Shown: positions 1 to 64,000, counted from the first letter of the stretch. The stretch is 64,000 nt of DNA from Frigoribacterium sp. (GCA_025363205.1 JANYEI010000212.1:16854-80853), one strand, 5' to 3'. Notes: generated by a model not told the origin, from the letters alone. Numbers and translations: made by a program.

Positions 1-1
1 T

Positions 2-238
2 GCCGGGCTCGACGATCCCGAGGTGGTCCCGTTGGAAATCGCCACCCCGTTCGCCGATTTTGACGCCCTGTGGGCTCCGTTTACCGGCGGCCAGGGTGCC
101 GGGCCGAGCTACCTGGCGTCGCTCGATCCCGACAAACAGGCTGCGCTGAAGGAGAGTATGCGCGATCGAATCCAGACCGACACCGATGGCTCGATTTCTC
201 TGATCGCTCGCGCTTGGGCGATCCGGGCATCCCTGTAG
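2..238 (+). CDS. 3' fragment of a SAM-dependent methyltransferase-like gene (5' end outside window)
   Basis: Frame open from window edge to TAG 236-238. Tail ...FDALWAPFTGGQGAGPSYLASLD...ARAWAIRA resembles class I methyltransferase C-termini. Recognition only; no catalytic motif visible. Confidence 0.4.
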   Translation, partial: AGLDDPEVVPLEIATPFADFDALWAPFTGGQGAGPSYLASLDPDKQAALKESMRDRIQTDTDGSISLIARAWAIRASL

Positions 239-272
239 AACCTCGACCACACATCGAAGAGGACTCACGCAT

Positions 273-1445
273 CTACGAGCCGGCAAGCCAGAGGTCGGGT
301 CCGAACACTTCGTAGTGGATCTGCTCGGCCGGCACCCCGGATTTGAGCGCCTGCGCCCTGAGGCTGCGCATGAAGGGCAGTGGGCCACACAAATACATCG
401 ACGCGTTCTTGGGAATCACCACGCTGGCCAGAGATATGAAGCCGTCGTGCGCCTCGTCGCCGTCCCTCGGCACTTCCAACCAGAGTTCGAGTTCGGCAGC
501 TTCGAGCAGAGCGACATCCTCAAGCATCTGATCCCGCAATGCCCAGCGCTCGAGGGTGCTCTCGGCGTGAAGAACGAGCACCTCGCGGGTGGACCCCTGG
601 TCGGCGAGAGACCGCAGGATGGATGCGCTCGGCGTGCAGCCGATGCCGGCCGAGGCCAGCACGAGGGGATTGTCGCCCGCACTCAGGGTGATGTCCCCGC
701 AGGGGTTGGAGAGAATCAATTGATCCCCGATCTGCACGTCGCGGTGCAGGGCGGGGGAGACCTCGCCGTCCGCATCCAGCCTCGTCGTGAACACGCGGGT
801 GTCGGTGCCGGTGCTGGCAGACAGGGAATACTGGCGCACTTGATGGATGCCGTCGGGCATCCGTACGGTGACGCTCACGTATTGGCCGGGCAGTGACGGC
901 GTGACGGGAGTGTCGTCTGCCGGCTCCAACGTGAAGGTCACCGCGTCGGTTCCCGCGGCTTCCTTGCCCACCACGACCCAGGGTGCCAACGGGCGATCGC
1001 TTGCCGCAGCGGAATAGAGGCCGTTCTCGAGCTTGATCAGCGCGTGTGCCATCAGCCAATAGACCTCGGTCCAGGCATCGGCAATCTCGGAGGTGATCAC
1101 GTCGCTGAGTTCCTCGGCAATCGCCTCGAACAGGTATTGGTAGACCACGTTGTACTGCTCCGGGCGGATGTCGAGAGAGACATGCTTGTGCGCGATGCGG
1201 GAGAGCATGGTTTCGGGAATGGTCTCCGGATTGTTGACCAGGTGCGTTGCGAAGGCGGCGATGCTGCCGGCCAGCGCCTGCTGCTGGGAGCCGTTTTTCT
1301 GATTCGAGCGGCTGAATAGTCCGTCGAAGAGTTCGGGGTGGGCGGCGAACATGCGACCGTAAAAGTTTCGTGCGATCACGGGCATGCGCTCCCCGACGAG
1401 GGGGAGAGTTGCGGTGATCAGGGGGAGGGATTGTGCCGAGAGCAT
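273..1445 (-). CDS. hmp: Flavohemoprotein / nitric oxide dioxygenase
   Basis: 390 aa. N-terminal globin-like region, then a ferredoxin-reductase module (RQYSLS flavin motif, GIGCTP nucleotide motif). AAGGAG 6 nt before ATG. Lies directly downstream of an Rrf2 regulator. Confidence 0.9.
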   Translation of the reverse strand: MLSAQSLPLITATLPLVGERMPVIARNFYGRMFAAHPELFDGLFSRSNQKNGSQQQALAGSIAAFATHLVNNPETIPETMLSRIAHKHVSLDIRPEQYNVVYQYLFEAIAEELSDVITSEIADAWTEVYWLMAHALIKLENGLYSAAASDRPLAPWVVVGKEAAGTDAVTFTLEPADDTPVTPSLPGQYVSVTVRMPDGIHQVRQYSLSASTGTDTRVFTTRLDADGEVSPALHRDVQIGDQLILSNPCGDITLSAGDNPLVLASAGIGCTPSASILRSLADQGSTREVLVLHAESTLERWALRDQMLEDVALLEAAELELWLEVPRDGDEAHDGFISLASVVIPKNASMYLCGPLPFMRSLRAQALKSGVPAEQIHYEVFGPDLWLAGS

Positions 1446-1482
1446 GCTGACTCCTTTATAGTGCCGAGTGATCTCTTCAAAC

Positions 1483-1510
1483 TAGCATTTGATATGCCAG
1501 TTAAATGCAG
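1483..1510 (-). promoter_or_regulatory. Candidate NsrR operator / hmp promoter region (AT-rich imperfect palindrome)
   Basis: GCATTT (1485-1490) and AAATGC (1503-1508) are inverted, separated by 12 nt. They sit in an AT-rich island 38-65 nt upstream of the hmp ATG, between nsrR stop and hmp start. Confidence 0.3.
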
Positions 1511-1513
1511 AGG

Positions 1514-1939
1514 CTAGTAAAAGACCCGTGTCTCTGGTTGATTGTGCGGCTGACTGGCGATCACAACGGCGTCCAAATCGGAGTAAAACGCCTCCCGTGC
1601 CCGGCGCAATGCACCCCGCACCCCGCACCCGTCGAGCAGCGGACACGGGCCATTGGGGGTGATGCATGCGGCCAGATCGAGGCGAGTATCCAGTCGGCGC
1701 AGGAGCCAGCCGATCGTGGCCTTGCGCCCCTCGGCGCTGATCCGCACCCCGCCCGAACGCCCACGAGCAACCTCCACGAGCCCGAGTTCGCGCAGTCGGA
1801 TGATGGCCTTGCTCACGTGGTTGTAGGGTGTCGCGATGGCTTCTGATATTGCCCGGGACGTCATCAGCGCCGCCTCGGGTGAAGCCGCCAGCAGCATGAC
1901 TACGCGCAGGCAGACATCCGAAAACGCGTTGATCCTCAT
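1514..1939 (-). CDS. nsrR: Rrf2-family transcriptional regulator, NsrR-like
   Basis: MRINAFSDVCLRVVMLLA... N-terminal wHTH typical of Rrf2. Clustered Cys (CITPNGPCPLLDGC) fit Fe-S ligands. Start taken at ATG 1939; the track ORF extends to 2002. Sits upstream of hmp. Confidence 0.85.
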   Translation of the reverse strand: MRINAFSDVCLRVVMLLAASPEAALMTSRAISEAIATPYNHVSKAIIRLRELGLVEVARGRSGGVRISAEGRKATIGWLLRRLDTRLDLAACITPNGPCPLLDGCGVRGALRRAREAFYSDLDAVVIASQPHNQPETRVFY

Positions 1940-2084
1940 GTGACCACAGTAAGGGCGTGCTGGTCTCACAACGGTTCGTCGCCCGACCACGGTTGGGCGC
2001 ACCCGGGCATACCCGGGCGAACATTGGCACAGGCGCTAGGCTCCGACTGCGGTGTCGGTCGACCCCGGTCGGAGAGGAAAATCT

Positions 2085-2789
2085 ATGAGCGCTCGCTTCG
2101 AGGAACTGGACTTCCAGCCGACCAGCATGGGGGATCTCACCCTGCGGAGGAGAGTTGAATCCACCCTGGGCGTCGACGTGTTCGAGGTGAAACTGGGGGA
2201 GGAGTTCCTCATGTCCAGCCTGTTCACCGTGGCGGAGGAGGAGCTCGCGAATCTTGGCCTTGCGGCTGTGGAGACAACGGATCTCGATGTGCTGGTCGGC
2301 GGCCTCGGCCTCGGCTACACGGCGGTCGCGGCCCTCGCCGACCGCCGGGTGCGCTCGCTCGTCGTGATCGACACCCTTCCTGCCGTGATCGACTGGCATC
2401 TGCGCGGACTGCTTCCGGTCTCCGCGGCGCTTACGGAAGACCCGAGAACAGCGCTGGTGCTTGACGACTTCTTCGGTCTCATGCGTCGAGCTCCGGATAC
2501 GGCATCCGCTTCTTATGATGCGATCCTGCTGGATGTCGACCACTCGCCCCGCCACCAGCTCGACCCGAGTCATGCCGACCTGTATACCGTCGGCGGAATG
2601 CACGCGGTCTCGCTGCACCTGAAGCCGGACGGCGTCTTCGCGTTGTGGTCTGATGACCCACCCGACGATGAGTTTCTGGCGCGAGCATCGGGGGTATTCG
2701 CCGCTGTGCAGGCGCACGTCGTCGATTTCGATAACCCGCTCACGGGTGGGGTCTCATCCAATACCGTGTACGTCGCAACAATGTGCTGA
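2085..2789 (+). CDS. Spermidine synthase-like / class I SAM-dependent methyltransferase-fold protein
   Basis: VLVGGLGLGYT glycine-rich loop and YDAILLDVDHSP segment resemble aminopropyltransferase-like proteins. ATG 2085 is preceded by GGAGAGG; alternative GTG at 2052. Confidence 0.6.
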   Translation: MSARFEELDFQPTSMGDLTLRRRVESTLGVDVFEVKLGEEFLMSSLFTVAEEELANLGLAAVETTDLDVLVGGLGLGYTAVAALADRRVRSLVVIDTLPAVIDWHLRGLLPVSAALTEDPRTALVLDDFFGLMRRAPDTASASYDAILLDVDHSPRHQLDPSHADLYTVGGMHAVSLHLKPDGVFALWSDDPPDDEFLARASGVFAAVQAHVVDFDNPLTGGVSSNTVYVATMC

Positions 2790-2886
2790 ACCTCCCGATT
2801 CTCACCACAAACCGACGGGACTTTCGGCCCTCCGACAGGGGGACCATCGGCGTTGACTCAGGAATACACGACAGGAAGGTCATGCC

Positions 2887-3939
2887 ATGAAAGCCCTCGT
2901 CTACAAAGGTCCCGGCCAGAAAAGCTGGGAGGACGTTCCGGATCCGGTGATCCTCGCTCCGACCGATGTGATCGTCAAAATGGTGGCGACCACGATCTGT
3001 GGCACCGACCTTCACATCCTCAAAGGCGACGTGCCGGAGGTATCCGTCGGTCGGATTCTCGGTCACGAGGGAATCGGCGTGATCACCGAGATCGGTGACA
3101 GCGTGAGCCAGCTGGCCGTCGGAGACCGCGTGATCCTCGCCTGCGTCAGTTCCTGTGGCCAGTGCTCAAACTGTCGCAAAGGCCTGTACAGTCACTGCCT
3201 CAACCCGGAGGGAGTCGCGGGCATCGGGTGGATTTTCGGCTACATGATCGACGGCACCCAGGCCGAGTACGTGCGGGTGCCGTTCGCCGAGAATTCGGTG
3301 TACGAGGTGCCGGAAGGAGTCACTGATGCCGAGGGCATCCTGCTCTCCGACATCCTGCCGACGGGCTTCGAGATCGGTGTGCAATACGGCAAAGTGACAC
3401 CGGGAGACGTCGTCGCAGTGATCGGTGCAGGGCCGGTTGGCCTCTCCTCGGTAATGACCGCGCGGCTCTACGGCCCGTCCAAGATTATCGCGATTGATCT
3501 CGATAATGCTCGACTGGCTCGCGCAAAAGATTTTGGGGCGACCGACACCGTGAACTCGGGCGACACGGACTGGAAAGAACAGGTGCTCGCGCTCACCGAC
3601 GGGCTGGGAGTAGATGTCGCGATCGAGGCCGTCGGCGTGCCCGACACGTTCACCATGGCAACGGACATCGTGCGACCCGGCGGTCATGTCGCCAACATCG
3701 GAGTGCACGGCAAGCCCGTCGAGCTCGCGCTGAATGAACTGTGGATCAAAAACATAGATATTTCGATGGGTCTCGTGAACACGAACACACTGGGGATGTT
3801 GCTGAAACTCGTTGCGGAACACAAACTGCCCGCCGACAAGTTCGTGACTCACGAGTTCACCTTCGACCAGATGCTTGAGGCCTACGACGTCTTCGGCCAT
3901 GCGGCGGAACACGACGCGCTGAAGGTGCTGATCCACTGA
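2887..3939 (+). CDS. Zinc-dependent alcohol dehydrogenase family protein
   Basis: 350 aa. GHEGIG catalytic-zinc motif, structural-zinc Cys cluster CVSSCGQCSNCRKGLYSHC, Rossmann VIGAGPVGL. Confidence 0.9.
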   Translation: MKALVYKGPGQKSWEDVPDPVILAPTDVIVKMVATTICGTDLHILKGDVPEVSVGRILGHEGIGVITEIGDSVSQLAVGDRVILACVSSCGQCSNCRKGLYSHCLNPEGVAGIGWIFGYMIDGTQAEYVRVPFAENSVYEVPEGVTDAEGILLSDILPTGFEIGVQYGKVTPGDVVAVIGAGPVGLSSVMTARLYGPSKIIAIDLDNARLARAKDFGATDTVNSGDTDWKEQVLALTDGLGVDVAIEAVGVPDTFTMATDIVRPGGHVANIGVHGKPVELALNELWIKNIDISMGLVNTNTLGMLLKLVAEHKLPADKFVTHEFTFDQMLEAYDVFGHAAEHDALKVLIH

Positions 3940-3953
3940 TCAGAGGCGATGAC

Positions 3954-3996
3954 AGAGTGGGCCGGACTGTCACGCGGTGGCACGTCGGCCCACTCT
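3954..3996 (+). terminator. Hairpin downstream of the ADH gene (possible terminator)
   Basis: AGAGTGGGCCG (3954-3964) pairs perfectly with CGGCCCACTCT (3986-3996), 21-nt loop. A CTTTTTAC run follows about 13 nt later, which is not a tight U-tract. Confidence 0.4.
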
Positions 3997-4048
3997 CACG
4001 AGAATTCGCTTTTTACTTGTAGCGTCAAGCAATGACTAGACTGCGGGG

Positions 4049-4534
4049 ATGAATCATCCGCGCTGGCTGACACCGGAGCAACGGCACTCGTGGATTCGAT
4101 TCATCTCGGTGCTTGAGCTGCTTCCCGGGGTGCTCGATTCGCAGTTGCAGCACGATGCAGAGCTCACGCATTTCGAATACCTCACCCTTGCCAGGCTCTC
4201 GGAAGCGCCGGAGCGCACCCTGCGCATGACCGCCCTCTCTTCCGCCACAAATGCGAGTCTCGCGCGCCTGTCGCATGTGATCGCTCGGCTGGAGAAGCGC
4301 GGATTCGTCGCGCGTACCCCGTGCCCTGAAGACCGTCGCGCGACCAATGCTTCGCTCACCGAGGTGGGGTGGCAAAAAGTCGTCGAGACTGCGCCGGGTC
4401 ATGTCGCAACGGTGCGTGACTCCGTGATCGATGCGCTGGATGCGGCAGATGTTGCCGACCTCGACCGCATCATGGGGCGCATCCTCTCGAGACTTGATCC
4501 CACGAACCGACTGCGCAGCTGGGGCACCGAATAG
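4049..4534 (+). CDS. MarR-family transcriptional regulator
   Basis: 161 aa. Central wHTH pattern ...LTHFEYLTLARLSEAP...LRMTALSSATNASLARLSHVIARLEKRGFVAR...DRRATNASLTEVG typical of MarR. Confidence 0.85.
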   Translation: MNHPRWLTPEQRHSWIRFISVLELLPGVLDSQLQHDAELTHFEYLTLARLSEAPERTLRMTALSSATNASLARLSHVIARLEKRGFVARTPCPEDRRATNASLTEVGWQKVVETAPGHVATVRDSVIDALDAADVADLDRIMGRILSRLDPTNRLRSWGTE

Positions 4535-4742
4535 TTCGACGTCGCGGAAGATCCGCGATGTGAGGCGTGCAGTCAGGTGCAACCGGACCGGGGCGTACAC
4601 ACGGATGCACGGCGGGAGGCTCACGAAACGACGTTTCGTGCCCGAAAGTGCGCTGTGACCCGCCGTCGAGCCCCTTGCGTTTGCGGTCGGCCCGGGCCAC
4701 AGTCCACCGTGACCCCACCAGCGCTCGAGCGAGGAGAATCCG

Positions 4743-6155
4743 ATGGAAGACAGTTCAGAAGCAGGCCCCACAGTGTTCGTGTTGTTCGGAGCGACCGGCG
4801 ATCTCGCGAAGCGGATGGTAATCCCCGCATTTTTTGAGCTCGCCCAACACGACCTCCTGCCGAAGAAATGGCTTCTGGTGGGGAACGGCCGTGGCGACGT
4901 CTCGCACGAGCAATTTCGCGAGCACGTGAGCGAGGTTCTCACCGAGTTCGGTTCGAAGCCCGAGGAAGGCCCCTGGGAGGAGTTCAGCTCCCACCTGCGA
5001 TTCGCCGGCGGGGGTTTCCAGAAGTCTGATCCGGGATCCCTCCTCGATGTGCTCACTGATGCGAAGGACGAACTGGGAGATGACGTGCAGTTCATCCACT
5101 ATCTTGCGATTCCGCCGACTGCCTTCATCACGGTCACGGAGGGACTCGGGGAACACGATCTCGCCGAGGGTTCGCGCGTCGTCTACGAGAAACCCTTCGG
5201 CACATCCCCCGCGAACTTTCGGGAATTGGATGATGCGGTGCACCGAGTGCTCGAGGAGCACCAGGTCTTTCGCATTGACCACTTCCTCGGCAAAGAAGGA
5301 ACGCAGAATCTGCATGCGCTGCGCTTCGGCAACGGACTGTTCGATACGGCCTGGGATCGTGAGCACATTCGAGCGGTGCAAATCGACATTCCCGAGACTC
5401 TCGATATCGATGATCGGGCGGAGTTCTACGACGAGACCGGGGCGCTTCTCGACATGATCGTGACCCACCTGTTTCAGGTAGCCGCCGAGATTGCGATGGA
5501 ACCTCCGCTCTCGATGAAGCCCGACGATTTGCAGGCCGCCCGGGAGTCGGTGATCGCCGCGTTCCGGCCCCTGACGCGAGAGGATGTGGTGTTGGGCCAG
5601 TTTGAGGGCTACACCGATACCCCGGGAGTCGCAGCGGACTCGATCACCGACACCTTCGTCGCCGCTCGACTGTGGATCGACACCGATCGCTGGCGCGGCG
5701 TTCCGTTCCTCTTGCGCACGGGAAAGCAACTCGCCAAAGACGCCCAGCAGGTGAGCATCATCTTTCGCAAGCCGGCTGACGGACCGTTGAGTCACGACAC
5801 GCCGGTTGTCGGCAACGTACTCACCGTGACGCTCGCGGGCTCCGGCACGATTTATCTGCGTATGGTCGTGAAGGGACCCGGCGCGGGGTTCGAGCTTGCC
5901 ACCGGTACGACGGTGCTTCCGTTGTCCGAGGTGACCGATGCGGACCCGCTGCCGCCCTACGTCAAACTCATCAACGACGTAGTGCTTGGCGATCGCTCGT
6001 TATACACCCGCCCGGACGGCCTCGGTCACGCCTGGGAAGCGATCGCTCCGATTCTCGAGAACCCGCCAACGGTTCTTCCATACCCTCGAGGATCATGGGG
6101 ACCGGATGCCGCGACGAAGCTCGCGGAACCGGATGGCTGGCTCCTCGGGCAGTAG
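4743..6155 (+). CDS. zwf: Glucose-6-phosphate 1-dehydrogenase
   Basis: 470 aa. N-terminal FGATGDLAKR dinucleotide motif and the RIDHFLGKE active-site signature. Confidence 0.92.
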   Translation: MEDSSEAGPTVFVLFGATGDLAKRMVIPAFFELAQHDLLPKKWLLVGNGRGDVSHEQFREHVSEVLTEFGSKPEEGPWEEFSSHLRFAGGGFQKSDPGSLLDVLTDAKDELGDDVQFIHYLAIPPTAFITVTEGLGEHDLAEGSRVVYEKPFGTSPANFRELDDAVHRVLEEHQVFRIDHFLGKEGTQNLHALRFGNGLFDTAWDREHIRAVQIDIPETLDIDDRAEFYDETGALLDMIVTHLFQVAAEIAMEPPLSMKPDDLQAARESVIAAFRPLTREDVVLGQFEGYTDTPGVAADSITDTFVAARLWIDTDRWRGVPFLLRTGKQLAKDAQQVSIIFRKPADGPLSHDTPVVGNVLTVTLAGSGTIYLRMVVKGPGAGFELATGTTVLPLSEVTDADPLPPYVKLINDVVLGDRSLYTRPDGLGHAWEAIAPILENPPTVLPYPRGSWGPDAATKLAEPDGWLLGQ

Positions 6156-6173
6156 ACGCTCCCGCTATTTGCC

Positions 6174-6416
6174 CTACCCGCTCTGATTGCCGAGAGCGAT
6201 GGTGCCGGCGATGGCGATGAGTTCAGCCTCATCGACGGTGATACCCGCGTCGAAAAGTCGAACTCGCAACTGGGTGAGCAGGTCTTCCTGCGGTCGGAGG
6301 GTGAGATCCGCAGCGACCTGACGGGCGAGGCCGGCGATCTTCTGGTCGCGGGTCGCGTCGTCGCTTCCCTCTTGAACGGGTTCACTCAATTCTCCGGCGT
6401 CAGCCATGCGTTCCAC
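6174..6416 (-). CDS. Small acidic hypothetical protein
   Basis: 80-aa ORF on the same strand, 171 nt downstream of the GH18-like gene. No recognisable motif. Confidence 0.35.
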   Translation of the reverse strand: MERMADAGELSEPVQEGSDDATRDQKIAGLARQVAADLTLRPQEDLLTQLRVRLFDAGITVDEAELIAIAGTIALGNQSG

Positions 6417-6587
6417 TCCGTCTCGGATCGGTTCCAGCGTATCCGCACCGGTGTTGTTTTTCGCAGTGCGGCCCCCAGTGCGAACTCTTCGGCGGTGAAC
6501 TCTTTTTGGCTGCGTCCGCTAGGCGTTCGCCGAAGTGGGCGAGGTCGCGATTGGCCAGCCGGTTTTCGCCGGATTGCCCAAATCTGC

Positions 6588-7610
6588 TTACAGCGGGTCG
6601 GTCAGCGACAGTTCCCACACCGCGAGACCGTGCAGGTTGTGGCTGAGGGCGAGGGCTTTGCGCTGGGACAGAGAGCGGGAGTCGGACCACCAGACGACCG
6701 TGTCATCCGGAAGCGTCGCGGTCCATTCCGCCGCGGTCGGGTTCCAGCGGGCGAGGTCGCCGGCAAGAGTGCGGGAATCCTCAACGCTCAGCTGCTTGCC
6801 GTCCGAGCCGTTTCCGGGCCAGGAGTAGCCGTAGCCGGCCACACCCAAATCGATACGCGCAGAGGGAACGCCCGCGGCAATGAGGGCAGTGAGTGCGGTG
6901 GTGGCCCAAGGGAGCCCGCCGACCGGGCCGGGCTTCGACCAGGTGGGACCGTGTTGGTCGTAAGCCATCAGAACCACTCGGGAGAGAAGCGGCGTCAACC
7001 GCGCGAAGTCGTAGCCCGCACCGAGGTAACGGACCGGGGAGCTCTCGGCCGTCACGGCCATCGACACGGATTTCGGAGCGCCAAGCGACTCGTGCAGCTG
7101 GGTCGTGAACGCCACAAGGCCTGCACAGTCATTACGGGAAAGTGATTCGAGGCCGATTTGCACCCCGTCGAAGCCGGCGGCGGCAACCTGAGCGACGAGC
7201 TCGGCGATCACCGCGTTGCGGTGCTCGGGGTTCCCCAGCAGCGCGGCTGCGATCTTCGGTGAGAATGCGTTGGTTCCGGTGTCGGAATTGCTGACCAGAA
7301 GTTCGGCAGTGAGCCCGCGAGCATGGGCCGCCGCAACCAGCCGGGTTGCATTCTCCGGAAGCTTCGAGACGCTATCGCCGGTCGGGGAGACCACCACCCC
7401 ATCGATTCCGATTGTGGTGATGGCATGTGCGTCACGGTCGAGAGACGTGGCGTTCGCTGCGTCTGGCGCCACATAGAGCTCGGTCGGAATCGCCGGTGAG
7501 GCGGCCGTCGCAGTTGGCGTCGCGCGAGGTGCAGCGCTCGTTACCGCGCATCCAGTGATGAGAATAAGGCAGGCGATAAGGCCGAGCGAGGCGACAATTC
7601 GACTCTTCAC
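6588..7610 (-). CDS. Glycoside hydrolase family 18-like lipoprotein (YaaH/chitinase-like fold)
   Basis: Start taken at GTG 7610, giving VKSRIVASLGLIACLILITGC with lipobox LITGC; the track ORF extends to 7733. GH18-like strand GFDGVQIGLESL and overall TIM-barrel-like pattern. Confidence 0.65.
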   Translation of the reverse strand: MKSRIVASLGLIACLILITGCAVTSAAPRATPTATAASPAIPTELYVAPDAANATSLDRDAHAITTIGIDGVVVSPTGDSVSKLPENATRLVAAAHARGLTAELLVSNSDTGTNAFSPKIAAALLGNPEHRNAVIAELVAQVAAAGFDGVQIGLESLSRNDCAGLVAFTTQLHESLGAPKSVSMAVTAESSPVRYLGAGYDFARLTPLLSRVVLMAYDQHGPTWSKPGPVGGLPWATTALTALIAAGVPSARIDLGVAGYGYSWPGNGSDGKQLSVEDSRTLAGDLARWNPTAAEWTATLPDDTVVWWSDSRSLSQRKALALSHNLHGLAVWELSLTDPL

Positions 7611-7794
7611 ACCGACCCCGTTCGCTGTCAATCGACCCCTGCGGCCTCGGTCCACAGTAGACGGGTGCCCCGGCCAGAGCGAACTGACCGCAATGAGCAA
7701 AACCCAGCCCGCTCCAGCAGCGCCGGCCCGCACTATGCCCGATCACCGTGGAATGGGCGTTACGGACCCACGCTCCTAGACACGCGAATCGAAG

Positions 7795-8178
7795 TCATTC
7801 CTCAGCACCGCGACCGCGCAGTTTCTCGAGGTCGCGTCTCTCCCGTTTGGTAGGGCGGCCCGCTCCGCGGTCGCGCTGGATTACCGCGGCGACCTCTTCC
7901 TTTGGCGGGGGCGGCGGGGTGAGATCGACGAGACATTCGATGGCTACGGACGCACCCACGCGTTTGACAACGAGGCGCGCAACCCGAACTGTGCGTTCCA
8001 GGTCGGTGTTGCGCAGCCGTACCTCATCACCGATACGTACGGGCTGTGCGGCCTTGGCCCTCTCGCCGTTCACCTGCACATGGCCGGCGCGACAGGCCGC
8101 TGTTGCCGCAGACCTGGTCTTCGCCAGACGTACGGCCCAGATCCAACTGTCGACGCGCGCACTCGTCGGGGCTTCCAT
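7795..8178 (-). CDS. RNA-binding S4 domain protein (Hsp15/HslR-like)
   Basis: 127 aa. ARVDSWIWAVRLAKTRSAATAACRAGHVQVNGERAK matches the S4 alpha-L motif pattern. Basic C-terminal tail. Confidence 0.8.
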   Translation of the reverse strand: MEAPTSARVDSWIWAVRLAKTRSAATAACRAGHVQVNGERAKAAQPVRIGDEVRLRNTDLERTVRVARLVVKRVGASVAIECLVDLTPPPPPKEEVAAVIQRDRGAGRPTKRERRDLEKLRGRGAEE

Positions 8179-8215
8179 TGCTCGACTCTACGACCTTCGA
8201 AAAGCCGTCAGTTTC

Positions 8216-8665
8216 TCACGCGTGCAAGAGGGCACTTTTCCAACCGACGAGTCCGCGCACGATCCCGCTCGGGTCATCCGCAAGGCGCTGCATGACGTCT
8301 GTGGGCACGAAGAGATTGACGGCGAGGAATCCGCGCACCCGTTCCGACGGGTCATCCGCGAGCGAACGCAGCACATCGCGGGGAGCAGTCTCATTGCGCG
8401 CGACACACGCCCGCACGCCCTCGTCGGTGTCCTTCGCCAGTGTCACGAACACTTCTTCCGGGGTGTGGTGGCTGCTTGCTGCACTCTCTCGGATCTTGGG
8501 GTTGGTATCGGCTGCGAGCAGCCGAAGACGCCGGATCTTGCTCTCGGTCACCGGGGGAGCGGGATGCAGGCCGGCCACCTCCTTGCTCGTGAGCATCACC
8601 GGGCAATGGTCTCGCATGGCCTGGCGCTGGGCAGCTGTGTTGAAGCGGATGCACGACATGACCAC
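8216..8665 (-). CDS. Hypothetical protein with HEAT/LRV-like short repeats
   Basis: 149 aa. Repeated D..P.(I/V)R...A....TP..V...LA.D units (ADTNPKIRE, KDTDEGVRA, DDPSERVRG, DDPSGIVRG). Confidence 0.5.
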   Translation of the reverse strand: MVMSCIRFNTAAQRQAMRDHCPVMLTSKEVAGLHPAPPVTESKIRRLRLLAADTNPKIRESAASSHHTPEEVFVTLAKDTDEGVRACVARNETAPRDVLRSLADDPSERVRGFLAVNLFVPTDVMQRLADDPSGIVRGLVGWKSALLHA

Positions 8666-8938
8666 ACGTTACCTACAGCCTCCGTTATACATGTTGAGCC
8701 ACGTCGACAATCAGCGAATATCCGACCGATTCAGCCATGAGAAAGGCCAGGAACGCCACGCTCGGCCGGAGGTCGAGCACTTCCAGAGGAATACGACGTT
8801 CAGCGATGCCATGCGGCGCTTGCATATGGGCGCATGCTCATTGCCGCATGCTTGTGGCCGCCTTGGGGTTACGGCGTTGGGACTGCCGCGGTGGGCGCGG
8901 ATAGACTTTGGTTCGTGGAACCCCAGCAGAGCTACCAG

Positions 8939-16452: not shown

Positions 16453-17781
16453 ATGCCGATCAGAAGCAAGGAATCGGAGGGTCATGACCCTCTTTCCGAG
16501 AACACAGCTGGCTACAACTTCACCGACGGCGCCGCGGATGATCTCGCCACGAGCCTGCCGCAGAGCCTCTCCATCGCGGTGAGTCTTCCGACGACCGTGC
16601 ATGCCACGCCCGACGACGAGCTCGCGGTGTCGATCGTGGAGGTCCCCGTGAATCCCGGCTCAATCGAGGTCGTCCAGCCGACGACTCTATCCATTGCCGT
16701 TGTAGCTCCGGCGCCCGCTCCAGAGGCGAAGCCCGAGCTCGTAGTTGTTCCAGAGCTGCCGACGAACGACGAACGTGCCCTGAACCGCCGTGATCTCAGC
16801 CGACGCGAGCGCTCGCGCGGCGACCTCCCCGCGACGCCCGAGGCTGCGAGCATGCTCACTGCGGAGCGGCTCATCAATGTGCGCAAGACGAAGCGCGCGA
16901 AGCCGGAGGGTGGGCTCAACGCCTTTCTTTACGCCGCAACGCTGCACACCGTGAACCGCGGCGACTCGCCAAGAGTGCTGGCCCGCAAGGCCGTGGAGGC
17001 CCGCGTTGACAAGAAGTTCGAGGGGGGAGCCCGCTTCATCCCGGTGCTCACGCGCAAGGGGGGAGTGGGCAAAACCACCATCACCGCGCTGCTCGGGATG
17101 GCGCTGAGCGACATCCGCGAAGACCGCATCATCGCGATCGACGCCAATCCGGACCGCGGCACGCTGTCCGAGCGTGTCAACAAGCAGACACGCTCGACCG
17201 TTCGGGACGTCGTGACACTCGCCCCGACCATTAACAGCTTCAACGACTTCACCACGATGGTGTCGCGTGATGAGACGCGGCTCGACATCCTCGCCTCGGA
17301 TACCGACCCGCTGCTCTCCGAAGCCTTCGACGAGAACGACTACAACGTGGTTGCAGACCTCGCCGCCCGGTTCTACTCGATCGTGCTCACCGACTGCGGA
17401 ACGGGAATCGTGCACTCCGTGATGCGGGCGACACTGCAACGGGCCGATTCCGTGGTGATCGTCTCCGGAGGCAGCGTCGACGAGGCGCGACTCGCATCCG
17501 AAACGCTCACCTGGCTCGAGGCAAACGGCTACCAGGATCTTGTGAAGAATGCGGTGGTGGCCCTCAACACGGCGACCCAGGGCACTAATCTCGTGAAGCT
17601 CGAGGAAATCGAGGCACACTTCAAGTCTCGAGTGCGCGAGATCGTGCGCATTCCCTATGACCCGCAGCTGGCCGCCGGTTCCGTGATCAACTACCGCGAT
17701 CTCAAGCCCCTCACCAAGGCATCAGCCCGCGAACTGGCCGCACTCGTCGCGGACGGCCTGCCCATTCGTCAGGGCGCCTGA
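16453..17781 (+). CDS. MinD/ParA-family ATPase with about 190-aa disordered N-terminal extension (EspI/Ssd-like)
   Basis: C-terminal half has TRKGGVGKTTITALLG Walker A and IIAIDANPDRGTL, which I recognise from the EspI (Rv3876) / Ssd (Rv3660c) class. N-terminal half is low-complexity, Pro/Val/Glu-rich. Confidence 0.75.
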   Translation: MPIRSKESEGHDPLSENTAGYNFTDGAADDLATSLPQSLSIAVSLPTTVHATPDDELAVSIVEVPVNPGSIEVVQPTTLSIAVVAPAPAPEAKPELVVVPELPTNDERALNRRDLSRRERSRGDLPATPEAASMLTAERLINVRKTKRAKPEGGLNAFLYAATLHTVNRGDSPRVLARKAVEARVDKKFEGGARFIPVLTRKGGVGKTTITALLGMALSDIREDRIIAIDANPDRGTLSERVNKQTRSTVRDVVTLAPTINSFNDFTTMVSRDETRLDILASDTDPLLSEAFDENDYNVVADLAARFYSIVLTDCGTGIVHSVMRATLQRADSVVIVSGGSVDEARLASETLTWLEANGYQDLVKNAVVALNTATQGTNLVKLEEIEAHFKSRVREIVRIPYDPQLAAGSVINYRDLKPLTKASARELAALVADGLPIRQGA

Positions 17782-17857
17782 CCGACAGCGGTCGAGCGCC
17801 TCACCGGCCTGGCGGCTGTCGACTTCATCAACCCAACTCGAAAGCGAGCGAACGAGC

Positions 17858-18346
17858 ATGACCGAGCGACAGATCCGAATCTTCGGCGATCCGGTGCTGA
17901 AGACCGTCTCGGATCCGATCGGCCCGGCGGATGACGTGACTGGCCTCATTGACGATCTGATCGACACGGTGAAGATACCCGGTCGTGCCGGAGTGGCCGC
18001 ACCTCAGATAGGGGTAAATCAGCGGGCGTTCAGTTACAACGTCGACGGGCAGATCGGGTACATCATCAACCCGGTCGTGGTGGAGCTGTCGGGTGAGCCG
18101 GAACTCGTGGATGAAGGGTGTCTGTCCGTGCCTGGCTTCTATTTCGAGCGGCTGCGCTTTCCCTTTGCCCGGGTGACCGGAATCGATCTCGAGGGCACTG
18201 CGATCGAGCTGAGTGGTGAAGGAGTATTGGCGCAGGCGCTTCAACACGAGACGGATCATCTCGATGGAAAACTCTATATCGACGGCCTCGAGAATGGCCT
18301 CCGACGAGAGGCGATGCAGGCCATCCGCAATAGCGACTGGTTCTAG
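17858..18346 (+). CDS. def: Peptide deformylase
   Basis: 162 aa. The three PDF motifs: GVAAPQIG, EGCLSVPG, QHETDHLDG. Confidence 0.93.
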   Translation: MTERQIRIFGDPVLKTVSDPIGPADDVTGLIDDLIDTVKIPGRAGVAAPQIGVNQRAFSYNVDGQIGYIINPVVVELSGEPELVDEGCLSVPGFYFERLRFPFARVTGIDLEGTAIELSGEGVLAQALQHETDHLDGKLYIDGLENGLRREAMQAIRNSDWF

Positions 18347-18400
18347 CCTCTTCGGTTGGTGTAGGGGCTCGGCCGTCACACGGGCGTCAGCGGCCTGGCG

Positions 18401-20221
18401 CTAAAGTGACACACCCTCCGTCGTGGGTGCGCTCTGATACATGCCTTCGATGTCAGCGGCACAGTCGGCGAGGATCACGTTGCGCTTGATACTCAGCTTG
18501 GGGGTGAGGTGTCCACTCGCCTCGGTGAGCTCCCGCGTGAGGATTACGAACTTGCGGATCGACTCCGCCCGGGAGACAGTCGCGTTCGCAGCGTCCACCG
18601 CTCGCTGAATCTCTGCGATGACTTTCGGATGCCGCGCCGCCTCCTCGATCGACATTGTGGCGTCTTCGTTGTTGTTGTTGAGCCACACGGGCAGCATCTC
18701 GGGGTCGAGGGTGATCAGAGCCCCGATGAACGGCTTCTGTTCACCCACCACGATCACCTGATCGACGATCGGGTTCGCACGGATGGGATCTTCGAGCTGG
18801 GCTGGCGAGACATTCTTGCCACCGGCGGTAACGATGATCTCCTTTTTGCGTCCGGTGATCGAGAGGTAGCCGTCTTCGTCGAACTCGCCAATGTCGCCGG
18901 TCTTGAACCACTCACCGTCGAAGACCTTTGCGGTCTCCTCGGGGTTCTTCCAGTAGCCGTCAAAAATGTTGATTCCCCTGGCCTGGATCTCGCCGTCCTC
19001 CATGATGCGCACGGAGACGCCCGGAAGCGGCGGCCCCACCTTGCCGATCTTGAATTTTGACGCGCGGTTCACCGAAATCGGCGCAGTGGTCTCGGTGAGC
19101 CCATAGCCCTCGAGAATCGTGATTCCGAGACTGCGGTAGAAGTGGCCGAGCCGAAGGCCGAGGGGAGCCGATCCAGACACCGCAAAGGTGACGTTGCCGC
19201 CCATCGCTTCCCGGATCTTGGACAGCACGAGGCGGTCGAAAAGAGCGAACTGGAGCTTGAGAGCGAGCGGCACGACTCCGGCATCGAGCGCTTTCGAATG
19301 CTCGATGGCGACGGCAGCGGCACGGCGGAAGATCTTGCCCTTGCCACCGCTCTCCGCCTTCTGCTCCGAGGAGTTGTAGACCTTTTCGAACACGCGAGGC
19401 ACTGCGAGTAGGAATGTCGGTTTGAAGGACGCCATTGCCGGGAGCAGTTGCTTCGTGTCGGCCTGGTGGCCAACCTGCACCCCACCGTGAATGCTCAGCA
19501 CGGCAATGAACCGGGCGAAGATGTGGGCCGTCGTGATGAACAGCAGCGTCTTCGACTGCGTGTTCACCACTTCAGGGATCGCCTCGGCCGCATTGCGCGA
19601 GAGCTCCACAAAATTGGAGTGGGTGAGGATGCAGCCCTTTGGGCGTCCCGTGGTGCCTGCTGTGTAAATCAGGGTAGCGAGGTCTGATCCCTTGGCAATC
19701 ACGCGGCGTCGTTCAATCTCGTCGTCCGTTACCTCCGCACCGCTTGCCGCCAGCTTGTCGAGGTCTCCGAGGTTGATCTTCCAGGCATTACGAATGAGGG
19801 GAAGGTCCGCGTAAACCTCGTCGAAGCGGGCAAAGTGGTCTGGTGTCTCCGTGATCATCGCGATCGCGCCGGAATCGGTCAGATTCCACTGCACCTGGCT
19901 GGGGGAGGATGTCTCATACACGGGCACGAGCACCGCGCCAGCGAACCACGTGGCGAAGTCGATGAGTGTCCACTCGTAACGCGTCTTGCACATGAGCCCG
20001 ATTTTGTCGCCCGGCTGGATGCCGGCGGCGACGAGGCCCTTCGCGAGAGCGACCACCTGGGCGAGGAACTCGGAGGCCGAAACATCGGTCCAGCCTCCGG
20101 ACGCGGTGGGAAGCGCGAAGAGCGCGAGATTCGGGGTGGACTTCACCCGGTCGACCAGCAGATCCGTCGCGTTCGCATCGGGATCGGCTGCGACGAGAGC
20201 GGGTATGTCATATTGCTGCAT
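18401..20221 (-). CDS. fadD: Long-chain fatty-acid-CoA ligase (AMP-dependent synthetase, FadD15-like)
   Basis: 606 aa from ATG 20221 (AAGGAG upstream; the track ORF extends to 20404). AMP-binding signature YTAGTTGRPKG, then GYGLTET and TGDIGEFDEDGYLSITGRKKE. Confidence 0.88.
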   Translation of the reverse strand: MQQYDIPALVAADPDANATDLLVDRVKSTPNLALFALPTASGGWTDVSASEFLAQVVALAKGLVAAGIQPGDKIGLMCKTRYEWTLIDFATWFAGAVLVPVYETSSPSQVQWNLTDSGAIAMITETPDHFARFDEVYADLPLIRNAWKINLGDLDKLAASGAEVTDDEIERRRVIAKGSDLATLIYTAGTTGRPKGCILTHSNFVELSRNAAEAIPEVVNTQSKTLLFITTAHIFARFIAVLSIHGGVQVGHQADTKQLLPAMASFKPTFLLAVPRVFEKVYNSSEQKAESGGKGKIFRRAAAVAIEHSKALDAGVVPLALKLQFALFDRLVLSKIREAMGGNVTFAVSGSAPLGLRLGHFYRSLGITILEGYGLTETTAPISVNRASKFKIGKVGPPLPGVSVRIMEDGEIQARGINIFDGYWKNPEETAKVFDGEWFKTGDIGEFDEDGYLSITGRKKEIIVTAGGKNVSPAQLEDPIRANPIVDQVIVVGEQKPFIGALITLDPEMLPVWLNNNNEDATMSIEEAARHPKVIAEIQRAVDAANATVSRAESIRKFVILTRELTEASGHLTPKLSIKRNVILADCAADIEGMYQSAPTTEGVSL

Positions 20222-20416
20222 GGCTACTCCTTCGGGGCCGACACGGGCTCCAGGTCGGAGCCATTCCGTGCCCAATCGGGGTGGGGAGGCAAATAGCAGG
20301 AGGCGCCCCCGTTGTCTAAACTCTAGGTGGTGGCCCCGGGAATCGCCGCACCGCTTGTACCTCTGCCACAATTTGCTCTTCCCCCTCACCCTCCCTCGGA
20401 ACAAAGGTCATCCCGC

Positions 20417-21364
20417 GTGCATGCAATCGGAATCGATATCGGCGGCACCAAGATCGCGGGCGCACTCGTCTCCGAGCTGGGGGAGATCATCGTGGAAGAT
20501 AGGGTGCCAACTCCGACCACCGGGTCTGAGCAGATCGTCGACGCAGTCGTCGCCATGATCGAGCGCCTGCAGGTCGGCCATGAGGTACGGGCCGCTGGCG
20601 TCGCCGCCCCGGGATTCATCGATGCGGCCCAGTCGACGGTGTACTACACGCCGAACATCAGCTGGCGGCACGAGCCACTTCGGGAGCGCCTCACCGACCG
20701 ACTCGACCTCGATATCACAATCGACAACGATGCCAACGCGGCTGGCTGGGCTGAGTTCCGCTTCGGCTCCGGTCGCCTTTACAGCGACATGACCATGCTC
20801 ACCATCGGCACCGGGGTGGGCGGGGCCATCGTCACCCAGGACCGCCTGTTCCGCGGCGGGTTCGGCGCGGGAGCCGAGCTTGGCCATATGCGCGTCGTGC
20901 CCAACGGCCTGCCCTGCGGCTGCGGCGCCCGGGGATGCATCGAGCAGTATGGCTCCGGTCGTGCCCTGCTGCGCATGGCCAATGCGATTGCGGATGTCGG
21001 CGGCATCGGCCTCGGGCTCGCCGCTGCGCGCGAACACAGGGGCGCCCTCACCGGGCCGGATGTCGCGGACCTCATCGTTGCGGGCGACGCTGGTGCTCTG
21101 CAGGCGCTCCGTGAACTCGGTACCTGGCTCGGCCAAGCCTGCGCCTCGCTCAGCGCGGTACTCGATCCGCAGGTGTTCGTCTTCGGCGGCGGCGTCGCGG
21201 TGGCAGGCGACCTTCTCCTCGACCCGATCCGGGAGGCCTACCTCTCTCACCTTCCTGCACGCGGATTCCACCCCGAACCTGCGTTCGTAATCGCCGAACT
21301 GGTGAACGATGCGGGCGTCGTGGGAGCGGCAGACCTGGCGAGACTTCACTCCGAAAGCCGGTAG
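20417..21364 (+). CDS. glk: ROK-family glucokinase
   Basis: Start at GTG 20417 gives VHAIGIDIGGTKIAG (ATP-binding DxGGT). ROK zinc motif CGCGARGCIEQYGSG. Confidence 0.85.
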   Translation: MHAIGIDIGGTKIAGALVSELGEIIVEDRVPTPTTGSEQIVDAVVAMIERLQVGHEVRAAGVAAPGFIDAAQSTVYYTPNISWRHEPLRERLTDRLDLDITIDNDANAAGWAEFRFGSGRLYSDMTMLTIGTGVGGAIVTQDRLFRGGFGAGAELGHMRVVPNGLPCGCGARGCIEQYGSGRALLRMANAIADVGGIGLGLAAAREHRGALTGPDVADLIVAGDAGALQALRELGTWLGQACASLSAVLDPQVFVFGGGVAVAGDLLLDPIREAYLSHLPARGFHPEPAFVIAELVNDAGVVGAADLARLHSESR

Positions 21365-21415
21365 TCAGGCGCGAAGCCGTTAGAGTAAGGCAATCTCTGA
21401 AGGCGCAGGTCACAA

Positions 21416-22105
21416 ATGTTCTACTGGTTCATGAAGAACCTGGTCGCGGGTCCTCTGCTCAAGACCGCCTTCCGTCCCTGGGTCACCGGACACGAGAACA
21501 TCCCGAAAACGGGCGGTGTGATTATGGCGTCCAATCACCTCTCGTTCATCGACTCGGTGTTCTTGCCGCTCGTGATGGACCGTCGCATCAGCTTTCTTGC
21601 CAAGAGCGACTACTACACGGGGCGCGGCACCAAATCGTGGATGATCAAGAACTTCCTCACCGCCACCGGGATGATTCCGATCGACCGTTCCGGGGGCAAG
21701 GCGTCCGAGGCTTCCCTGCAGACCGGTCTCGGTGTGCTTGCGCGCGGTGAAGTGCTCGGCATCTATCCGGAGGGCACCCGGAGCCCCGATGGCCGGCTCT
21801 ACCGGGGTCGCACCGGGGTCGCCCGCATGATTCTCGAGGGCGGCGTTCCCGTGGTGCCGGTGGCGATGATCGATACCGAGAAGGTGATGCCGATCGGATC
21901 GCGACTGCCGAAGGTGCGGCGAATCGGAATTGTCATCGGAAAGCCGCTCGATTTCTCGCGATTCGAGGGCATGGAGGGCGACCGCTTCATCCTTCGCTCA
22001 ATCACCGACGAAATCATGTACGAGCTCAATCGCCTCAGTGGCCAGGAGTACGTGGATGTCTATGCCTCATCGGTCAAGGAGAAGCAGGCTTCACTCAGCC
22101 GGTAG
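21416..22105 (+). CDS. plsC: 1-acyl-sn-glycerol-3-phosphate acyltransferase
   Basis: 229 aa. HX4D motif NHLSFID, plus IYPEGTRS and PVVPVA blocks. Confidence 0.88.
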   Translation: MFYWFMKNLVAGPLLKTAFRPWVTGHENIPKTGGVIMASNHLSFIDSVFLPLVMDRRISFLAKSDYYTGRGTKSWMIKNFLTATGMIPIDRSGGKASEASLQTGLGVLARGEVLGIYPEGTRSPDGRLYRGRTGVARMILEGGVPVVPVAMIDTEKVMPIGSRLPKVRRIGIVIGKPLDFSRFEGMEGDRFILRSITDEIMYELNRLSGQEYVDVYASSVKEKQASLSR

Positions 22106-22186
22106 GCTGGCAAGTCGGGTCACGCGGCTTCTTTCAGCCCGGTCTCAGCCCGATCTCACCCCCCAGCGCATTGAGGAACTACGCCT

Positions 22187-23560
22187 GTGTTTGCCAGCAA
22201 TGATGACCCGGTCGTACTCGCAGATCCGTCCGTAATCGCCGGTCTCGACCACTGGCGCACACTGCCGATCAAGCAGCAGCCCCGGTGGCCGGATTCCTCG
22301 TTGGTGCAGGCAGCCTCGGCGGAGATCGCTTCGCTGCCGCCCCTCATCTTTGCCGGTGAGGTCGACGTGTTGCGTGAGCGTCTCGCCGCCGCCGCGCGCG
22401 GCCAAGCCTTCCTGCTGCAGGGCGGCGACTGCGCCGAGACCTTCGCCGGGGCGACCGCCGACGCCATCCGCAATCGCGTCAAAACGGTGCTGCAAATGGC
22501 TGTGGTGCTCACCTACGGTGCCTCCACCCCAGTGATCAAGATGGGCCGGATGGCCGGACAGTTCGCCAAGCCGCGCTCGAGCGACACCGAGACCCGCGGA
22601 GACGTGACCCTTCCGGCGTACCGCGGCGACATCGTCAACGGCTTCGACTTCACGCCGGAGTCGCGCGAGGCAGATCCCCGCCGTCTCGTGCAGGGGTACC
22701 ACACCTCGGCATCCACGATCAATCTCGTTCGCGCTTTCACGCAGGGTGGTTTCGCCGACCTGCGTCAGGTGCACCGGTGGAATCAGGGCTTCGCTCGCAA
22801 TCCGGCGAACGTGCGTTATGAGCAGATGGCCCACGATATCGACAAGGCCATCAAGTTCATGGAGGCGGCCGGCGCCGATTTCGACGAACTCAAGCGCGTG
22901 GAGTTCTACACGAGTCACGAGAGCCTGCTCATGGACTACGAGCGTCCGATGACGCGAATCGACTCGCGTAACGGCACACCGATCAACACCTCGGCACACT
23001 TCCTCTGGATTGGGGAGCGCACCCGCGACCTCGACGGCGCCCATGTGGATTACATGTCTCGCGTGCGCAACCCGATCGGCGTCAAGCTCGGCCCGACGAC
23101 CAAGATCGACGACATGCTTCGGCTCATCGACAAGCTCGATCCGAACCGCGAGCCCGGACGTCTCACCTTCATTACCCGCATGGGTGCTGGCAAGGTTCGG
23201 GACGCTCTTCCGCCGCTTCTTGAAGCGATCAAGCAGGTCGACGCCAACCCGCTGTGGGTCACCGACCCAATGCACGGCAATGGGCTCACCACTCCCAACG
23301 GCTACAAGACGCGGCGGTTCGACGACGTCGTCGACGAGGTCAAGGGCTTCTTCGAGGCGCACCGGGCGGCGGGAACGTACCCGGGCGGCATCCACATCGA
23401 GCTGACCGGTGACGATGTCACGGAGTGCCTCGGCGGCTCAGAGCAAATCGACGAGGCAACCCTCGCGACCCGGTACGAGTCGCTCTGCGACCCGCGGCTG
23501 AACCACATGCAGTCGCTCGAGCTCGCGTTCCTCGTGGCTGAGGAGCTCGGCGCGCGCTGA
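22187..23560 (+). CDS. aroG: Class II 3-deoxy-7-phosphoheptulonate (DAHP) synthase
   Basis: 457 aa. Length and blocks (FLLQGGDCAE, KMGRMAGQFAKPRS, WIGERTR, TDPMHGN) match plant-like class II DAHPS (Rv2178c type). Confidence 0.9.
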   Translation: MFASNDDPVVLADPSVIAGLDHWRTLPIKQQPRWPDSSLVQAASAEIASLPPLIFAGEVDVLRERLAAAARGQAFLLQGGDCAETFAGATADAIRNRVKTVLQMAVVLTYGASTPVIKMGRMAGQFAKPRSSDTETRGDVTLPAYRGDIVNGFDFTPESREADPRRLVQGYHTSASTINLVRAFTQGGFADLRQVHRWNQGFARNPANVRYEQMAHDIDKAIKFMEAAGADFDELKRVEFYTSHESLLMDYERPMTRIDSRNGTPINTSAHFLWIGERTRDLDGAHVDYMSRVRNPIGVKLGPTTKIDDMLRLIDKLDPNREPGRLTFITRMGAGKVRDALPPLLEAIKQVDANPLWVTDPMHGNGLTTPNGYKTRRFDDVVDEVKGFFEAHRAAGTYPGGIHIELTGDDVTECLGGSEQIDEATLATRYESLCDPRLNHMQSLELAFLVAEELGAR

Positions 23561-23586
23561 CCCCGCTGTGCGAAACGGTACCTCGC

Positions 23587-23669
23587 GAAAGCGTCTTCTG
23601 CGAGAGCGTCTGGTAGCCGAGAGCGTCTGGTAGCCGAGCGTGCCTGGTAGCCGAGAGCGCCTCGTTACC
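23587..23669. repeat. Tandem repeat, 17-nt unit GAGAGCGTCTGGTAGCC x about 5
   Basis: Units at 23602-23618 and 23619-23635 are identical. Diverged units at 23636-23652 and 23653-23669, and a degenerate leading unit at 23587-23601. Shares GCGTCTnnTAGCC with the 17-mer at 11487-11554. Confidence 0.85.
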
Positions 23670-23680
23670 GCGAGTAACGG

Positions 23681-23766
23681 GTTCGCGGATCAGGAGCAGC
23701 GGGATGGATAGGGCGTGTCGCGGGCCCACACCGCGGCGTGTCTCGCACAACTCCTGATCCGCGAAC
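23681..23766. repeat. Long inverted-repeat (hairpin) element, copy C (same geometry, different arms)
   Basis: GTTCGCGGATCAGGAG (23681-23696) is the exact reverse complement of CTCCTGATCCGCGAAC (23751-23766). The core is 54 nt. Confidence 0.85.
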
Positions 23767-23891
23767 AGATCGCCGCACCGTGCGCAGGTTTGCCAGCCGC
23801 GCGGCGAAACGTTCGACAGCATGGCTGACAAACGGGCGCGTGGTCCGCGAAGACCTTCCCCGCACCGGATGGATCCCGAATCCGGACTTGG

Positions 23892-25838
23892 CTAGCCCGA
23901 GAAAACCAGAGTGACCTTGATGTTCGAGCCCTTGTCGGCACTCTGGCCGAACGCCGGATTCGTGGACGCTACTTGGAAGAACGGGGGCAAGGTGTCGGCA
24001 GCGACCTTGTTGTCGTAGGTGAACGTGAAGCCGGCGGCAGTCAGCGCCTTCTTGGCCTTATCCCAGCTCATGCCCACGATATCCGGCACGGCGATCTGCT
24101 CCTTGCCCCTGGAGATCGTCAGCGAGATTGAGCCGCCAGGCCGGATGACCGTACCGTCCGCGACTTCGCCCCCGATCACGTTGCCTGTGGGGACGGTGTC
24201 GCTGAAGTCTTGCCGACCCCGTGTAGCGGTGAGCTGCACGCTATTGAGGGTGCTGGTGGCATCGACGAAACTTTTCCCGGCGACATCCGGAATCGCACCG
24301 GCGGAGACGACGAGTGAAATCGGCTGCTGTTCGCCGTAGGTGGTGGCCTTGACGAGATCGAGGCCACCGGCGCCGGACGCGGCGAGCACGGTGTCTTTCG
24401 CGACCTTCGCGTCGAACTGGCGGGTCGAGTTCTTTGAGTCGTAGGCGAATCGCGCGTCGGTGATCTTCTGGATCGCAGCCTTCTCGGGCTGCCCGACCAG
24501 CACCGGCACCGAGAGCAGTTGAGGCCCGGTGGACAGCAACAGGGTGACCTGGCTGTTCTTGGGCGCGCGGGTGCCGATCTGCGGTGTCGTCTGCACCACC
24601 GCCCCCTTGGGGACCTTCACAGACGGTGCCTGGCCGTACGCGGGATTCACAGTAAACCCGAGCCCGGTGAGCGCCGTCGATGCCGCGGCGGGGGTCTGCC
24701 CGGCGAGATCGGGGATCGCGACCTGCGCCCCTGGTCCGGTGCCGAAGTACCAGCCGGTGCCACCGGCGAGAGCGGCGATGAGGATGACGAGGGCGAACAG
24801 CCAGAATCCCTTGCGTCGCCTCCGGTCGCTCTTCATCGCGAGGGCGTTCGCGGTCTCCGTGAGAATCGGACCGGTGCGATGCCGAGCCTTCGGCGTGAGG
24901 ATCTGGGTATCGCCGGTGCTGGACGGCGAGGCGATCGCGGAGGGCATGATCATCGTGCGCTGGAGGGTGGTGGCCGCGGTGGCCGGCTCATCGAGCCGCA
25001 ACAGCGCTTCCGTCTCGTGAAGCTGGTCGAGCATGGCCTTCGCGTCGCGCGGACGCTGTTCGGGATCCCGGGCTGTGGCCCACAGCACGAGCTCGTCGAG
25101 CTCGGCGGGCACGCGCGGGTTCTTGGTGCTCGGCGTCGGCACGGTGTCGTTGGCGTGCTGGTGAGCGATTTGAAAAGCCTGTTCGCCCTTGAAGGGCTGC
25201 TCGCCGGCCAACATCTCGTAGAGCATGATGCCGACGGCGTAGATGTCGCTTCGCGTGTCGGCGACGCCGCGGGTCACCAGCTCGGGGGAGAGGTATGCAA
25301 TCGTGCCGAGGAGCGCATTTCCCGTGGCCGTGTTCGCGGATGCCGCGCGAGCGAGCCCGAAGTCGCCAATCTTGATCCGCCCATCGTCCGCGAGAAGCAC
25401 GTTCTCCGGTTTGAGGTCGCGGTGCACGATGCCGTTTTTGTGTGCGGCGGCGAGCCCGGCAAGGATGGCCTCCATGATGTCCATCGCCTGCATCGTGGTG
25501 AGCACCTTGTGCTCCATCAGCAGGTCGCGCAGCGTGATGCCCGGCAGGTATTCCATCACCAGGTAGGCGGTCTCGCCATCCTGGCCCTGGTCATACACGT
25601 TCACGACGTTGGGATGCGCGAGCCGCGCCGCCGAGCGCGCCTCCTGGATGAAACGTGCCTTGTATTGCGAATCGTCGGCCAGGTGACCGTGCATGACCTT
25701 GATCGCGACCCGGCGCTCGAGTCGTAGGTCGGTAGCGAGATATACCGTGGCCATGCCGCCGCGCGCAATGCGTGAGCGCACCTGGTAGCGGCCGTCGATG
25801 AGACGTCCGATCAGGGGATCACTGCTGGTGGAGGTCAC
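23892..25838 (-). CDS. Ser/Thr protein kinase with extracellular PASTA repeats (PknB/PknL-type)
   Basis: 648 aa. Hanks kinase motifs (VAIKV, HRDLKPENV, DFGLA), one TM segment (FWLFALVILIAALAGGTGWYF), then about four PASTA-like repeats. Synteny next to aroG matches pknL (Rv2176). Confidence 0.9.
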   Translation of the reverse strand: MTSTSSDPLIGRLIDGRYQVRSRIARGGMATVYLATDLRLERRVAIKVMHGHLADDSQYKARFIQEARSAARLAHPNVVNVYDQGQDGETAYLVMEYLPGITLRDLLMEHKVLTTMQAMDIMEAILAGLAAAHKNGIVHRDLKPENVLLADDGRIKIGDFGLARAASANTATGNALLGTIAYLSPELVTRGVADTRSDIYAVGIMLYEMLAGEQPFKGEQAFQIAHQHANDTVPTPSTKNPRVPAELDELVLWATARDPEQRPRDAKAMLDQLHETEALLRLDEPATAATTLQRTMIMPSAIASPSSTGDTQILTPKARHRTGPILTETANALAMKSDRRRRKGFWLFALVILIAALAGGTGWYFGTGPGAQVAIPDLAGQTPAAASTALTGLGFTVNPAYGQAPSVKVPKGAVVQTTPQIGTRAPKNSQVTLLLSTGPQLLSVPVLVGQPEKAAIQKITDARFAYDSKNSTRQFDAKVAKDTVLAASGAGGLDLVKATTYGEQQPISLVVSAGAIPDVAGKSFVDATSTLNSVQLTATRGRQDFSDTVPTGNVIGGEVADGTVIRPGGSISLTISRGKEQIAVPDIVGMSWDKAKKALTAAGFTFTYDNKVAADTLPPFFQVASTNPAFGQSADKGSNIKVTLVFSG

Positions 25839-25937
25839 CTTTCGAGTCTAGGGATGGCCCGGCAAATCTTGCGGCTAAAACACCGTGAGGTGACCGCTTG
25901 GAATGCGCTTGTGAACGCAATCGTTATCTGCAGCGGA

Positions 25938-27272
25938 CTACTTGATTGCCGCGAGCCAGGATCGTGCCGAGGTCTCCCATTTCGCATACGCGGTGGGGAA
26001 GCCGGACAACTGCACCGACTGGGCCGCATCCGTCACTGACTTGGCCTGCCAGCCCGGGATGTCGAGAAGCCCGCGGGTGTTCGCGGCATTGGGATTCTTC
26101 GGCCCGCCGAAGAACAGTCGGGCCGCGTAGGTGGGCTCCAGGATCTGTGTCGGGGTGCCCCAGCCGGTACTCGGACGCTGCTGGAAGAGGCCGATCGAGT
26201 CGTGGTCACCGTAGGTCAGGTTGCGAAGGCCCGACTCTTGAGCCGCTGCGGCGAGGGCCACGACCAAGCCGTATTCCGGTACTCCGAGCGAGCGGCCGAT
26301 GGAGACAACGGTGCGCGCATTGACGGCCATCTCTCTGGTGAGAGGCACAATGGCATTCGGCGAGGTGGGAACAAGAGCGACAGCGGACGGGATGGCGAGA
26401 GTGCGGCCGCCGTAGATGATGCTCGACCAGGTGAGGTTGTTGGCAATCAGGATGGCCTGGGCGGTCACACCGAATTTCGCAGCGATCTGTGCAATGGTGT
26501 CGCCGCTCGCAATCGTGTAGGTCACCGGGGTGCCCCTCTGAGTTGCGGCAGAGGGAATTGCAGCAGAGGGAGTTGCGGCAGAGGGAGCCTCGATGATGCG
26601 CACCCGGCTGGCGGGGGCGATGGAAGCCAGATTCGTCGATCCCGGAATGGCGATGGTCTGGCCGGGGTAGATGATGCTCGTCCAAGCCAGTCCGTTGGCG
26701 CTCAGAAGGGTTTGTGTGGCGAGCCCGAAACGCGCGGCGATACCGCCGATCGAGTCACCCTTCTGAATCGTGTAGCGGCTCGTGGGGGTTGGGGCGACGA
26801 GCGCGACCGCGGCAACTGCGCCGCTCGTGCTCAGCTTCAGGGTCTGCCCGGCGAAAATTATGGATTTCCAGCTGAGGCCGTTGAGAGCGAGAACGGAGGC
26901 GGTGGCAAGGCCGTAGCGCCCGGCGATGCTCGAGACCGTGTCGCCGGCCACAACCCGGTAAGTGGCGGGCGCGGCGGCCACGGTGGTCATGGCGTTCGAA
27001 ACGGGGGCGGCCACGGGGTTGCTCGCGGCTCGGGCGGCGGCGGTGAACGCGTCACGGATACTCTTGCCGAGCTCTGACGGCGTAGAGCGCGGCTTTTCGC
27101 GCCGAAGGTCGCTGGAGTGCACAGGACCGGTCACATTCAGAGTCATCGCCATGGTGCCGACGAGCACGATCGGGATGGTGTTGAAGAGACCTCGGACGAG
27201 TTTGCGCTGGCCGACCTGGCTGCCCTGGCGTCGGGACGCGCGGTTCTCGCGCGGTTCGAATGTGTTCGTCAT
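25938..27272 (-). CDS. Secreted LysM-repeat protein with C-terminal SLT-like (lytic transglycosylase-like) domain
   Basis: Three LysM repeats (YRVVAGDTVSSIAGRYG..., YTIQKGDSIGGIAARFG..., YTIASGDTIAQIAAKFG...). C-terminus has QESGL...GLFQQ, resembling the ES / GLMQ blocks of family 1 transglycosylases. ATG 27272 preceded by GAGGAA. Confidence 0.75.
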   Translation of the reverse strand: MTNTFEPRENRASRRQGSQVGQRKLVRGLFNTIPIVLVGTMAMTLNVTGPVHSSDLRREKPRSTPSELGKSIRDAFTAAARAASNPVAAPVSNAMTTVAAAPATYRVVAGDTVSSIAGRYGLATASVLALNGLSWKSIIFAGQTLKLSTSGAVAAVALVAPTPTSRYTIQKGDSIGGIAARFGLATQTLLSANGLAWTSIIYPGQTIAIPGSTNLASIAPASRVRIIEAPSAATPSAAIPSAATQRGTPVTYTIASGDTIAQIAAKFGVTAQAILIANNLTWSSIIYGGRTLAIPSAVALVPTSPNAIVPLTREMAVNARTVVSIGRSLGVPEYGLVVALAAAAQESGLRNLTYGDHDSIGLFQQRPSTGWGTPTQILEPTYAARLFFGGPKNPNAANTRGLLDIPGWQAKSVTDAAQSVQLSGFPTAYAKWETSARSWLAAIK

Positions 27273-27458
27273 AGTTCCTCGTCTATCTCTCGCCCCCGAG
27301 ATATGTGCTGCACCCAAGAACGGGCGTCACGCCACCAGAGAACGCTGACACAGATCTATAACAGTGTCAATTAGTGGGACGAATGATGTTTGAGTTAACG
27401 CATTCGAAACAAAAGACTGAAGTTTGCACGAGGCCGGGCTTCTGGCAGCATTGGAGTT

Positions 27459-27800
27459 GTGACTACTGCTTCGGATACCCGCTGGCTTACCCTCCCAGAA
27501 CTCGTCGACATTCTGGGAATCGGCGTGGGCAAAGTGCGCCGGCTCATCGAGGACCACAGCCTGCTTGCCTCGAAGGTCGACGGCGTCTGGAAGGTACCGG
27601 AGTCCTTTATCCGCGATGCCGAACCGCTTCCGGAGTTGCGCGGAACCTTTTTGGTGCTGCATGACAGTGGCTACAGCGACGATGAGGCGATGCACTGGCT
27701 GCTCACCCAGGAAGAGAGTCTCGGCATTGCTCCGATTGACGCTCTTCGCGCCGGACGCAAGGCCGAGGTGCGTCGAGTCGCCCAGGCTCTCGGCTTCTAG
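27459..27800 (+). CDS. Rv2175c-like DNA-binding protein (HTH; PknL-substrate family)
   Basis: 113 aa. LPELVDILGIGVGKVRRLIEDHSLLA...LVLHDSGYSDDEAMHWLLT...IDALRAGRKAEVRRVAQALGF aligns by eye with my recollection of Rv2175c. GTG start after GGAG. Confidence 0.75.
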   Translation: MTTASDTRWLTLPELVDILGIGVGKVRRLIEDHSLLASKVDGVWKVPESFIRDAEPLPELRGTFLVLHDSGYSDDEAMHWLLTQEESLGIAPIDALRAGRKAEVRRVAQALGF

Positions 27801-27812
27801 GGACTTCCCTAC

Positions 27813-28934
27813 TCAAGCGGACCGCTTGATCACCGTGTCTGCAAGTCGAATCAGTTGATCCTTCGACGCGGGGCTGAGCGGGGCATCCTTGATAGCGGTA
27901 ATCGCGAGCGTGACGTTGTGGTCGATGATGCGTTCGACATGCTCCACCGCGCCGCTCTCGCGGATGGATGTCTGGAGCATCGCAACCTGCTGGGGTGAAA
28001 GTTCCGGATCTCCGAGCAATTCATCAAGAAGGCTGATGGAATTGGAGGGAAGCTTGGTGCGGGCAAGGGCGATGAGCACAGTGCGTTTGCCCTCGCGCAG
28101 ATCGTCTCCCGAGGGTTTACCAGTCGTCTCGGGGTCGCCGAAAACGCCAAGCAGGTCATCCCGCAACTGGTAAGCGATCCCCAGCGGGAGGCCGAATTCG
28201 CGCAGCGCGGCGAGTTGCTCGACCGATCCGCCCGCAAGCGCCGCGCCGATCGCGAGAGGCGCTTCGATGCTGTATTTGGCCGACTTGTACACGATTACAC
28301 GGTGGGCGCGCGTGAGTAATTCTGGTTCGGGATAGTTTCGCCAGCTGCGCTCGTCGAGGATGTCGAGGTACTGGCCGACGGTCACTTCTGTGCGCATGAG
28401 GTTGAAGTCGCGGCGCGCGGCAACGCGGGCGGCAGGCGCGGTGAGTGTTTGCAGGCCAGAGTCGAAGAGCTCGTCGCTCCAGCTCAGCAAGAGGTCGCCG
28501 AGCAGCAGGGCGGCGGACTGGCCGAATCCGCGGGCGCTCCCGGTCCAGCGGCCGTTGTCGTGCAGAGCCTCGAATCGCTTGTGTGCACTCGGCATACCGC
28601 GCCTGGTGTCGGAGTTGTCCATGATGTCGTCGTGCACGAGTGCTGCTGCGTGGAAGAACTCGAGGGCACTGGCTGTCAGTACGATTGCGTCGAGATCGCT
28701 GGGGGCGCTGCGGTCAGGCATCACATCGAAGCTCGTCGCGTGTCCGTTCACGGACTGCCAGCCCCAGTAGCAGAAGAGTGCACGAAAGCGCTTGCCGCCC
28801 CGCAGGAGGACGCGGGAGAAGTCGATGAACGGGGCGAGATCCGATCCGATGGATGCAAGCAAGGGTTCCCGCTCATCCAGGAAAACATCGATGTCGCTCT
28901 GGACAAGGTCAACTAACCGCTTACTCTCAGGCAC
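27813..28934 (-). CDS. Polyprenyl diphosphate synthase (IdsA2/GGPP synthase-like)
   Basis: 373 aa. First Asp-rich motif LVHDDIMD and second region QLRDDLLGVFGDPETTGKP. Confidence 0.88.
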   Translation of the reverse strand: MPESKRLVDLVQSDIDVFLDEREPLLASIGSDLAPFIDFSRVLLRGGKRFRALFCYWGWQSVNGHATSFDVMPDRSAPSDLDAIVLTASALEFFHAAALVHDDIMDNSDTRRGMPSAHKRFEALHDNGRWTGSARGFGQSAALLLGDLLLSWSDELFDSGLQTLTAPAARVAARRDFNLMRTEVTVGQYLDILDERSWRNYPEPELLTRAHRVIVYKSAKYSIEAPLAIGAALAGGSVEQLAALREFGLPLGIAYQLRDDLLGVFGDPETTGKPSGDDLREGKRTVLIALARTKLPSNSISLLDELLGDPELSPQQVAMLQTSIRESGAVEHVERIIDHNVTLAITAIKDAPLSPASKDQLIRLADTVIKRSA

Positions 28935-29011
28935 GGTTATAGCCTAGCTAGGTAGGGGAGTCTACAATTGAGACATACCACTACCGTGTCTCTGTCCTGA
29001 AGGGAGTCATC

Positions 29012-29377
29012 ATGCCGCTGTCGGAACATGAACAGCGTCTCCTGGACGAAATGGAGCGCAGCCTCTACCACAATGATGCAGATTTCGTCGCGACTGTTGG
29101 ATCGGGCCGGGGACGACCCACTTACCGCTCGATCGTTATCGGGGCACTCATTGGTCTCGCCGGGATTGCGGTGATCGTCACCGGCGTCATGCTGAAGTTG
29201 GCGATCCTCGGGGTTGCCGGCTTTATTGTCATGTTCGTAGGCGTTCTCGTCGCGACATCGGGGCCCAAGCATTTCGTCGAGGAAGCGCCACGGCCCACCG
29301 AATCGCGTTCAAAGGCAACCTTCATGGATCGCATGAATGAGCGCTGGGACAAGCGGCAAGACGGGCGAGAGCAGTAG
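29012..29377 (+). CDS. DUF3040-family small membrane protein (Rv2169c-like)
   Basis: MPLSEHEQRLLDEMERSLYHNDADF N-terminus followed by two TM helices. Conserved position upstream of mraZ in actinobacteria. Confidence 0.8.
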   Translation: MPLSEHEQRLLDEMERSLYHNDADFVATVGSGRGRPTYRSIVIGALIGLAGIAVIVTGVMLKLAILGVAGFIVMFVGVLVATSGPKHFVEEAPRPTESRSKATFMDRMNERWDKRQDGREQ

Positions 29378-29395
29378 CTTCCACCTGCAATTAAT

Positions 29396-29422
29396 GGCCG
29401 ATCGCAGGATCGGCCTTTTTTT
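29396..29422 (+). terminator. Canonical intrinsic terminator after the DUF3040 gene
   Basis: GGCCGATC (29396-29403), GCAG loop, GATCGGCC (29408-29415), followed by T7 (29416-29422). Confidence 0.85.
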
Positions 29423-29542
29423 GTGCCGTTTTCCGTGACGATTCATGTGCTGAGCGCATTTTGTCCTCCACTGGTCGCTCGCCCGTCGTAGAGGGAAAAA
29501 TCACCCCATTTCGGGGAACTTTGGCCTGCTATTCGTTGTTTT

Positions 29543-29568
29543 GTGGTGGAGAGTGGAGTAAAGTGGAG
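29543..29568 (+). promoter_or_regulatory. Candidate MraZ operator: three GTGG(T/A)G direct repeats at 10-bp spacing
   Basis: GTGGTG at 29543, GTGGAG at 29553 and 29563, plus an extra GTGGAG at 29546. They lie 41-66 nt upstream of the mraZ ATG. MraZ operators elsewhere are short G-rich direct repeats with one-helical-turn periodicity. Confidence 0.5.
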
Positions 29569-29608
29569 ACTACTTGAATCCAGGCCGGAGAATGAGGGGG
29601 AGTTGCCG

Positions 29609-30040
29609 ATGTTTCTTGGCACCCACACCCCCAAGCTCGACGACAAGGGCCGCGTCATCCTTCCGGCCAAGTTTTGGTCAGAGCTCGAATCCGGCATCGT
29701 GATCACTCGCGGCCAGGAGCGCTGCCTCTACGTGTTTTCCACGCGTGAGTTCGAAGAGATGCATGACCGCATCCGCCAGGCTCCCGTGACGAGCAAGCAG
29801 GCTCGCGACTATCTGCGCCTCTTTCTCTCCGGCGCGAATGCTGAGGTGCCCGACACCCAACACCGGGTTACCATTCCCGCTGCCTTGCGCGCCTATGCCG
29901 GTCTCGGACGGGACCTCACCGTGATCGGCGCCGGTAACCGCGCAGAGATCTGGGATACCACCGCGTGGGAGACCTATTACGCGGAGCAGGAAAGTGCCTT
30001 CGCCGACACCACGGAGGAGGTGATCCCCGGGCTCTTCTAG
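29609..30040 (+). CDS. mraZ: Transcriptional regulator MraZ
   Basis: 143 aa. [22 protein letters not shown] plus a second DxxxR-type repeat ([10 protein letters not shown]). GAGGGGGAG RBS. First gene of the dcw cluster. Confidence 0.93.
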
Positions 30041-30146
30041 TGCCCTTGTTCCTGACTCCCAGCCGTCGACTCGCCCTGACATCACTTCCCCGGTGACAGG
30101 TCGGACGGATGGGGATCAGGAACAAGGAACTGGACCACCGGTCATC

Positions 30147-31100
30147 ATGGTCGACAATCAGATCCATACCCCCGTGATGCTCGAACGAACCGTCGAGCTG
30201 CTCACCCCCGCGGTCTCCCACCCGGGCGCCGTGCTGGTGGATGCGACGCTCGGCATGGCCGGCCACGCCGAGGCCCTCCTGCAGCGCTTCCCCGAGCTCG
30301 TGCTCGTCGGTCTCGATCGTGACACCGACGCTCTCGCCATCGCGGGCGAGCGTCTTGCGCCCTTCGGCGACCGAGTGCATCTCGTGCACACCGTTTACGA
30401 CCAGGTCGAGGAGTCCCTCGACTCACTTGGGATTGCCCAGGTCTCAGGCATCCTCTTCGACCTCGGCGTTTCTTCCTTGCAGCTCGATCGGGTGGAGCGC
30501 GGGTTCTCCTATTCGAAGGATGCGCCCCTTGACATGCGCATGGACGCGACGTCCCCCCTCACGGCCGAGCGAATACTCGCCGACTACAGCGAGTCCGAGC
30601 TGCGTCGTATCTTCTGGGAGTTCGGCGAAGAACGGCTCGCTCAGCGCTACGCGAAGAAGATTGTTGAGAGCCGGGAGGCGAAGCCGCTGACGCGTTCTGC
30701 TGAGCTCGTCGAAATCATCACCGCGGTGACTCCGGTGGCCATCCAACGCAATGGGCATCCGGCCAAGCGGGTATTCCAGGCACTCCGCATCGAAGTCAAC
30801 CAGGAGCTCTCGGTGCTAGAGCGCGCCATCCCAGCCGCGATCCGCTCTCTCGCCGTCGACGGCCGCATCGTCGTGCTTGCCTATCAGTCGCTCGAAGACC
30901 GCATCGTGAAGCGGGCTCTGGCCAAGGCGTCGTCATCGACCGCTCCGGCCGGTCTCCCGATCGAGCTGCCGGAACATCGCGCAGAACTAAGACTTCTCGT
31001 CCGCGGCGCCGAACTCGCCAGTGACGATGAGAAGGCCGCGAACCCGCGGTCAACACCCGTGCGGTTGCGTGCCGCCGAACGCATTCGGAAGGCCGCATGA
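30147..31100 (+). CDS. rsmH: 16S rRNA (cytosine1402-N4)-methyltransferase
   Basis: [24 protein letters not shown] and [11 protein letters not shown] blocks. Start ambiguous: ATG 30147 gives a typical N-terminus, GTG 30093 is also open. Confidence 0.88.
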
Positions 31101-31678
31101 GCAACGCTCTCGCCATTGATCTGCCGGCCTTCGTACCGACAGAGATCGACGGCCATCCCCGTCATATCGAGATCGTTTCGACCCGCAGCCAAAAGCGTGC
31201 GCGCCCTCGCGTGGTGTACGCACTTGTTGCTGTCGCTGGACTCTTCATCATCCTGATGGCCCAGCTGCTCCTCAGTATCTGGTTATCGGATGGTGCGTAC
31301 CAGATCTCGGGGCTTCAGCAGACGCAGCGGGAACTCGCGCGCGACCAACAGGCCCTCGGCGAATCTCTCCATGTGCTTCAGTCGCCGCAAAACCTCGGGC
31401 TTCGAGCCTCCGCGCTCGGAATGGTGGTGAACACCGGGAGCCAGGGCTTTCTGAGTCTCGCCGGCGGTGTCACGCGCGCTCCGACACCGGCCGCTACCGA
31501 CACCACCGTGTCAGCGGATGTCGTGAAATTCGCTCCGAATGCGCTCATCACCCCCGATATCTCCGCACTCGGCGCGGGTTCACCTGGCGCGCCTGGCACA
31601 CCAAACCCCGCCGGTTCTGTAGCGTCCACCGCGGAGACCCCGGCCACGACGGTCCTGCCGTCGCCGATCACCCACTAG
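31097..31678 (+). CDS. ftsL: FtsL-like cell division membrane protein
   Basis: 193 aa. ATGA overlap with the rsmH stop. Single TM ([25 protein letters not shown]) followed by a coiled segment. Canonical position between rsmH and ftsI. Confidence 0.7.
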
Positions 31679-31734
31679 CCGACGTCTTCATCGCAACACG
31701 AAGAGACGTACTACGAGCACAGGAGGAGGCGCCA

Positions 31735-33492
31735 GTGACCAACCAGCGCAGTAGCCGCCGCAGACTCGCCCTTGCGATCGTCATCGTCTTCGTGGTGGTC
31801 GGCATCTTCGCCGTTCGCCTCGTCGATATCCAGCTCGTGCGCGCCGACCAACTCAACGCGGACTCTCTCAGCAAACGGGCGATTACGACCACGACCTACG
31901 CGGCTCGTGGGGACATAGTGGACAGCAACGGTGTCGTGCTCGCGGGCACGGTCAATCGTTACGACGTCACTGTCGCTCCCGTCAATATGCAGACGGGCTT
32001 TCTCCGAAAGGCGACGGATGGAACGAAGACAACGGTCACCCCGACGGAGATTGCGAACGAGATCGCGACTGCCACCAAGCAGGATCAGTCGGTGGTGTTC
32101 CAGGCCCTCACCAAGAATCCGAGGTCGAATTACGCTCTGCTGGCCAAGGCAGTGGATCTGCCGACCAGGCGTGCGATCGAGAAGCTCAAAATACCCGGAG
32201 TCATCTTCCAGCTCCATCCCATGCGCACCTACCCGGTTGGCTCGGTTGCGGGAAATCTTGTTGGATACATGAACACCGACGGCCCGGGGGGCGGGCTCGA
32301 GCTCGGGGCTGACAAATGCCTCGCGGCCACCAACGGCAGCGTGACCTATGAGCGGGGCGCCGACGGCGTGCAGATCCCGGGCAGCAGCGTTGCCACCAAG
32401 GCGTCCAATCCGGGTGGAACGCTGAAGCTCACGGTCGATTCCGACCTCAGTTGGTTCGCCCAACAGGCACTCTACGAGCAGGCCACTGCGATCGGCGCCC
32501 AGTCCGCCAGCGCCGTCGTGCTGAGGATCAAGGACTTCCACCTCATGGCTGTCGCCGAATGGCCGAGCCTCGATCCGAACAATATCAACGGAACCCCAAT
32601 AGCGAATGTCGGTTCGCTTGCGTTCACCGCGGCCTATGAGCCTGGATCGGTCTTCAAAGCCATGTCGGCCTCGATGCTCATCGATACCGGTATCGGCTCG
32701 CCCACCATGCAGGCTGTCGTACCGTCGCACTGGGTGACTCCCGAGGGGGGAATCATCAACGATGCGGCACCGCATCCCGAGGAACATCTGACTCTCACCG
32801 GCGTGCTTCAGAACTCGTCGAATGTGGGAATCTCCAAGCTCGGTTCACAGGTTCCCGAAAAGACCCGGCTTGACTATATGAAGAAATTCGGACTCGGTGA
32901 GACCACCGCTGTCAAGTTCCTCGGTGAGTCGTCCGGCAGCATCCAGAAGCTTCCCTGGGACTCCCAGACCCACTACAACGTGCTCTATGGCCAGGGAGTC
33001 TCAGCAACCGCTCTCCAGGTCGCGCAGATATTCGCCACCATTGGCAACGGCGGCATGAGGCTGCCAACGACTCTCGTAGAAAGTTGCACCAAGCCTGACG
33101 GAAAGGTGAGCGACCTGCCGTCCACAACAGGTGTCCGAGTGGTCTCAGAGAGCAGTGCGAAGACGGTGACCAACATGCTCGAGAGTGTTGTCCAGGGAGG
33201 AGAACTTTCGAAGGCCGTGAAAATACCCGGCTATCGAGTGGCGGGTAAGAGTGGCACGGCGGAGATGGCAGGTCCGCAGGGTTACACGGGCGACCGCGTG
33301 GTTTCGTTTGCAGGGATTGCTCCCGCTGAGGACCCGCAATACGTCGTGGTCGTCACCTACACGAAGCCAGCTACCATAAGGAGTTCGGCAGCTGCGGCGC
33401 CGACTTTCAAGAAGATCATGTCCCAGGTGCTCACGAGGTACCGGGTACCCCCTTCGACAACGCCATCCACCTATCCGGCGACGACCTGGTAA
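31735..33492 (+). CDS. ftsI: Penicillin-binding protein 2B/3 (division transpeptidase FtsI)
   Basis: 585 aa. GGAGGAGG RBS and GTG start. SxxK (SVFK), SxN (SSN), KSG (KSGT). Confidence 0.9.
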   Translation: MTNQRSSRRRLALAIVIVFVVVGIFAVRLVDIQLVRADQLNADSLSKRAITTTTYAARGDIVDSNGVVLAGTVNRYDVTVAPVNMQTGFLRKATDGTKTTVTPTEIANEIATATKQDQSVVFQALTKNPRSNYALLAKAVDLPTRRAIEKLKIPGVIFQLHPMRTYPVGSVAGNLVGYMNTDGPGGGLELGADKCLAATNGSVTYERGADGVQIPGSSVATKASNPGGTLKLTVDSDLSWFAQQALYEQATAIGAQSASAVVLRIKDFHLMAVAEWPSLDPNNINGTPIANVGSLAFTAAYEPGSVFKAMSASMLIDTGIGSPTMQAVVPSHWVTPEGGIINDAAPHPEEHLTLTGVLQNSSNVGISKLGSQVPEKTRLDYMKKFGLGETTAVKFLGESSGSIQKLPWDSQTHYNVLYGQGVSATALQVAQIFATIGNGGMRLPTTLVESCTKPDGKVSDLPSTTGVRVVSESSAKTVTNMLESVVQGGELSKAVKIPGYRVAGKSGTAEMAGPQGYTGDRVVSFAGIAPAEDPQYVVVVTYTKPATIRSSAAAAPTFKKIMSQVLTRYRVPPSTTPSTYPATTW

Positions 33493-33505
33493 GAAAGTAG
33501 ACGCT

Positions 33506-35044
33506 GTGACTGCACGGATCCCCCCGGTTCTTCGACCGGAGCATCCGCTCGCGAGGCCTCTAGCCGGACTCGTTTCAGAGTTTGGGCTCCACTCGGTCGG
33601 CCCGCTGGACGGTGTGGAAATTACCGGTGTCACACTGCGCTCCACCGAGGTGGAGGCTGGTGACCTCTATGTGGGGATTCAGGGCGTGAACAGCCATGGC
33701 GCCCAATTCGCGCTGCAAGCTGCGGAGAGCGGTGCCGTCGCCGTGCTCACCGACGAGGCCGGGGCCGAACTCGCCGCCGACAGCGGCCTTCCCACTGTCA
33801 TCGTCGAGTCGCCGCGCATGGCGCTTGGGTATGTCTCGGCCTGGGTGTACCGCACTAACGAACATCCACCACTCATGCTGGGCATCACCGGCACCAATGG
33901 AAAGACCTCGACCGCCTACATCCTCGAGGCGATCCTCAAGCAGCTTGGTCTTGTTACCGGACTTTCGTCGACCGCCGAGCGCCACATCGGCGAGGTGAGT
34001 GTCGTCTCGAGACTCACCACTCCGGAGGCGAGCGAGATGCACGCACTCCTTGCCCGGATGCGCGAGAGCGAGGTGCGAGCGGTCGCCGTCGAGGTGAGCG
34101 CCCAGGCTCTCACCAAGAATCGGGTCGACGGGCTCTTGTTCGATGTGGTGGCCTTCACCAATCTCAGCCACGACCACCTCGACGACTATGCCGACATGGA
34201 CGAGTACTTTGAGGCAAAGCTCGCGTTGTTCGACCCGGAGCGTGGCAAGCGCGGGGTCGTTTCGCTGGATACCGCCTGGGGCCAGAAGGTTGTCGATCGC
34301 TCCCGCATCCCGGTGACGACGATCTCGTCGACCACCGGCGTCGCGGGGGAGTGGAACGTCGAAATCCTCGACGAGCGTGCGTCCGGTGTCGAGTTCACCC
34401 TTACCGGACCGGAGGGTCGTTCGATCACGACCCACGTGCCCCTCATCGGCCGACACATGGCGGCCAACGCGGCCCTCGCGATCGTGATGCTGGTCGAGGC
34501 CGGTTTCGAGCTCGAAGCCATTGGCCAGGCGGTCGAGCACGGCATCGACGCCTATCTTCCCGGACGCACCGAGAGAGTATCCGGCGATCGCGGGCCGAGC
34601 GTCTTCGTCGACTTCGGACACAGCCCGGATGCCTTCCTCAATACCCTCGACGCGGTGAGCAAATTCACCACGGGCCGCGTGATCATGGTGTTCGGCGCCG
34701 ACGGGGACCGCGACGCGACCAAGCGCCACGAGATGGGGCGGGTCGCCTCGGAGGGCTCCGATATCCTGGTGATCACCGATCACCACCCGCGCTTCGAAGA
34801 CCCGGAAGCGATTCGTGCGACGCTGATCGAGGGCGCGAATCTTGCCGAGCACCAGGCCGAGCTTCACGAGGTCAGTCCGCCGGAGAAGGCGATTCGCGTG
34901 GCGGTGGCGCTCGCGCGGGAGGGCGACTCGATCCTCTGGGCTGGGCCCGGCCATCAGGACTACCGCGACATTCGCGGTGAGCGCACGCCATATTCCGCTC
35001 GCGCTGAGGCCCGTGAGGCGCTGCGAGAGGCGGGTTGGGAATAA
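33506..35044 (+). CDS. murE: UDP-N-acetylmuramoyl-L-alanyl-D-glutamate-amino acid ligase (MurE)
   Basis: 512 aa. GITGTNGKTST P-loop and Mur ligase middle and C-terminal domains. The position of the DAP-specificity motif DNPR reads HHPR (ITDHHPRFEDP). Confidence 0.9.
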   Translation: MTARIPPVLRPEHPLARPLAGLVSEFGLHSVGPLDGVEITGVTLRSTEVEAGDLYVGIQGVNSHGAQFALQAAESGAVAVLTDEAGAELAADSGLPTVIVESPRMALGYVSAWVYRTNEHPPLMLGITGTNGKTSTAYILEAILKQLGLVTGLSSTAERHIGEVSVVSRLTTPEASEMHALLARMRESEVRAVAVEVSAQALTKNRVDGLLFDVVAFTNLSHDHLDDYADMDEYFEAKLALFDPERGKRGVVSLDTAWGQKVVDRSRIPVTTISSTTGVAGEWNVEILDERASGVEFTLTGPEGRSITTHVPLIGRHMAANAALAIVMLVEAGFELEAIGQAVEHGIDAYLPGRTERVSGDRGPSVFVDFGHSPDAFLNTLDAVSKFTTGRVIMVFGADGDRDATKRHEMGRVASEGSDILVITDHHPRFEDPEAIRATLIEGANLAEHQAELHEVSPPEKAIRVAVALAREGDSILWAGPGHQDYRDIRGERTPYSARAEAREALREAGWE

Positions 35045-36448
35045 GTGATCTCTCTCACGCTTGCCGAAATCTCGGCGGCCGTCGGCGGCACCCTTCGCCT
35101 CGCATCCGGCTCCCATGACTTCGACGACGTCTCCGGCACGGTGCAGACCGATTCGCGGCTTGTCACCTCCGGATCGATCTTCATCGCCCTGCCCGGCGAG
35201 GTATCCAATGGCCACCTGTTCGCTCAGGCCGCGATCGACAACGGTGCCGTCGTGCTGCTCGTCGACCATCAACTCGAACTCGCGGTGTCTCAGGTCGTGG
35301 TCGAGGACACCCTTACTGCCCTCGCCGATCTCGCTCGATTTGTCGTCGCAACTGTTCGTGCCAAGGGAGCGCTCAAGGTCATCGGTATCACCGGATCGAA
35401 CGGCAAGACCACCACCAAGAACATGCTGCGCGCGGTGCTCGAGACCGCCGGCACCACCATCGCCCCTCCCGGCTCCTTCAACAACCAGGTCGGGGCGCCG
35501 CTCTCGATGCTCTCTATCGACCTCGACACGCGCTTCCTCGTGGTGGAGATGGGAGCGTCCGGGATCGGTGACATTGCCCGAACCGTCGGGATCGCCATCC
35601 CCGACATCTCGGTCGTGCTCAAGGTCGGTCTTGCTCATGCGGGCGAGTTCGGCGGCATTGAGCAGACCCAGCGGGCAAAGTCTGAGATCGTGGCGCAGCT
35701 GCCGGCCGATGCCGTCGCGATTCTCAATCGGGACGACGAACGCGTCGCCGCGATGGCTTCCCTCACGAAGGCCCGCACGGTCTGGTTCGGATTGGACGCC
35801 TCGGCAGACGTGCGCGCGGATGACCTGCGCGCCACCGCCTCCGGCACCGCGTTCACGCTCATCGAGGGCGACCTCCACCGGCCGGTGCTGCTGCGGATCC
35901 TCGGAGAGCATCACGTGATGAATGCCCTCGCGACCCTCGCGGTCGCCCGTGAGCTCGGTGTCGACCTCGACACGGCCATCACCGCCCTCGAATCGGTGCC
36001 GCGTGCCGAACGCTGGCGTATGGAGGTGCTGACCCGATCGGACGGCATTCTCGTGATCAATGACGCCTACAACGCGAGCCCCGACTCGATGTCAGCCGCA
36101 CTCAAGACCCTCGCCCAGATCATCGAGCCGGGCCAGCGTTCCATCGCGATCCTCGGTGAGATGGCGGAGCTTGGAGAGATTTCCAATGAGGAACACGATC
36201 GCATCGGTCGGCTCGTCGTGCGCCTCAACATCCAGAAACTCATCGTGGTGGGCCACGGTGCCAGGCACATCCATAATGCTGCCGGGCTGGAAGGCTCGTG
36301 GGACGGGGAGTCGATGCTCGTCGCAACAGCCGACGAGGCTTACGATCGGATTCGCGATGACCTGCGCGCGGGCGATGTCGTGCTCGTGAAATCGTCGAAG
36401 TCCGCCAATCTCCGCTTTCTCGGTGACCGGATTGGCGAGGTGTCGTAG
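35045..36448 (+). CDS. murF: UDP-N-acetylmuramoyl-tripeptide-D-alanyl-D-alanine ligase
   Basis: 467 aa. GITGSNGKTTTK P-loop. GTG start immediately after the murE stop. Confidence 0.9.
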   Translation: MISLTLAEISAAVGGTLRLASGSHDFDDVSGTVQTDSRLVTSGSIFIALPGEVSNGHLFAQAAIDNGAVVLLVDHQLELAVSQVVVEDTLTALADLARFVVATVRAKGALKVIGITGSNGKTTTKNMLRAVLETAGTTIAPPGSFNNQVGAPLSMLSIDLDTRFLVVEMGASGIGDIARTVGIAIPDISVVLKVGLAHAGEFGGIEQTQRAKSEIVAQLPADAVAILNRDDERVAAMASLTKARTVWFGLDASADVRADDLRATASGTAFTLIEGDLHRPVLLRILGEHHVMNALATLAVARELGVDLDTAITALESVPRAERWRMEVLTRSDGILVINDAYNASPDSMSAALKTLAQIIEPGQRSIAILGEMAELGEISNEEHDRIGRLVVRLNIQKLIVVGHGARHIHNAAGLEGSWDGESMLVATADEAYDRIRDDLRAGDVVLVKSSKSANLRFLGDRIGEVS

Positions 36449-37552
36449 GTGATCGCACTTCTCACCGCCGGTGGTGTCGGCATGGTCTTTACTCTTCTGT
36501 TGACCCCGCTGTTCGCGAGAACCTTCCGTCGCCTCAAGCTCGGCCAGTTCATTCGCGCCGATACTCCGACGGCCCACGTGATGAAGCGGGGAACGCCGTC
36601 CATGGGCGGCATCGTTTTCATTACAGCGTCCATCGTGGGCTACCTCGTCGGTCATCTCGTGGGCGGGGACTCCGTCTCGGGCGTTGGCCTCCTCACGCTC
36701 GCCATGATGGCAGGACTCGGTTTCATCGGCTTTATCGATGACTTCCTCAAGGTGAAGCGGCAAAACAGCATCGGTCTCGCTGGCGGCTACAAGATCCTCG
36801 GAACCGTGATAATCGCGATTATCTTCGGAATCATCGCCTTGACCTATCGCGACGCCAATAAACGCGCGCCCGCATCGACAGCCATCTCGTTTGTGCGCGA
36901 CCTCAACTTCGACTTCGTTACCGTCTTCGGGGTGACCGCCGGCATTACCATCTTCGTTGTCTGGATCGTGCTCATCACCACTGCGACTACCAACGCGGTT
37001 AATCTTGCCGATGGACTGGATGGCCTGGCGGCCGGTGCGTCTATTTTCGCGATCGGCTCCTATGTCATCATCGGGTTTTGGCAGTCCAACCAGTCCTGTT
37101 TCAGCACGAAAATTCAAGATGCCAACCTGTTCAAGTGCTACACCGTCTCCCGTCCGCTCGATATCGCGGTGGTCGCGGCGGCGATCGTCGGCTCGCTCAT
37201 CGGCTTTTTGTGGTGGAACACCTCGCCAGCCCAGGTCCATATGGGCGACACCGGGTCGTTCGGACTCGGCGGGGCCCTCGCTGCCCTTGCCATTCTCTCC
37301 CGCACCGAACTGCTCCTCATTCTGATCGGCGGCCTGTTCCTCATCATCACCGGCCAGGTAATCGTGCAGCGCATTTACTTCAAAGCCACCCGAGGCAAAC
37401 GCATCTGGCGCGCGAGTCCGCTTCATCACCACTTCGAGATGAAGGGCTGGGCAGAGGTCACGATCGTCGTGCGCTTCTGGATCATCTCCGGCCTCTTCGT
37501 GGCGGCCGGCGTCGGCACGTTCTATCTCGAATGGCTCTCGCGGGTTCGCTGA
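36449..37552 (+). CDS. mraY: Phospho-N-acetylmuramoyl-pentapeptide transferase
   Basis: 367 aa, polytopic. NAVNLADGLDGLAAG motif. GTG start abuts the murF stop. Confidence 0.92.
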   Translation: MIALLTAGGVGMVFTLLLTPLFARTFRRLKLGQFIRADTPTAHVMKRGTPSMGGIVFITASIVGYLVGHLVGGDSVSGVGLLTLAMMAGLGFIGFIDDFLKVKRQNSIGLAGGYKILGTVIIAIIFGIIALTYRDANKRAPASTAISFVRDLNFDFVTVFGVTAGITIFVVWIVLITTATTNAVNLADGLDGLAAGASIFAIGSYVIIGFWQSNQSCFSTKIQDANLFKCYTVSRPLDIAVVAAAIVGSLIGFLWWNTSPAQVHMGDTGSFGLGGALAALAILSRTELLLILIGGLFLIITGQVIVQRIYFKATRGKRIWRASPLHHHFEMKGWAEVTIVVRFWIISGLFVAAGVGTFYLEWLSRVR

Positions 37553-39093
37553 TGACACGAACTGCGGATGACGTTGCGGCCCTCACGGGATGGAACGCGC
37601 ACTGGGCGGGGCTGCGGGTTGCCGTGCTCGGCCTCGGTCTGACCGGATTCTCGGTTGCGGACACGCTCGCGGAGCTCGGCGCAGAGCTCGTCGTACTCGC
37701 CAATCGCGCCGATAACGAGACCGCCGACCTGCTGGGGGTGATCGGGGTGCGCCTGGCGCTCACCGATCTGGAGTCCGAGCTCGCCAACTTCGCCCCGGAG
37801 CTCGTGGTGGTGTCGCCAGGATTTGCCCCCACGCATCCGCTCGTCGCCTGGGCAACGGCGGGGGGCATTCCCGTCTGGGGGGATGTCGAGCTGGCGTGGC
37901 GCCTGCGTGATCGATCGGGCACCGTGGCCGAGTGGATCGCAATCACCGGCACCAACGGCAAGACGACCACGACCCAGCTGACCACCGCAATGCTCATTGC
38001 GGGAGGCAGGCGAGCGATCGCCTGCGGCAACGTGGGCATTCCTGTGCTCGATGCGGTGCGCGACCCGACCGGTTTCGACGTGCTGGTCGTGGAGCTTTCG
38101 AGCTTCCAGCTGCATTACCTCCAGTCGATGTCGCCGTTCTCGAGTGTCTGTCTTAACCTGGCCGCCGATCACCTCGATTGGCACGGGTCCGCCGAGGCCT
38201 ACCGCGCGGCAAAGGGTAGCGTCTACGAGCGCACCAGGGTGGCGTGCGTGTACAACCTCGAAGACGACTCCACCCGAGAACTGGTCGAAGAAGCCGAAGT
38301 GGTGGAAGGATGCCGCGCCATCGGATTTGGACGCGGACTTCCCGGTCCGAGCGACGTTGGCCTTGTCAACGAGATCGTGGTTGATCGAGCATTCCTCGCC
38401 GACGGTTGGCGTGCGGCCACCGAGCTCACTACGGTGCCTGAACTCGAGGCCGTTGGGCTCGGGTCGCCGCACATGATTGCGAATGTGCTTGCGGCATCCG
38501 CTCTCGCCCGATCGTTCGGGGTGGCGCCCGGCGACATCCGCTCCGCTCTGCAGGCCTTCCGAATGGACCATCACCGCACCGAAACGATTCTCGAGCGCGA
38601 CGGCATCCGTTGGGTGAATGACTCGAAGGCCACCAACCCGCACGCGGCCCAGGCCGCTTTGGAATCCTTCGATTCCGTGGTGTGGGTCGTCGGCGGGCTG
38701 CTCAAGGGGGTCGACATCGCCGGACTAGTCTCGGCCAACGTTGCGCGCCTGCGCGCCGCCATCGTCATCGGCACCGACCGCACGGCTCTGCGGGATGCGT
38801 TCGCGCGACACGCGCCGAAGCTGCCGGTGTTCGAGGTCGCCACCGCTGACACTAAGGAGGTAATGCCGATGGTCGTGAGTCTGTCGGCCGCGGCCGCCCG
38901 ACCCGGCGACACTGTTCTGCTCGCACCGGCGGCGGCTTCAATGGACCAGTTCACCGATTACGCCGACCGGGGCAACCGGTTCGCAGACGCAGTACGAGAA
39001 ACAGTCGCGGCAAGAGAAACAGACGCAGCACGAGACAAAGACAGGGGGTTCACGGATGACATCCAGCCCTCCGCACCCACGGTCGAAGACTAA
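37552..39093 (+). CDS. murD: UDP-N-acetylmuramoylalanine-D-glutamate ligase
   Basis: Start taken at ATG 37552 (TGATG overlap with the mraY stop; the track ORF from 37078 runs through mraY in another frame). ITGTNGKTTTT P-loop. 513 aa with a charged C-terminal tail. Confidence 0.88.
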   Translation: MTRTADDVAALTGWNAHWAGLRVAVLGLGLTGFSVADTLAELGAELVVLANRADNETADLLGVIGVRLALTDLESELANFAPELVVVSPGFAPTHPLVAWATAGGIPVWGDVELAWRLRDRSGTVAEWIAITGTNGKTTTTQLTTAMLIAGGRRAIACGNVGIPVLDAVRDPTGFDVLVVELSSFQLHYLQSMSPFSSVCLNLAADHLDWHGSAEAYRAAKGSVYERTRVACVYNLEDDSTRELVEEAEVVEGCRAIGFGRGLPGPSDVGLVNEIVVDRAFLADGWRAATELTTVPELEAVGLGSPHMIANVLAASALARSFGVAPGDIRSALQAFRMDHHRTETILERDGIRWVNDSKATNPHAAQAALESFDSVVWVVGGLLKGVDIAGLVSANVARLRAAIVIGTDRTALRDAFARHAPKLPVFEVATADTKEVMPMVVSLSAAAARPGDTVLLAPAAASMDQFTDYADRGNRFADAVRETVAARETDAARDKDRGFTDDIQPSAPTVED

Positions 39094-40315
39094 ACCGGCG
39101 GCGCGCCCCATCCCTCCGGTCGCAGCGACCGATTCCCACGGTCCCGCAGCTGTCGTCGCGGTCAAGCGGCTCTTCGCTGCCGAGACCGGCAACTACTTCC
39201 TGCTGCTTGGCACGACCCTCTTCCTCGTGGTCTTTGGCCTGATCATGGTGTTGTCGTCCTCGGCCGTCGAGTCATTCAAAGCGAGCGGCGATTTCTTCAA
39301 CGGCTTTGTGCGCCAGGTGGTCTTTGCGGCGATCGGAGTGCCGCTGATGCTCATTGCGGCTCGGATGCGCGCGAGCTTTTGGAAGCGCTGGTCGGGAATC
39401 TTCCTGCTGATAGCGCTTGGGTTGCAGTTCTTGACCGTCGCCACGCCGCTCGGATCCGAGCGCGGTGGTAACCGAAATTGGATCGCTATCGGCGCGTTCA
39501 GCGGACAGCCGTCTGAGTTCGTGAAGCTCGCTCTGGTGATCTGGCTCGGTTACATCCTGTTCAAGAAGCGCGAGGTGATGGACAACTGGCGCGAACTGGT
39601 TGTGCCGCTCGTGCCGATCGGTGGGGCGGCCATTGGACTGGTCCTCCTCGGCGGGGATCTCGGAACGTCGATCATCCTCACCGCGATCGTGATGGGCGCG
39701 ATCTTCTTCGCGGGCGTCAAACTCCGTTTTCTTGCGGTGCCGATCGTGCTCATCGGCATCGCCGGAGCCATCGCCGCTTCGGCAAGGAGTTCTCGCCTGG
39801 ACCGAATTCAGGCCTTTCTCAACGGCTGCAAGTCGGCCGATGACCATCTGGGCAACTGCTGGCAGACCGTGCACGGCTGGTGGGCGCTAGCTTCTGGTGG
39901 CCTTTTCGGTTCGGGGCTCGGCAATTCTAAAGCCAAGTGGTCGTGGCTGCCCGAGGCGGACAACGACTTTATCTTCGCGATCATCGGCGAAGAACTCGGA
40001 CTTCTCGGAGCCATCCTCGTGCTTGCGCTCTTCATCGTGCTTGCCATTTCGTTCGTGCGCATCATCCGCGCGAGTTCTGACCCTTTCGCCCGGGTGACGG
40101 TGAGTGCCGTGATGGTCTGGATCGTCGGTCAGGCGTTCGTCAACATCGCGGTGGTGCTCGGCGTCCTGCCGGTGCTCGGGGTGCCGCTGCCCCTGATTTC
40201 CGCGGGCGGCTCGGCGTTGGTCACCACACTCCTCGGAATCGGGATCGTGCTGTCCTTCGCCCGCCACGCCCCGGATGCCGCACCCGCGATCGCGACCGGC
40301 GGACGCCTGAGGTGA
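39056..40315 (+). CDS. ftsW: SEDS-family peptidoglycan glycosyltransferase FtsW
   Basis: 419 aa, about 10 TM. SEDS blocks (GQPSEFVKL, DNDFIFAIIGEELG, PLISAGGS). ATG 39056 would overlap murD by 38 nt. Confidence 0.88.
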   Translation: MTSSPPHPRSKTKPAARPIPPVAATDSHGPAAVVAVKRLFAAETGNYFLLLGTTLFLVVFGLIMVLSSSAVESFKASGDFFNGFVRQVVFAAIGVPLMLIAARMRASFWKRWSGIFLLIALGLQFLTVATPLGSERGGNRNWIAIGAFSGQPSEFVKLALVIWLGYILFKKREVMDNWRELVVPLVPIGGAAIGLVLLGGDLGTSIILTAIVMGAIFFAGVKLRFLAVPIVLIGIAGAIAASARSSRLDRIQAFLNGCKSADDHLGNCWQTVHGWWALASGGLFGSGLGNSKAKWSWLPEADNDFIFAIIGEELGLLGAILVLALFIVLAISFVRIIRASSDPFARVTVSAVMVWIVGQAFVNIAVVLGVLPVLGVPLPLISAGGSALVTTLLGIGIVLSFARHAPDAAPAIATGGRLR

Positions 40316-41403
40316 CGCGGTACCTCCTCGCTGGCGGGGGAACGGCCGGCCACGTGAACCCCCTTCTCGCCGTCGCCGACCGCATCCTCGCGCGTGAACC
40401 GGATGCGGTCATCCTGGTGCTTGGCACGGCAGAGGGGCTGGAGTCCCGACTGGTGCCCGCTCGGGGCTTTGACCTGCTGGTCGTTGCCCGCCTGCCCTTT
40501 CCCCGCCGCCCTAATTCATCCGCGGTGCGTTTCCCCGCCCAATTCGCCCGACTGGTAGAGGAAATCCGCGCTCTGATCCGTGAACACCACATCGATGTGG
40601 TCGTCGGGTTCGGTGGCTACGTCTCCGCTCCCGCCTATCTTGCGGCGCGCCGGGAGCGGGTGGCGATCGCAATCCACGAGGCGAACGCCCGGCCAGGAAT
40701 GGCGAATCGGCTTGGCGCCCGGCTCACGCGGTTCGTCGGCACCGCCTTTCGCTCCGCCCGCCTTCCGCACGCCCGCTTCGTCGGAATGCCGCTGCGCCGG
40801 GAGATCGAATCTCTTGATCGACCGGGAGAAAGGGGAGAGGCGCTCGATTTCTTCGGACTCTCGCCGTCGCGACCAACTCTGCTCGTGACCGGCGGCTCGC
40901 AGGGCGCCCGGCATATCAACGACACGGTGAACGCGGCAGCGGCGACCATCATCGGCGCCGGCTGGCAGATCCTGCACGTCACGGGGGAGCGATCGCCTCT
41001 TCCTCCCACCGGGTTGGCACACTACCTCCTTGTGCCCTATTGCGACCGCATGGACCTCGCCCTCGCCGCGGCAGATCTCGCCGTTGCGCGGGCCGGAGCC
41101 GCGACCGTGAGCGAGTTCAGTGCCCTCGGGGTACCCGCGGTCTACGTGCCCCTCGCCATCGGAAACGGCGAGCAGCGGCTCAACGCCCGGGATGTCGTCG
41201 ATGCCGGCGGGGCGTTGATCGTGGAAAACGCCGAATTCACCCCCCGCTGGATCCTCGATCACCTTGTGCCGCTTCTCGAGGACCGTGCGCGCATCGCCGG
41301 CATGGCCGCGCGCACCCTTCCGGTTGGCGTGCTCGATGGAGCGGATCGCATGGTCGACCTCGTCGAGGATGCTCTCGCCTCCACCGTAGGTTTGAGCACG
41401 TGA
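40312..41403 (+). CDS. murG: UDP-N-acetylglucosamine-N-acetylmuramyl-(pentapeptide) pyrophosphoryl-undecaprenol GlcNAc transferase
   Basis: 363 aa. [10 protein letters not shown] motif. GTGA overlap with the ftsW stop. Confidence 0.9.
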
Positions 41404-42818
41404 TCAAGTCAGACTTTTCCCAAACCGTGCCAGCCGACCTCGGCCGGGTTCATTTTGTCGGCATCGGTGGCGCGGGTATGAGTGGCATTGCTCGTCTCTT
41501 TCTCGAGGCCGGCCTGCCGGTAACCGGGTCGGATATCCGCGCGACGGAGAGCGTTGAAGCGCTTCGCGCAATCGGAGTCCCGGTGGCGATCGGTCACGCC
41601 GCTGCCAACATCGAGGGCGCAGATACGCTCATCGTGACGGGAGCAATCGCCGAAGACAATCCTGAATACCTCGCCGCCCGCGAGCGGGGCCTTCCGATCG
41701 TGCATCGCGCCAAGGCTCTCGCCTGGCTCACCCGCAACCATCGCGTCGTCGCGGTCGCCGGCGCCCACGGCAAGACCACCTCGACGGCGATGATCGTCAC
41801 CGCGATGCTCGCGCTCGAGGCCGATCCGAGTTTCGTTAACGGGGGAGTGATTCGCTCGCTCGGCGTGAGCGCGGCCACCGGCACCGGTGACACATTCGTG
41901 GTGGAGGCGGACGAGTCCGACGGCTCTTTCCTGCTCTACGACACTGCGATCGCACTCATCACCAATGTCGACCCCGATCACCTCGATCACTACGGCTCGG
42001 AGCAGGCATTCGAAGAGGCGTTCGTGAGGTTCGCGCGCGCTGCGTCCGAGCGGGTCGTCATTTCCAGCGACGATCCACGCGCGATCGCCGTCTCCGGCCG
42101 CTTGGGCGACCGCAGCGTGCTCACCTTTGGGCAACATGCGGATGCCGACATCCGGCTGCATTCGATCGACAGCACCGATACGGTCGCCTTCGCCCTCCGC
42201 TATCAGGGCGCCGATTTCACCACCCGCCTTCGTGTTGCCGGGCTTCACAATGCGATCAATGCGGCCGGGGCTTTCGGAGTGCTCGTTTCGCTCGGCTTCG
42301 AACCACAGTCCTCCCTCGACGCGATCGCACTGTTCGACGGCACGGAGCGTCGATTCGAGTGGCGCGGCAGCGTAGGCGGGGTCAGCGTCTACGACGACTT
42401 CGCGCACCACCCCACCGAAATCAGGGCCGCTCTCTCCGGCGCGCGCGGAGCAGTGGGTGCTGGCCGCCTCATCCCGATCTTCCAGCCGCATCTCTACTCA
42501 CGCACCAGGCAGATGGCTGCCGAGTTCGCTCAGACATTTGAGTCGCTCGCCGACATTACGATCGTCGTGCCAATCTACGGGGCGCGCCAGGAGCCGGAGC
42601 CCGGAGTCACCGGTGAGCTCATCACTCGACTATTCCGCGACAAGTCGCTTGTGCGATATTTCGACGAGTGGCAGGACGCCGTTGACTGTGCCGCCTCACT
42701 GGCGGCAGAGGGTGACTTCGTCATACCGATGGGTGGCGGCGACATCTACCGGATCATTCCACAACTCCTCGACGCCCTCGCGCTCCAGCTTGGGGCGACC
42801 AGTCCCGGGGCTCGATGA
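41400..42818 (+). CDS. murC: UDP-N-acetylmuramate-L-alanine (or glycine) ligase
   Basis: Start taken at GTG 41400 (GTGA overlap with the murG stop; the track ORF from 41040 overlaps murG). [14 protein letters not shown] and [11 protein letters not shown] motifs. Confidence 0.9.
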
Positions 42819-43810
42819 AGCGGCCGGAGGGCTTCGACCGCCCGCCCGCCTCGACCACGGGAGCGACCCCCGCGCGCACAACTCACACAAAGAAACCCGA
42901 CGCGCCGGAGGCAACTCAGCCACACCGACCTGCCACGCCGAAGCCGGCATTGCGAGGGGAAGCCCCTGCGGCAATCCCCGAGCCGACCGTACCCACTCGC
43001 CGCAGGCACACACGACGGGTCTCCACCGCTGAACCTCCGCTGGGAGCGGCGGCCCGACACGATTTGAAGCGCGCTGAAAAGGCGCGCCGAGCCTATGAAC
43101 GCGGGGAAGCGCGTCGATTCACGCGGCGCTCGCGCCGTCGGCGTCTCACCTGGATTGTGAGCGGGGCATCCCTTCTGCTGGTGGTCAGTTTCGTCACGGG
43201 AGCGGTCTATTCACCGCTCCTCTCCCTCAAGACCATCCAGGTCGAGGGTGCGTCGCGGGTGAGCTCGGCGAGCGTGCGTACTGCCGTAGAAGCACAACTC
43301 GGTCGGCCGCTCGCGCTTGTCGACTTTGACTCGATCACTCGATCACTCAGCAAGTTTCCCTTGATCCGCAGCTTCGTCACCGAGACAGTACCTCCCGACA
43401 CGCTGATCATCCGGATCGCGGAACGAGCGCCCATCGCCACTGTCGCGACGTCGAGCGGCTTCTCTGTCGTCGACCCGGCAGGCATCGTGATCGATAGCGG
43501 GGCAGCACGCCAGCCCGGCTTCCCGCTCATAGAGCTCGGGGCGGCGACGAGCGGCAGTCCGGCCTTCACGGCATCAGTCGGGGTGCTGCTCGCGCTGCCG
43601 CTCAAACTTCTCAAACAGGTCGACACGGTCACGGCCCAGACCTCGGATGACGTGACGCTGACTCTGACGGGCGGTCAGTCGGTGGTGTGGGGCAGCGTGG
43701 ATCAGTCGGCGCTCAAGGCCAAGGTTCTTGCGGCGGTCATCGCCGTCGGGGGCGCGACGACGAAGTACGACGTATCGGCACCGAATCATCCGGTGCTCGG
43801 CGTCAACTGA
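42815..43810 (+). CDS. ftsQ: Cell division protein FtsQ
   Basis: 331 aa. ATGA overlap with murC. About 110-aa basic/Pro-rich cytoplasmic N-terminus, one TM, then a POTRA-like segment ([21 protein letters not shown]). Confidence 0.85.
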
Positions 43811-43956
43811 GACCAATCTGATCGGCGACTTGGCGACACGCTGGACGGCCTCTCGGCGGCATCACGCCCGGTCCCTTAACTTCAAGACAAGAAACCTATA
43901 CCGGGCATAACATTAAGGCTCAGGTGGAGGTTGAAAGTTTCTACCGGAGGCCGGAC

Positions 43957-45108
43957 GTGACAACGAACCAAAACTACCTAGCCGTGATCAAGGTTGTCGG
44001 CATCGGCGGCGGCGGCGTCAACGCCGTCAACCGAATGATCGAACTCGGGCTGCGCGGTGTTGAATTCATCGCGATCAATACCGATGCGCAGGCCCTGCTG
44101 ATGAGCGACGCCGACGTCAAGCTCGACGTCGGTCGCGAGCTGACTCGCGGGCTCGGGGCCGGAGCAGATCCCGAAGTCGGCCGTCGCGCGGCGGAGGATC
44201 ACGCCGAGGAGATCGAGGAGGCACTCGCCGGCGCCGACATGGTGTTCGTGACCGCGGGTGAGGGCGGTGGAACCGGTACCGGTGGTGCGCCCGTCGTCGC
44301 GCGGATCGCCAAGTCGATCGGTGCGTTGACTATCGGTGTCGTCACGAGGCCGTTTGGGTTTGAAGGCAAACGCCGGGCCGCTCAGGCCGATGTGGGAATT
44401 TCCGCCCTCAAAAGCGAGGTCGACACACTCATCGTCGTGCCCAATGATCGCCTCCTCGAAATCAGCGACCGAGGCATCTCGTTTCTCGAGGCCTTCGCAA
44501 CCGCCGACCAGGTGCTCCTCGCTGGAGTTCAGGGCATTACCGACCTCATCACGACTCCCGGCCTGATCAATCTCGACTTCGCCGATGTCAAGTCGGTAAT
44601 GCAGGGTGCGGGATCTGCGCTCATGGGTATCGGCTCCAGTCGCGGCGCCGACCGGGCAATCAAGGCTGCGGAGCTCGCCGTTGCGAGCCCGCTGCTCGAA
44701 GCATCCATCGATGGAGCGCATGGAGTGTTGCTCTCGATTCAGGGTGGCTCCAATCTCGGAATTTTCGAGATCAACGACGCTGCGCGGCTCGTGCAGGAGG
44801 CCGTGCACCCCGAAGCAAACATCATCTTCGGTGCCGTCATCGATGACACCCTGGGAGACGAGGTTCGCGTAACGGTGATCGCCGCCGGATTCGACGGCGG
44901 CGAACCGGTCGTCAAGAAGGATGATCGCCGCGGCAATACCGGGGAGGTCACGGTTCCGGTTGCGGCCTTCGCCACCGCCGGTGCCGTCCAACCCGAGACG
45001 AGCAGCGTACCCAACTGGGCCGCAGAGTCCGAGGTGCCGACTGCTCAGAAGGACCCGGTCTTCGACGATGGCGACGACGATCTCGATGTCCCCGATTTCC
45101 TCAAGTAG
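43957..45108 (+). CDS. ftsZ: Cell division GTPase FtsZ
   Basis: Start at GTG 43957, 6 nt after GGAGG. Tubulin signature [10 protein letters not shown]. Conserved C-terminal [10 protein letters not shown] peptide. Confidence 0.95.
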
Positions 45109-45781
45109 CCCCTCCCTCGCCGAACGCCTGGACGAGGTTCGCGCGGGTGTGGCAGCAGCGGCAGCGGAGGCGGGGCGCGGTGTGGGCGACATCACGATGA
45201 TCGTCGTCACCAAGTTCTATCCGGCATCTCTCCTGCGAGAGCTGTACGCCCTCGGCGTGCGAGAGGTCGGAGAGAATCGCCACCAGGAGGCCCAGGCCAA
45301 GGCAGCTGAACTCGCGGACCTCGACTTGGGCTGGAACTTCATTGGCCAGCTTCAGAGTAAGAAGGCGAAGCAGGTGCGAGCGTATGCGCACTCGGTGCAT
45401 TCCCTTGACCGGGCATCCGTCATCGAAGCCCTCGGCAGCAGCGATGGCACGACGATCGAGTGTTTTGTGCAGCTCAATCTCACCGACGATCCGGGCCGCG
45501 GGGGCGTGCAGCCCGCCGACCTCGAGCGCACCACCGAACTGGTTCTCGCGACACCGGGTCTCGAACTCCTTGGCGTGATGGCGGTCGCCCCAGTGGGCGA
45601 AGAGCCCCGACCGGCGTTCGTGCGAGTGCGCGAGGCGTCCGAGCGGATGCGGCGGCTCGCGCCCGGAGCGCGTTACATTTCCACCGGGATGTCGGGCGAC
45701 TATCGCGAGGCCATTCTCGAGGGCGCGACACACCTGCGGATTGGTTCCGCAATCACGGGAAACCGCCCGACTGCCGGTTAA
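45086..45781 (+). CDS. yggS: YggS/YlmE-family pyridoxal phosphate homeostasis protein
   Basis: ITMIVVTKF (PLP Lys), [18 protein letters not shown]-like [21 protein letters not shown] 45086 (or 45068) overlaps the ftsZ 3' end. Confidence 0.85.
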
Positions 45782-45816
45782 TCTGAACCCATCAGTTCCA
45801 TCACAGGAGGCACGTA

Positions 45817-46296
45817 ATGGCTAACCCACTTCGCAAGACCATGGTCTACCTTGGCCTCGCCGACGAGGAGTTCGACTACGAGGAGACCGCACCCGCGTCT
45901 CCGGCCCCGGTCGCACGTGAGTCGCACCTGGCGCCGCAGGCCACCGGTAACCGCGCCCCCGTCACCCCGCTCCGCCGTGCACCATCGCAGAAGAATGCCT
46001 CCCACGCTGATATGAACGAGATTCTCACCGTCCACCCTCGCCAGTACAAAGACGCCCAAGCCATCGCAGAGGCCTTCCGTGACGGCATCCCGGTGATCAT
46101 CAACCTTTCCCAGATGAGCGAGCCGGACGCACGTCGCCTCATCGACTTCGCGAGCGGTCTTTCCCAGGGCCTCTACGGCAAGATCGAGCGCGTAACGAGC
46201 AAGGTCTTCCTGTTGTCCCCGGCCCACGTTGCAGTCAGTGGTGACCAGGCTGCGATAGACCCAGAGGTCGACGCCTCGTTCTTCGCTCAATCCTGA
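45817..46296 (+). CDS. sepF: Cell division protein SepF
   Basis: 159 aa. [14 protein letters not shown] membrane-targeting N-terminus. C-terminal domain with [28 protein letters not shown]. Confidence 0.92.
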
Positions 46297-46412
46297 GCGG
46301 GTCGGTCCGGTTCTCTGCGGGTCCGTGCGGTTCTTGGGAATCCCTGGCCGCTGCAGAGCGATCCACGTCGTCGCGGTATTTCATGGCATCCTTCTCGGCC
46401 TAGTCTGACAAA

Positions 46413-46718
46413 GTGACTTCGAACCCCCTCGCCATCCCGGCCAGCATTGCGTACTACCTGTTGTTGCTCTATTTCTTCGTGCTCTGGGGGCGCTTCATCC
46501 TTGATCTCGTCGCTAATTTCTCCCGAGGATGGCGTCCGCGCGGCTTCGGACTGGTGGTCTCCGAATTTGTTTTCGCCCTCAGCGATCCACCGATCAGACT
46601 CGTGCGGCGAGTGATCCCCACCATTCGTATCGGTGGCTTCGCGCTGGATTTCGCGTGGAGCATCGTCATGATTGTCACGCTGATTCTTTTGTCGGTCGCG
46701 TCCGCGCTCAGCGTCTAA
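46413..46718 (+). CDS. yggT: YggT-family membrane protein
   Basis: 101 aa with two hydrophobic spans. Conserved position between sepF and divIVA. GTG start. Confidence 0.8.
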   Translation: MTSNPLAIPASIAYYLLLLYFFVLWGRFILDLVANFSRGWRPRGFGLVVSEFVFALSDPPIRLVRRVIPTIRIGGFALDFAWSIVMIVTLILLSVASALSV

Positions 46719-46902
46719 CGACTCTGACGGCACTCAATCGGGCCACGGCGCGCGGTTTACCGTAAAAGCGAGGGCCGCTCTGTGTACTCTGGGAGCGTGG
46801 TCGAACATCACGGGGTCGTACGACCCAATGACGCCACCGGTTTGCTAGCGTTAGCCGACTGTACTTAGCGCTGTACCAGATGAGTTTTTTGAGGTGGCAC
46901 CC

Positions 46903-47763
46903 ATGGCACTTACGCCTGAAGACGTAGTCAACAAGCGATTCCAGCCGACCAAATTCCGCGAGGGGTACGACCAGGATGAGGTCGATGATTTCCTTGACGA
47001 GGTCGTCGTTGAGCTCCGTCGACTCAACCAGGACAACGAGGAGCTTCGCCAGCGCCTCGTCGCGGGAGAGTCGCGTGCCGGCGAGGGTCAGCGCGGCTCC
47101 GCGTTGCCCAATGCCCTCACCGAAGCACCTCAGGGTCAGGCCGCTTCAGAGCAGGGCCAGCTCGCCGCGCAGGTGCAGCCCCGATTCGGTGAGTCGCCTG
47201 TCGCCGCTCCTGTCGAGCCAATGCCCGCCCCGGTGCCCGCCGCCGCGCCGGCTCCGGTCGCCTACTCATCACCCGACCAGAACGCGATCGACTCCGGCAG
47301 CACCAACAACCTGCTGCAGCTGGCGCGCAAGCTCCATGAGGAACACGTGCGCGAGGGTATCGAGAAGCGCGACGCGCTCATCGCCGAGGGACATGCCACC
47401 GCTGCTCGCGTCGTGAGCGAAGCCGAAGCTGCCCAGCGCTCGCAAATCTCCCAGCTCGACGCTGAGAAGGCCGCCCTCGAGCAGCAGAAGACGACGATCG
47501 GGCATCAGATCGACCAGCTGCGTACGTTCGAGCGCGAGTATCGCCAGAAGCTCAAGGGGTACATCGAGGGACAGCTGAAGGAGCTCGACGCCACCGAGCC
47601 CTCGTCAGCGTCGCCCGAGACTCCCACGCCCGCCTCTGCGGCTGCGGACGCAGCATCCCCGTTCGAGAGCGCTCCGGCAACCAGCGGGTCGTTTGACCTC
47701 GGGAGTTCCGACAGCGCGCCCAACCCGACGTCGGCCACTTTCAAGGGCTTTGGCGGCAACTGA
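46903..47763 (+). CDS. divIVA: DivIVA/Wag31 polar scaffold protein
   Basis: MALTPEDVVNKRFQPTKFREGYDQDEVDDFLDEV lipid-binding N-terminus, coiled coils and a low-complexity linker. ATG 46903 after GAGGTGG. Confidence 0.93.
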   Translation: MALTPEDVVNKRFQPTKFREGYDQDEVDDFLDEVVVELRRLNQDNEELRQRLVAGESRAGEGQRGSALPNALTEAPQGQAASEQGQLAAQVQPRFGESPVAAPVEPMPAPVPAAAPAPVAYSSPDQNAIDSGSTNNLLQLARKLHEEHVREGIEKRDALIAEGHATAARVVSEAEAAQRSQISQLDAEKAALEQQKTTIGHQIDQLRTFEREYRQKLKGYIEGQLKELDATEPSSASPETPTPASAAADAASPFESAPATSGSFDLGSSDSAPNPTSATFKGFGGN

Positions 47764-48367
47764 GCCGCGGGCGGAGGCCCCCGCGTCGAAGGGCAGCGGC
47801 TCGACGGTTCGCGTCAGGGCGCTGATCGCGCTGGCTCTCGTCGCGGTAGTCGTTTATCTTCTTGATCAGGTGACCAAATTCTTCATCGTCAGCACGCTGA
47901 CGGAGGGGGAGCAGGTGAAGGCCATCGGAGAGATTCTTCAGTTTCATTTTGTGAAAAATTCGGGTGCGGCCTTTTCCATTGCGAGCGGGTCAACCTGGAT
48001 TTTCTCCATCGCGGCCTCTGCTGTCACGATTTTTATCATCGGTTTCGCTCGACGAATCCGTTCGGTAGCCTGGGCGGTGCTGTTTGGCATGCTGCTGGGC
48101 GGCACCACCGGAAACCTCACCGATCGGTTGTTCCGGGAGCCCGGCTTTGGGGTCGGGCACGTCATCGACTTCATCCTGGTGAAGGGCTTCCCCGCTATCT
48201 TCAACATCGCGGACTCGTTCATCGTCGCGAGCATGGGGCTGTTCATTCTGCTGACCATTCGTGGAATCGGGCTCGATGGCCGCCGAACGTCCGAGCGCCA
48301 AGCCGCGGGTGGGGTGGATGTTCCCACAGAGGCGGAACACCCGATCAGTAACACCGACACCAAGTAG
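47750..48367 (+). CDS. lspA: Lipoprotein signal peptidase II
   Basis: DQVTK after TM1, then NSGAAFS and FNIADS blocks. The only in-frame starts upstream of TM1 are TTG 47750 and TTG 47693, both inside divIVA. Confidence 0.8.
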
Positions 48368-48375
48368 GCACCACA

Positions 48376-49296
48376 ATGGAATCGCGCAGTCTTCCGGTAC
48401 CGGATGGGCTTGCTGGTGAGCGTGTCGACGCGGCCCTTGCGAAGCTCATGGGCTTCTCGCGCAGTTTTGCTGCCGAAGTAACCGAAGCCGGTGGAGTGGT
48501 CGTCGACGGAGTGACCCTCGGCAAGTCGGATCGGCTGCGTGCCGAGAGCTGGCTTGAGGTGACCTGGCAGCCGAAGGTCGCCCCGTCAATCGAGCCGGTC
48601 ATCGTGCCGGACCTTGGCATCGTCTACGACGACGACGACATCGTGGTGGTCGACAAACCGGTGGGAGTGGCCGCACACCCCTCTGTCGGGTGGTCCGGGC
48701 CGACCGTGCTCGGTGCCCTAGCGGGTGCGGGATTCCGCGTCTCCACGTCGGGGGCGGCGGAGCGGGCCGGAATCGTGCACCGCCTCGATGCCGGCACGAG
48801 TGGACTGATGGTCGTGGCGAAGAGCGAACGTGCATACACCGAGCTCAAGCGACAGTTTCACGATCGCGAGGTCGACAAGATTTATCACGCGGTCGTGCAG
48901 GGGCATCCGGATCCGCTTGCCGGCACGATCGACGCGCCGATCGGGCGTCATCCTTCGTCGAGCTGGAAGTTTGCGGTCACCTCCGACGGCAAGAACTCCG
49001 TAACGCACTACGAGACGCTCGAGGCTTTCCCCAGTGCCTCGCTGCTCGAAGTCCACCTCGAGACCGGCCGTACTCACCAGATCCGGGTGCACATGGCCGC
49101 CCAACGGCATCCCTGTGTCGGGGACGCGATGTACGGAGCTGACCCCACGATCACGGCGCGCCTCGGCCTCACCCGGCAGTGGTTGCACGCGAAACAACTC
49201 GGGTTTATGCACCCGGGAACACGCGAGCGGGTGCTCTTTACCAGCGAGTATCCCGCCGACCTGCAACGCGCACTCGAGGTGCTCCGCGGGGACTGA
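48376..49296 (+). CDS. rluD: RluA-family 23S rRNA pseudouridine synthase (RluD-like)
   Basis: 306 aa. N-terminal S4-like region and catalytic [15 protein letters not shown]. Confidence 0.9.
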
Positions 49297-49342
49297 CCGA
49301 GGCTTAAGCTGTAGTCCCGCCCCCGGTGAAGTAAGGGAAGAA

Positions 49343-52300
49343 TTGCCTCCAAGCAACGATTCATTCGTGCACCTGCACGTGCACAGCGAATACTCGATGC
49401 TCGATGGCGCCGCCCGGATCGGTCCGCTGATGAAGGCCGCCGCCGAGCAGGAGATGCCGGCGATCGCGATGACCGACCACGGAAACATGTTCGGTGCGTA
49501 CGACTTCTGGAAGCAGGCCACTGCCAACGGGGTGAAACCGATCATCGGCACGGAGGCGTACATCACCCCTGGCACCGCGCGCCAGGATCGCACGCGCGTG
49601 AAGTGGGGCGCGAACCACCAGAACCAGGATGACGTCGGCGGCTCCGGGTCGTACACCCATATGACGCTGCTCTCAGAGAACAACGAGGGCATGCATAACC
49701 TGTTCCGCCTGTCGTCCCTCGCGTCCATCGAGGGCTACTACTTCAAGCCCCGCATGGACCGTGAGCTGTTGAGCCGCTACGGCACAGGCATCATCGCCAC
49801 GACCGGCTGTGTGGGTGGCGAGGTGCAGACCCGCCTGAGGCTCGGCCAGTACGACGAGGCACGAAAGGCCGCAGCGGACTTCCGGGACATCTTCGGCGAG
49901 GGAAATTTCTTCGCCGAGGTCATGGACCATGGCATTGACATCGAGCGCCGAACGATGGAAGACCTGTTCCGCCTCGCCAAAGACCTCAACCTGCCGCTGC
50001 TCGCCACGAACGACCTGCACTACACGCACGCCCACGACTCGACGGCCCATGCGGCGCTGCTCTGCGTGCAATCCGCTTCCACGCTCGATGATCCCAACCG
50101 GTTCAAGTTCGACTCGAACGAGTTCTATCTCAAATCGGCTGCGGAGATGCGCCATCTGTTCCGCGATCACCCCGAGGCCTGTGACAACACCCTGCTGATC
50201 GCCGAGCGTTGCGATGTGTCGTTTGAACACCGCAATCTGATGCCGCGCTTCCCGGTGCCTGAAGGCGAGACGGAGGCCACCTGGTTCGAGAAGGAGGTCA
50301 ACGCAGGCATGCTGCGGCGGTTCCACAATGCGCCGTCAGAGGCGCATCTCGCGCAGGCGAAGTACGAGGTCGACGTGATCAAGCAGATGGGATTCCCCGG
50401 CTACTTCCTCGTCGTCGCGGACTTCATCGCCTGGGCCAAGGCACAGGGTATTCGCGTCGGGCCGGGTCGTGGATCCGCGGCCGGTTCGATGGCCTCCTAT
50501 GCCATGGGCATCACCGAGCTCGATCCCCTTGCGCACGGTCTCATCTTTGAGCGTTTCCTGAATCCCGAGCGCGTGTCGATGCCCGACGTCGACGTCGACT
50601 TCGATGATCGGCGACGCGGCGAGGTCATCCGCTATGTCACCGAAAAGTACGGGGATGACCGGGTTGCCCAGATCGTGACCTACGGCACGATCAAGGCGAA
50701 GCAGGCGCTCAAGGACTCGGCCCGCGTGCTCGGGATGCCCTACTCGGTGGGCGAGAAGCTCACGAAAGCGATGCCGCCGACGATCATGGGCAAGGACATC
50801 ACGCTGAGCGACGTGCTCGACAAGGCCGCTCCGCGTTGGAAGGAGGCCGCTGACTTCCGTGCGGTGCTCGAGACGGATCGGGATGCCGCGACGGTGTTTG
50901 AAACCGCGCGCGGTATCGAGAACCTCAAGCGACAGTGGGGCGTGCACGCCGCTGGCGTGATCCTGTCGGCGGAACCACTCATCGACGTGCTTCCGATCAT
51001 GAAGCGCGAAGACGACGGCGCGATCATCACCCAGTTCGACCAGCCACCGCTTGAGTCTCTCGGCCTCATCAAGATGGACTTCCTCGGACTGCGAAACCTC
51101 ACCGTAATCGAAGATGCGCTGCGGATGATCGAGCGAAACACGGGCGCCACGCTCGTGATCGAAGACCTTGATCTCGACGCCGACCAGAAGACCTACGACC
51201 TGTTGGCGCGTGGAGACACTCTCGGCGTCTTCCAGCTGGATGGTGGACCGATGCGTTCACTTCTCAAGCAGCTCAAGCCGACCAACTTCGAAGACATCTC
51301 CGCCGTCATCGCGCTCTATCGTCCGGGCCCGATGGGTATGAACTCGCACACGAACTATGCCCTGCGCAAGAACGGGCTGCAGACGATCGACGCGATCCAT
51401 CCGGAGCTCGCTGAGCCGTTGCGCGAGAGCCTCGGCATCACCTACGGTCTCATCGTCTACCAGGAGCAGGTGATGTCGGTCGCGCAGAAGGTGGCCGGAT
51501 TCACGCTCGGCCAAGCCGACGTGCTGCGGCGGGCGATGGGCAAGAAGAAGAAGTCGGAGCTCGATAAGCAATACGCCGACTTCGAGGCCGGTATGACCGG
51601 CAACGGCTACAGCGCACAGGCCGTGAAGGTGTTGTGGGACACCCTGATGCCGTTCGCTGACTACGCCTTCAACAAGGCCCACAGCGCCGGCTACGGCGTT
51701 CTGAGCTACTGGACGGCCTATCTCAAGGCCAACCATCCCGCCGAGTACATGGCGGCCCTCCTGACCAGCGTCGGTGACTCCAAGGACAAGCTCGGCATGT
51801 ACCTGAGCGAGTGTCGCCGGATGGGCATCCGGGTGCTTGCCCCGGACGTGAACGAGTCGAGCGGCGACTTCACCGCCGTTCCGAGTGAGGCCGGTATCGG
51901 CGACATCCGCTTCGGTCTTGGTGCGATTCGCAACGTCGGTTCGAACGTTGTCGAGGCGATCGCGAAGTCTCGGGACGAGAAGGGCCGCTTCGAGTCCTTC
52001 CACGACTTTCTTCGCAAGGTGCCGATCCAGGTGGCGAACAAGCGCACGGTCGAGTCGCTCATCAAGTCGGGCGCGTTCGATTCGACAAGGGCCACTCGTC
52101 GGGCATTGCTTGAGATTCACGAGGATGCGATCGACTCGGCCGTGAGCGATAAGCGCGCCGAAGCGAATGGCCAGGTCGGTTTCGACTTCGACAGCCTCTG
52201 GGATGAGCCGCAGGCCGTGAACCAGGTTCCCGACCGCCCGGAGTGGTCGAAGCGTGACAAGCTCGCTTTCGAGCGCGAGATGCTCGGGCTCTATGTGTCC

Positions 52301-52879
52301 GATCATCCGCTCGCCGGACTCGAACTGCAGCTCGCCAAGCATGCCGGCAACAGCATCACCGAGGTGCTTGGTGGCGAGGTCGCCGGCGACGGGGAGCATG
52401 TGACGATCGCCGGCCTTATCACTTCGGTGCAGCACCGCACAGCGCGAAATTCCGGCAACCAGTACGGTCTCATCACCGTTGAGGACTTTGCGGGGGAGAT
52501 CACCGTGATGTTCCTCGGCAAGGCCTACCAGGAGTTTTCGCCCGCCCTCACGAACGACGCGATCGTGGTGGTGCGCGGCCGCGTGAGCATGCGGGATGAC
52601 GGCATGAACCTGCATGCCTCGAGCATGTTCACGCCCGATCTCGGCCAGAGCCTCGGCGCCGGACCGCTCACGATCTCGATGCCGGAGTTCAGGGCGACGA
52701 CGGATGTGGTGACGCAGCTCAATGACGTTCTAATCCGGCACTCGGGCGACACCGAAGTGCGGCTCAAGCTCGTCAAGGGTGAAACCGCCCGCGTGTTCGA
52801 GATTCCGTTCCCGGTCTCGGTCAACGCCGATCTGTACGGCGAACTCAAGTCCCTTCTCGGTCCAAACTGCGTGGTCTGA
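49343..52879 (+). CDS. dnaE: DNA polymerase III alpha subunit
   Basis: Start at TTG 49343 (AAGGGAAG upstream) gives ...SFVHLHVHSEYSMLDG, the PHP domain. The track ORF from 49034 overlaps rluD. 1178 aa. Confidence 0.93.
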   Translation: MPPSNDSFVHLHVHSEYSMLDGAARIGPLMKAAAEQEMPAIAMTDHGNMFGAYDFWKQATANGVKPIIGTEAYITPGTARQDRTRVKWGANHQNQDDVGGSGSYTHMTLLSENNEGMHNLFRLSSLASIEGYYFKPRMDRELLSRYGTGIIATTGCVGGEVQTRLRLGQYDEARKAAADFRDIFGEGNFFAEVMDHGIDIERRTMEDLFRLAKDLNLPLLATNDLHYTHAHDSTAHAALLCVQSASTLDDPNRFKFDSNEFYLKSAAEMRHLFRDHPEACDNTLLIAERCDVSFEHRNLMPRFPVPEGETEATWFEKEVNAGMLRRFHNAPSEAHLAQAKYEVDVIKQMGFPGYFLVVADFIAWAKAQGIRVGPGRGSAAGSMASYAMGITELDPLAHGLIFERFLNPERVSMPDVDVDFDDRRRGEVIRYVTEKYGDDRVAQIVTYGTIKAKQALKDSARVLGMPYSVGEKLTKAMPPTIMGKDITLSDVLDKAAPRWKEAADFRAVLETDRDAATVFETARGIENLKRQWGVHAAGVILSAEPLIDVLPIMKREDDGAIITQFDQPPLESLGLIKMDFLGLRNLTVIEDALRMIERNTGATLVIEDLDLDADQKTYDLLARGDTLGVFQLDGGPMRSLLKQLKPTNFEDISAVIALYRPGPMGMNSHTNYALRKNGLQTIDAIHPELAEPLRESLGITYGLIVYQEQVMSVAQKVAGFTLGQADVLRRAMGKKKKSELDKQYADFEAGMTGNGYSAQAVKVLWDTLMPFADYAFNKAHSAGYGVLSYWTAYLKANHPAEYMAALLTSVGDSKDKLGMYLSECRRMGIRVLAPDVNESSGDFTAVPSEAGIGDIRFGLGAIRNVGSNVVEAIAKSRDEKGRFESFHDFLRKVPIQVANKRTVESLIKSGAFDSTRATRRALLEIHEDAIDSAVSDKRAEANGQVGFDFDSLWDEPQAVNQVPDRPEWSKRDKLAFEREMLGLYVSDHPLAGLELQLAKHAGNSITEVLGGEVAGDGEHVTIAGLITSVQHRTARNSGNQYGLITVEDFAGEITVMFLGKAYQEFSPALTNDAIVVVRGRVSMRDDGMNLHASSMFTPDLGQSLGAGPLTISMPEFRATTDVVTQLNDVLIRHSGDTEVRLKLVKGETARVFEIPFPVSVNADLYGELKSLLGPNCVV

Positions 52880-52941
52880 GCGTCAGCTTCGTTGCGTACG
52901 GGTCGACGTGCGTCAGGGGCCCGCTTGATCGACACAGAGAT

Positions 52942-52983
52942 GCTGAGACACTGAGACGCTGAGCCGCTGAGACGCTGAGCGTC
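52942..52983. repeat. Tandem repeat, 7-9-nt unit GCTGAGAC x5
   Basis: GCTGAGACA CTGAGAC GCTGAGCC GCTGAGAC GCTGAGC GTC. The terminal CTGAGCGTC (52975-52983) repeats the dnaE stop context CTGAGCGTC (52876-52884). Confidence 0.85.
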
Positions 52984-53255
52984 GGCGCGCGATTTGCGCG
53001 GATTACGGACATGTTGGCGGTGCCTGCCATACCTGCGATTGGTGCCGGAGCCGAGAGGGTAACCGTGACGGCCCTGACGGCTGCGAGCGAGATGACGCGG
53101 GTTGCGAGAGTGTCTTCGTAGGCAGGGAGTTCCCCCGTGGCTCGGAGTGGAATCATCCCGGTCCCAGCACGAGCCCGGACGGAGTATCGGATGCCCGCTT
53201 GGATGTCCCGGCGCTGTCATGTTCCGGTGGGGTGCAGTTCCCTCTGCGGCTGATT

Positions 53256-53341
53256 TCCGTGTGCGGTGTCGATCCTCCCGCGGCTCTAATCCATGTGTGG
53301 CGTCGATTCGTATGCGGCGCTCACTCGTGCGCGGCGTCGTT
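53256..53341. repeat. Degenerate tandem repeat, 17-18-nt unit TCGTGTGCGGCGTCGAT x4
   Basis: Units at 53256-53273, 53290-53307, 53308-53324 and 53325-53341. The next unit (TCGTGTGCGAAATGCAGGA) forms the left arm of hairpin copy B. Confidence 0.7.
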
Positions 53342-53345
53342 TCGT

Positions 53346-53430
53346 GTGCGAAATGCAGGAAGCAGTGTGACTGGAGTGACGGATGGGGCACACCAACCAC
53401 ATCCGTCACGCATCGTCCTGCATTTCGAAC
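53346..53430. repeat. Long inverted-repeat (hairpin) element, copy B
   Basis: CGAAATGCAGGA (53349-53360) pairs with TCCTGCATTTCG (53416-53427), plus GT/AC beyond one mismatch. 55-nt core with nested GTGACGGATG/CATCCGTCAC. Ungapped core identity to copy A is 38/55 by my manual alignment. Confidence 0.9.
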
Positions 53431-53440
53431 CGGCGGGGCG

Positions 53441-53623
53441 GCCGAGCCAAGCGGATGCCGAGCCGAGTGGATGCCGAGCCGAGCCGAGCGGATGCCGAGC
53501 CGAGTGGATGCCGGGCGTGCCGGGATGCGGGAGCCGAGCGGACGCGGGAGCCGAGCGGATGCGGATGTCGATCGGATGCCGGGCGTGCCGGGACGCGGAT
53601 GCCGGAGCCGAGCGGATGCGGAT
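53441..53623. repeat. Tandem repeat, 16-23-nt unit GCCGAGCCGAG(Y)GGAT x about 11
   Basis: Unit boundaries (each ending GGAT or GGAC) at 53456, 53472, 53493, 53509, 53526, 53543, 53560, 53577, 53594, 53617 and 53623. Decays into CCGACCC heptamers up to 53683. Confidence 0.85.
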
Positions 53624-53688
53624 GCCGAACCGACCCGACCCAGCGGCCCGACCTAGCCGATCCGACCCGACCGACCGGCCGACGTCAG

Positions 53689-54207
53689 CTATACGGCGTC
53701 GCCCGGCTTCAGGTAGGTGCGCTCGTGGTAGAGGAGGGCGGCATCCGGCTCACCGAGTGCTCCCTCTTCAATCTGCACCACGATGACGGCATTGTTTGCC
53801 ACCGGGAAGCGCTCGACGATGCGCCCAACCATCCACGAAGTGACCCCCTCGAGAATCGGCAGGCCATGCGGGCCAGGCGCCCAGTGGTCGCCTGTGAAGC
53901 GCAGGTCGTGATCGCCGGACATCCGTTCGGCGAGGTGACGCGTGCGCGCGCCCATGGTCTGGATGGCCACCCAGTCGGTGCCGGCGATGGCCGGCCAGGC
54001 GCTGGCGACCTTCGCCATGTTGAAGGTCGCGAGGGGAGGAACCGCAGCAAGCGAGGCGAGGGATGTCGCGGTGAACCCGACCGGCTTCCCTTCCGGGGTC
54101 AACGCGGTGATCACCACCACTCCGGCGGCGTGCCGACGAAAGGCGTGCTTGAAAGCCGCGATGCCGTCCGGTTCTCCTGCAGCGGTCACGGGTGCTGTCT
54201 CATCCAC
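53689..54207 (-). CDS. Flavin reductase family protein (NAD(P)H-FMN oxidoreductase, RutF/HpaC-like)
   Basis: 172 aa. FKHAFRRHAAGVVVITA...PVGFTATSLASLAAVPPLATFNM matches the Flavin_Reduct fold pattern. Confidence 0.8.
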   Translation of the reverse strand: MDETAPVTAAGEPDGIAAFKHAFRRHAAGVVVITALTPEGKPVGFTATSLASLAAVPPLATFNMAKVASAWPAIAGTDWVAIQTMGARTRHLAERMSGDHDLRFTGDHWAPGPHGLPILEGVTSWMVGRIVERFPVANNAVIVVQIEEGALGEPDAALLYHERTYLKPGDAV

Positions 54208-54342
54208 CGGTATGTCAATTCCCTGTCAACTGCGATTATTTCTCTGGCGTGCGAGCGAGCCTCTGGCGTGCGAGCGGGCCTCTAGCGTGGCCAGCGGTCT
54301 CTCGCTCAGCACACAGAGTGGCTCCCCTAGGCTTAGCCCGCC

Positions 54343-55653
54343 ATGATCAAGATGATTGACCTTCGGGACCTCAAGCCTAGCCGCGCCGAACTCCTCGCCC
54401 TCGTTCCGCGGTCCCTGACGGATGTCTCGGCCGCGACCGCGATCGCCCAGGAGCTCATCAGCGACGTGCGAGAGCGCGGTGAAGCTGCACTGCTCGACCA
54501 AGCCGAACGCTTCGACGGGGTGCGACCGCTCCGCGTACGGCTGGATGTCGCCGATGTCTCGGCCGCCGTCCGTGGTCTCAGTGTGCCGGTACGTGATGCG
54601 CTCGAAGAAGCGATCGTGCGGGTGCGCGCCGCATCCGAAGCCCAACTGCCCACGTCACGCATCACTAGTTTCGGGCCGGGTGCAGAGGTCATCCAGCGCT
54701 GGAGCCCGGTCGCTCGTGTTGGCCTCTATGTGCCCGGTGGCAAGGCCGTTTATCCGTCGAGCGTGGTGATGAACGTCGTGCCGGCGCAGGTCGCCGGTGT
54801 CTCGTCGGTGGCGCTGGCCTCCCCGGCGCAACGGCAGTTCGACGGAAGCATCCACCCCGCCATCCTCGGAGCCGCCGGCCTTCTCGGCATCGACGAGGTC
54901 TATGCAATGGGCGGTGCCGGTGCGGTCGGTGCCTTCGCCTGGGGCGTGCCGGGGCTGAGCCTCGATCCCGTTCAGGTGATCACCGGACCCGGCAACGTTT
55001 ACGTCGCGGCGGCCAAACGAATCGTGCGCGCGCAGGTCGGCATCGACGCCGAGGCCGGTCCCACCGAAATCCTCGTGATCGCGGATGCCACGGCGGATCC
55101 CTTCCTCGTCGCGACGGATCTCATCAGCCAAGCCGAGCACGACGAACTCGCCGCCGCGGTGCTCGTCACCGACTCGGTGGACCTGGCCGACCGCGTGCAG
55201 GCGGAGCTCGTCAGGCTCGCGGTCCTCACCCCGCACAGCGCCCGAGTCGACATCTCGCTCCGAGGCATCCAGTCCGCCGTCGTGCTGGTCGACGACATGG
55301 CGGCGGCGGCGGCCTTCAGCAACGTTTACGGTCCGGAGCACCTCGAGATTCAGACTGCGGACCCTGGGGAGGTGCTCGAACTCATCGAGAGTGCGGGAGC
55401 GATCTTCCTCGGTCCGAACTCACCCGTGAGCCTTGGTGACTACCTGGCCGGCTCGAACCATGTGCTGCCGACCGGCGGGCAGGCTCGTTTCACTCCGGGC
55501 CTCGGCGCCTACACCTTCCTTCGGCCGCAGCAGGTCATCCGCTACGACCGCGATGCCCTCAAGGCGGTGGAAGACAAGGTCGTTGCGCTGGCCACCGCCG
55601 AAGATCTTCCCGCTCACGCGGCGGCGATAACCGCGCGGTTCTCCAGGAGCTAG
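54343..55653 (+). CDS. hisD: Histidinol dehydrogenase
   Basis: 436 aa. [34 protein letters not shown] and GPEHLEI blocks. Confidence 0.92.
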
Positions 55654-55696
55654 GTTCCCGCTCGGATCGGGCGGTGCACGCTATCCTGACAGCACC

Positions 55697-56170
55697 ATGT
55701 TCTGCCCCTTCTGCAGGTATCCCGATTCACGCGTCATCGACTCGCGCACCAGCGACGACGGCATGTCCATCCGTCGGCGTCGCCAGTGTCCGGACTGCGG
55801 GCGGCGCTTCTCCACGACCGAGACTGCGAGTCTCAACGTTGTGAAGCGAAGCGGCGTCGTGCAGCCGTTCAGCCGGGAGAAGATCGTTTCCGGAGTGCGA
55901 AAGGCCTGCCAGGGTCGACCGGTGACCGACACCGACCTGGCGATGCTCGCCCAGCGGGTGGAGGAGACGATCCGGGCGACGGGCGCCTCACAGGTAGATG
56001 CAAACGACATCGGTCTTGCGATCCTGCCCCCGCTGCGCGAACTCGACGAGGTCGCCTACCTGCGCTTTGCCAGCGTGTACCAGGGCTTTGACTCGCTCGA
56101 GGATTTCGAGGCGGCCATCACGCTGCTGCGCGTCGAGCACGACGCGGCGGCAGACGTCACCGAAAACTGA
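55697..56170 (+). CDS. nrdR: Transcriptional repressor NrdR
   Basis: [22 protein letters not shown]...[17 protein letters not shown] zinc ribbon plus an ATP-cone. Confidence 0.95.
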
Positions 56171-56220
56171 GTGCGCTGACGGGCCTGAGGGTGCTGACGG
56201 GCCGCTAATCTGAAGATGGC

Positions 56221-64000: not shown

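Follow-up and report, generated by a model that had tools for sequence, protein, structure and literature searches.

A palindromic element in the spacer downstream of dnaE, here called copy B, genuinely belongs, as a maintained element, to a family of palindromic repeats that had not been described before and is scattered through the Microbacteriaceae. We consider it rather probable that this family is a REPIN-like set of dispersed extragenic repeats whose arms are recognised by an AbiEi-DUF559 nuclease, the gene for which is bracketed by two copies of the repeat. The link between repeat and nuclease is associative, one of position, and from it we infer how the arms might be recognised, how their complementarity might be kept up and by what route copies might disperse. 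It is this family-level link to a DUF559 nuclease that makes the result interesting.

Copy B and its relatives in the window

The window is the whole 64,000-nt stretch of DNA that was analysed, and copy B lies in it 467 nt past the stop of dnaE and 259 nt past the stop of a flavin reductase gene on the opposite strand (Table 1). Homologues of this flavin reductase place the host in the Microbacteriaceae, near Glaciihabitans and Lacisediminihabitans. What the preliminary description had observed of copy B held throughout when it was recomputed: the left arm is identical to that of copy A, the right arm (GTTCGAAATGCAGGA when read on the minus strand) departs from it by a single mismatch, and the core is exactly 55 nt long and equals that of copy A at 38 of 55 ungapped positions, the same count as before, compared to 14.5 +/- 3.3 (maximum 27) in 5000 composition-matched shuffles. 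The element does sit between convergent genes, and the G-rich array placed about 10 nt after the right arm was found to start at 53441-53444, or 11-14 nt beyond it. The 15-mer arm has 4 matches in the window against 0.14 expected. Folded as RNA, copy B reached -41 kcal/mol (plus-strand z -5.4, minus-strand z -4.9), and folded as DNA it reached -28.5 kcal/mol (z -7.3; other strand z -5.4).

Searches of the dnaE spacer gave neither a canonical terminator nor a promoter, with no terminator-like sites from 52800 to 53760, and no U-tract follows the stem of copy B. The element matched no Rfam 15 family at the gathering threshold or at E values up to 10. Rfam did identify an mraW RNA (RF01746, 59.8 bits) elsewhere in the window, upstream of a cell-division gene cluster; GACGGATGGGG is common to a stem of this RNA and the copy B core, probably by chance.

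Covariance model R1 matched copies A, B and C in the window and nothing else, and all three lie in spacers between convergent genes. Copy C is a probable divergent member that was left out of the training of R1. Its arms, GTTCGCGGATCAGGAG and CTCCTGATCCGCGAAC, were delimited by inverted-repeat search with a geometry of 16 + 54 + 16 nt; they keep the outer GTTCG and the inner CAGGAG of the family arm, with five middle positions altered on both arms. No other copies with the arms of copy C were present in any of the collected loci. Tandem repeats with periods of 8-57 nt, often 17 nt, fill the unusually long intergenic spacers of the source genome. One such array with a 17-nt period precedes copy C, and those around copy A are C-rich upstream and G-rich downstream.

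The nested 10-bp stem described for copy B is present, formed by GTGACGGATG (53376-53385) and CATCCGTCAC (53400-53409), but it had been taken as common to copies A and B, and the pairing partners differ between the two. Its conservation held in part. In 26 sequences of the window's own sub-lineage the stem was 79% paired, with double changes in 6 of 10 pairs and a score above all shuffles, while family-wide the cores folded at the level of shuffled sequence (median z -0.5), which rules out a structured core as a property of the family. An alternative pairing with a second GTCAC was about as good, and RNAalifold predicted only the outer stem for the sub-lineage. The nested stem is thus limited to the sub-lineage of the window.

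Table 1. Locations of the repeat, its neighbours and associated features in the window and in collected loci (L numbers).
Feature	Location	Strand	Remarks
Copy B, whole palindromic repeat, 85 nt	53346..53430	.	covariance model R1 57.6 bits, E 5e-15
Copy B left arm GTGCGAAATGCAGGA	53346..53360	+	same as copy A left arm (11771-11785)
Copy B core (spacer), 55 nt	53361..53415	.	includes sub-lineage-specific nested stem 53376-53385 / 53400-53409
Copy B right arm TCCTGCATTTCGAAC	53416..53430	+	14/15 positions complementary to left arm
dnaE, flanking gene outside element	49367..52879	+	convergent neighbour of copy B
Flavin reductase gene (PF01613), flanking	53689..54207	-	stop at 53689; convergent with dnaE
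Weaker tandem repeat, period 17/34 nt	53280..53350	.	extends into copy B left arm
G-rich tandem array, period ~17 nt, unit ~GAGCCGAGCGGATGCGG	53441..53628	.	CGGATG-rich; adjoins right arm
Copy A	11771..11855	.	R1 61.7 bits; stem reaches 11768-11858
Convergent genes around copy A	10940-11503; 12021-12776	+; -	
Copy C, probable divergent member	23681..23766	.	R1 23.3 bits, E 9e-5
Convergent genes around copy C	22187-23560; 23892-25838	+; -	
Tandem array preceding copy C	23586-23659		period 17 nt
Tandem-repeat spacers in the window	11486-11687, 11860-11904, 23586-23659, 52931-52979, 53280-53628, 54242-54302		
mraW RNA (RF01746)	30037-30138	+	
Hydrophobic ORF in dnaE spacer of a relative	L128:10729-11094		121 residues
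Tandem-multiplied arms	L145:1859-2080, L150:798-911, L180:5889-6060, L185:1069-1230, L189:2611-2700, L196:627-840, L235:773-930		
Flanking elements, Cryobacterium mesophilum	L252:9800-9930, L252:10875-11005		direct repeats
TTGTCCACAGA-like motif	L252:9935-9960, L255:9935-9950, L263:9940-9955, L264:6735-6750, L265:5462-5475		between upstream element and nuclease gene start
TCCACAG, Herbiconiux paralogue	L266:9920-9965		upstream of gene
GGAGCGCTCC sites	L255:9847-9875, L255:10955-10983; L265:5382-5392, L265:6447-6460		in core beside arm
Herbiconiux palindrome	L266:10869-10939, L266:3196-3264		first overlaps paralogue stop; second 7 kb away

A dispersed family with conserved arms and free cores

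Metagenome contigs were scanned for pairs of the 11-nt arms lying 48-62 nt apart, which gave at least 120 loci and more than 130 distinct copies after duplicates were removed, with at least 14 copies on one 3.37-Mb contig (Ga0209960_1000001). The arm core motif of the family is approximately GAAATGCAGGAG, with arms of 15-16 bp in an element of 85-90 bp. Among the matches listed, 140 of 147 had gaps of 55, 56 or 57 nt (32, 54 and 54 copies, respectively) and 7 were outliers. A search of genome contigs with a single 15-nt arm returned mostly chance matches among those listed, and at least three real elements, located in Glaciihabitans sp. GrIS 2.15 (L107) and in loci L103 and L018. No viral contigs matched the element and plasmids gave chance matches only, and we rejected a phage or plasmid origin. 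Literature on the arm sequence, on Microbacteriaceae repeats and on DUF559 yielded no description of this repeat.

In this family the arms are conserved and the cores are saturated with changes. Cores are unlike one another even inside one genome and essentially unalignable between lineages, and orienting them by expectation-maximisation gave no conserved motif (~20 bits vs ~10 in shuffles). The variable outer arm positions, 4 or 5 bases beyond the fixed 11-mer, are specific to each genome or sample and remain complementary. In the family arm alignment, pair 6/87 was CG in 60 sequences, AU in 39 and other in 2, and pair 3/90 was GC in 37, UA in 27 and CG in 13, giving an arm covariation score of 0.245 compared to 0.092 in shuffles, with none of 500 shuffles exceeding it. 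Compensated variants with both arms changed also occur inside the fixed motif, namely CAAATGAAGGAG in Parafrigoribacterium humi, CAAGTGCAGGAG in locus L265 and GAAACGCAGGAG in the Glaciihabitans element. Counts of G-U and A-C mismatches were balanced, showing that no transcribed strand is favoured. The preliminary description had suggested a maintained element rather than a recent, decaying duplication, and this is borne out by the recurrence of the arms and the 55-57 nt spacing in more than 130 distinct copies belonging to many lineages of the Microbacteriaceae and by arm pairing that covaries while the cores reach the divergence of shuffled sequence.

The hexamer CGGATG/CATCCG was present in 47 of 131 cores compared to 4.5 expected, a ten-fold excess, and its density was 6.1 per kb in elements vs 1.6-1.9 per kb elsewhere. 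The array that follows copy B contains it 8-10 times. This hexamer may have been left over from an ancestral core common to the copies, or it may serve as a second motif for recognition.

Of 116 elements, 42 (36%) had a tandem array no more than 60 nt away, compared to 25 of 209 other spacers (12%; OR 4.2, p 6e-7). Solitary arms proved to be local tandem copies beside paired elements. At several loci the arms have themselves been multiplied in tandem with periods of ~26-43 nt, often symmetrically about a paired element so that nested palindromes result, and in one of these (L150) the arm holds a microsatellite-like GAATGCA repeat.

Genes around the copies were placed with a codon-likelihood caller, which replaced a GC3-based caller whose strong 3'-end bias proved unreliable. 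Out of 68 copies that fell cleanly between two genes, 23 were in convergent, 25 in tandem and 20 in divergent spacers, compared to 125, 376 and 170 among 671 background spacers. Convergent spacers were therefore enriched for the element (23/68 vs 125/671, OR 2.2, p 0.006), and many further copies lay directly upstream of a start codon. A crude gene caller scored 14 of 131 copies within open reading frames. The 79 neighbouring genes whose starts face an element fell into 57 heterogeneous Pfam families with one recurrent member, DUF559/MTES_1575. The element is not confined to the 3' ends of genes.

Conservation of the element in orthologous dnaE spacers held at close range and not beyond. Relatives whose flavin reductase is 96-98% identical to that of the window (L121-L126) have a dnaE spacer of ~1.07-1.10 kb with two copies, both preceded by CGGCATCCG-rich arrays. 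At 89% identity (L128-L131) the spacer is 604 nt long, holds a small ORF and has no copies, and in P. humi, at 76% identity, it is 22 nt long and has none. In the 89% relatives the repeat-filled spacer is replaced by an ORF for 121 hydrophobic residues with no Pfam match. The presence of two copies in close relatives and none in distant ones makes copy B a lineage-specific gain. Its site was gained recently and then underwent local duplication or loss, and is not an ancient orthologous site. At dnaE, copy B is probably a tolerated passenger of a convergent spacer with no locus-specific role, and any terminator effect there would be secondary.

A nuclease gene with the repeat on both sides

The one recurrent neighbour encodes a protein of ~288 residues for which an AlphaFold2 model was obtained with a mean pLDDT of 93.8. 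In this model, residues 1 to ~195 resemble the whole AbiEi antitoxin (6y8q, E 9e-6), and the C-terminal ~100 residues match the catalytic domain of I-Bth0305I (3r3p, target-normalised TM-score 0.79) as well as the DUF559 protein NGO0050 (3hrl) and Vsr (1cw0). Sequence searches agreed with the structure: Pfam assigned AbiEi_4 and DUF559/MTES_1575 domains, the PADLOC HEase profile matched the nuclease domain (E 7e-5), and PADLOC and PDB searches were consistent with the model. As modeled, the product of the gene thus joins an AbiEi-type winged-helix module to a nuclease of the DUF559/Vsr type. All 44 sequences compared keep the catalytic E, D and H residues of the nuclease motif unchanged, and the gene has a Ka/Ks of 0.12-0.27. 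At 50% identity the protein family comprises 327 clusters at E <= 1e-30 and 7841 clusters at E <= 0.001. AbiEi proteins bind inverted repeats (PMC7319586), and Vsr, DUF559 proteins and I-Bth0305I form a single clade of PD-(D/E)XK nucleases (PMC3424549).

By tblastn, the gene was present in 10 of ~120 listed metagenome loci, and all 10 had elements next to it, 30-80 nt from the gene ends and on both sides wherever the contig reaches. As 10 of the 17 gene loci were found via the element, only the other seven are an unbiased sample. These seven genomes were picked by protein similarity without use of the element: Cryobacterium mesophilum, P. humi, MAGs of Rhodoglobus, Lacisediminihabitans and another Microbacteriaceae, and two metagenome contigs. 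Each of the seven has an element on either side of the gene, and in each the gene lies between dapD and citrate synthase, a syntenic site that spans at least four named genera. Altogether, the element was on both sides in 15 of 15 gene loci that could be read on both sides. We considered a mobile element-gene-element cassette and rejected it because the gene is syntenic in all seven genomes. The 64-kb window does not contain the AbiEi-DUF559 gene.

Arm variants of the gene-flanking elements differ between genomes and agree among the arms of one locus. P. humi has CCCAAATGAAGGAG, and two other gene loci, with cores of 67-69 nt, have CCAAATGCAGGA. In locus L264 a third, dispersed copy shares its arm variant with the two gene-flanking copies. 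Flanking and dispersed variants also agree in the Ga0193699 and Ga0209344 contig groups, an agreement that shared ancestry could explain as well. Between orthologous gene-flanking elements, arm identity was 0.87-0.98 (0.87 in the unbiased set) and core identity was 0.57-0.65 (unbiased 0.57) where shuffles scored 0.56 +/- 0.05. Within a pair of flanking elements, the orientation of one core to the other follows no consistent rule. In four genomes, the 20 kb surrounding the gene contained no copies beyond the two flanking ones, suggesting that some lineages may have no dispersed population.

Several further features were observed at the gene loci. In C. mesophilum the two flanking elements are direct repeats that are ~97% identical including ~35 nt of left flank, which suggests recent gene conversion between the two sides; in the other genomes the cores of the two elements are unrelated. 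A conserved TTGTCCACAGA-like motif, located in the interval from the upstream element to the gene start, may be a promoter or autoregulatory site, and TCCACAG also occurs upstream of a Herbiconiux paralogue. In P. humi and the Lacisediminihabitans MAG the core beside the arm holds a perfect 10-bp palindrome, GGAGCGCTCC. With it, the inverted repeat at the outer ends of the element-gene-element unit reaches 29 bp in P. humi.

Paralogues of the gene exist, with several per genome in Herbiconiux; AbiEi-DUF559 paralogues amount to 1887 clusters at 50% identity with E <= 1e-10. The one Herbiconiux paralogue inspected (L266, GCA_001571005) is accompanied on one side of the gene only by a different palindrome of ~70 nt, CGAAYGGGCTG ... 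ATACGTGCA ... TGCACGCAT ... CAGCCCRTTCG, which recurs at a second site. This hints that paralogues may have repeat families of their own.

In the explanation that we favour, the AbiEi-DUF559 protein would recognise the arms in duplex form or once they are extruded as a hairpin stem. Nicking by the nuclease followed by repair would keep both arms complementary and would occasionally copy the element into new intergenic sites, and the adjoining tandem arrays would be by-products of the same repair. What makes the family REPIN-like is that it is multi-copy, with genome-specific arm variants, lineage-specific gains, local duplications and one vertically inherited gene that it brackets. PD-(D/E)XK nucleases hydrolyse DNA and carry out no strand transfer, so transposition to new sites is left unexplained by the nuclease alone. 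Also counting against this explanation are the paralogues of the gene, the different palindrome beside one of them, the four genomes with just two copies near the gene and the window's lack of the gene. Nor was there an excess of direct repeats of 2-9 bp at any of 12 offsets, as target-site duplications would give.

A more ambitious version, which we hold tentatively and would not yet bet on, is that a partnership of the REPIN-RAYT type was invented a second time, independently, in the Microbacteriaceae. In it, a chromosomal AbiEi-DUF559 nuclease would bind the GAAATGCAGGAG arms of the ~85-bp hairpin repeats and Vsr-like nicking would maintain the repeats. Under this version, a Vsr-like activity would nick mismatched or hairpin-form arms and thereby bring about their concerted, compensated evolution, and the repair of breaks would from time to time give rise to new copies and tandem arrays. 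If a similar system has arisen in actinobacteria around an unrelated nuclease fold, the REPIN-like way of life evolved more than once. If true, each of the related paralogues elsewhere in the actinobacteria could look after a palindrome family of its own, and the large, uncharacterised DUF559 family would be a class of repeat-keeping nucleases. It would also give the large group of DUF559, endonuclease domain-containing and AbiEi-domain proteins a first testable function and explain why intergenic spacers in these genomes are unusually long and full of repeats. In practice, the repeats break assemblies, with many nuclease genes stranded on 1-3 kb contigs, and they could be used as typing markers.

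Alternative readings and known systems

The element could act at the RNA level, as a bidirectional intrinsic terminator without a U-tract or as an mRNA 3'-stabilising hairpin that serves both convergent transcripts, and could have spread solely because long hairpins are useful between convergent genes. The convergent setting of copies A, B and C, the family-wide enrichment in convergent spacers, the very stable folds on both strands, the dnaE spacer without a canonical terminator and the maintained complementarity of the arms are all consistent with such a role. However, divergent spacers hold 20 of the 68 copies, many others immediately precede a start codon, the stem has no U-tract after it, the balanced mismatches point to no favoured transcribed strand, and core structure is no better than chance. 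A terminator requires a stem, not a 12-nt sequence shared across genera or a loop fixed at 55-57 nt, and an RNA-level role leaves the bracketing of the nuclease gene unaccounted for, so we regard it as unlikely. Its narrowest form, a terminator and nothing else, is ruled out by the many copies that the codon-likelihood caller placed in divergent spacers. The compensated changes on both arms, the arrays beside 36% of elements vs 12% of other spacers, and the symmetric tandem multiplication of arms in L145, L180, L185, L189, L196 and L235 would also be expected of quasi-palindromes that maintain themselves with no dedicated protein, with template switching keeping the arms, slippage making the arrays and the gene merely occupying a hotspot. 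Template switching keeps complementarity but not one particular sequence, whereas the same 11-12 nt motif and its spacing persist across genera while the cores randomise, and the element on each side of the gene in every fully readable locus is not accounted for. We give self-maintaining quasi-palindromes a small chance of being the whole explanation.

Two further readings fared less well. If the arms were half-sites of a transcription factor acting on duplex DNA with looping, the copies would define a regulon, and the conserved, sequence-specific inverted half-sites at a fixed distance, the copies in divergent promoter regions and the AbiEi-like DNA-binding protein encoded between two copies would fit. 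Yet the start-facing neighbours are functionally mixed (57 Pfam families in 79 genes), with none recurrent except at the nuclease gene locus, and many copies lie between convergent stop codons, where there is no promoter. In addition, single copies have compensated changes on both arms, as expected if the arms pair with each other, and a set of operators is in our opinion very improbable. A conventional MITE, meaning an IS deletion derivative moved by a classical transposase acting on terminal inverted repeats, would likewise be small, multi-copy and lineage-specific in its presence, with terminal inverted repeats like the 15-16 bp arms seen here. It would be expected to leave target-site duplications, but there were none of 2-9 bp at any offset, and ~1 Mb of loci held no longer element or parent IS with the same arms, the solitary arms being tandem copies. 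The sole recurrent neighbour is a non-transposase gene at a fixed syntenic site, the element is absent from viral contigs and has only chance matches in plasmids, and the cores within one genome are unrelated, unlike those of a recent MITE burst. This makes a MITE the least probable of the identities weighed.

Correia/NEMIS, ERIC and other MITE-like repeats of enterobacteria and Neisseria resemble the family described here in their short length, intergenic location, terminal inverted repeats and capacity to form hairpins once transcribed. Repeats of the Correia/NEMIS and ERIC type have conserved interiors, and Correia elements have TA target duplications, whereas here the interior is free, no duplication was seen and there is a dedicated, flanked gene. 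Integron attC sites are marked by GTTRRRY boxes and extrahelical bases; the arms have neither, and on these features this identity was set aside.

The nuclease can be compared with two known systems, one for each half of the protein. With I-Bth0305I and the Vsr/DUF559 clade (3r3p, 3hrl, 1cw0; PMC3424549) it shares the C-terminal fold and the conserved acidic and histidine residues. It differs from a homing endonuclease of the EDxHD/Vsr type such as I-Bth0305I in that the gene is outside any intron or intein, is syntenic across genera and not mobile, and carries an N-terminal AbiEi-type DNA-binding module. With AbiEi, the antitoxin of the type IV AbiE toxin-antitoxin system (6y8q; PMC7319586), it shares a two-domain N-terminal module with a winged helix. 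Here, in contrast to AbiE, a nuclease domain is fused to this module and no AbiEii (DUF1814) toxin gene is adjacent, the neighbours being the genes for THDPS (dapD) and citrate synthase in all seven genomes.

The closest resemblance at the level of the whole family is to REPIN-RAYT systems, which are known with HUH transposases in proteobacteria. These consist of hairpin-forming REP doublets and REP-associated tyrosine transposases (Bertels and Rainey, PMC3116915, PMC3337134; bioRxiv 10.1101/2021.07.10.451892). Both kinds of element are extragenic, ~90 bp long and capable of forming hairpins, with two conserved inverted sequences around a less conserved spacer of preferred length, no two spacers being alike. 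Both are multi-copy in a genome (here 3 in 64 kb and at least 14 on the 3.37-Mb contig), the genome-specific repeat type of REPIN-RAYT may have a counterpart here in the outer arm bases, both are absent from plasmid and phage collections, and both accompany a vertically inherited nuclease gene that is flanked by the element at a fixed extragenic site. The differences lie mainly in the partner and the arm. Instead of an HUH/Y1 transposase, the partner here is predicted to be an AbiEi-like winged helix joined to a DUF559/Vsr-type PD-(D/E)XK nuclease. A REP unit is itself imperfectly palindromic and bears a GTAG or CGTC tag, whereas TGCA is the longest palindrome inside the arm GTKCGAAATGCAGGAG, which has no such tag. 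The hosts are Actinomycetota rather than Proteobacteria, copy numbers are in the tens so far rather than the hundreds, and the gene has paralogues in related genera. Since the HUH/Y1 transposase and the REP sub-structure are both missing, we do not file the family as a member of REPIN-RAYT; we propose instead that it works like REPIN-RAYT, with the AbiEi-DUF559 nuclease as its partner.
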